Source of the DNA: Dictyostelium discoideum
Taxonomy: Eukaryota
Assembly (NCBI GenBank): GCA_000004695.1
Contig: CM000153.2
Location: 1,504,001 to 1,568,000 of the forward strand
Direction: 5' to 3'
DNA length: 64,000 bases
The notes below the pieces were generated by a model, which saw only the letters and a list, made by a program, of their open reading frames with translations, did no database searches and was not told the DNA's origin. The position numbers were made by a program, and so were the translations under genes. The first letter of the stretch is position 1, and every line of letters starts with the position of its first letter. Positions 1-64,000 of this stretch are shown piece by piece.

Positions 1-2
1 CA

Positions 3-2100
3 TTGGTCAGCAAGGAGCTCTATGAAATCGTAATGAAACATGGTGAGAGATTGGAGAGTGTCATTGATTATTATCGTGATTTCGATTACGATTTCTTTGG
101 ATTCAAAACATTGGAACGTTCCTATCTTCATCGTATCAATGGTAAAATTGTCGAGCGTCCACAACACATGTTGATGCGTGTCTCCATTGGTATCCATGGC
201 GAAGACCTCGAATCTGCCATCAACACCTACAAACGTTTGTCTGAGAAATTGTTCACTCATGCCACACCAACTCTATTCAACGCAGGTACACCATCACCAC
301 AAATGTCATCTTGTTTCTTGGTTCAAATGAAGGAGGATTCAATCGATGGTATTTATGACACTTTGAAACAATGTGCACTCATTTCAAAGAGTGCCGGTGG
401 TATTGGTATTGCAGTTCATAAGATTCGTGCTGCTCAAAGTTATATTCGTGGTACCAATGGTACAAGCAATGGTTTGGTGCCAATGCTTCGTGTTTTCAAT
501 GATACTGCTCGTTACGTCGATCAAGGTGGTGGCAAGAGAAAGGGTGCCTTTGCCGTTTACTTGGAACCATGGCACGCTGATGTCTTTGAATTTATTGATC
601 TAAAGAAAAACACTGGTAAGGAAGAGATGAGAGCTAGAGATCTATTCTATGCTCTTTGGGTTAGTGATATTTTTATGGAACGTGTCGAACAAAATGGCGA
701 TTGGGCCCTCTTTTGTCCAAATGAAGCACCAGGTCTTGCTGAAACTCACTCAGAGGAACATCGTGCTCTCTATTTGAAATACGAAGCAACACCTGACCTC
801 CCAAGACGTGTCATTAAAGCTCAAGAACTTTGGTTCGCCATTATGGAGTCTCAAGTTGAAACTGGTACTCCATTCATTTTGTACAAGGATGCCTGTAATG
901 CTAAATCCAATCAAAAGAATTTAGGTACCATTAGTAGTAGTAATCTTTGTACCGAGATCATTCAATACACATCACCAGATGAAATCGCCGTTTGTAATCT
1001 TGCCTCTATAGCACTTCCAAAGTTTGTTCGTCAAAAAGTAGGCTCAACCGATCCAAAAGAAAAAGAGTTTGACCATCAATTCCTATTTGAAATCACAAAG
1101 TTAATAACCGTCAATCTTAACGTTATCATCGATCGTAACTATTATCCAGTGGCTGAGGCTAAAACTTCAAATCTTAGACATCGTCCAATTGGTATTGGTA
1201 TTCAAGGTTTGGCCGATGTTTTCATTAAAATGCGTATGCCTTTCGATAGTGTTGCCGCCGCTAAATTAAATGTTGAAATCGCCGAAACCATTTACTTTGC
1301 CGCTTTGACTGCCTCTCATGAATTGGCGATCCGTGATGGTACCTATGAATCTTTCAAAGGTTCACCAGCTTCCAAAGGTATCCTCCAATTTGATATGTGG
1401 AATGTTACACCAAGTTCTCGTTGGAATTGGGCAGAGCTAAAGGATAACATTGTCAATAAGGGTGGTTTACGTAATTCACTCCTCATTGCACCAATGCCAA
1501 CCGCTTCAACAAGTCAAATCCTTGGTAACAATGAATGCTTTGAACCTTACACTTCCAACATTTACAGTCGTCGTGTTTTAGCAGGTGAATTCACAATTGT
1601 CAACAAACAATTACTCGAAGATCTCATGGAATTGGGCATTTGGTCACCAGAGATGAAGAATCAAATCGTTGCTGCACGTGGTTCCATTCAATCCATCGGT
1701 GGCATCCCTGATGATTTGAAAGAACTCTATAAAACAGTTTGGGAAATCCGTCAAAGAACTCTCATCGATATGGCTGCTGATCGTGGTGCTTTCATCGATC
1801 AAAGTCAAAGTTTCAATGTTTTCATTGCTGAACCAACCTTTGCTAAACTCACCTCAATGCATTTCTACTCATGGAAGAAAGGTTTAAAGACTGGTATGTA
1901 CTATCTTCGTACTCGTCCTGCCGCTGATGCAATTCAATTCACTGTTGATCCAATCGTATCTCAAACTCCAAAACCAGTTGAAAATAATATAAACTCAACT
2001 ACACCACTTAAAACTCCAACTAAAACTCCAAACTCTTCAAATCGTATCTCTACTAGTCCAACTAATAATTTAACAAGTCCAATTCGTTTTAATATAACCC

Positions 2101-2138
<38 letters not shown>

Positions 2139-2219
2139 AATAATAATGAAGATGATTTGGCTAATTATGATGGTATGACTTGTCGTCGTGAAGAAGGTTG
2201 TTTAGTTTGTGGTAGTTAA
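3..2219 (+). CDS. rnrA: Ribonucleotide-diphosphate reductase large (alpha) subunit, class I. 3' portion only; the gene starts upstream of the window.
   Basis: Continuous 738-aa ORF with class I RNR motifs: NLCTEI with the active-site Cys, CNLASIAL, the C-terminal CxxC tail (CLVCGS) and the PAADAIQF... region. It is open at the window edge with no start codon. A (CAA)n poly-Q tract lies near the C-terminus. Confidence 0.9.
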
Positions 2220-2684
2220 AAAAAAAAGAAAAAAAAAAAAAAACAATCAGAAAAGATTTAAGAAAAAAAAAAAAAAAAAAAAAAAAAATCAGAAAAGATT
2301 TAAGAAAAAAAAAAAAAAATGAAAAAAAAAAGCAATTTATGTTAAAACAATTTTGTATAAAAAAAAAAAAAAAAAAAAAAAAAGAAAATTAAATATTTTA
2401 ATAATAATAATATAATTTAATAATCATCAAGTTATGGAAAAAAAAATAAAAAAAAAAATAAAAAACAAAAAAAATTTTTAAAAAAAAAAAAGGAGATTTT
2501 AAAAATGATCCACCCAAAGACAAAGTTTGTAAAATTAATTATTTTGATTATAAGAAATGATTCGTGCCAAAGATTTTTATTTTTATTTTTTTCTTTTCTT
2601 TTTTTTTTTTATTTTTTATTTTCACTTTTTTTTTTATTTTTTATTTTTTTTTTCATGCAAATCTGAAGATTTTTGATCAATTTC

Positions 2685-2715
<31 letters not shown>

Positions 2716-2776
2716 GAAATTATTTTTTAAAATAAAAAAATCATAAAATTAAATTTAAAGATAATAATAAAAAAAA

Positions 2777-3852
2777 ATGAAATTTATAACATTTCCAATT
2801 TTATTTTTAATTTTTTTAAACCTTTTAAATTATATTCAATCACAATCAATTCAAAATAATAATTTTTTAAATATATTAGAAAATGATACAGCAACAAGTT
2901 TACTTAAAAATGTTTATAATATAACAATTGATAAAAGTATAGATATTTGCAAGTTTAGGGGATTTTTTAAATGTGGTCAATATGATCCTTATCAACCAAA
3001 AATATATTCAATAAATTATATAAATTTACCTCAACATAGAATAGGTGTTAACCATATAATTGAAGAGGATTTAACAGTTTTTACACATCTTTCAATTTTA
3101 AAAGTATCAGGTGGAATTCAATTATCAACTTCATTTTTTGATAATATTACTAAATTAAATTATTTAACTGATATGTATGTATTTATAAATTATTTTTTTC
3201 CAGTTTTTTTTTATTTAAATTCTTTTTTTTAATTCTTTTTTTTAATTAAAATATAAAGAAATATAAATAATCAAAGTCAACCAATTTCAAATAATACAAA
3301 ATTACCAGAATCATTAAATAAAGTATTTTTTAATTATTTATCAGTTAAATTAGGAAATGGTTGGTTTGAGTCAAATATAACTGAATTAACAATAGTTAGA
3401 CCTCAAATTGGATATGGGTTACCAAATAAATTAAATAAATACAATGATAGATTATTGAAATTAAATTTAGCTTTAACTCATTATTATCCAAGTTTACCAT
3501 TAAGAATGGGTCAATATTTATTAAATCTAACATATTTAGAATTTGCTATTTTCAATGACATTTCTTTAAATCAAGATTATAAGAATTTTACTATTCCAAC
3601 TTTTACAAACCCATTTAAAAAACTTGATAAATTTGTTGTTATTTTTTATAACAGTAGAGAAAAATATCAAATATTTAATATAGTATCGTCATTTTTAAAT
3701 TTATCAACATCTTTAACAAATTTTCAAACATTTGGTTTGGGTTTTGAAATTTCACCAAATATTAGTTTACTTGATTTTTCTTATTTAAATCCAGGTTTTA
3801 ATTTGTAAGATTCTTTTTTATTTTATGCATTCCAAAAATAATTACAATATTA

Positions 3853-3884
<32 letters not shown>

Positions 3885-5678
3885 AAAAAAAAAGTAATAT
3901 CGAAACTTGTAGTTTAATTGAAAAATGTAAAAATAATTGCTTTAAATTACCAGAAAGTTCATCATTAAGAACATTTGGATGTTCATATAATATTAGTTTA
4001 ATTAATTTTAATAATATTTCAAGTATAGAGGTGCAATATAATAATTTTCTTCAAAAATTACCAACCAATTTCAATGAAACAAAATTAAAAAATTTAATAA
4101 TTCAAGATTCAACAGTAAGTATATTAAATGTTTTTTAATATTATTAATATTTTTTTATAATTGTAAATAATAATAATTTATTTTTTATTATAATTTTAGA
4201 TTTTTGGATCAATTCCAAAAAGTTATTGTTCAATTAGTTCAATTAAAATTAATTATTTAAAAATAGATGGAGAAATACCATCATGTTTTCAATGTTTGGG
4301 TGGTGAAAAAGGTGGTGAGATGATATTACCAAATCAATTTTTAGATTTTGGTTACTATGTAGATCCAGTCTGTAAAAACTTTAAAGTATTTGAAACCTTT
4401 GATAAAGTATTTTTAGTTGATACAAATGGTACTAATATTTATATAACTGGTGTCGATTTGGGATGGGATATTAAAAGTATCAGTAATAATGATAATAATA
4501 ATTATAATAGTAATAATAATAATAACAACAATAATAATGTCTATTTTATAATACCAAATAGTAAATTTGTAATTGAAATTCCAATTGGAGTTGGAGTTAA
4601 TCATTCAACTACTTTTACATTTGAAAATACAAAAATTTCAAAAACTCTTTATTATAATTATAAACCACCAATAATTTCACATTATTCTTGTTTTACTGAT
4701 GAATATGGTATTGAAAAATTGGTTCTATATGGTAGTGGTTTCGATTTTACTGGTAATGGTAATATACTTTTAGTTAATAATAATTTTCCATTCATTACTT
4801 ACACTGACATTGAAAGTGGTACTATATCATCCCCATATTTTGATTTTATTCATCAACAACTAGTCGAGGGCCAAAGTTATAATTTTACAATATCAGTTGG
4901 TGGTCAAAAATCAAATATGACTACTTTTTATTATTTTAAATCAATTACTATTAATAACGAAAACAATAATGCAACTATAAAATTAAATAACACTGGTGGA
5001 TTCATTCAATTGAATGGTACATTCTCAACATTTGATCGTAATTTAGTATCAGTTAAAATTAATGGTATTCCATTGAGAGTAGTAGATGTTACAAATTCAA
5101 CATTACTTTTAATTTATCCACCAATAACTCTAATCAATAGTAATTATAATAAAACTGCAAATTATAGTGGTTTAAATTTAATTTTAAATGTTGGTGGACA
5201 TCAATATAAAACTATTATTGATTTTATTTATAATCCTGATGCATCAAATGAAACAGATAAAATATTCCCAATTCCAAGACCACCACATATAATAACACCA
5301 AATCCAACCACACCAAATAATACAAGCAATGAACCAATTCCAAATCCAACGGAACCAAATAATACAAGTAGTGAACCAATTCCAATACCAATACCAAATA
5401 ATATAACAACAGGAGGAAATAATAATACAACCACTGGTTTTGATACAATTACAGAGGGTGGGGGTTTCACGACAACAGTGGATAAGGTAATATCCAGTAG
5501 TCAAACTATAACAGGTAATGGGATAACTACAAGTACCAACATCAATGGTGAAATAGTTAGTGGAGCAACAACTAATGGAATAACACAAAATAGACCTACA
5601 GGATTTGAGATTTCAACATTTTTATTAACAACCATCTCATTCGATAATAGTGTAAATAATCACAAAAAAAATAAATAA
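2777..5678 (+). CDS. Secreted or membrane-anchored surface protein with LRR-like N-terminal repeats, IPT/TIG-like beta-domains and a Ser/Thr/Pro-rich stalk. Four exons: 2777-3174, 3259-3804, 3913-4114, 4200-5678.
   Basis: Signal peptide MKFITFPILFLIFLNLLNYIQSQ. Splice phases are consistent throughout. Exon 1 ends at a GTATGT donor in phase 2 and exon 2 starts after an ..aaag acceptor. The next donor is GTAAGA in phase 2, joining a ttgtag acceptor. The last donor is GTAAGT in phase 0, joining an attttag acceptor. Plant-type LRR signature (L.I..N.L.G.IP, e.g. IFGSIPKSYCSISSIKINYLKIDGEIPS). Many N-glycosylation sequons. PTTPNNTSNEPIPNP stalk and a short hydrophobic C-terminus. The three ORF-track pieces 2777-3232, 3455-3808 and 4296-5678 are all in compatible frames. 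Confidence 0.6.
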
Positions 5679-5746
5679 AATTCCAAATTAATTAATTAAT
5701 TATTATTACTTTTTTTTTTTTATAAAATTTTAATAGTTTATATTTA

Positions 5747-5779
<33 letters not shown>

Positions 5780-5860
5780 AAGAAATGAATATTATTTATT
5801 TCCTTGGAGGTGGGAAAAAAAAAAAATAGATTATAATTGTTTTGTTTTTTGTTTTTTTTT

Positions 5861-16159
<10,299 letters not shown>

Positions 16160-16613
16160 TTTATTTTTTTATATTTTTTTATATTTTCTTTTTTTATTTA
16201 CTAATTTTTTTTTTTTTTTTAATATTTTTTTTTTTTAATAATAAAATAAATAATTAAAAAAAAATAATAATGGTCGAATATTAAAAAAATAAATAAATAA
16301 AAAAAAAAAAGTATAAAAAAAAAAAAAAAAAAAAAAAATTAAACAAAAAAATTTGAAAGATATAAAAAGAATAAATATATTTTTAAAAATTAAATAAAAA
16401 TTAAAAAATTAAAAAATAAAAAAAATAAAAATAAATAAAAAAAAATAAAAAATGATAGCCAACAACTTTAATTGGAGTTGTGTGCTAAAGAGTGGTGTGT
16501 GTTTAAAAAAAAAAAAAAAAAAAAAAATAATTATAAAATAAAATAATAAAATAAAATGAAATAATACAAAATGAGTGATGATTAAAACATATATACGAAA
16601 AATATAAAATAGA

Positions 16614-16647
<34 letters not shown>

Positions 16648-16953
16648 TAATTTATAAAATAAAATAAAATAAAAAAAAATTAATTAAAAAAGGAGAAAAT
16701 TAAAAAATTATAATTTAAAATTTTATTTTATAAAAGAATAAAAATAATAATATTAATAATAATAATAAAAAAGGAAAATAAGTGGAGCTAAAAAAGGGTT
16801 GTTTGTTGTTAAAATTACATCGTTAAACTCTGTATGAAATGAGAAACAAAAAAAAAAAAAAAACCTCAGTTTTTAAAGATTTATTTATTAAATTTGATTT
16901 TGACACACTCCTACATACATACCCCACCAAAAACACAATCAAACTAATTTCTT

Positions 16954-16961
<8 letters not shown>

Positions 16962-17021
<60 letters not shown>
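16962..17021. repeat. Homopolymer run of about 60 T. The minus strand reads it as A.
   Basis: Read directly. It lies in the intergenic region between the histidine-kinase start at 16159 and the saposin-gene start at 17553. Confidence 0.95.
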
Positions 17022-17022
<1 letters not shown>

Positions 17023-17552
17023 TTAACCCCGGAACCCCCACACTACTGATGATAATAATAACAAAAATTAACACCATGCAAACCATAAAAAATATAAAAA
17101 TAATAAAAAATTATTAATACAAAAAAAAAAAAAAATTAAAAAAAAGTTTTATAAGAAATAAATGAAAATCATCACAACACTCGTGTATTTGAGGTGTGAG
17201 ATATATTTTAAATAAAAAATAAAGAAATGAAAAAATCAATCAAAAAAAAAAAAAAAAAAAGTGATGGGAAAGTGTTGAGTTTGAAATGGATGATCGAGTA
17301 AAATAAAAAATAAAAATAAAAAAAATAAAAAAAAAAACTGAAAAAACTCTTTGGAAAAAATATCTTTTGGAAAAATGAAAATAATTTTCTTTTTTTTTTT
17401 ATTTTTTTTTTTTATTTTTTTTTTTTTCTCATTTTTTTTTTTTTTTAAATTTCATTTCCGCAATTTGAATCACTCTTTCACTTTTTTTTTTATTATTATT
17501 ATAATTATTATTGTTATAATTTGTATTATTATTAAAAAAAAAAAAAAAAAAA

Positions 17553-17783
17553 ATGAAATCAATTTTTTTGATTTGTTTATTAGTCATTGCAAGTTTATTC
17601 ATTGGAAATAGTTTTGCCAATGATTCAATTAAAGCAGATGCACTCGAATGTGAAATGTGTAATTTCGTTACTGGATGGGCAGAAGAATTTGTTACTAAAA
17701 ATGCAACAGAACAAGAAATCATCCAAAAATTAGAAGATGCATGCAATATATTACCAAAAGAATATGCTCAAGATGTATTTATC

Positions 17784-17827
<44 letters not shown>

Positions 17828-19257
17828 TTATTACTCACACACTTTCGTTTTTTCATTTTTATAATTTTTATTTTTATTATTTTTATAATTTTTATAATTT
17901 TTATTTTTAGTGTGTTGAAATTATTAATAATTATGGTGTTTTAATGGTTAGATTATTAATTAATAGAGAAAGTCCAGAAAATGTATGTTTAATGATGGAA
18001 TTATGTTCAAAATCATCAAGTGAATTAATAATGCCAATTAATGTTGTTGCTGTTGGAGATGAAGTAGATAATGTTGAAGGAAGTGGAGAATGTTTAGTTT
18101 GTGAATTTATTTCAGAAAAGATTGTAACTTATTTAGAAGCAAATCAAACTGAAACTCAAATTTTACAATATTTAGATAACGATTGTAAACTCCTTAAATC
18201 TGATAACTGGATTTCAACATGTCAAAATTTAATTCAAGAATATGAACCACAAATTATTGCAGTTGTTGAAGGATTCATGGCACCAAGTGAACTTTGTCAA
18301 AAAATTAAATTCTGTTCATCATCATCATCAACCAATGATTTCGATTTTATTGGTAGTAGTACAACTGATTGTGAAATTTGTACATTTATTTCAGGATATG
18401 CTGAAAATTTCTTGGAAGAAAATAAAACACTTGAAGATATAATTAAAGTTGTTGATGATTTCTGTAAAATTCTTCCAGCTGCTTATAAAACTGATTGTGT
18501 AGCTATGGCTTCTAATTATATTCCAGCAATTATTAAAATGTTGGAAAATGATAATTCACCAGGTCAAGTTTGTCAAAAACTTAATCTTTGTCCAGCACCA
18601 ACTCCAACTTCAACACCTTCAACAATCAAGATTGATGTGAATATTAATAAATGTGAAATTTGTGAAACTGTAATTGGTTTTGCTGAAAAATATTTAGGTT
18701 CAGCATTAGATTCTCAAACTGTAAAGACATTCCTCCAAAATGAATGTAACAAACTTCCAGGTGTTGTTGGTGATGTTTGTAATGAAGTTGTAAATGAATA
18801 TCTTGAATTTGCAGTCACTCAACTCGAAGCTAAATTTAACCCAACTGAAATTTGTCAATTATTTTCATTCTGTACTGCTGGATCTGAATCATCAGATGCA
18901 TCTGAAATCAAAATTAATAACAACTCATATATTGATTGTCAAATTTGTGAAGTTTTAGCAAATTTCGTAGTCTATGATAAGAATTATACAACTCATTTCG
19001 AAGATAAACTCAATAAATTATGTAGTTGTTTATCTCGTAGTTTAATTGAACCATGTCTTAACTTTGTTTCACAATATGGTTCTGATCTTGTACAAATCAT
19101 CGTTCAAGGTGGTGAATCAGCTGCTGAGGCTTGTAATCAAATAGCTCAATGTCCAACCTCTTCAAGTTCATCATACTCTGGTTCTGCTTCAGGTGCTTCC
19201 TCAGGTTCTGCTTCAGGTTCTGCCTCAGGTTCTGGTTCAGGTGGTTATTTATTCTAA
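17553..19257 (+). CDS. Prosaposin-like secreted protein with five saposin-B (SapB) domains. Two exons: 17553-17774 and 17911-19257.
   Basis: Signal peptide MKSIFLICLLVIASLFIGNSFA. Each domain has the six-Cys saposin pattern C-x2-C...C-x10-C...C-x5-C. The 136-bp intron (gtattt...tttttag) splits the first SapB domain between Cys3 and Cys4 in phase 0. Joining restores the spacing ...DACNILPKEYAQD|CVEIINNYGVLMVRLLINRESPENVCLMMELC. GS-rich C-terminal tail. Confidence 0.75.
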
Positions 19258-19364
19258 AAAAAAAAAAAAAAAAAAACTTTAAAAACTTTTAAAAACAAAT
19301 AATAAACACAAATACTTTTTTTAAAAATATTTTACATAATTATATTTATTTCTATATTTTTTTT

Positions 19365-19980
19365 TTATTTTGAAGAAACTAATGAAAAAGTTGTATCTAT
19401 TGATGATTTCATATTTAAAATTTTAAAATTATTTTTTTGAAAGAATTCATTTTTTTCAGGGATTGAATAAACTTTTAATTGATCAATTGAATCACCAAAA
19501 CCTAAACAACCATGTTGACCAAAACCCCAACCGTAAAATATACCATTTCCATTCTCATTAATTGGTAATGAAACACAATGATCCGATCCAAATGAAATAT
19601 GTCTAGTACCAGTACTATTGGTTAATGTATTTAATAAAGTTGGAATTAATAAATCATCTTTTTGATTTGAACCTAACCCTAATTTACCATCACCACTCGA
19701 GCCCCAAATATAAACATTATTATCAGATAAGATTGCAGCAGAAACACAAGAACCACATGAAATATCTAAAACTTTTAAATTATTTGGAATTTTAATCTTT
19801 GTAATTGGTGAAACTTTTGTTTTAATTCCAGTACCACATTGACCATGCTGATTTGAACCCCATGATAATAATTCACCATCTGATGTTAATAATAATGTAT
19901 GACCCCATCCACTTGATAATTTTTTAATTTCAATATTATTTAATGATTTATTTTCAATTGGTTCAATAATTAATTTACCA

Positions 19981-20011
<31 letters not shown>

Positions 20012-20669
20012 GTAGAATTCCATTACATTGACCACGATCATTCATTCCAAATATATAAACACCATTATCAACTGTTGAAACTATTGAAAAATCAAAACCA
20101 CATGAAATTGCATTGACTTTTTTGCCTTTTAAAATTTCAATTTCTTTTGGTTGATTAATAGTTTCAACAATAGAATCTTTATTATTATTATTAGGGATAT
20201 GACCACATTGTATTCTTGAATTCCAACCAAACGAATAAGTTTTATTATTATTTGTTGATATTATTGTATGAAATGAACCACATTCAACATTTTCAATTTT
20301 AATTTCTTCTTCTTTTCCTTGTTGTTGTTGTTGTTGTTGTTGGAATATTAATTTATTTTCTATTGGTTTAAAATGATTTATAAAATTACCTAATCCTAAT
20401 TGACCAAATTTATTTTCACCCCAAACATGAATGCTATTATCTTTTACAAGTAATGCATGATAAGATCCAGTTTTAATTTTATCATTCTCTGTTAAAATAA
20501 TATCTTTGTCGAATTCGATTTGTTTTGGTGTGAATTGCTCAACTACCTTATCACCTAATCCCAATTGACCACACCAACCACTACCAAATGAAAATAGTTT
20601 TATACCATTAGATAATGATGATGTTTGATTTGTATTTTTAATTAAACTTTTAAAACTTAATTTAAACAT
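19365..20669 (-). CDS. RCC1-repeat (regulator of chromosome condensation-like beta-propeller) protein, 434 aa, single exon.
   Basis: Repeated RCC1 blade signatures: GSGWCGQLGLGD, HVWGENKFGQLGLGN, YSFGWNSRIQCGH, YIFGMNDRGQCNG, LSWGSNQHGQCGTG, YIWGSSGDGKLGLG, FYGWGFGQHGCLGFGD. Confidence 0.8.
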
Positions 20670-21707
20670 TTCCTTTTTTTAAAAATTGAAAAATAAAAAA
20701 AGGTTGAGAAAAATGAAGCCTAAAAAAATTTAAAAAACATAAAACGAAAAAAAAAATGTGAAAAATTTATTTTTGTTTAGAAAAAATAGTATTGTTTTTT
20801 TTTTTTATGCACCTACCCCTATTAAAATAACTATTTAGCAAAAGTAATTGGCAATCATTTATCAATATTCAAATTTGACATAAAAAATAAATAAATAAAT
20901 ATACCAATTAAACCATATCAATTATTTGTTTTTTTTTTTTTTTTTTTTTTCTGGAAATATTTTTTAAATAAAATATATTCCTCTGGTTGTTCTTCAAAAT
21001 AAAAAAAACAATTACAAAAATGAATGATATCATTTTTGGTAAATTAAAATTTATATTTAATTTTAAATTTTAAATTTTTTGGTTAAAAAAAAAAAAAAAA
21101 CAGAATGACTATATTCATTTTTTTTTAAAAAAAAAAAAAAAAAAAACAGAATGACTATATTCATTTTTTTTTTATTTCTATTTATATTATTTTGTGTATT
21201 TTTGAGAGTTCTAGTTATCTATAGTCAATTCCAAAAAAAATAAAATAAAATAAAATAAATAAAAAAAATTAAAATAAATAAAAAAAAATAAATAAAAAAA
21301 AATAAATAAATAATTAAATAAATAATTTTTTTATTTTTTTTATTTTTATTTTTATTTTTTTATTCATCATTATTTCATTTTTAAAATTAAATAATTTAAT
21401 TAAATTTGTATAAAAAACCTTTTTTAAATTTTTTTTTTTAATTTTTTTTTTTAATATTTGAATAAAAAAGTGAGAAAAATTTCTTTCGTTTCGCTAAAAT
21501 TAAAAAAAAAATAAAAAAAAAAAAAAAAAAAAATTAAAAAAAACTTTTGTCGTATTCTTTTTTTTTTTTTTTTTTTATTTTTTTAAATTTCCATTCAGTT
21601 ATTTTTATTTTATTTTTTTATTTTTTTATTTTTTTTCTATTTCGGATATATATAAATTAATTAATTAATTAAATTAATTAAATTAATTAATTGGAAAAAA
21701 AAAAAAA

Positions 21708-24700
21708 ATGAAGAATATTACAAGATTGTCAGAATTTAATGACTTAATTGTTGATGGTAATGGAGATTTTAAATTATTTTCAATTGATCAACAAAGTAAT
21801 GTAGTATACTTTATAACCGAGAATAATCAATTAATTATTTATTCACCATCAACCAAAAAGGTTTCAATGAGAATTGAATTAGATGAACAAGATATATTAA
21901 GTGAAGGTGCTAAAGTCATCTCAATTCAATTCATTCCTGATTTAGATGCTGTTTGTATGGCTTCAAATAAAGGTGATATTTTAATGTATTCAACTTCAAA
22001 TGGTGAAGTAAGTAAAAAAATTAAAAAATAAAAATTAAAAAAAATAAAAATAATTAAATATATATCTGACCCCCCCCCCCCCCCCCTTTACCAATTTTTT
22101 TATTTTTTATTTTTTTATAGCTTGAATGTGTTGGTATTATTGGATCTGGTATTACATGTATGTCATGGAGTCCAGATTATGAATTATTTATTTTGGCAAC
22201 AGAGAGTGAAACACTTATTCAAATGACAAAAGATTGGGAAATGATTAATGAAGTTTCAATTAATTCATATTTACCAGGTAAACCAAAAACAGCAACAACA
22301 ACAACTAATAATAATAATTCAAAAAATATAAATAAAATACCAATTATAACATGGAGAGGTGATGGTCAATATTTTGCATGTAGTAGTTATGAAGAGGATA
22401 TTGGTAAAATTCAATTAAGAATTTGGGAAAGATCATTACAATTACATAGTATGAATGAATCAGATGTTACAGGATTAGAGAATCAAATTTCATGGAGACC
22501 AAATGGTTCAATGATTGCAGTTAGTCAAAGATTAGAACAAACCAGACATGATATATCATTCTTTGAAAGAAATGGTTTAAAACATGGTGAATTTACATTA
22601 AGAAGTAAAGGTGAAATTCAATCGATTCAATGGTCAAGTGATTCAGAGATTTTAGGTATTCAATTATATTTAGAGGATGAAAAAAGATCAGTATTACAAT
22701 TATGGCATCGTAGTAATTATTATTGGTTTTTAAAACAAGAGATTCAATGCGGTGATAGTAATAATAATAATACTAATGAAAGAATTGTAAATATTCAATG
22801 GGATTTATCATCACCAATTGTTCGTGTATTAACACAAATTGGTCGTTTTAGTGAATATCGTCTTTGTTGGGATTATGATGTTTCTCAAGGTTCAAGTGAA
22901 AATAATCCAACCACTGTTGTAATGGTAGATGGTAATCAATTGAAATTGACACCATTCCGTCGTTTGGTTGTCCCACCACCAATGTCGGCCTACTCTATTG
23001 AACTACCTGATAGATTGAATTGTTTGGGTTTTTCATTCAATCAAAGTACCTATCAATTATCAGTAATGGTCGATCAATCTATACTCATTTATACACCAGC
23101 AACACTACCACCAACACCAAAGGCCACACTACCAAAGATTAAATCGGCCAATGGTTTATTAGCACCATTACCATCGGATTTTAAAGCAAACTTACCAAAT
23201 TATTCAATTGCTCCAACATTAACCTCTAGAGTGGTAATTGATAGATCCAAATTACAACTCCACAAAATTCGTCATTTCCTTTGGTTAAACGCCTCAACAT
23301 TCATTGGTGTCGAGAGTAAAACTAATCAAAATTCAGATTCAATCGTTGAGATTGTTTTCAATGTTTCTAGTGGTGAACTCGAGAATATCTATCGTACAAG
23401 TGTTTCAACAAAGATCTTACGTTTAACTCATCATTTACAATCATTGGATCAATGTTTATTTGAAAGTATAGATGGTTATCTTCACCTTTACAATTGTTCA
23501 ACATCAGCATCATCAGGTGGTAATTTAGAACAACCAACTTCAATCTCACCATTCATCTATCAAGAGAATATCTTTAAGTTTCCAACACCATGTCCATGGT
23601 TTTCATCTTGTACAATCAATCAAGAGGATTCAGTCGTTGGTTTAAATGATAGAAATAAACTTTACATCAATCAAAGTTTACTTTGCACAGATTGTAATTC
23701 ATTTGCACTTCACAATAAATTCCTATTGTTCACCACAGTATCACATGTACTTAGATCAGTATCATTATTAGCACCACCACCAACTCAACCATTAACCTAC
23801 GTCCCAGTTTCAAATGTAATTGGTAATTATGTCGGTCATAAATCGCAAGCATTACAACAGCAATCGAATTACGATGATTCAATCAGAGATGTTGAAAGAG
23901 GTTCACGTATCGTTGCAGTTGTACCACACGATACTCGTTTAGTACTTCAAATGCCAAGAGGTAATTTAGAGGCCATTTCACCACGTTCACTCACTTTAGC
24001 AACCATTCGTGAAATGATTAACAACCATCAATACCTTTCTGCCTTCTTAACAATGCGTAGAAATCGTATCGATATGAACTTTATTTACGATCATAATCCA
24101 ACCGATTTCATTCGTCATATTGAAGAGTTTGTTGACCAAATTCAACAAATCGACTATTTAAATCTTTTCATCTCTTCATTACGTGATGAAGATACCACCA
24201 AAACCCTATTCATTGATTTAGAGACTAAACATTTATTACCACCAACCAATGTGGTTAAACCATCCTCCATCGTTGTTGGTAAGGTTAATTTAGTATGTGA
24301 CTCATTGCGTAAGGTATTTATGGAGAAGGATTCAATCAAATTCAATTTACCAATCCTTACAACCTATGTAAAGAAATCACCACCTGAATTGGATCAAGTC
24401 TTACGTTTAATTCAATCATTACGTGGTGAAGAAATCAATGAACAAGGTGAAACCATCGTTAATCGTTTGGCAGAGGAATCATTAGATTACATTGTTTTCT
24501 TGGTTGATGTTAATAAACTCTACGATATTGCTTTGGGTACATACGATTTTGAATTGGTGATTATGGTTGCTCAAAAATCTCAAAAAGATCCAAAAGAATA
24601 TATCCCATTCCTTCAAGAACTTCAAAAGATGGAGAAATTCTATCAACGTTATTCAATCGATAAATATTTATCACGTTGGGAATTAGCACTTTATAATCTT

Positions 24701-25993
24701 TCAAGAGCTGGTAAAAAATATCAACAAGATTGTTTAGATTTAATTATTTCAAATAAAATTTATAAAGAAGCATTAGTTAATTATGGTGGTAGTGCTGCCG
24801 ATAGTGACGATAATTTAATTGAAGAAAAAGATGAAATGTTTAAAAAAGTTTTAAATATTTATGGTGATTATTTATTAGAATCTAATCAATTTGAAGATGC
24901 CGCCTATTTATTCTTACAAGCCAATCAAGAAAAGAAATCAATCAATGCATTTAGAGATGCAGGTTTATGGGAAAATGCAATCTCTCAAGCCAATAAATTA
25001 TCCTATACAAAGGAACAATTGAATCAATTGGTCATTGAATTATCGGAAATCTTAAAACGTAATTCAAAATTCCAACAAGCTGCTCAATGTTTAGAGAAAT
25101 TCCAACTTATTGATCAAGCAATTCATATGTATTGTGAAGGTTATTATTTTAATGAAGCATTATTATTGTCATCATCATCATCATCATCTAATCAAGAAGA
25201 AGAACAACAAATTAAAATTAAAAAATCATTATTAGATTCATTATCAAATCAAATTAATGAAATTAATAATAATTTTGAAAAATATGAAAAGATGTCAACT
25301 AGAATTGTAATTGTTCGTACAAATAAATTAAATTATGTACCATTGTTATTACCAAGAGGTCAAGGTGATTTTGAAACTGGTTCAATGATGTCTGGTATGA
25401 GTGGTATGTTTAGTGAAGGTGGTATGTCAGTTAATAGTGCTCTATCGAATGTTACTACCTCTTCTTATGTTTCAACTTATTCTCAACAAACTGGAACCTT
25501 TTCAACCGCTACTAAAACTCGTTTAAAAAAGAAAGATAAGAAGCAAAAACCTCAAAAAGTTCGTATCACCGGTAAAGAAGGTTCACCATATGAAGAGGAT
25601 TATTTAGTTGATCAAATGAAGAAATTAATTCCTTCCTCATCTCAACAAGAATCAATTGGTCGTATCATTAAAGGTTTGGTTCTTTTAGGTCTCTTTAATG
25701 ATGCTCGTCAATTATCAACTCTTTATCAAAAATATTTAAATCTTATCGATTCTTCTTTAGATGATTTATCTGCTTCTGCTACTGCTATCTTACCAGAAAA
25801 TAAAAAAGAAAAAGAAAGAGAACAAAGATTACAATTAGAACAATTAGAAGAACAACAACAACAACAACAATCACAACAACAACAACAACAACAACAAACT
25901 TCAACTACTTCTAATAATAAGATTATAACATTAAATATTAAACAAGTAGTAGTTTCAAGAGATAAACCAAATTGGAATTTAACAATTTTTTAA
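21708..25993 (+). CDS. elp1: Elongator complex protein 1 (Elp1 / IKI3 / IKAP). Two exons: 21708-22007 and 22121-25993.
   Basis: Exon 1 ends ...STSNGE at a GTAAGT donor. Exon 2 begins after ttttttatag with LECVGIIGSGITCMSWSPDYELFILATESETLIQMTKDWE. This matches the conserved Elp1 N-terminus (human: [42 protein letters not shown]). The long C-terminal TPR-like region is consistent with Elp1. Confidence 0.9.
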
Positions 25994-26926
25994 ACAAATA
26001 AATAAAATAAATAATTAAAAAAAAAAATAATAATAACCTCGTCCCAATTCGGGATATGTTCTTGTTTTAATTTTTATTTATGTATTTTTGTTTGTATTAT
26101 TTTTTTATTTATATTAATATAATTAGTGTTGAACGAGTAGTAATGAATTAGATGTTCAGGTGCATAAGTTTTCATTAACTCAGAGTTCCACACACATAGA
26201 TAAATTTTTCTAAATATTTTAATTATTTCTGTGTTTTCTCTAATTGAGGATCTTTAATCTGCATTATTCAAAGATGATCAAAAAAATATTGATGGTTTTG
26301 GAACACATTTCTCTACACCAATTTACATCCATCAAATTAACTATTATAAATTGATTTGAATTTATCATATAATCTTTTTAAGATTCTGAAAAAAAAAAAA
26401 AAATTTTTTTGTTATTATAGATATTAAAATTTCGACGTTAAGGCGATTAAAAGTAATTCATGAGGAGGTGGTTCTGGCAGCTTTTTTTTAATTATATTTT
26501 TTTTTCTATGCAACACCCCTTTTTGTTATAACACCCTATGGGGTTTAATTTATTTTTTTTTTTTTTTTTTTTATTTTATTTTATGTGGTTTATATTAAAA
26601 AGATATTTCTGTTTACCACACTTCTAAATTAATTCGATTTAGGAAAGTTTTAATAAAAAAATTAAAATTTAAATTACTTAGGATTTAATTAAAAAAAAAA
26701 AGAAAAAAAATAAAAAAAAAAGAAAAAAAAAGGATATATCTGATATAACCAAAATTAAAAAAAAAAAAATAAAGGATATTAAACTATTTTCTCTCTAATA
26801 TTTGTATTTTTTTTTCTATTTTTTTTTTTTTTTTTTTTTTAAAATTCTTTTCTTTACTTAATTTCCAAAAATTATTAATAAATTATCAATTGAGATAATG
26901 GAATTATTATACCAAAATTAATTATA

Positions 26927-26961
<35 letters not shown>

Positions 26962-26964
<3 letters not shown>

Positions 26965-28138
26965 AATCTTCTATATTTTAGGATTTTCATATTATTTTTT
27001 ATTTTAATATTAGTATTAAATACTAATGGTCAAATTAATAATAAACCAATTTTAAGATTTAAAAAAGATAAAACTTTTAAAATTGTTCAATTTACTGATA
27101 TGCATTATGGATCAGGTTCTCAAAAAGATATTGATACTGTAGAAATGCAAGGTAAATATTTATATCTAAATTTTATTTTTAAATAAAAATAAATTAATTA
27201 ATAATTGATATTATTTTTAAAATTAAGAAAATGTTTTGGAAATTGAAAAACCAGATTTTGTTATGTTTTCAGGTGATATGATATCTGGATATTTACCAAT
27301 ATTTTCATTAGATATAAGATTTTATGATTATTATTGGGAGAAATTTACAGCGCCATTAATAAAAAGAAATATACCCTGGGCAATTACAATGGGTAATCAT
27401 GATGCACAGGGACCATTGATTTCATCAGATTTAGTAGTGAAAGATCAACAATTTCAATTATCATTATCTCAATTAGGTCCAAATGGAATTCATGGTGCTT
27501 CAAATTACTATTTAAATGTTTTTTCATCGGATTACAATGAAACAACCTCTGAAAATCCATTATCGGATAGGGATAAATATATATCATCATTGATTTATAT
27601 TTTCGATTCTGATACTAAACAATGTAATAAATTAGATTGGGGTTGTGTTCATGAGGATCAAGTAGACTGGTTTAAAAATGTATCAAAATCAAATAATAGA
27701 AAGAATTCTGTATCATTTATTCATATACCTCCAATTGAAGTTATTGATCTTTGGAATCGTCATGATAAAGTTTACGGTTCATTCGATGAGAAATCTTGTT
27801 GTTTTAATAATAAAAAATCAAGATTTGTAAAAGCATTATTGGAAAATAAAGATGTTAAAGGATTATATTTTGGACATGACCATAAAAATGATTTTCATGG
27901 TGATTATCATGGAATGGATATGGGATATGGTAGAAAATCAGGTGCTGGATCATATAGCTCAGAGAAACCATTAGGTGCCAGAGTCATTGAATTAACTGAA
28001 AATCCATTCACATTAAATACCTGGATAAGAGAAACAAATGGAAATAAAATTATACAAACCAAACCTCATAAAAAACGTCATTATAGTTATGGATGTAGTT
28101 TAAAAAATAGTAATTATAAATTTAATATCAAATTATAA
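26962..28138 (+). CDS. Secreted calcineurin-like metallophosphoesterase (Dcr2 / purple-acid-phosphatase-like). Exons 26962-27151 and 27228-28138. A probable third exon 28223-28422 would add a transmembrane anchor (see findings).
   Basis: Signal peptide MNLLYFRIFILFFILILVLNTNG. Metallophosphoesterase motifs are present in order: D-x-H (FTDMHYG), GD-x-x (FSGDMISGY), GNHD (ITMGNHDAQ), then ..H (FIHIPP) and GHDH. The 76-bp intron has a GTAAAT donor and a ttaag acceptor in phase 1. Confidence 0.75.
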
Positions 28139-28184
28139 ATTAAATTAACCAAACTATATCAACCAAACTAATTTTATTAATTTT

Positions 28185-28215
<31 letters not shown>

Positions 28216-28511
28216 CTCCCAGAATATTCGACCAACCAAATTATTTTAATCATTTCATTTTCAGTTACATCATGTATAGTATTTTTCTCACTTATTATAT
28301 TATCATTTATTATTTTTAAAAAGTTTAAAAAAGGAAATGATAAAAAATTGAATAAATCAAATGACAATGCATTTAATAATAATAATGATATTAATAATAA
28401 TAACAAAGTTAATTCTCAATAATATTTTTGTAGAAATGTAAATAATTAATAGTTTAAAAAAATAATAAATAGTTTGTATTTTATTTGTTTATTTTGTTTT
28501 GTTTTTTGTTT

Positions 28512-29425
28512 TCAAATTGATTTTTCAACTTTATCAATTATATTTGTGGATTCTATTATAGTACATTCATTTACAGTTTTTAAGTTTAAGCTATTCATCT
28601 TATCCAATAAAGATTTGTTTATACAAAGATTATTGTTATTATTATTGTTATTGTTGTTGTCAGAGTTTATAGTATTTGATAATTTTGATTTTAAAACTTG
28701 ATAATTGTATTCTAAAACTTTTCTTTTTTGATTAATATCCGCTATACTTTCAATATTCTTTGAATCTGTCTTTAAATTGGTATTTATTGATTGTAATAAT
28801 TTTATATCTTGTTTTGTTGTTTGTATTTTATTTTTAATTTGATCATTTTCATTTATTAATTTTTGAATATTAACTCTTAAATCTTCCATCTCTTTATCAA
28901 TAATATTTGATTTATTATATAATTTTGAATTATTATTATTATTACTATGACTATTATTATTATCACTATTATTTTTATTTCTATTATTATTATTATTAAA
29001 AATATTAATTGGTTGTTGTTCATCTGGTAATATTAAATCCTCTGGTATATTTAAAATTGATGATAATAGATATTCTTCATATTTATTTAAATTTTTTGTA
29101 AAAATTTGTTCAAGTAATTCCCAAACATTATTAGTTCCCTAGATAAATTATTAAAAAAAAAAAAAAAAAGTTGGTAAATAAATAATAAAGTTAATTTAAT
29201 ATATATATATATATATATACCTCTTGTATTAATTGTTTAAATTCTTGATTATTATTAAATAAAGGATGGCCTAATAAACAACTTTCAATGAAATCTGCGC
29301 TATCTGCACAATAGTCGTGTGTTGATTCATGAACGTCATCAATGAAACTATATGGGTGAAATTTAAAAAAGTCTGCTTCTCGCTTTAAATGATTTTCATC
29401 ATATAATAAACTATCTTCGTTATTA

Positions 29426-29501
<76 letters not shown>

Positions 29502-29541
29502 CTTTTAATTCTTTATCTTTATTATCATTATTTTCATTCAT
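28512..29541 (-). CDS. Mis12-like kinetochore protein. Two exons on the minus strand: 29221-29541 and 28512-29138.
   Basis: The N-terminal region EADFFKFHPYSFIDDVHESTHDYCADSADFIESCLLGHP resembles the Mis12 signature (human [27 protein letters not shown]...). The second exon starts ...LNIPEDLILPDEQQ (compare human ILRIPSNILLPEDK), followed by a coiled-coil. The intron 29139-29220 has a GTATAT donor with (AT)n and a ttatctag acceptor in phase 0. It joins the two ORF-track pieces 29191-29541 and 28512-28889 in frame. Confidence 0.55.
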
Positions 29542-29587
29542 TTTCTATTATTTGTTGTGATAAACGTTGAAATAAATTTGGAATTAA

Positions 29588-29618
<31 letters not shown>

Positions 29619-29911
29619 TGAAAAAAAAAAAAAAAAAAGGAGGGAAAAAATAAAATTGATCATGGAATATCAATGTTTAAAATTGTGATAAAAATACAAA
29701 TTTATTAATTATTATAATTTACAAATGAATTGGTTTTAGTTTTTTTTATATTATTATTATTGTTGTTTTGAAGGTTATTAATATTACTCCCCTTTTCTTT
29801 TCTCTCTATCTGTCTGTCTCTATTATTATTATTATCATTATTATTCATTATTATTTATTATTTATTATTTATTATTTATTATTTATTATAAAATTGGTTT
29901 AGTAAAATAAA

Positions 29912-30350
29912 CTACCTAAATTCATAAATTGGAAAACAATTTTCAACATCATGAAATAACTCTAAAGATTGAAATTGTTCACTTGAGACATGATAATAGT
30001 AACCTTTAATTGAACCAGTGGAACGCTGATAAGAGATATAATAGAATCCCTCATAGGAAGCACCTTCAATGGTTCTTACACGATGGTCAGGTACTAGAAA
30101 GTACTCTTTCCAACGCATGAATAAATGATCACTATTACTGAAATCTGGTTTGAATTCGTCCTTATTGAATTTATGTGAATATTCTTTTTGAAATGCTGGG
30201 AATCTCGACCAATGTTTATAATCAACTTCTACATCTGCATCCCATTTTCTCGTTAAAAATGAATATTTATCTCCAACTATTTCTGCTTCAAAAAATGTTG
30301 TTAAAACTGGATATTTCTGTTATAATAACAATAATAATAATAATAATAAT

Positions 30351-30396
<46 letters not shown>

Positions 30397-30743
30397 TTAA
30401 TATTAATAAAGGTATTTCTAAATTTATAATTATATATATAATATAAATATATTACCTCTGTCAATCCTGATATTGTTAAATAACCTGATAATATTGAATT
30501 TTTAAAATCGACATTTTTAATATCTACATGAACTGGATATGATGTTCTTTCACTTTTTTGAACTCCTGAGAAACGACTATATAAAATATATATAAAAATA
30601 ATATTAGTATATATATTTTTATTTATTATTACTATTATTTATTATTTATAATTTTTATTTTAATTTACCTTCCGGGATACAACGCAAATTTGATTTGGTC
30701 ATAGTCCTTTAATTCTTCAACTGCCACTTTTTTAAAAATAAAC
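29912..30743 (-). CDS. GID4 / Vid24 homolog, the substrate receptor of the GID/CTLH E3 ligase. Exons resolved on the minus strand: 30669-30743 (start uncertain), 30456-30576, 29912-30316.
   Basis: The translation ...FALYPGS|RFSGVQKSERTSYPVHVDIKNVDFKNSILSGYLTISGLTE|KYPVLTTFFEAEIVGDKYSFLTRKWDADVEVDYKHWSRFPAFQ...LFMRWKEYFLVPDHRVRTIEGASYEGFYYISYQRSTGSIKGYYYHVSSEQFQSLELF...IYEFR* is colinear with human GID4 (SLLYSGSKFRGHQKS...GLTEEYPTLTTFFEGEII...FMRWKEQFLVPDH...GFYYICFQKS...GYYYHRSSEWYQSL...PIYEFR). Introns are 30577-30668 (GTAAAT donor) and 30317-30455 (GTAATA donor, holding an (AAT)n repeat). The initiator Met is not resolved (see finding). Confidence 0.8.
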
Positions 30744-30902
30744 CTTTGTGTTCATAAAATATATTTATGATATGAACACCTGATTTCTCTTTGAGTTTTA
30801 TTTTTTATTTTTGAAAAAAAAAAAAAAAAAATATATGTAAAATATAAAAATTAATTAGAAAAAAAAAAAATTTTTAAATAAAAAGATTTTAAATTCCCTT
30901 TT

Positions 30903-30936
<34 letters not shown>

Positions 30937-30960
30937 TTAAAAAAAGATATTTCACCTTAA

Positions 30961-31004
<44 letters not shown>

Positions 31005-31646
31005 GTGTTAATTTTTTTTTAAATTTTTTTTAAATTTTTTTTTTTATTTGGGAAGGTGAACGTTTTTTTTTTTCTAATTAATTTTTTTTTTTTTTTTTAT
31101 TTTTTTTATTTTTTTTTACGTGAGGCTTTTTTTTTTTTTAAAAAAAAAAATTTTTTCCTTTTTTTTTTCTTTTTTTTTTTTTTTACACGATATCATTGTC
31201 AATATAAAGGTAGGAAGAACTTATATGTTTTTATTTCTATTTTTATTAATTTTTTTTTTTTTTTTATTTTATTTTATTATTAAATTGAACATAAAAAACA
31301 AAAAAAAATAATAAAAAAAAAAAATAATAAAAATAAAATAAAATTATAAATAAATAATATCAATTACCAAAAAAGAAAATTACGATTTCTTCAAACACAC
31401 ACAAAACACACACCCACAAAACACACAATGAAATTATATTTAAAATTTTAATAATATTATTTGAAAAAGATATCTTTTCTTTTTCTTAAATACCCAATTC
31501 TCAACCATTTACCAAAATTAAAAAAAAATAAAAAAATAAAAATTTTTTTTTTTTTAAAAAAAAATCACTCACACATAATATTATTTTTCCTTTTTTAAAA
31601 TAAAATAAAATATTAATACTTAAATTATTTTAATTAAAAACAGAAA

Positions 31647-32451
31647 ATGCCTTCATTCGCTGATTTAACTACTGAAAACGGTCTTGTCGAATTAAACAAA
31701 TTTGTCAGTGACAAAACTTACATTGTTGGGTAAATATTAATTTTTAGGGAAATGAAAAATATTAAATTGATTAAATGATGATTAGAAAAAAAAAAAAAAA
31801 CAAAGAAAGAAAGGGAGAGAGAATAAACATTAGATTAAACATTAGAATAATATATTAATCAAATTATTTATTATTTATTATAGTTTTGTTCCATCAAGTG
31901 CTGATGTCCAAGCCTTCAACTTAGTTAAAACCGCACCATGTGCCACTAAATACCCACATGCTGCCAGATGGTTCAATACCATTGCCTCATACAGTGCTGC
32001 CGAACAAGGTCAATTCGAAAAAGTTACCGAAACCGTCACTATTGCCGCCCCAGCTGCACCAAAAGCTGATGATGACGTTGATCTCTTTGGTTCCGATGAT
32101 GAAGATGATGAAGAATACGAAAGACAATTAGAAGAAAGACGTAAGAAAGCTATGGAACACAAAAAACCAAAGGAAACCGTCATTGCTAAATCTTCAATTC
32201 TCTTGGATGTTAAGCCATGGGATGATGAAACCGATATGGTCGAATTAGAAAAATGCGTTCGTTCAATTGAAATGGACGGTTTAGTCTGGGGTGCCTCAAA
32301 ACTCGTTGCCGTTGGTTATGGTATCAAAAAGTTAGTCATCAATTTAGTCGTCGAAGATCTTAAAGTTTCAACCGATGAATTAGAAGAAAAAATTAAAGAT
32401 TTCGAAGATTACGTCCAATCCGTTGATGTTGCTGCTTTCAATAAAATCTAA
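31647..32451 (+). CDS. efa1B: Translation elongation factor 1-beta (eEF1B-alpha). Two exons: 31647-31729 and 31884-32451.
   Basis: Exon 1 reads [28 protein letters not shown], with a GTAAAT donor in phase 2. Exon 2 follows ttattatag and reads [14 protein letters not shown]...[16 protein letters not shown]...[49 protein letters not shown]...[14 protein letters not shown]. It is near-colinear with human EEF1B2 ([51 protein letters not shown]...[14 protein letters not shown]). Confidence 0.92.
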
Positions 32452-32746
32452 ATTGTTTGTTTTTTTTTAAAAAGACAACAAAAATTATATTATAATAACC
32501 TTTTTTTCCAATAAATATGTTGTTTTGTAAAGAAATTAAATTATTATTATTATTTTCATTTTTAATTATTAAAATTGTTGTATCTTTAGGGGGAATTTCC
32601 CATTTTTTTTTTTTTTTATTTTATTTTTTTTTTTATTTTATTTTTTTTTTTCCTATTTTTAATTTTTTTATTTTTGTTTTAACCACCCAAAATAAAAATA
32701 ATAATAAAGTAGTGGTTTAATTTTTTTTTTTTTTTTTTCAATAATA

Positions 32747-33214
32747 ATGAATTCTAAAATTAATTTAATAATTGTAAAAGAAAAGGAAGAACAATTTAAA
32801 ATATTAGAAATAATAAAAAAAGAAGGATCAAAGTTTTCTCAATTAGAGAGAGCTGAAAATGAAATAAAAATTGGTTTATCAATTTGGTTTGTTGATGATA
32901 TTAAATCACCACAATTTATAATATCATTTGAATTATTAGATGCTTTAATAAAAATTTATTCAAATGGTAATATTGAAATTGCAAAAACTTGTTTAAGTTC
33001 AATTGATTGGAGAATTGGTTTCTTTTTAAATTTTCCTGATATTGATAAAAATGAATTATTAAATAAAACTAATCATAATGGTGCTATAAAATATCATTTT
33101 CAAAATAAAATGTAAATAAATAAATTAAATTAATTATATAAATAAATAAATAAATAAAATATTAATTAAATTATTTTATTTTAATTTTTATTTTATTCTT
33201 TTATAATAATAATA

Positions 33215-33251
<37 letters not shown>

Positions 33252-33854
33252 GAAAAATTAACATTTATTGAAACTCCAAATAAAGAAATTGTAAAAATAA
33301 TTAAAAAAATATTAACAAAATATAAATTTAAAGTTTTTGTAAGTATAGAATATTCAGAATATGTATTAAAAATTGAAAATGAAGATAAATTAAATGAAAA
33401 GATAAAAGAGTTGGAAATGAATTTAGATGGTAATGAAATTATATTAAATTATGATGATATTGAATTTGCAAATTCATTTTGGATATATAAAGGTCAATTC
33501 TCAACTGAAGAATTTAAATGGAGTTCTGATAATGGTTTAGCATTTGGTTATAAAGCTAATGGTGGTGGTAGTGATGGTGATGGTAATAGTGATGGTGATG
33601 GAAAATTAATATGTTGGAATTTAATAAAATCTGATGGGAAAACTGTACATTTATTCACTTTACCTGAATTTAGGGGAAAAGGGTATGCTTTAAAAGTGAA
33701 ATCAAAAACTTTAATTTCAATTTTAAAAAATAATTTAATACCTTTATCTTATATTAGTGAAGATAATACAGCTTCTCAAAATTTAAGTTTAAAATTAGGT
33801 TTTAAAAAAACATTATCAGTTCAATCAATTGAAGCTCAATTAAATGATATTTAA
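32747..33854 (+). CDS. GNAT-like N-acyltransferase family protein. Putative two-exon gene: 32747-33111 and 33251-33854. The junction is uncertain.
   Basis: The C-terminal ORF contains an acetyl-CoA-binding GNAT motif A: HLFTLPEFRGKGYALKV. The frame of ORF 33411-33854 stays open upstream to 33219 (..SEKLTFIETPNKEIVKIIKK...). It can be joined in phase 2 to ORF 32747-33115, whose last codons overlap a GTAAAT donor at 33112. The proposed acceptor sits at the end of a ~40-nt A run, which is atypical, so the two ORFs could instead be separate genes. Confidence 0.4.
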
Positions 33855-33969
33855 AAATAAAAATATTATTGTTTTTATTAAAAAAAAAAAAAATATAAAA
33901 AAAATAAAAAATAATAATTAATTTCTTTTTATCACATTGAAAGTGAATTGAATTGAATTAATTTTATTG

Positions 33970-34003
<34 letters not shown>

Positions 34004-34218
34004 AATTTTTTTTTTTTTTAGATTTATAGTGTGGTTTGGGTTTCTTAATTATTATAATTTTTTTTTTTTTTTTTTGTGATAATCAAAAAAATTTTAAAAT
34101 AAACACGAGTGTGGTTTAAAATAAAAATAAAATAATTAAAAAAAAAAAATTATTTAAAAAAAATAAAAAAAAAAAAAAAAAATAAAATTGATTTTTTTTT
34201 TTTAATTTGGTTTAAGGG

Positions 34219-34275
<57 letters not shown>

Positions 34276-34386
34276 TAAAACCCCCCCAAAAATAAAAAAA
34301 ATAACTGTATCGTTAAAAATAAATAAATATAAAAAGTCAAAAAAGTTGTTGTATTATAAAAAAAAATCAAAAAAAAATCAAAAGAA

Positions 34387-35137
34387 ATGTTAGAAAAATT
34401 TGATTATGAATTAATTAAATCAGCAGGAAATAATGATATAAAGAAATTAAGGGAAATGTTAGATTGTGGAGTTGATATAAATATGAAAGAAGCAGATAAA
34501 GGTACAACAGCAATACATATAGCATGTACAAGAGGACATAAACAAGCTATTGAGGTATTGGTATCACGTGGTGTTGATGTCAATGTTCAAGATAATAGAG
34601 GTGTTACACCATTACATTCATTAGTTAATAGTAGATATGACATTTTAGCATTATGGTTAATTCGTCATGGTGCTAAAATCAATATACCCGATAATAATAA
34701 TTTCTCAGCCTATGATTTAGCACATGGTTGGTTTCAAAAGGAGATGGTTTTAGCATCTGAGGGTAAAACATCCCAAAGTGAAGAGAAACTTGAAGAACAA
34801 CAAAAAGAAATGAAACAAAAACAAGAACAATATCAAAAACAAGTTTCAACATTGCGTGAAAAAATGTCAACAATTGATGTATCAACATCAACAACAACAA
34901 CAATGGCATCATCAGCAAATTTTGGAGCATCTTCAGGTTATGATACAATTAGAGGTGGTGTTTTATTAAATTCTTCAGAAGTTTTAAAAGTTTTCTTTAG
35001 AAATGAATCTTATAAATCAATTAAAGTTTCAAGTACTGATACTGCAAGAGAATTATGTAAAAGAATGGTTGAAAAATTCAATATGCCATCTTATGATAAA
35101 TGTTTTGATATTGTTGAAACAATAAAAGGAAAATGTA

Positions 35138-35209
<72 letters not shown>

Positions 35210-35423
35210 TTGTTGGTTTATTAATTTATTAATTATTTTTTTATTTTTAAATTTATTAGCTCGTTTTTTACAACCAACAGATTTATTATTACAATCAAAA
35301 TCAAAATGGCCAGTAATTGTTGGTACATCTGGAAATGAAACTCATTTACATTGTTATTTCTCCTGTGTAATTAGAAAAACTGCACCACCAGAATGTGTTG
35401 AACAATTCCAAAAAATTATTTAA
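34387..35423 (+). CDS. Ankyrin-repeat protein with a coiled-coil and a C-terminal ubiquitin-like / Ras-association-like domain. Two exons: 34387-35134 and 35260-35423.
   Basis: ANK repeats: GTTAIHIACTRGHKQAIEVLVSRGVDVNVQDNRGVTPLHSLV..., LIRHGAKINIPD. The intron 35135-35259 has a GTAATT donor, a (TAT)n body and a tttattag acceptor in phase 1. It joins ...FDIVETIKGK to S-RFLQPTDLLLQSKSKWPVIVGTSGNETHLHCYFSCVIRKTAPPECVEQFQKII*. The ORF track reads through the (TAT)n intron as poly-Y. Confidence 0.7.
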
Positions 35424-35524
35424 AATTAAAATTATTATTTTTGTACATTATTATAATAAAAAAAAAAAAAAAAAGATTGTTTATTCTTATAAGACAGTTT
35501 GATAATATAGATTCATTTTTTGTA

Positions 35525-35755
35525 GAATTATTGTTTAATAAAAATGTAAAATAAAACAAAAAAGATTTTTTTTTTTTGAAATAATTTTTATTTTATTTTT
35601 TTTTTTGTTTATTATGTATGGATTGAAAAATCTAGAATTTAGGAAAAACCTTATACTTTTCTAATTGACCAGCTATTATTTATTTGCAAAAAGATGACTA
35701 TCTATCTCATCTTGGAATTGTATAAATGATAAATTACCCTCTTTTTCTTTAGTTG
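35525..35755. repeat. Left arm of an inverted-repeat pair. Its partner is at 37510-37756.
   Basis: The reverse complement of 35525-35755 aligns base by base with 37510-37756. Example block: ccttatacttttctaattgaccagctattatttatttgc / gcaaataaataatagctggtcaattagaaaagtataagg. Weaker similarity continues inward to about 35990 and 37330. Confidence 0.7.
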
Positions 35756-36289
35756 TGATGAGATATTACCCAAAATTTGATAGGATAATTTCAGAAAATT
35801 TTCTAAATTTAATATGTTGCCCAACAGGAAAGTTTGGACCAACAAAATCAACCATTACACCAAATGTTAACAACAACAATTATTTTAATGGTTGAGGGAA
35901 AAATGAAAAATTATATTATAGTGATATTATTTATGAAAAAATTCATCAAAATAAATTTGTAAATATGGGTGATTGGTTTAATATGGATATTTCACAAACA
36001 AATGGAAAACTATTATCATTTTCCATAAAAATGATTTAGATAATAATATTTATTTTGAAAGCTATGAAATATAAACCAACTTTTTAATTCAATCAACATA
36101 AACTGTATGTGTTACATTATTAATACAAAAAAAAAACAAAAAAATAATCTTTTTTTAATGCAAATATGATTTTTTAAAAATAAAATAAAAATAAAACTAA
36201 TGTAAAAAAAAAAAATTTGGAACACACAAAATCTTGGTTATTATTATTATTATTATTATTTGTATATAATCAAAAAAAAAAAAATTGGC

Positions 36290-36420
36290 TCCAAATTTCT
36301 CTTGTGTAATTAGAAAAACTGATCCACCAGAATGTGTTGAACAATTCCAAAAAATTATTTAAAACCAAAACAAATATTTTTGTACATTTATTAAAATAAA
36401 AAAAAATAAAAAAAAAGATT
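36290..36420 (+). other. Duplicated fragment of the ankyrin gene's last exon and 3' flank, a truncated copy of 35345-35470.
   Basis: The sequence ctc(t/c)tgtgtaattagaaaaactg(a/c)(t/a)ccaccagaatgtgttgaacaattccaaaaaattatttaa is shared with the 3' end of exon 2 of the 34387-35423 gene. It is followed by a similar tttttgtacatt...aaaaaaagattgtt stretch. It has no upstream exon or acceptor context, so it is a fragment and not a gene. Confidence 0.7.
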
Positions 36421-36692
36421 GTTATATTTTTAAAATATTGTATATATTATTACAATTTATAAATTAATATTATTTTTCCTTTTTTTAATTTTTTTTTTAA
36501 TTTAATAAATATCTTTAACCTCAAAATCAAGCTTATTTTTTATTAATTCAAGATATAGTTGGAAATATTCTGGTTATTTTAAAAAATTTTTATTTCCAGA
36601 ATTTAAAAGATAAAGAAATTAATACAATTATAATTTGTAAATAATAGAGAAAAAAAAAAAATAATAAAAGCCTTTATTTATATTATTATCTA

Positions 36693-36926
36693 TTATTTTT
36701 TTAATGATGCTAATGAAGATTGCTTTGTAAGATCTCTCATTTGAACCTTAAAGTAATTATTGTAGCTTGTGATTTCAAGTGGCCATTTAGTAATAGTTTT
36801 ATTATCACAAACCCAAATTTCTTTTGCAACTTGAGAGATTAATCTAAAATCGTGAGATACTAATATCATGCCTCCGGGGAAAGAATTGATGGCCAAAGCT
36901 AAACTATCAATACATTCCATATCTCT
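36693..36926 (-). pseudogene. Second copy of the ABCF terminal exon, with intact ORF and splice acceptor. It is either a duplicated pseudo-exon or an alternative 3' exon.
   Basis: About 280 bp spanning 36660-36960 are near-identical to 38425-38700. It encodes (D)[46 protein letters not shown] then a diverged tail [29 protein letters not shown]. The real copy reads [29 protein letters not shown]. The cttgaag|AGATATGGAATG acceptor context is preserved. Confidence 0.55.
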
Positions 36927-37509
36927 TCAAGAAAATGATCAAAATAGTCAAAAACGATTAAATTTAATGTTTTAAAACGATCAAAAGGTCTAATAATGAT
37001 TTATCTGGTCTATTCAAACATGATGACATTACCGAGGTACAAGATTAAGATTTATTATTCAATAACTTAGGTATGTATTATTGTTTACCTTTTAGAAAAA
37101 AAAAAAAACTATTAATAATAATAATATTTATAAAAATTTTAAATCTAATCAAATTTTAGGTAGTATATCATCAGTAACAAATTTATCAATCAATATTACC
37201 GAAATCAATGGCAAATATTTAATAGATTTAGCTGGGAATCGTATTATTACATCTTTTTCAATTCTTTCTGGCGATCTTTATTAAGTGTTGTTTTGGTTCA
37301 CTCTGATTCAAAACCCCATTTATTTATAGTATCTGAATGAAAAAGTTTAGCAACTACATTGTTAAACTTTTTTCAATTACCACCAAAAATTGGGTCACTC
37401 AATTTATATTTTTATGGCTTTTCAACATTGTTCAATTATACACTACTATATTGATAATCATTTTTTTATGTACACCATCGATAGTGGTAGATAAAATGGA
37501 AATTTTATT

Positions 37510-37756
37510 TAGATTCATCACAACAAAAGACAAAGAGGATAATTTATCATTAGTACAATTCCAAGATGAGAAAGATAGTCATCTTTTTGCCAATAAATAA
37601 TAGCTGGTCAATTAGAAAAGTATAAGGATTTCTCTAAATTCTAGAGTTTTTAATCTATACAAAATAAACAAATAAAAAATAAAATACAAAAAGTTTTAAA
37701 AAAAAAAACCTATATCTTTTTTGTTTTATTTTACATTTTTATTAGAAAACAAAAAG
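37510..37756. repeat. Right arm of the inverted-repeat pair. Its partner is at 35525-35755.
   Basis: See the left-arm entry. Outer ends: ...ttacatttttattagaaaacaaaaag at 37731-37756 against gaattattgtttaataaaaatgtaa at 35525-35550. Confidence 0.7.
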
Positions 37757-38454
37757 TATTAACTATGTAACAAATATAATTTTAAAATTATTCCCAACTT
37801 TGGCCTCGAATTATTATAGCGATTTGTTGATGGGTTGAAATTACCCAAATTACCTAGTTTGTTAATAAAATTTGATTATTAAAAAGAAAAAAAAAAAATT
37901 GTGTATATTTTTTTTATTTTTTTTTGTTTATTTTTTATTTTTTTTTTAATTAAACAAACCAAATACTCTAATTCAATTTTAATGAACAAATTGAATATTA
38001 TTTCAAACTTTTTTTTTTAACATTAATCAAAACTAAGTAAATACTTATACCCCTACCTGGCTTTTTTTATTTTTACCTGCACCTGAGTTATTGAAAATTT
38101 TTTTCAACAACTGACATATCCTACCTGACGTACCTATACCCATTTAGAAACTCAAATCAGATCACCAAAAGTATCGCCATCTTTAAGATATTTAACATTT
38201 TTGAAATACAATTCCGAGGTCGAGATAAATGATTATTAACATCGGTTGGTTAAATAGTAAAAGAAAAGAGGCATGTAAATTGGGGAAGTGTTTAAGATTA
38301 TTTGGATATTTTCCAATTCACAATCGGATTCTATTAAATTTAATATAAAAAAAAAAAAATAATAATAATAATAATAATAATAATAAACTAATTAAATATT
38401 ATAACAATACAATTATATTTTTATAAAAAAAGCCTTTATTTATATTATTATCTA

Positions 38455-40446
38455 TTATTTTTTTAATGATGCTAATGCGCCTTGCTTTGTGAGATCTCTC
38501 ATTTGAGCCTTTAAGTGATTCTTATAGCTTGTGATATCACCTGCCCATTTAGTAATAGTTTTATTATCACAAACCCAAATTTCTTTTGCAACTTGAGAGA
38601 TTAATCTAAAATCGTGAGATACTAATATCATGCCTCCGGGGAAAGAATTGATGGCCAAAGCTAAACTATCAATACATTCCATATCTCTTCAAGAAAATGA
38701 TCAAAATGGTCAAATTTAACGACAAAATGGTCAAAAACGATTAAATTTAATGTTTTAAAATGATCAAAAGGTCAAATTTAATGATAAAATGGTCAAAAAA
38801 CGATTAAATTTAATGTTTTAAAATGATCAAAAAGGTCAAGTTTATAGTAATAAAATGGTTAAAATGACTATAGTTAGTATCGATTATATATTATTTATAA
38901 AAACAATTGTTTATAAATGTTTGTTGTTTTTTTTTTTTTTTTGGAATAATAAAAAAAGTACTTACAAATGATTTGTTGGTTCATCAAGTAATAAAAGATG
39001 TGGATTTTCGAGAGCCATAAGACAGAAAATTAAACGAGATTTAATACCATCAGACATACAACCAATAGCTTCAGTTTGAGCTTTACCAGTAACACCAAAT
39101 CTACCAATTTCACGACGCCATTCTTCGGTATCTTTATTCATATGAGCAAATTTAGAACGAACAAAATCCAATGGAGTAGCGGTGAGATCTAAAACTTCAT
39201 GAGCATGTTGATGATAACGAGCCATTTTAAGATGACTATGTTTTTTAATGAAACCTTGAGTTGGTGAGATTTGACCGACCATAAGCTTCAATAAAGTACT
39301 TTTACCAGCACCATTTGGACCAACAAGTGCAATTCTAGAGTCTAAATCGATAGCTAAATCTAAATTTCTATATAAAACATCTGCTTCTTTACCGCTGTAT
39401 GAAAAAGTAACATTATCAAAATGCATGATTGGTGGGGCCAATTCACCACATGGTGGGAATGAAAAATTGAAAATCTTATCTTCTTGTACTCTTTCGACGA
39501 GACCAGCTTCCTCCATTTTATCGATAATCTTTTGTTTTGATTTACCTTGACGGACCAAATTGGAATAGGTACCACAAGATGCGATAAAAGATTTAATGTG
39601 TGCAATTTCTTCTTGTTGTTTGTGGTATGCTTTCATTTGATTGACTTCCAATTCTGCTTTGGTCTTTACAAAGTTATCATAGTTACCACCATAGTATTTT
39701 AATTTTGATTGAGTCATATGGATGATATTGGTACAAACTGCATTGAGGAAATCTTGACTGTGTGAAATGATAATGAGTGAACGATCATAATTGGCTAAAT
39801 AATCCTCCAACCATACACATGCACCTAAATCCAAATGATTGGTTGGTTCATCCAATAAAAGAAGAGTTGGTTTAATGAAAAGTGCTTTGGCAAGTGATAC
39901 TCTCATTCTCCAACCACCAGAAAGATCTTTAGTTTTCTTTAACATTGTTTGACTTGTGAAACCTAAACCAATTAAAATTTCAGATGCTCTTGGTACAAAT
40001 GTAGTTGGATCTAAATTCTCTAAACGTTCATAAACATCAAATAATTCTTCACTTTCTGGACCTTGTTCTTCTAATAATCTCTCTTCCAATACTTCTAAAC
40101 GTTTAACTTCCTTTTCAGCATCATCAATTACTGATTGTAATGCAGTTCTTTCAGATGGATGAGCTTCTTCACTCAAATGGAAAATATCAATATGTTCTGG
40201 AATTGGTAATTCTCTAACTGCCAAACATTGGAAAAAGGTTGATTTACCACAACCATTTTGACCAATAAGACCATATCTTCTACCAAAATTGATTTCAACT
40301 GTTGTATCTGATAACAATTCTTTACCATGGAAAGTTAATGTAACTTGTTCAATTTTAACCTAAAAAAATAAGAGTAGTGAATAGGAGTTTATATTTTTAA
40401 AAAAAAAACAAAGGGTTAGTTTTTATTTTAAATTATTTATTTATTT

Positions 40447-40480
<34 letters not shown>

Positions 40481-40698
40481 CTCCGATAAAACGTAAAACT
40501 TTAAAGGAGAGAAAAAAAAAAAAAAAAAAAAAAAAAACTTACATCTCTTGATGATTCTTTTGAAGCGAGTGCACCTGTTGCAGTGAATGCATTTAATCTC
40601 ATTTCTTTGAATTTATCTTGAACTTCATCTTCAACATCTGAAGTTGGTGGAGTTACTTCTTTCTTTGATTTATTATTTTTTCCTCCCTTTTTTGCCAT
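38455..40698 (-). CDS. ABC transporter family F ATPase (ABCF1/GCN20-type, tandem ABC domains, no transmembrane domains). Three exons on the minus strand: 40543-40698, 38966-40359, 38455-38686.
   Basis: Exon 1 reads [26 protein letters not shown]...SSRD, ending at a GTAAGT donor. Exon 2 follows tttttttag and reads [41 protein letters not shown]... with Walker A, the LSGGW signature, and a second NBD (GPNGAGKST...[10 protein letters not shown]). Exon 3 after intron 38687-38965 completes ...[30 protein letters not shown]...*. Overall it is colinear with the human ABCF1 core. In Dictyostelium this would be an abcF-class gene; I cannot verify the exact paralog name. Confidence 0.9.
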
Positions 40699-40950
40699 CT
40701 TTACTGTGTTTTTTTCTTTTGATTTCTATTTGTTTATATTATAGTTTTTATTATTAGTACAACGTTATTTATTTATTTTTTCTATACAATATTATTTGTT
40801 AAAAAAAATTTTAAAAATTTAAAAAAATAAAAAATAAAAAAAATAAAATAAAAAAAAGTAAATAAAATAAAGAAAAAAAAAAAATACAAAAAAAAACAAA
40901 AATAAAAATAAAAATTAAATAAAATAAAATATAAACAAAACAAAACAAAA

Positions 40951-40995
40951 AATAAAATAAAATAAAATAAAATAAAATAAAATAAAATAAAATTA
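40951..40995. repeat. (AAAAT)n microsatellite of about 9 units.
   Basis: Direct reading: aaaataaaataaaataaaataaaataaaataaaataaaataaaat. Confidence 0.9.
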
Positions 40996-41365
40996 AAAAA
41001 ATAAAAAAAAAACAAGCGAAAGTTTAAACTTTAAAACAATATTATCGTTTTTTTTTTTTTTTTTTAGTTGTTTTGTATTTTAAAAATAAAAAAAAAAAAA
41101 AAACAGTAATTAAATAAGTGTGGGGTGGGGGTATTTTAAAAAAAAAAAATAAATAAATAAATAAAATTTTGGATGTGTTTTTTTGTTATTTATAAAATTT
41201 GAATGTTTTTTAATTTTTTCATAAAATTATAAATTTACAAAATTAAGACCATTTCGCAAATGTATACAAATATTTACAAATAATAATAAAATTAAAATAA
41301 TTATAATAAAATAAACATACACTTTTGACTATAGTCTTGGGTTGGAGTCGTAGGAAAACAAAGAG

Positions 41366-41404
<39 letters not shown>

Positions 41405-41547
41405 TGTTTCGTTTTTTTTTTTTTTTTTTTTAAATTTTTTTTTTATTTTTATTTTTTTTTATTTTTATTTTTTTTTTTCGAATTTTTCTTTTAATTCGTT
41501 TTTTCACACCCCTTCCATATTTTTATTTTTAATTTTAATTTTGTTTT

Positions 41548-41579
<32 letters not shown>

Positions 41580-41755
41580 GATCGAGAAGTTGGGGCTGAG
41601 TATTATTGGAGATAAAAAACGTATTTAGTGGCTTTTTTTTATTTTTAATTTATTTTTTATTATTATTTTTTTTTTTTAAAGTTACTAAATTGAAAATCAA
41701 ATTAACCATTCAAATAATCCATGTGAAAATGACAAAAAATAATGATAATAAAATA

Positions 41756-41797
<42 letters not shown>

Positions 41798-41922
41798 ATA
41801 ATAATAAGAAACCATTCAAATAATTGTTTGGAATAAGAAATTGGTTTTTACCTTTTTATTAAAAATAAAAAAAAAAAAAATAAAAAAAAAATTGTTTAAT
41901 TACAAAAAAAAAAAAAAATTAT

Positions 41923-43105
41923 TTAATAATCGTATTCGGAATAGTTATCAAAACCATTATCATAATTATATGGATCATTGTTGAATGCATTTGTTGAGTC
42001 ACTAAAATCATTTTGAAAACTTGAAATATCATTTTTTAATTGTTCAATCAAAATCTTTTCGTTTAATGGTTTAATTTTAATAATACTAAAACCATCATTT
42101 TGATTTTGAAATTCTAATTCCAATAAATTATTTGCCAACAAATTTAAATTGTCCGATAAATATTTTGATTGATTTTCTTTCTCTAAATTTCTAAAATCAC
42201 TTACTTCGCCTAATATTGATTTCGATATCTAAAAGATTTTTTGGGGAAAAAAAAAAAAAAAAAGAAAAAATTAGGAAAAAAAAAAAAAAACCAGGAAAAA
42301 AAAAAAAAAACCAGGAAAAAAAAACCAAGAAAAAAAAAAAAACTACTTACATTTGGAGAAAGTAATACATTTTTTAAAGAATCTGAACCATCACACAATA
42401 CTAATTTTATATTAAACATTCCACTTTTAATTGAGAGTTTGATACCACCAATTGAGGCCAAAACATTCAGTTTTGTTTTTGGTTTATAGATCGAAATTTT
42501 TTGATTAATTTCTGAAATATAGGTAACAAAACTTGTATCTTTATCATTGACTATTAAATTATTATCATTTCTATTTACACCATTAAATTCATCATCTAAA
42601 TATATAACACTAAGATCATTTTTAGAAGCTTTGAAAGTTGTGGTAGTAGTGGTAGTGGTAGTACTTGTAGAAGTGAATGAAGATTTTGAATTTTCATTAT
42701 TATTATCGTTTAATAAATTTACTCTGTTTGTTATTAATGATTGAGGTGGAGATAGTAATGATATTGGTATATCTTTTGTGATTCCCTGATTTATTGTATT
42801 GGCACTGGTAGGTGTTGTAGTGGAGGTAGTAGTGGTGGATGATGACGATGACGAAGACAAAGGTGGTCTTTTAATAATTCCACTTGTACTTGGTTTAATT
42901 GGGAGGGTTGGTCTAATTGTTGATGTTGTTGCTGTAGCTGTACTTGGGTTTGACAGATGTATTGTTGGTCTTATTAAATTTGATGGTGTAGTATTTGCAA
43001 TATTGGCAGTAGCAGCTATATTCATTCTATTGATACCCAATGTAGAGACTGTGGATGTTGTAGTTTGTTTATTAATATTATTTACAGGTAAGATATTTGA
43101 TCGGG

Positions 43106-43136
<31 letters not shown>

Positions 43137-43167
43137 TACTAAGTTCCTATTACTTTTATTGCTATTA

Positions 43168-43238
<71 letters not shown>

Positions 43239-43930
43239 TTGACCTAAAATTGCAGAAAGTTTATCTTTTCTCATTCTAACTTCCTCTTCATGAATTTTAA
43301 CTAATCTTGTTACTTGACCACCAATAATTCTAATATTATGTTCTTCTAAAAGTATAATACCTCTTCTAACTGTAAAATCTTTTATTGCAATCTAAAAATA
43401 GAAATAGAAATTCAAAATATTAATATTGATTAAACACAGATTATATATTATATAATTATATAGGGGGAGGGGGTTACTTTTAAACCGGGTGGCATTAAAG
43501 GAGATAAAAAATGAATGAAATGATGTTCAATTGCATTAAAATTATTTTTACCATCAGTCAAGTGTAATTTTAAAGTTCTATTTGTTGATTTATCATCATT
43601 ATCTCTGTTTTCAAATGATTCCGATATATTTTTAATTGAATTTAATTGTAAGATGAAAACATCATTGAATTTTGATACCTTTATTGTTATATCATTTATT
43701 GATTTCGCTTGTTGTTCTGTAAAACTTGGTAAAGAAGATTTTAAAATATCACTATTTAAAAAATATTTATAAACTTTTTCTGATATTATTTGTAAATTTA
43801 TATTATTATTATTATTATTACTATTTTTATTTATATGATCTAAACAATCTTTTAACCAATTATCATTTAATTGTATATTACTATTTGTTAAAAAGTATTG
43901 TTTTATATTTGAAATTAAGTTATTATTCAT
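41923..43930 (-). CDS. RMI1 homolog (RecQ-mediated genome instability protein 1; N-terminal DUF1767 + OB-fold). Three exons on the minus strand: 43478-43930, 42351-43391, 41923-42228.
   Basis: Exon 1 reads ...NDNWLKDCLDHINKN...VFILQLNSIKNISES...LKLHLTDGKNNFNAIE...LMPPGLK. It parallels human RMI1 (PPMWLEACINWIQEEN ... FYALQINSLVDVSQ ... LMLQLTDGIVQIQGMEY ... LPPGTK). The GTAACC donor is in phase 0. Exon 2 follows ttttag and reads IAIKDFTVRRGIILLEEHNIRIIGGQVTRL, compare human [31 protein letters not shown]. It then runs into poly-N/T/S low complexity and ends at AAT|GTAAGT. Exon 3 follows tcttttag and reads ISKSILGEVSDF...MLANNLLELEF...SEYDY*. The ORF track reads through intron 42229-42350 as poly-F. 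Confidence 0.7.
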
Positions 43931-43988
43931 TTCATTATTATTATTATTATTACTATTATTTTTAAAGTTTGCTTTGAAAATTTTTTAC

Positions 43989-44025
<37 letters not shown>

Positions 44026-44047
44026 ATTTCATTTTTTTTTTTTTTTT

Positions 44048-44086
<39 letters not shown>

Positions 44087-44186
44087 GAATTTCATATTTT
44101 AAAAATAATATCTATATTTGTTTTATTTATTTTTATTTTTTATTTTTTTTTAATTTTTTTTAATTTTTTTAATTTTATATATATAA

Positions 44187-45203
44187 ATGATTAATAAAAA
44201 AAGAATGAATTTAATAATTACCTTAATTGGTATTAAATTTATTATATTTTTAATATTAAATTATATATTACCAAATATATTAATAATGGGTAGTAGGGAT
44301 CAAGATTTTAAAAAGAAATATGGAAAATGGGCATTAGTAACAGGTAGTAGTAGTGGTATTGGTAAATCAATTTCACATAGATTAGCAAGTCAAGGTATTT
44401 CATTAATATTAGTTGCAAAAGATGATCAATATTTTAATGAAATGGTAAATGAAATTAAAAATAAATATAAATCAAATATCAATTTAAAATTTTTATCAAT
44501 TAAATTAGATTTAACAAAACCAGAATCAGTTAAAGAATTAATTTTAAAATTAAAAGAATTTGAATCAAATAAAATTTTAAAAATAAATGAAATTAGAATT
44601 TTATTTAATAATGTTGGTTATGTAACAATGGAGGGATTTAATCAAACCTCTTACGATAATGATAAATTAAAAATGATACAATGTAATACCTTAACATCTG
44701 TCCAATTAACTGATTACTTTTATAGAATTTGGATAGAAAATAAAATAAATATTAATAATGATGATTATAAAAAGAATGGTGTAATTATATTTACATCATC
44801 AATTGGTGCAATATTGCCAACACCATTTTCAGTTATTTATTCAAGTTGTAAATCATTTTTATCAAATTTTGCAACTTCATTATCATTGGAAGCGAAATCT
44901 AATGATATTGATATTTTAGCTGTACAACCTGGAAGAGTTGATACTCATATATTTGATAAGTTACCAAACTTATTGGCATTAAAATTTTTGAAATTAATGT
45001 CACAAAAACCTGATGACGTTGTTGATATCATGTTTAGAGCTGCTGGTAGATATGGTATTGTAATTTTTAATAGTGGTTTATTTGCTCAATTATCATGTTT
45101 ATTTTCAAATTTATTTGGTATTAATTTAACAAATAATATTGTTTATTTAATTTCAAAATATATTTTAACTGATTATTCACAATATAGAAAAATAAATAAA
45201 TAA
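44187..45203 (+). CDS. Short-chain dehydrogenase/reductase, HSD17B12 / very-long-chain 3-ketoacyl-CoA reductase (KAR)-like, with an N-terminal transmembrane segment. Single exon.
   Basis: N-terminal hydrophobic stretch. Rossmann motif GKWALVTGSSSGIGKSISHRLASQGISLILVAK. NNVG (the NNAG equivalent). Catalytic YSSCK (YxxxK). Paralog of the next gene. Confidence 0.85.
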   Translation: MINKKRMNLIITLIGIKFIIFLILNYILPNILIMGSRDQDFKKKYGKWALVTGSSSGIGKSISHRLASQGISLILVAKDDQYFNEMVNEIKNKYKSNINLKFLSIKLDLTKPESVKELILKLKEFESNKILKINEIRILFNNVGYVTMEGFNQTSYDNDKLKMIQCNTLTSVQLTDYFYRIWIENKININNDDYKKNGVIIFTSSIGAILPTPFSVIYSSCKSFLSNFATSLSLEAKSNDIDILAVQPGRVDTHIFDKLPNLLALKFLKLMSQKPDDVVDIMFRAAGRYGIVIFNSGLFAQLSCLFSNLFGINLTNNIVYLISKYILTDYSQYRKINK

Positions 45204-45413
45204 ATAAATAAAAAAAAAAAAGAAAAGAAAACTAAAAATAAATTATTATTATTAATTTAAACATCCTGTTTTTAATCATTTTTTAAATTTCCCTAGGGGG
45301 TGAAAAGTAATTTTATTTGGCGCTGGTGGTGAATTTGTTGCCTCTTTTTTTTTTTACTTTTATTTTTTGACCATAACAAAATCTCAATTTTTACATTTTT
45401 TTTTCATTTTTTT

Positions 45414-45450
<37 letters not shown>

Positions 45451-45461
45451 AAAATTTAAAA

Positions 45462-46472
45462 ATGATCAATTCAATATTAATATTAATTGGTATTATTACA
45501 TTAATATTTTTAATAATTAATAATGTAATACCATATTTAATTGTTTTTACAAGTAAAGATCAAGATTTTAAAAAGAAATATGGAAAATGGGCATTAGTAA
45601 CCGGTGGTAGTAGTGGTATTGGTAAATCAATTGCACATAGATTAGCAAGTCAAGGTATTTCATTAATATTAGTTTCAAAAGATGATAATAATTTAAATGA
45701 ATTAATAAATGAATTAAATTTAAAATATAATAATAATAGTTATGATGATGATGATGATGATGATAATTTAAAATTTTTATCAATTAAATTGGATTTCACA
45801 AAATCAGAATCAGTAAAAGAATTAATTTTAAAATTAAAAGAATTTGAATCAAATAAAATTTTAAAAATAAATGAAATTAGAATTTTATTTAATAATGTTG
45901 GTTATGTAACAATGGAAGGATTTAATCAAACTTCATACGATAATGATAAATTAAAAATGATACAATGTAATACATTAACAACTGTTGAATTAACTGATTA
46001 CTTTTATAGAATTTGGATAGAAGATAAAATAAATAATAATAATAATTATAAAAAGAATGGTGTAATTATAATTACATCATCAATTACGTGTGCTTTACCA
46101 TCACCATTTTCAGTAATGTATTCAAGTTGTAAATCATTTTTATCAATTTTTGCAACTTCATTATCATTAGAAGCGAAATTTAATGATATTGATATTTTAG
46201 CTATTCAACCTGGTAAAGTTGATACCAATTTATTTAATAAAACTCCAGATTTATTAATTTTAAAAATTTTAGATTTAATTTCCCAAAAATCTGATGACGT
46301 TGTTGATATAATTTTTAGAATTACTGGAAGATATGGTATTGTAATTTTTAATAGTGGTTTATTTGCTATAATTGCAAATATTGTTTTAAGTTTATTTGGC
46401 ATTAATTTTTTAATTAATTTAACTTTTTTAATTTCAAAATATATTTTAAAAGATTTTTTAATTTTTAAAACA

Positions 46473-46527
<55 letters not shown>

Positions 46528-46559
46528 TTATAAATAAAAATAAAAATAAAATAAATTAA
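45462..46559 (+). CDS. Second tandem SDR paralog (HSD17B12/KAR-like), with a poly-Asp insertion and a poly-Asn C-terminal tail. Single exon.
   Basis: GKWALVTGGSSGIGKSIAHRLASQGISLILVSK, NNVGYVTMEGFNQTSYDNDKLKMIQCNTLT, and YSSCKSF are all near-identical to 44187-45203. A DDDDDDD run and a (AAT)n-encoded N18 tail are present. Confidence 0.85.
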
Positions 46560-46692
46560 TGAACAATACAATGTACATTTTATAAACAATAAAAAAAAAA
46601 AAAGTTTTTATTTTATTTTATTTTTATTTTTTTTTTTGATTAACCAACGTTTTTTCGTGAACCATAAAAAAAAAAAAAAAAAATTTTGGCTC

Positions 46693-46724
<32 letters not shown>

Positions 46725-46806
46725 TTTATTATTATTATTATTATTATTTCTTTTATATTTACATTCTAATATTTATATATATAATATAAATAATTTTTTA
46801 AAAAGA

Positions 46807-49368
46807 ATGTTTCGAATTTGTAAAATAATTAAAAATCCTTATTTTAATTATATACCAAGAGAAGCAGTTCAAACTGTTAAATATTATGATAAAAAAGATG
46901 GTTTAAAAGTTTCATATAAAAGTAAAAGATCAAATTCAACACCAATTTCAAAATCAATTAGAAATGAAATTGGTGATATATCACAAGGTATTAAACAAAG
47001 AGAAATTATTGAAAAATCGATATCAACTTTTAAAAGTGAAGATAAAATTGAGATTGGTGATATAACTCAAGATGGTATTGAGGAAAGAAATTTAATTTTT
47101 GAGACATCATCATCATCATCATTAAAGCCATTATCAGAGTTAGATATTCCAATTAAAAAAAGACTAAAAACCAATTCATCAGAACCATTTTCAATATTAT
47201 CATATAAAGCAGAGATTCTACATCCAAAACCATATACAGACCCAATTAAATTCATAAGAGATGATTATATTAATAAGGAACTTAAAATGATAGATGTTGG
47301 CCTATACCCAATTCAAGAGATACCAGTGAATCAAGCGATTCAAGAAGAAACCGATTCAATTAAAAAGTTAACAAAAACCAATGGAATTGAATATGGTATT
47401 AAAAAATTTCATTCAACTTTAATTGATGAATCATCACCAGATGTAAATATACATGTATTTTCATATTTACTTTCAACCATTTTACAAAATAGATTATTAA
47501 AATTGGGTAAAAGTTTCTTTAAATATTATGTAAATGAATATTATAAACAATATTTACATTCACAACATTTCTTAACTCATTTACGTTTAATTCATGTTAA
47601 CGATGTGAATTCAATTACAACTTTGAATGAAATTTATCAATTCCTATTGGAATCAAATTTAGTTGATTATAAAGTTACACTCATATTCACAACATTTTAT
47701 TTAGAAATTAATAATGAACAATTAGCAATTGAATTATTTAATAATAGTTTTAAAAAATTAGATTTCAATGAAAAAGTGGTAAAAGAAGCAACAAAATTTG
47801 AAGAGAGGGATATAGGTTATTCATGGAACTATAATTTAAATGATAGAATAACTCATTTAAATATACCAATTGTTAAATATGATAAAAATTCTGAAGAAAG
47901 TTCAATGATGATAACTTCAATAAATAAATTATTTTTAGCATCAAATAGAAATTTACAATTTTATAAAATGTTAAGTCAATTCTTTTTAGAGAATGGTATT
48001 ATCACATCGACTACATTGGTTCAGTCGTTGATTGGATTTTCAAATTTAGCAATTTCATCCAACCGTTTCGATATTTTAAATGAGGTTTATCAACCATATA
48101 AAGATAGATTATGCAAAACCACCTCACAAGTGATGGCCATGGTTTACTATTTCGCCGATAGTAGATCATTATTCCAATTAAAAGATTACATTTATTCTCA
48201 ATTCATTTTTAATAATAAAATTATAACATGGAAATTTAGAGAGGATTTATTAAACTATTGGATAGTTTGTTATTTAGAAGTCGATGATTACGGCCAAGCA
48301 TTAAGAGCATCCGATATTAAAGATCACATACAATCAACTATAATACCATCGAAAAACGATAACACTGTTGAAAGAGTAGATTATGATGGTGGTTTATATC
48401 AACCATTTATAGAATTTCATCAATACTATTCAGAGAGAATCATTGATAATTTCATTAGAGATTTTAATATAAATGCTTTAAACTTTTGGAAATTGAAAAG
48501 ACATCATTTCATAAAAGCTAAAGGTGACATATTTAAAAAGAATAATATTAAACATCCTTCTTCAACTCATTCTAGAAATGTTCCAAAACCTTCACAATTT
48601 AAATACTCCCCATTAGGCATTAAACAATTCACTAGAAATACTGATAATTTAATGTACATCATAAAAGATAAATATACATTATATAAAGATCCAACTTGTC
48701 ATATAAATAGAAAATATAAAATTGAATTATCAAAATTATTATCAATGATTTATAATAATTTAAATTATAATGGTTTGAATAATTTCGATATAAATAAAAA
48801 TAATAATAATGATAATGAATTAATAAATTTAAGTGAAAATGAAAAATTAGAAAATTTTAAAGAATTTTTTAAAGAATTAGGAGAACAACCAAGTGAATTA
48901 ATAGGTGAAAAGAAATTAACAAGTTCATTTTATTATAGAGTACCACATTCAACTAGATTTATAGCATTAATTCAACATTTTAGAACAATGTTTTTAACAA
49001 CTAAAAAAAATCAATTAAATTACGATCATGGTAAACTTGAAGATTATTTTAAATTAATTGCACCATTCACTGGTAAATTAAAAGAATTATTAACAGTTCC
49101 AAACGATTGGTATCTGTATTTATATTCAAATCCAACTGTACAATCTTTAAATTTAATGACAGAATGTTTATCACCTTCAGTTTATAAATCTGCTGATTTC
49201 TATAACCTTTGGTTACATAAAATTTCAGAATTAAAAAAACCAAATTATATTGAATTAACTTTAAAATTAATTAAATTCATGCTTGATAATTCAATACCAA
49301 TTTATAAAAAACCATTAATACTTTTTACATCTTTTTTATTTAACTCAAATCAACCAATAGAATTTTTA

Positions 49369-49432
<64 letters not shown>

Positions 49433-50172
49433 TAATTGAAAATTCAAATTATTTAGAACAATCACCAATTTTAAAATTATTAAATGATATTGAAAGTTTA
49501 AATTGTTGGTTAGAATATGATATTTTAAAAATTTTGAAATTAAAACTTACAATTTTCCCAAATAATGATTTTTTAAATAATAAAAATTGTTTAGATAAAG
49601 ATTTATTAATTAAAGCTTATAAGGAAGCTTCAAAACTCGTTGTAAAAACACCAGAATTAATAGAATTAAAAGTTCAATTGATTAGTAGAATTTATCCAAT
49701 ACCACCAATTTCCAATTTTCAATATTGGTTAGACGTTGGTAAAAATTTAGAAGGTGAATTAAAGGATATTTGGGTTCTTTCAGTTTGTCAAAACTTATCA
49801 CGTCAAGGTCAATTTGATCAATTAACTAAATTTTTAGATTCCAATAAACAGTATATCGCCTCTCTACCAATTCCATTGATAAGTGATCTCTTTAAACCTT
49901 TACCACCAATTAAACAAGCCACCTATTTGTCAAATCATATTAAAATGTTTACTTTTTATAAACCAATCTTTGTAGATTATGTAAAACATTTGAAAATAAA
50001 ACTATTAACTTCTGTTGAAGATGGTGGTTGTGGTGTTACTCCCTCAGATTATTTACAACATTTCTCAAATTTAGATTTAATAATTTCAAAAGAACGTACT
50101 GTCCCAATAAATGAAAATATAGATTTCGATGGATTTATATCTGTATTCTCTAAAATTTATTTAAATAAATAA
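46807..50172 (+). CDS. Large hypothetical protein of about 1121 aa. It is N/K/I/L-rich and probably helical-repeat. I recognised no conserved catalytic motif.
   Basis: The long continuous ORF reaches back to 46636, but its first 57 codons translate a poly-A / poly-T promoter tract. The first plausible initiator is MFRICKIIKNPYFNYIPREAVQTVKYY at 46807. There is an internal (AAT)n poly-N tract and no internal stops. Confidence 0.55.
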
Positions 50173-50206
50173 AAATTTAAATATTTAAATATTAATTATA
50201 ATAAAA

Positions 50207-50245
<39 letters not shown>

Positions 50246-50447
50246 AAACTAGTTTTTATACATTTAATTATTAAATTTTTTTTTTTTTTTTTTTTTTAAT
50301 ACCTCTTCCACATGTCCAACTATTTTTTTTTATTAATTTAATCAATAAAAATTAAAAAAGTTTATGTTTTTTTTATTTATTAAATAATAATTATTAATTA
50401 TTAAAAAGTTTTAATTTATAATTTTTAAAAAGATAACAATTATGTGT

Positions 50448-52063
50448 TTATCTTTTAGTTAATTTAATTGAAAATTCTTTTGGATTTATTGAAACACCAA
50501 ATACTTCATTATCATCAATTATTTGATTATTTATTGAACTTAATTCAAAATTTAAAAGTATATTACTACAAACTGAATATATTGAAGATTTTGCAATTGC
50601 CATACCAACACAATTTCTTGGTCCTAATGAAAATGGATTTGATACTTTTTCTAAATCATCAAAAAATTCTAAATTACTTGATTCACTACTATCAATTGAA
50701 TTTTTATTATTTACTTGTTGTTGTTGTTGTTGTTGTTTTTGTTGTTGTTGATTTTTATAATTTATCCATCTTTCTGGTTTAAATTGATCAGGTTCAGAAA
50801 CTAATAAATTGCCCATTCCAAATATATTTAAAAGTATTTGAGTACCTTTTGGTATGAACATACCATTACTTAAATAAGTATCATCAATTGAAATTCTTGG
50901 TAAACCAAGTGGTCCAGGTGAACGAATACGGAAAACTTCTTTAATAATTGAAATAAAGTATGGACAATTTTCAATATGATTTGATGTTACAAATTTACAA
51001 TCTTTACCAACCACACTTATTAATTCTTGATATGCTTTCTTTTGAACATCTGGATTATTAATTAAATAAAGGCAAAACCATTCTTGAGTTGCTTTTTGTG
51101 TATCTGAACCTGCCAATAGGAAATCCATTCCGACCAATATTACTGTCTCTTTTTCTCTACCTTGACTTGCAATTATTAGTTGATCCAATAAATCTTTTGG
51201 TTCATTATAATCCAAATCTAATAAATGTTGATCATAAATCTCTTCCATGAAATAATAAATATCAAAAATATATTTTTTATATTGTTTATTTGAAAAATAA
51301 AAAAATGGTGATAAAAACCAAAGGAAATCATCAACTTTACCAACTTTTTTAAATGCTTCATTAAATGGAATTGTTAATCTTTCCATTGTGCCTTTATTAA
51401 TACTTTCATTCTTTCCAATTTCTTTACTAAATAACATACTTAGTATTATATTTAATGAATATTTTGTTAAATATTTTCTTGGATGAAACTAAAAATGAAA
51501 AAATATATATTAATATATTAATATATTAATATGTTAATATGTTAATAATAATAATAAAAATAATAATTATTTACCAATTCATTTTTATTTGAAAATTCAT
51601 TCATTGACTCTATTAAATTTTCAGTTTGTTTTTCAATTAAATTATTAAAAGTTTTAATTTTTGTTTTTGTTAATGCTGATGATACTAATTTTCTAGTTTT
51701 TTGCCATTGATCATAATCTGCAAATGCTAAACCTTTAAAATTTGTAATTACTCTAATACTTTTTGGCTGTGGTCTATTTGCAAAGTTTTTAAATTGTTTA
51801 ATAGTTACATCTTTAAATGCACTTACATCAGTGATAACAACTGTTTTTGAATCACCAATATGAAGTGAATAAACTCCACCATAAACTTTTGCTAATTCTG
51901 TTAATGATCTATGTGGATTTAAACTTAATTTATGTAAATGTCCAATAATTGGTAATGCCCATGGTGATGGTGGGTCATTAAAACTTATTCTACGATTCTT
52001 TCTTATAAAATCAAATACTATCCAAAATAAAATAAAATATAAAATTAAATTAATTAAATTCAT
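50448..52063 (-). CDS. Cytochrome P450 monooxygenase. Two exons on the minus strand: 51575-52063 and 50448-51488.
   Basis: N-terminal membrane anchor then PPSPWALPIIGHLHKL. Exon 1 ends ...NEL at a GTAAAT donor in phase 0. Exon 2 follows cattttag and reads FHPRKYLTKYSLNIILSMLFSKEI... The heme-binding signature is FSLGPRNCVGMAIAKSS (FxxGxRxCxG), preceded by the EVFRIRSPGP (ExxR / PERW-like) region. A poly-Q insert (CAA)n lies near the heme loop. Confidence 0.85.
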
Positions 52064-52316
52064 ATTTATTTATTTATTTATTTTTAATAAAAAAAGTTTA
52101 ATAATAAATTTAATCAAAAAAAAAAAAAAAAAAAAAAAAAGGTAAAATTGATGGTTTGAAAAAAAAAAAAAAATAAAAAAATAACAAAAAAAATAAAAAA
52201 AAAAAATGTTGTAAATTGGGATTTTATTTTTTTAAATATTGATATTTGGGTTTAATGTTTTTATCAATACTATCTCACCTTTTTTTCTCTATCCTGCAAA
52301 ATTATTAAACCAAAAT

Positions 52317-52363
<47 letters not shown>

Positions 52364-52684
52364 TATTTTAAAATGATTTAATTTTATTCATTTTTAATTT
52401 AAATTTAGTATAGATAAATAGAGCACTCAAAAATACAAAATCATATAAAATATAAAAAAAAATGAAAGTAATCATTCCATTTTGAAATTTTTTTTTTTTT
52501 TTTTAATTAAAAAAAAGTTTATTTTTAGAATTTTATTATTTTATCACTCTTTATTTGTTTTTTTTTTTAAAAAAATAGATTTAAAAAGAAAAATCTAAAA
52601 AAAAAAATTTTGATTTGATTGAATTTACAAATTTAGAAAAGAATAATTTTATTTTTATTTTTATTTTTAAATTTAAAATTATTT

Positions 52685-53407
52685 TTACCATTTTTCAGTA
52701 TGTGGTCTAATATCAATTTCATGAGTCCAAGCAGATTTATCTTGAGAATAAAGAGAGAAATAAGTTGAAGCTATAGCGTCAGGATCAATCCAATTTTCCT
52801 TTGGTCTTGAAGAATAATCTCTATTGATATCAACATAACCATCAATGATGACATGAGAAACATGGACACCCTTTGGATAAGATTCACGAGCTAATGATTG
52901 AGCAAAACCACGTAATGCAAATTTACTTGAAGCAAATAAACCAAACGAAGCGCCACCTCTTAATGAAGCAGTTGCACCAGTGAAAATGATTGTACCATTT
53001 TGTTGTCCATACATTTCACTTAAAACTTGTTGACTTGTTAAGAATGCACCCAAACAACTTGCTTTCCAAGCATTTTGAAAATCATTTACATCGGTTTTCT
53101 CGACTGAAACTGCCTTGAATGATGCTGATGCATTATAGATTAATACATCGATTGGTCTACCATTGATTTTTGATCTAATCTCTTTGAATCCCTTTTCAAC
53201 TGATTCTGCATTAGTTGCATCCATTTCAACTGCAAATGATCCTGTATCACCAAACTTTTTTTGAATAGTTTGAACAAATGGTTCTAATTTCTCTTTATTT
53301 CTACTAACCAATGCAACTGAAAATCCTTCTTTTGCAAATTTCTCTGCAACTCCAAATCCAATACCTTTACCAACTCCAATAACACAACAAACTTTTTTAA
53401 TTGACAT
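52685..53407 (-). CDS. Classical short-chain dehydrogenase/reductase family protein of 240 aa, single exon. It has an atypical FxxxK in place of the catalytic YxxxK.
   Basis: Rossmann motif CCVIGVGKGIGFGVAEKFAKEGFSVALVSR. NASA (the NNAG-like motif). The active-site region reads TGATASLRGGASFGLFASSKFALRGF, i.e. FASSK where SDRs normally have YxxSK. Confidence 0.85.
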   Translation of the reverse strand: MSIKKVCCVIGVGKGIGFGVAEKFAKEGFSVALVSRNKEKLEPFVQTIQKKFGDTGSFAVEMDATNAESVEKGFKEIRSKINGRPIDVLIYNASASFKAVSVEKTDVNDFQNAWKASCLGAFLTSQQVLSEMYGQQNGTIIFTGATASLRGGASFGLFASSKFALRGFAQSLARESYPKGVHVSHVIIDGYVDINRDYSSRPKENWIDPDAIASTYFSLYSQDKSAWTHEIDIRPHTEKW

Positions 53408-53532
53408 ATTTTTTTTTTTTTTTTTTTTTAAAAAATTTATTTAATGGTAATAATATTTATTTATGAATGAAATTATTTTATTTTTATTTTTATTTTTACT
53501 TTTTTTTTTTTTTTACAACAGTGTGTGTTCAA

Positions 53533-53586
<54 letters not shown>

Positions 53587-53989
53587 ATAAATAAAAATTT
53601 AAAAAAATTAAATCAAATGTTTTTGGGACAAAAAAAAAAGAATAACAAAAATAGATTATGTCATTTTTTTTTTTTTTAGATTAAAAAAAATATCTAGCAA
53701 ATTAAATTAAAATAAAAAAAAGAACCATTTTATCTAATTTGAAATTTATGGGTTTTTATGGAAGCTTTTCAAAAAAAAAAAAAAAAAATAAAAAATAAAA
53801 AAAATAAAAAAAAAAAAATTAAAATAATAGTAAAAAAAAATAAATAATTTTATCATAAAAAAAAATAGTGTAATTTTATTATTGAATTTAAAAAATAAAA
53901 TAAAATAAAATAAAACAAAATAAATTAATATTTTTGAATAATAAAAACTTAAAAAATTCTAATTTATCTTTGAAATTTTTTGTATCTTC

Positions 53990-54020
<31 letters not shown>

Positions 54021-54361
54021 TAATTAATTACATTCATTTTATAGTGAAAAAAAAAAAAAAATATATATATATATATCATAAATACGACAAATAAAATAAA
54101 TCAAAAATAAAAACAAAACAATTAAAAAATAATAAAAAATAATAAAAAAAATAATAAAGTACGAAATATGCTGTGTCTAATTTTTTTTTTTTTTTTTTTT
54201 TTATTGTGTAAAAGCTATGTAAAAATTTTACACAAATTTCAGTTGGCGAATTTTTTTTTTTTTCAATTTTTTTTTTTTTTGTCGTTTTTTGAAACTCAAC
54301 CAAGCTTTGGTTAAATTTTTTTTTTTTTCTTTTTTTCTTCCTTTAGTAACATATCGTCAAA

Positions 54362-54717
54362 ATGTCAGCTGTTGCCCCACAAAAAAACGTAGTTCAAACC
54401 CACGGTAAAAAAAGGTGGGTCATCATATTATATTCTTAAATACATTTGTATAACAAGGATTATGATGTTAGGGGCTTAGGCAAAGATATTGATTATGTAG
54501 TGAATGGATTTAAAAATATTTTTATCAATAATAAAAATAAAATTAATATTTTAGATTATAGAGCTTTTAAAAATTTTGTATTGGTCCATTACAATCAATA
54601 ATTTGCTCTTTCTATTAATTATTTATTTCTTATTTTTTGAAAAACAAAATATTTAAACTTTTCATGGACGACTGAATTAAGTCCTACATGATAGTTTGTT
54701 CATTTAAATATTATAAA

Positions 54718-54749
<32 letters not shown>

Positions 54750-55293
54750 TTTTAAAACTTCTACCACTACTATAATATCATTACTTTGAATCCTAAGCTA
54801 CCTTACATCATGATCCTGAGTTATTTTTTAATTTTTCTATTTTTTTCTGAATATTTTTAATTAACTTTTACATTTTTATATTTTAAATTAATAATTCAAC
54901 AGAACCGCCGTCGCTGTTGCTTATGCTACCAACGGTAAAGGTTTAATCAAAGTTAATGGTGTCCCATTAGAATTCATCCAACCAAAGAACTTAAAATTAA
55001 AAGTTTACGAACCAGTCTTAATTGTTGGTAAAGATGTTTTCTCACAAGTTGATATCCGTGTTAGAGTCAGAGGTGGTGGTTCAGTCGCTCAAATCTACGC
55101 CATCAGACAAGCTATCGCTAAATCAATCGTTGCTTATCACCAAAAATACGTTGATGAAGAATCCAAAAATGAAATCAAAAAGAAAATCTTAGATTACGAC
55201 AGATCTCTCTTAGTTGCTGATCCACGTAGATGTGAACCAAAGAAATTTGGTGGTCGTGGTGCCAGAGCCAGATTCCAAAAATCATACCGTTAA
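54362..55293 (+). CDS. rps16: 40S ribosomal protein S16 (uS9). Two exons: 54362-54414 and 54903-55293.
   Basis: Exon 1 reads [17 protein letters not shown] plus AG, with a GTGGGT donor in phase 2. Exon 2 follows ttcaacag and reads (R)[27 protein letters not shown]...[38 protein letters not shown]...[32 protein letters not shown]. It is near-identical in pattern to human RPS16. Confidence 0.92.
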
Positions 55294-55577
55294 TCTCTCA
55301 AATTATCAGTATGTTTTCAACCTTTTTTCGTATCTTTACAATTTGTATATAATAAAGATTCGTTTATTGGAATTTCAAAAAAAAAAAATTTTTATTCTTT
55401 TTCTTATTGTGTTATTATATTTTTTAAACTTATTTATAAAACTTAATCTGTTAAAACACATTAATTTTAATTTGGAATTAATTTGAAAATAATATTAGAA
55501 ATGATACGTTTTTTTTTTTTTTTTTTTTTTTTTTTTTCTTTTCTAAACACTTTTTTTTTTTTTATTTATTAATTTTT

Positions 55578-56046
55578 TTAGATTAAAATTATTGATATAC
55601 AAATAATTAAAATTATAAAATAATAATTTTGTATTTTATTTGTATTTCCAAATGAAGTTGGGAAATGAATTGGTGATTTTGGACCAAGTCCTATAATCCT
55701 ATTTTTATCATGATCATCATAACCATCAATTACTGAAGCATGAACAATGTAACCTCTTGAAGTTGATGAATAATTTTGAATTTTATTTTTACAAACATAT
55801 GCATTGAAAGTTTCATTATTTTCATCATCGATTGTATAATTGTAAGGATTATCATAATATGTACCATCAAAATTATTACAATGTTTAATATTATATCCAA
55901 GTGCTGAACAATCTAATAACCACCTATAAACACATGTTTTTTTTAAAATTCCAAAATGAAAAATTGGTTTATATTCACAAGTTGACCTTTTTTTATTTAT
56001 TTATTATTTATTTTTTAAATTAGTTTAATTAATTTTATAATGAGTA

Positions 56047-56135
<89 letters not shown>

Positions 56136-56556
56136 ATATTTTTATTATTATTATTATTATACTTTACGTGCTATACTCTGATAAAACACAATGATTTGAT
56201 TCATCATAATCAAAATTTTCAATTTTAATATAATCTAAAATGAAATTATCACTACAGATACCAACTTTTGTTTTAAATAATTTTCTTGCTTTTAATGGGT
56301 CTGGATTTTTATAGTTATTGGTATAATTACATGTGATTGAATTTAAATCATCACCATTACATTCAAATAATATATCAACAATTTCACTATAAACTATTTT
56401 TTCATAAACTGCTAAAAATTCAATTGATTCACCTGTACAATTTTGATTGGCATAAAGTTTTAAAACAAACATATAGCCATTATCACACTTTATTAATTTA
56501 ATATTTAAAATTGAAATAAAAAATAAAAAATAAAATATACTAATCAAGAATTTCAT
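55578..56556 (-). CDS. Small secreted, probably GPI-anchored, cysteine-containing protein. Two exons on the minus strand: 56168-56556 and 55578-55923.
   Basis: Exon 1 has the signal peptide MKFLISIFYFLFFISILNIKLIKC and ends ...SEYS at a GTAAAG donor in phase 2. The 244-bp intron is dominated by (TAA)n. Exon 2 follows tgtttatag and reads (T)WLLDCSALGYNIKHCNNFDGTYYDNPYNY...GPKSPIHFPTSFGNTNKIQNYYFIILIICISIILI*. That is a hydrophilic spacer plus a C-terminal hydrophobic tail, typical of a GPI signal. I recognised no homology. Confidence 0.5.
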
Positions 56557-57009
56557 TGTGTAATTACTCTGTGTGGTTATTATTGTAATTTGTATTTTTA
56601 ATATTTTTTATTTTTAATTACTTATAAATTTAATATATAGAAACAAAATGGATAATAATAATAAAAAAAAAAAAAAACCAAAATAATTTTAAAATATTTT
56701 AAAATAATACAAAAAAAAAAGTTGTACAGAATTAAAAAGTTGAAAAAAAAAAAACATTATTATTATGATCTAAAAATAGGGAGTAGTGGTTTTTTTTATT
56801 TCAAGAACATTTTTGATCTAATTTTATATTTTTAATTTTTTTTAATTTTTTTATTTGGGGTAGGTCTTGTTCAACCTCGATTTCACAAAAAAAAAAAAAA
56901 AAAAAAAAAAAAACATTATAATTTTCTTTTTTTATTTCTTTAATATATAGAAACAAAATGGATTATAACAATGATAAAAAAAAACATTGTAATTTTCTTT
57001 TTTTATTTC

Positions 57010-57043
<34 letters not shown>

Positions 57044-57542
57044 TGGAAATATGAATTAATTGTAAATAATACAGCACAATATTTTAATTATAATTTTTTA
57101 AAAATACATTAAATTTTAATTAAAATATTTACAACAAAAAAAAAAAAAAAGTTAATAAACCAATATCTTTTTTTTTTTTTTTTTTTTTGAGTTTTTTTTT
57201 TTTGTCATTTTATAAAAAAAAAATGTCTGATTCAAAAAAACATTTAATGGCCAACAGAATTTAATTAAATATATTATTGTAATAAAAGGAATTATTAACC
57301 ATTTTTTAAAATAATTTTAAAATATCATATCATTAAATTTGATATTGTTTCAACCAATCGTTCAACCATATAATTATAATTAACAATAAACCAAAATCAA
57401 TTAAACAAACAAAAATAATTAAAATTTAATAAATTTCATATATTTTTTTATTTTATTTATTAACAAAATGAATTCAACAAAAAATTAAAAAGAAAAAAAG
57501 AGATAAATATTTTTCAAAGTTAAATTTTTATTATTACAATAA

Positions 57543-57585
<43 letters not shown>

Positions 57586-57787
57586 AAAAATTTTATTTTT
57601 TGCGAAATTTACTTTTATTTTTAAAAAAACAAAAAAAACAGCGATAAAAGTGTCAGATACTAAAAAAACAAAAAAATAAAAAAATAAAAAAAATATAAAT
57701 AATAATAAAAAAAAAAAAAAAAAAAAAAGAAAGAAAGAAATAAATAAATAGTGATAAATAAATAAAAATTTTTAAAAAATAAAATAA

Positions 57788-57819
<32 letters not shown>

Positions 57820-57846
57820 ATATAAAAATAAAATTAAACCAAACCA

Positions 57847-58691
57847 ATGTTTGTTTTACAAATTCATAGTGTAACATTTTATAATTCATCGACACAAACT
57901 AAATCGAGAAATGTATTTTTAGATATATCAAATGAAAATCAACCATCAAGAAGATATTTTGTAGGTAGATTTTCAACATCATCAACAAAGTCATGTGAGT
58001 CAATAATTCATATTTCAAAAACACCAATTACAGTGCACTTATCATATGGTCCATTAATGTATCATGATTTAGGTCCACAAACAATCTATGATTTCTTGTA
58101 TGAAGATAAAAAGAATTTAGGTCAAAAAAAGGTATATAAATTAATAAACTATTATAATATTAATAACAATAAATAATAATAAATAATAAATTATTAATTG
58201 TTGTTGTTGTTGATCAACAATATATGTGTGTTTATATAGTTTTTAACATTTGGAAGAAGAGGACCATTATATCATGTTTGTTATTCTATTCAACCAGTTA
58301 AATATTCATATGGATTTTCATTAAGTAGAATAAGTTGTTTAAAACAAATTACATCATACAAAGATCAATTATATGCAGAGGTAGAGTTTAATCATAGTAC
58401 TCAAAGTATTGGACCTGGTCCAACAAATAGATATCATTTAGGTAGTTTTGTTTCTCATGATGTAACTGATATTCATTCTGTTCACAATTGTAAGTTTATA
58501 ATTTATTAATCATCTATGTATATATATAAAACCTTCTAATATAATTTCAATTTTAACAAATTAAAAAAATAATAATTGTTATAGTATCGTTTCAGAGTTT
58601 AGTTAATTTTGTTTTAACATTTTATATAAAAACATCAACAGCTGAATATGTATTGGGAACTTTAAAATTTACACCAATTTATGAAATGCCA

Positions 58692-58749
<58 letters not shown>

Positions 58750-58905
58750 GTACCAGTAGCAGTAGCAGTATTAGTAGTAATAATAAATCATCACCAACAT
58801 TACCACCAATTTTAACAACAAATAATGTAAAAAATACTAGTAATAATAATAATAATAAAAATATTTATTTACCAAAGGATTTAAAAATAACGCCAATTGG
58901 TAATA

Positions 58906-58936
<31 letters not shown>

Positions 58937-59274
58937 TTATTCAAATTGGATAATTAAAACCAATGATATCAATGATTTAAAAGATAAGCAAAATACAGGT
59001 GGATTATATTGTTATAGAAATTCAGATGATAATGTACATACATTCCTTCAGAATGAATCGAGTATCTCTAAAAAGATTACATTAACATCACCAGAAGGAA
59101 AAGGTTCATATGAATTTGTTTTTAATCTTTTAAAAACTGATTTCATGATGATTAGTTCAACCCAAGATAATCAAAATCAAACTACAAATTATGAAGCTGA
59201 ACATATTGATTTTAGTCATAAGCATAATCAAATAAATTCAACTTCAACTTTAAAATTTAGTAGTAATCAACAGC

Positions 59275-59305
<31 letters not shown>

Positions 59306-61439
59306 GCAACAACAAAAATTACCATCTCATTATTCCATCGATCAAAGTAATGAATATAATCAAAATAATAATAATAATAATAATGAAAATTTAGAAATAT
59401 CAACAAATTCATTTAGTATTCAAACTGAGGATAATCAAGTTGAAGTATTAATTGATGGATTACAAACATTTAGAAGGTATTATGAAATAATGATGAATTC
59501 ACAACATAGTATAAGTATTTTGGCATGGGAATTAACATTTTCATTTGGTTTAGTTATGACAAAGAATGTTAAATCTGAATTACCACTTCATGTTGATCCA
59601 ATGTCAAAATGGATAACATTAGAAGATGTATTAATCTCAAAGGTATTGGATGGTGTCAATGTTAGAATCATAGTTTGGAGACATGAATTATTATCTCACG
59701 TCACTAGATTCCTTTATTTAGGTGAAGTCACCATTGAACGTGAAGTTTCAAAATTAGAGAAAAGATGTAAACGTTTAGGTGTAGTTTGTAATGTTTTTCA
59801 TACTCATAATATGCCCGGCTTAGATTCAGAATTTGCTGATATAAATAGTCCATATTTACATTATGATCATTCAAAATCACAACAACAACAACAACAATCT
59901 TCAAAAAATAATAATAATCACAACAATCACAATAATAATAATCACAATAACAATTCAAGCGAAAAATTAAAAAATGATAAAAAAAAGAAACAACATGTTC
60001 CAAGTATTACAGTTGTAATTGTTGGTAATCCACAAGGTATTTTATCATCACATCATGAAAAATTATTATTGGTAGATTCTGAATGTCCTGATCATTGTGT
60101 TGCTTTTACTGGTGGTTTTGATATTGCTAGAGGTAGATATGATCAACCATTACATCAAATACCAAGACCATACATTCCTGTTAATATAAATAAATCAACA
60201 TCAACAACAACCCCTCCTTCAACTTTACCAATATCAACTCAAAAATCACCATCAAACAGTAATAATAATAAACAAGAGGAACAACAAATTCAAGATGAAG
60301 AAATTGAAGAAGAACCACAATTATTAAATACAAATAATAAAGTATTATCAAATAAACCAATAAGATATACTGGTAGAAATGTTCAACCAATTTTAAGACA
60401 AATTAGATTCTTATGGCATGATATTCAAATTTTATTGAGAGGACCAAGTACACAACATTTAAGATTACATTTCTTTCAACGTTGGATTCATGCATTCTCT
60501 CAAAATGTATCAATTACAAGAACTGCATCATTGGATGTATTGCCAAGTTCAATAACATGTACAAAGAATCATAACACTCTACCCAAACAACATGTAATTC
60601 ATAATGATCCTGCAAAAGTTTATAATCATTGTTCAGTACGTTTATTTAGAACTTGGAAAGGTGTTATCGATAATAACATGATGTTTGACGAATACGCCAA
60701 AATGATTTTAAATGCAAAGGAATTCCTATACGTAGAACATCAATATCCATTTCAAAATTTTACCCTCACCTATTATATGTGTGAAGCATTAAAAGCAAAT
60801 CCAAAACTTCATCTATTGGTTGTAACTCCAGTTAAAACTGATTTACCAAGTGGTTTAGTTGGCGAATTATTCGACTGGTCTCAAGATCATATCATCAAAC
60901 ATCTTCATTTAATTCATAGTATTGCACCCGATAGAGTTGGTATCTATGGTTTAGTACAACAAGATCATGAAACCAATCGTCTGAAACCAATTTACATTCA
61001 TTCCAAATTGTTTATCGTTGATGATACCATTCTAAACGTCGGTAGTACCAATATGGATAATATGAGTTTCTTTCACTCGAGCGAACTTTGTGCCTCTATA
61101 ACCGAACCAATATTGGCAAAAGAAACTCGTGTCACTTTAGCAAAAGAACATTTAGGAAAACATTATACAAAAAGTATGGAATCAAACTTTATCGATATGT
61201 TTAATGCTTTCAGAAAAGTATCAGAAGAGAATTATGAACGTTTACGTTATAAAAGATTACTCATCGGAAGACCAATCTCTCTAACACCTGCAGATAAATA
61301 TGAATTCATATTGAAAAAGATTTATTATCCAAATAAATTTACAAAAATTTTATATAAAATGGGTTTAGATTCTGAAGAATGGTTAAATAAAATGTTTAAC
61401 CCATCGAGTTGGATGAATTTATTTAAACCAAAATTATAA
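57847..61439 (+). CDS. Phospholipase D (HKD superfamily). Three exons: 57847-58131, 58240-58489, 58642-61439, giving about 1110 aa.
   Basis: Exon 3 carries both HKD motifs: HHEKLLLVDSECPDHCVAFTGGFDIARGRYD and HSKLFIVDDTILNVGSTNMDNMSF. It also has the PLD core NQVEVLIDGLQTFRRYYEIMMNSQHSISILAWELT. Exons 1 and 2 join with consistent phases. Exon 1 ends at a GTATAT donor in phase 0 and joins a tttatatag acceptor. Exon 2 ends at a GTAAGT donor in phase 1 and joins a catcaacag acceptor. This extends the 928-aa ORF by about 180 N-terminal residues (MFVLQIHSVTFYNSS... FLTFGRRGPLYHVCYSIQPVKYSYGFSL...). A C2- or PH-like fold is possible but not demonstrated. Confidence 0.8.
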
Positions 61440-61798
61440 TAAATAAAAGTTAAAAAAAAAAAAAAAAAATATTATAAAATTATTAAACTATAATATATAT
61501 ATAAACTAAAATTAAACATATAAAGATAAAATTAAATCTTTTTTTTTTTTTTTTTTATAAATTTTTTTTTTTTTCTATTTTATTTATTCTTTCTATAAAT
61601 TTGTTATTATCTTATCATTATTATTATTTTTTTTTTATTTTTTTTATTTTTTTATTTTTTTTTATTTGAATATTTATCTTTTTTTTTTATCTTTTTTTTT
61701 TTTTTTTTATGTTTAAATAAATAAAAAAAAAAAAAAAAAAAGTTATTTTTATCCATAGATATTTATAAATATTTTTTTTTTTCTTTTTTTTTTTTTTT

Positions 61799-61829
<31 letters not shown>

Positions 61830-61835
<6 letters not shown>

Positions 61836-63551
61836 CTCTTCTTCTTCATCATCTTGTTCGAATTGGGTAGTATGATCAGCTGAAGGTGGTTGGAATTTAG
61901 TTGAATCTAAATGTTTTGAAACCAAAAGTCTAAGATTTTTAGAGAGTTTCTTTAATTCATCAGAAGCTTGATCGACGGTCCAATTCTTTGATTTGAAGAG
62001 ATCGTAAAGGGCAGGAGAAGTACAGAATACGGTAGTGGATTCTCTGTTAACTTCGGGGGTTGAAGTTGTGTAACGAGTTGCAATGTCCTCATTAACATGG
62101 AATTGAAGGCTATTATCATCGGATCTATACATTAAGACCTTACGAGTGATAATTGATTCAGTCATGAAAAGATTGCTATCTGGAATTTGATAGGTGTTAT
62201 TACCAGAGGAGTTTTTATGAATTTTAATGGAATCGATAAATTTGATGAGATTGTCGTATTGATGTTGACCAGTTCCGCTAACCAATTTACTCTTGGAGTG
62301 GGTGTCGATTGTAACACGAAGATCAGAACCAGATTTAATTTGAGGGAAAAGTACTTTTGAACTATTAATGTGATTAAGTTTATAAATGAATGGATCAGTG
62401 AATTTATATTCTGATGAGTCGCTATTTGGTGATTGTTGAGTGTTGGTGGTGGTGGTAGTGGTTGGGGTAATTTTTTCTTCACTACATTTAATACATAAAA
62501 GATCGAGTGATTCGGTATCTAAAACTGAAATGAAGGTGAATTGTTTCTTTTGTTTGAAAAGTTTATATTGAGAAGAGGTGATAAATTGCTCGTTGATAAC
62601 ATTTGATGGTTGGAAAACAGAGGCGAGACTTTCAGTGTACAATTCGTATTTATCGGCAGTCATTGGAGTTGAAGGAATGTTTGAACTGTGGAGATACCAT
62701 ATTTTACCGGCTTCAATGTCTATGAAAGGGGTGGAAGAACCTTTTTCACTGTAGAGAGTTGAAAAGGTTTCATTTAAACGTGCGACATATTGAGATTCAT
62801 GGGAGTTGATCAAATCTTGCATCAATTGAACGCCATCAGTGGCCAATGGATCGATAGCACCACTCTCTAAAATCACCTCTGAAAATGATGGTTGATGAAC
62901 AAACTTAATCTTTTGTTCACCTTTGTAATCGATGAGCGACAAGTATTTTGGTGAGGTATTCTTCAACTTTAGAACGATCTCTTTGGCTCTATCCAATTGT
63001 TGTGCGTCGGCACACTTAATGATTGCTGTATTCTTGAATACCTTTAATCTTGCGGTGGTAGCTTTATTCAATAAACCCCATAATGAACCTTTGACACCAA
63101 TGATTGCACCACCACTAAATGGTGGAAGTGATACGATGCTAGTCAATAATCTTGGACCTGACTTTTGGTATGATGAATTATAAAATGATGATTGACCTCT
63201 ATATCCACCTCTTGATCCACCTCTTGATGATCCACTGTTACCACCTCTTGATGATCCACCTCTTGATGATCCACCTCTATGACCTCCTCTACTATTTGTA
63301 AAATGTGTATTATTATTATTATTGTTATTATTGTTGTTATTGTTGTTATTATTATTATTATTGTTATGTGATGTTGAATTTAAATTTGGTGATGTATTAT
63401 TATTGTTGTTGTTACCATTGTTATTACCATTACCATTACCGTGATATCCACCACGGTGTGATTTATTACCAAATTTAGATTGGAAGTAATAGTTGTTTCC
63501 ACCTTGTTGTTGTTGTGGTTGTTGTGGTTGTTGTTGTTGTTGATCAAAATT

Positions 63552-63604
<53 letters not shown>

Positions 63605-63686
63605 GATCAAATGCTGGTGCTGCTTGTTGTGGTTGTCCTTGTCCTTGTCCGCCATTTCTTGGGGTGTATGTTTTACTGCCTCTCAT
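61830..63686 (-). CDS. KH-domain protein with an N-terminal RGG-box, poly-Q and poly-N low-complexity region and an acidic C-terminus. A putative RNA-binding protein of about 618 aa.
   Basis: KH type-I core LPPFSGGAIIGVKGSLWGLLNKATTARLKVFKNTAIIKCADAQQLDRAKEIV, carrying the GxxG loop (GVKG). RGG/RGGS repeats: RGGHRGGSSRGGSSRGGNSGSSRGGSRGGYRG. The (CAA)n Q-tract is encoded at 63480-63610. The ORF track's start at 63788 lies in poly-A/T; the first credible ATG is at 63686 (MRGSKTYTPRNGG). An upstream exon cannot be excluded. Confidence 0.6.
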
Positions 63687-64000
63687 ATGAAATTTACCTG
63701 GTGGGTGTGAAAAACCTCCTCCTTTTTTTTTAAAAAAAAAAAAATAATAATAATAATAAAAAAAAAAATAATTAAGATTAATAACCAAAAAAAAAACTAC
63801 ATTTTTATTTATTTTATTTTATTTTTATTTTTATTTATAATTCAAAACCTCCTCCTTTTTTTTTTTTTTTTTAATAGATATAAAAAATAAAAATAAAAAG
63901 AAATTTCTTATTTATTCTTTTTCTTTTTTTTTTCTCTTTTATAAATTTTTTTATTTTTTTATTTATTATTATAAAAATTATTTTTTATTTAAAGGAAAAA

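Follow-up and report, generated by a model that had tools for sequence, protein, structure and literature searches.

The gap between two convergent genes of Dictyostelium discoideum, an ankyrin-repeat/Ras-association (ankyrin/RA) gene and an ABCF gene, contains a 2.2-kb stretch that a first-pass annotation described as a segment bounded by inverted repeats and holding second copies of both gene ends. This apparent segment is probably neither a unit nor a mobile element and appears instead to be a patchwork produced by serial local rearrangements. The rearranged gap is that of the laboratory (AX4-type) lineage, and there is good reason to believe that it formerly held two lineage-specific genes, here called W and Z, which are now decayed. 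The nested layout fits two tandem duplications that overlapped and were each cut back by deletion, with an inverted templated insertion coming later. Every repeat partner lies within 3.4 kb, and all the component sequences (X, Z, W, t, s, C and A; Table 1) have orthologues at the syntenic locus of relatives.

The locus and the comparison

The window, that is, the whole 64-kb stretch of DNA that was analysed, was searched for copies of the arms together with ten 21-kb related loci (about 210 kb, L001-L008 among them). L001 and L008 are wild discoideum-clade isolates, L002 is D. citrinum, L004 is D. firmibasis, and L003 and L009 are further relatives; L001, L003 and L009 are counted as discoideum-clade isolates. 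L007 is a spliced, RNA-derived contig, and L006 (GCA_054883475.1) is an independent chromosome-level D. discoideum assembly. The latter is 99.5% identical to the window over 21 kb, the differences being 5 mismatches and homopolymer-length gaps only, and every repeat is present in it. The arms and both gene-end copies recognised by the first-pass annotation are thus real.

No tRNA gene turned up when the whole window was scanned, and TRE retrotransposons, which are targeted to tRNA genes, would therefore have no target gene here. An Rfam scan of 33-41 kb gave just two sub-threshold chance matches, and the U3 spacer matched neither a tRNA nor an Rfam family.

Table 1. Features of the ankyrin/RA-ABCF gap and its flanking genes, in window coordinates.
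Feature	Position	Strand	Description
Ankyrin/RA gene	34387-35423	+	Exon 1 34387-35134, exon 2 35260-35423; XP_638737.1 / Q54Q60 (AX4)
C1	35356-35478	+	Real ankyrin gene end: last 22 codons, stop, 3' UTR to A-run
Scar and block t	35478-35536 (t = 35492-35536)	+	About 170 bp of spacer s missing, at ATTGT short repeat
X_L, left arm	35536-35761	-	Inverted copy of 37515-37744; source downstream of decayed gene Z
Second inverted block	35756-35815	-	Copy of Z last intron/exon boundary, 37118-37173
W'	35787-36216	+	Decayed remnant of resident gene W; 5' half and last exon missing
C2	36295-36420	+	Truncated second ankyrin end, beginning mid-exon; direct repeat with C1
Spacer s	36420-36575	+	Ancestral sequence 3' of ankyrin gene
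A1	36576-37000	-	Second copy: ABCF 3' flank, terminal exon, acceptor, part of last intron
Z'	36993-37400	+	Pseudogene remnant of orphan gene Z: penultimate-exon end, intron, last exon; stop codons
X_R, right arm	37515-37744	+	Native sequence downstream of Z; single-copy orthologue in L001, L003, L009
U3 spacer	37752-38327	.	G+C-richer block about 38030-38330; parts conserved in L009 (13345-13609) and L001
A2	38328-38785	-	Original ABCF 3' flank, terminal exon (38455-38686), last-intron start
ABCF gene, 593 aa	38455-40698	-	Exons 40698-40543, 40359-38966, 38686-38455; agrees with L006 called gene

Copies of the two gene ends

The product of the ankyrin/RA gene carries Pfam Ank and RA domains and shows identity with the AX4 protein. 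Both of its exons are matched at 100% by the RNA-derived contig, in which the intron is removed exactly as modelled; the contig stops matching at 35443, short of the A-run (about 35460-35475), and continues into adapter sequence. As the first-pass annotation had proposed, a copy of this gene end lies inside the segment: 36295-36413 is 87% identical to 35356-35474, a match that spans the last 22 codons, the stop codon and the 3' UTR as far as the A-run. Over about 110 nt, C2 has about 8 substitutions found in no other copy (about 7%), and one single-base indel, a weak character, joins C1 with the copy in L001 and L008.

The proposed copy of the complete ABCF terminal exon is likewise borne out. 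The core of A1 (36661-36952) matches 38423-38714 at 95%, within an extended match of 36576-37000 to 38328-38785, and the whole exon is retained with an intact 75-codon ORF (36693-36920), for which there is no called gene on record. Both copies resemble retrocopies in being extra partial copies of gene 3' ends. Unlike retrocopies, however, A1 still has the splice acceptor together with some 75-100 nt of last-intron sequence, and both A1 and C2 keep flanking non-transcribed DNA, from which it follows that they were copied as DNA. A processed pseudogene or retrocopy was accordingly rejected for A1, which also has the 3' flank.

The two copies lie about 300 bp apart, and this distance had been read as the ancestral tail-to-tail spacing of the convergent genes. 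That reading is not supported: the ABCF piece near the ankyrin end is a duplicate wherever it is present (L001, L008 and the window), and in outgroups the genes are separated by 1.2-4.3 kb, mostly with other genes between them.

A1 is a mosaic, in which 157 nt (36783-36939) are 100% identical to the real exon and the block 36716-36782 is 21% diverged. Judged from this pattern of identity, there is patchy gene conversion between the pseudo-exon and the real ABCF exon. Moreover, the working exon in the AX4-type lineage bears a variant otherwise present only in the pseudo-copies, and conversion seems to have altered the working ABCF protein at two residues. Pseudogene-templated gene conversion is known in humans, where CYP21A1P converts CYP21A2. 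The resemblance lies in a nearby non-functional copy and a working exon that share an identical tract amid diverged flanks; unlike the human case, the direction of transfer would here be read from a single informative motif (GCCAAAG versus GCAGCAC), and there is no known phenotype.

Resident genes and spacers

Comparison with relatives identifies most of the remaining sequence as resident in the gap. The stretch 35476-35536 is 92% identical to L009 11216-11276, and in L009 block t comes after spacer s. Within W', 35787-36119 matches L009 12054-12401 at 84% and 36163-36216 matches the 3' flank of W (L009 13067-13123); the reading frame has one in-frame stop. W' and t keep the order and orientation of the orthologous L009 sequence. 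An ORF-like stretch at 35755-36040 gave no Pfam match and no protein homologue, and its origin was found by DNA comparison with L009. Spacer s is collinear with L001, L008 and L009, directly following the single ankyrin end in each. Further, 36992-37743 is 78% identical to L003 13791-14554, and Z' is orthologous to an annotated L003 gene. Z had no homologue beyond L003, and no Pfam family was found for W, Z or the neighbouring L003 ORFs. The 1296-aa gene that occupies this gap in D. citrinum was considered as the ancestor of W and Z and rejected, as tblastn gave no match.

The ankyrin-ABCF gap measures 1165 bp in D. firmibasis (L004), 2288 bp in L001, 3031 bp in the window, 3612 bp in L003, 3777 bp in L009, 4309 bp in D. 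citrinum (L002) and 6387 bp in L008, and both its gene content and the number and orientation of its ABCF-exon copies vary among lineages. The first-pass annotation had recommended a comparison with related strains. In the two wild isolates L001 and L008, only 35536-36295 is missing; they have no left arm, no W and a single ankyrin end. A1, Z' and X_R are all retained in L001, as is part of A1 in L008; the flanking ankyrin and ABCF genes are intact in both.

The inverted arms

The arms align as reverse complements (35536-35761 against 37744-37515) at 89% identity over 232 aligned positions. The local score of 177 compares with 24.5 +/- 3.8 (maximum 36) for dinucleotide shuffles and with a best score of 51 among all other tiles of the window, so the inverted symmetry claimed for the locus goes far beyond chance, even if "near-perfect" overstates its identity. 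The weaker similarity said to extend about 200 bp further inward is not a diffuse match; it resolves into one displaced inverted block, where 35756-35815 matches 37173-37118 at 76% over 63 nt and orthologous sites in L003 and L001 at 93.5% over 31 nt. Its displacement reflects about 340 bp that are present in the right copy and missing from the left.

The two arms differ from each other by 9%, from the L001 copy by 17-19% and from the L003 copy by 13-15%. All 5 of the 5 informative sites group X_L with X_R against L001 with L003, and none favours another split. X_R is native local DNA, and X_L is a younger inverted copy of it. An 87-aa ORF over the right arm corresponds to no called gene on record. 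The palindromes described for D. discoideum in the literature, which are hairpins of 19-80 bp, were considered and found not relevant to the arms.

Junctions and the proposed course of events

Breakpoints disregard gene structure, falling in mid-exon (ankyrin, Z and W) and in mid-intron (ABCF). The junctions read to the base are those other than W flank/C2 and s/A1 flank, both of which lie in A+T-rich sequence. A 6-nt microhomology, TGATGA, is found where X_L joins the Z acceptor, with about 340 bp missing between; CAAAT is found where the A1 intron joins the middle of a Z exon, a junction identical in L001; and ATTGT is found at the loss of s after C1. At t/X_L a TGTTT microhomology is possible, though ambiguous, with 3 nt unaccounted for, and one junction has 1 nt only. 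The continuity of C and s, the s/A1 junction and the A1-intron/Z-exon junction are common to the window and L001.

The local inverted-duplication rearrangement that the first-pass annotation offered as one of its two explanations points in the right direction and is too simple, in that there is no single unit and several events of differing age are involved: the unconverted block of A1 has diverged by 21% and the arms by 9%, and changes unique to C2 amount to about 7%. The earliest event is most likely an old tandem duplication of the interval comprising the 3' part of Z, X, U3 and the ABCF 3' flank, last exon and intron start, which created pseudo-exon A1 and joined the ABCF intron to the middle of the Z exon at CAAAT; the junction common to L001 attests this step. 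A tandem duplication of C, s, t and W could then have produced C2, and a large deletion in the second unit would have joined s to the A1 flank. In the L001/L008 lineage, recombination between the C-s repeats presumably collapsed this duplication and removed W. The order of these two steps follows from parsimony, since neither W nor t could come back once lost and the window and L001 have the s/A1 junction in common; intermediate haplotypes did not appear among the loci compared. In the AX4-type lineage, spacer s is lost after C1 at the ATTGT repeat, and an inverted copy of about 280 bp, in which sequence from downstream of Z is joined to the Z acceptor at TGATGA, replaces the 5' half of W and forms the left arm; both changes are visible in the sequence, and their placement in time is probable. 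Gene conversion, finally, holds patches of A1 and the real exon identical. The unique change in C2 is slightly less than expected if C2 is older than the L001 split, and C2 may itself have been homogenised by gene conversion.

The junction sequences suggest microhomology-mediated end joining or replication template switching of the MMBIR/FoSTeS type, together with unequal recombination. No function is needed to explain the structure. Two simpler maps were tried and rejected: duplicating the entire interval from C to A once in tandem would give C-A-C-A where the locus has C-C-A-A, and a flip of the interior between the arms makes the map no simpler, both AX4-type assemblies sharing the same orientation.

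Complex local rearrangements of the FoSTeS/MMBIR kind, including duplication-inverted-duplication structures, are familiar from the human structural-variation literature. The present locus resembles them in its junction microhomologies of 5-6 nt, in an inverted templated piece drawn from less than 2 kb away, and in duplications that begin and end inside exons and introns with deletions at the same sites. Unlike them, it is built on a scale of hundreds of bases rather than kilobases to megabases, and its pattern sums several events of different age, the mechanism being read from the junctions alone.

Alternative explanations

Given that several microhomology junctions and an inverted piece templated from less than 2 kb away are typical of one-step FoSTeS/MMBIR, a single complex event, whether one round of template switching or chromothripsis-like repair, could be thought to have made the whole nested pattern. 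This is unlikely: the repeats have diverged by 21%, about 7% and 9%, the A1/Z and s/A1 junctions are common to L001 and the left arm is not, and other lineages carry independent variants of the region.

It is quite unlikely that the arms and the enclosed antisense-capable copies of both gene ends, in the laboratory lineage only, direct read-through small RNAs against the ankyrin/RA and ABCF mRNAs and that, separately, the pseudo-exon is a standing source of conversion by which the C-terminal exon of ABCF, an essential translation factor, is rewritten. Taken by itself, a functional hairpin-RNA or antisense locus, in which ankyrin read-through would reach the arms and the ABCF antisense and yield dsRNA regulating the flanking genes, is very improbable. 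On a single RNA, 211 of the 226 arm positions could pair; the cofold energy is -253 kcal/mol, and shuffling the partner brings it to -68 +/- 4. The interior offers the 157 nt identical to the real ABCF exon, and one report describes inverted repeats of DIRS-1 driving RNAi in D. discoideum (PMC4482531). Yet the RNA-derived ankyrin contig ends upstream of the A-run, the pseudo-exon ORF and the arm ORF are absent from called-gene records, and the arms drift freely, with 6 of 27 codons of their small ORF changed. Moreover, two wild discoideum-clade isolates with intact flanking genes do without the left arm.

The other explanation of the first-pass annotation was a foldback or MITE-like element that duplicated host sequence (transduplication). 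Extended to thug-like elements, it would have a DNA transposon with terminal inverted repeats of 230 bp capture host fragments and insert between the two genes; this can hardly be sustained and is highly improbable. In its favour, two inverted arms of about 230 bp enclose host gene fragments at a distance of 1.75 kb, although terminal inverted repeats do not by themselves define a transposon, and D. discoideum has the non-autonomous DNA transposon families Tdd, DDT and Thug (PMC5633606); such elements, like foldbacks, MITEs and Pack-MULEs, also place inverted arms around non-coding DNA and pieces of host genes. Here, however, the right arm is native, being a single-copy orthologue in three relatives and contiguous there with gene Z, and the left arm is younger. 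The outer flanks of the arms (...GAATTATTG before the left arm, AGAAAACAAAAAG... after the right arm) share no direct repeat that could be a target-site duplication, and no further copy of the arms was found in the window or in the related loci. The segment has no transposase-like ORF, no ORF of at least 90 aa and no Pfam match. The supposedly captured pieces predate the arm duplication, and the interior consists of resident genes in ancestral order. Relatives without the left arm retain the ABCF copy (part of A1 in L008), and L001 also the right arm; there is therefore no empty site, and no clean presence or absence, for a 2.2-kb unit.

Lastly, although the region is very A+T-rich and repeat-bearing, collapse or chimerism during assembly is a negligible prospect, since the independent assembly L006 has the same structure, arrangement and spacing, and other isolates carry parts of the structure with identical junctions.

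Implications

Overall, the serial rearrangement of this gap adds one more case to a known class of events, essentially ordinary and unsurprising to specialists in genome rearrangement. One candidate new transposon can be struck off the list. In its place stands a case, documented by base-level junctions and by outgroups, that shows how the pattern of an inverted repeat with gene fragments can arise without a mobile element, set in a compact, haploid and A+T-rich genome. The ankyrin-ABCF gap emerges as a small hotspot of rearrangement and gene turnover, with seven structures in seven lineages and unrelated orphan genes in different clades. Moreover, the apparent exchange between A1 and the ABCF exon offers a specific locus at which microhomology-mediated repair and gene conversion can be studied in Dictyostelium.

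The repeats and their flanking genes

Self-comparison of the extremely A+T-rich window revealed three repeats far above the compositional background, listed in the table together with the two convergent genes on either side, whose stop codons lie 3031 bp apart. The first-pass annotation had described a segment at 35525-37756 with inverted arms and second copies of both gene ends, and this is borne out; the arms, however, are not near-perfect at 89% identity, and in place of the weaker, diffuse similarity said to extend further inward there is a single displaced inverted block. The arm alignment scores 177; dinucleotide shuffles score 24.5 +/- 3.8, and no other tile of the window exceeds 51. 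The ABCF repeat runs from the 3' flank through the entire terminal exon and its acceptor to about 75-100 nt into the last intron. Since an independent, chromosome-level D. discoideum assembly (GCA_054883475.1), 99.5% identical over 21 kb and differing by 5 mismatches and homopolymer lengths, carries the same structure, the assembly artefact that had been considered can be set aside.

Repeats and flanking genes in the window (positions in nt)
Feature	Coordinates	Strand or orientation	Identity	Basis or remark
Ankyrin-repeat / Ras-association protein gene	34387-35423	+		Pfam
ABCF ATPase gene	40698-38455	-		three exons, 593 aa
Inverted repeat, left/right arm (X_L/X_R)	35536-35761 vs 37744-37515	inverted	89%	
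Direct repeat, real/copied ankyrin gene end (C1/C2)	35356-35474 vs 36295-36413	direct	87%	
Direct repeat, copied/real ABCF end (A1/A2)	36576-37000 vs 38328-38785	direct	95% (core)	
Displaced inverted block	35756-35815 vs 37173-37118	inverted		

The ankyrin/Ras-association protein clusters with D. discoideum AX4 XP_638737.1 / Q54Q60, and a spliced RNA-derived contig is 100% identical to both exons, which bears out the intron at 35135-35259. Much of this intron (35138-35207) consists of a (TAT)n microsatellite with about 23 units; arrays of this kind occur elsewhere in the window and dominate low-stringency self-matches. The last ABCF intron holds, at 38700-38850, about 2.3 tandem copies of a unit of about 63 bp, CAAAATGGTCAAAAACGATTAAATTTAATGTTTTAAAATGATCAAAAGGTCAAAT, present as a single unit in A1. 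Within U3, the spacer (37752-38327) before A2, the block at 38030-38330 is more G+C-rich (about 29-32%) and partly conserved in L009 (13345-13609) and L001; no notable ORF, tRNA or Rfam match was found in it.

The interval in related isolates

Syntenic loci fetched via the ankyrin protein came from D. discoideum-clade isolates (L001, L008), 'D. cf. discoideum' isolates (L003, L009), D. citrinum-clade isolates (L002, L010), D. firmibasis (L004) and D. purpureum (L005), the last of these lacking synteny with ABCF. Except for D. firmibasis and D. purpureum, the assemblies are, by BioProject, apparently those of Holland et al., PNAS 2025 (PMC12745789). The ankyrin-ABCF gap measures 1165 bp in L004, 2288 in L001, 3031 in the window, 3612 in L003, 3777 in L009, 4309 in L002 and 6387 in L008. 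No gene is called in the D. firmibasis gap, and several orphan genes are found in those of L003 and L009. The citrinum-clade gap holds an intact gene of 1264-1296 aa with long N/Q runs (L002 11301-15191; L010 11363-15157), with no Pfam domain and unrelated to the genes W and Z described below or to anything in the window. As judged from these loci, the lineage-specific genes that occupy the interval differ between clades.

Further rearrangements are seen in individual isolates. The wild isolate L001 has three ABCF terminal-exon copies (11266-11589, 12382-12734, 13168-13632) and two A-intron/Z-exon junctions, suggesting that the unit Z 3' part-X-U3-A was duplicated in tandem once more. An extra ABCF exon copy in L009 (13635-13792, 14592-14442) is split at the equivalent of window 38610, its halves oppositely oriented on each side of Z'-X (the Z remnant and arm sequence); the arrangement suggests an independent inversion that broke within the copy. 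In L008, a 5.6-kb stretch (11465-17051) stands in place of Z', X and most of U3; it has no ORF of at least 90 aa, and its sole resemblance to the window is weak, over 120 nt at 61490-61608.

Origin of the arms

Window 36992-37743 is collinear (78%) with L003 13791-14554, which comprises the penultimate-exon end, intron, last exon and 3' flank of an annotated gene, Z, of 206 aa, for which no homologue was found elsewhere. The stretch in the window carries stop codons and is therefore a pseudogene remnant, Z'. The right arm lies 150-370 bp downstream of the Z stop and is single-copy, at the same position, in L001, L003 and L009. A 27-codon ORF ending in SHLFANK and two stops is open in both arms (37520-37600; 35680-35760 on the - strand) and in L003 (14330-14410), where the acceptor-like TTATTTAG precedes it. 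As 6 of its 27 residues differ between the arms, it is probably without coding constraint, although it might still be a last exon of Z that annotation missed.

Inward of the left arm, window 35787-36119 matches L009 12054-12401 (84%, same orientation) and 36163-36216 matches L009 13067-13123; these pieces (W') are parts and 3' flank of a second resident gene, W. Block t (35492-35536) matches L009 11216-11276, where it follows the ankyrin 3' spacer, s. Between the arm cores 9% of sites differ; the divergence of either arm is 17-19% to the L001 copy and 13-15% to the L003 copy. The two arms are united by five informative sites, with none in favour of any other grouping. The left arm is a young inverted copy of local sequence. 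It consists of the reverse complements of 37515-37744 and of 37118-37173 (the Z acceptor region), joined within a TGATGA found in both parents. Its junction with t has a possible TGTTT overlap, with 3 nt unaccounted for; its other end adjoins the middle of a W exon with a 1-nt overlap, and it stands in place of about 780 bp of the W 5' region (L009 coordinates). The pair of arms has no flanking direct repeat.

Were the arms ever on one transcript, a computed duplex of about 211 bp would be possible; a functional hairpin-RNA or antisense locus is nonetheless very improbable, given the changes in the small shared ORF, arms that are free to diverge, and an ankyrin RNA-derived contig that reaches just 35443, with adapter sequence from there. 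No indication of function was found.

The foldback or MITE-like element, one of two readings first proposed, is very improbable, and on the loci compared the mobile-element reading was rejected because one arm is native sequence, the segment has no target-site duplication, and there is no clean empty site among the relatives compared. The segment has no ORF of at least 90 aa, Pfam match or Rfam family, no tRNA gene lies nearby, and a search of the whole 64 kb and of loci L001-L008 found no further arm copies. The DNA transposon families of D. discoideum are Tdd, DDT and Thug (PMC5633606).

Direct repeats and the order of events

The direct repeats appear to be older than the left arm and of separate origins. 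C2-s (36295-36575) is collinear with the real ankyrin end and spacer in L001, L008 and L009. The A1-intron/Z-exon junction, GGTCTAATAATGATTTAT, is identical in the window and L001, sits in a CAAAT common to the ABCF intron and the Z exon, and is as expected from tandem duplication of Z 3' part-X-U3-A. A1 has a block (36716-36782) 21% diverged from the real exon, with tracts of perfect identity on both sides, and, compared between genomes, its positional orthologues do not group as nearest relatives; both findings mark A1 as an old duplicate in which gene conversion homogenises patches.

In L001 and L008 the ankyrin end is single, with s and A1 immediately after it; t, the left arm, W' and C2 (window 35536-36295) are missing. 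The s/A1 junction is common to the window and L001; W and t are shared, at the same position, with the outgroup L009 and were therefore not regained. In the simplest reading, the common ancestor of the window and L001 would already have had two C-s copies through tandem duplication of C-s-t-W; a large deletion would then have joined s to the A1 flank. The duplication would have collapsed in L001 and L008 by recombination between the copies, and the AX4-type lineage would later have lost the first s copy at an ATTGT repeat. This order is inferred, not read from intermediate haplotypes, none of which was seen among the loci compared; for two junctions, W flank/C2 and s/A1 flank, both in A+T-rich sequence, no exact breakpoint was obtained. 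The spacing of about 300 bp between the two copies, earlier thought to be ancestral, is not.

Conversion appears to have reached the working gene as well. The real exon (38545-38701) and the pseudo-exon (36783-36939) share 157 nt of perfect identity beside the diverged block. At about 38650-38660 the real exon of the window reads GCCAAAG (LALA), a motif otherwise found only in pseudo-copies, namely A1 of the window and the two L001 pseudo-copies; in L001 and L008 the real exon reads GCAGCAC (LGAA; ...DSLGAAINSF...), and other species have further variants. This motif distribution and the identity tract suggest that the pseudo-exon converted the working ABCF exon in the AX4-type lineage, changing two residues.

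Mechanism and significance

Judging by the junctions, the duplications, deletions and inverted insertion probably arose by microhomology-mediated end joining or replication template switching, and the repeats so formed probably underwent homologous recombination or gene conversion with one another. The initial suggestion of a local rearrangement thus holds in spirit, although not as a single inverted duplication: the structure is a patchwork built up in several steps within a small hotspot of structural change. It is a new example of a type of event that is well known.
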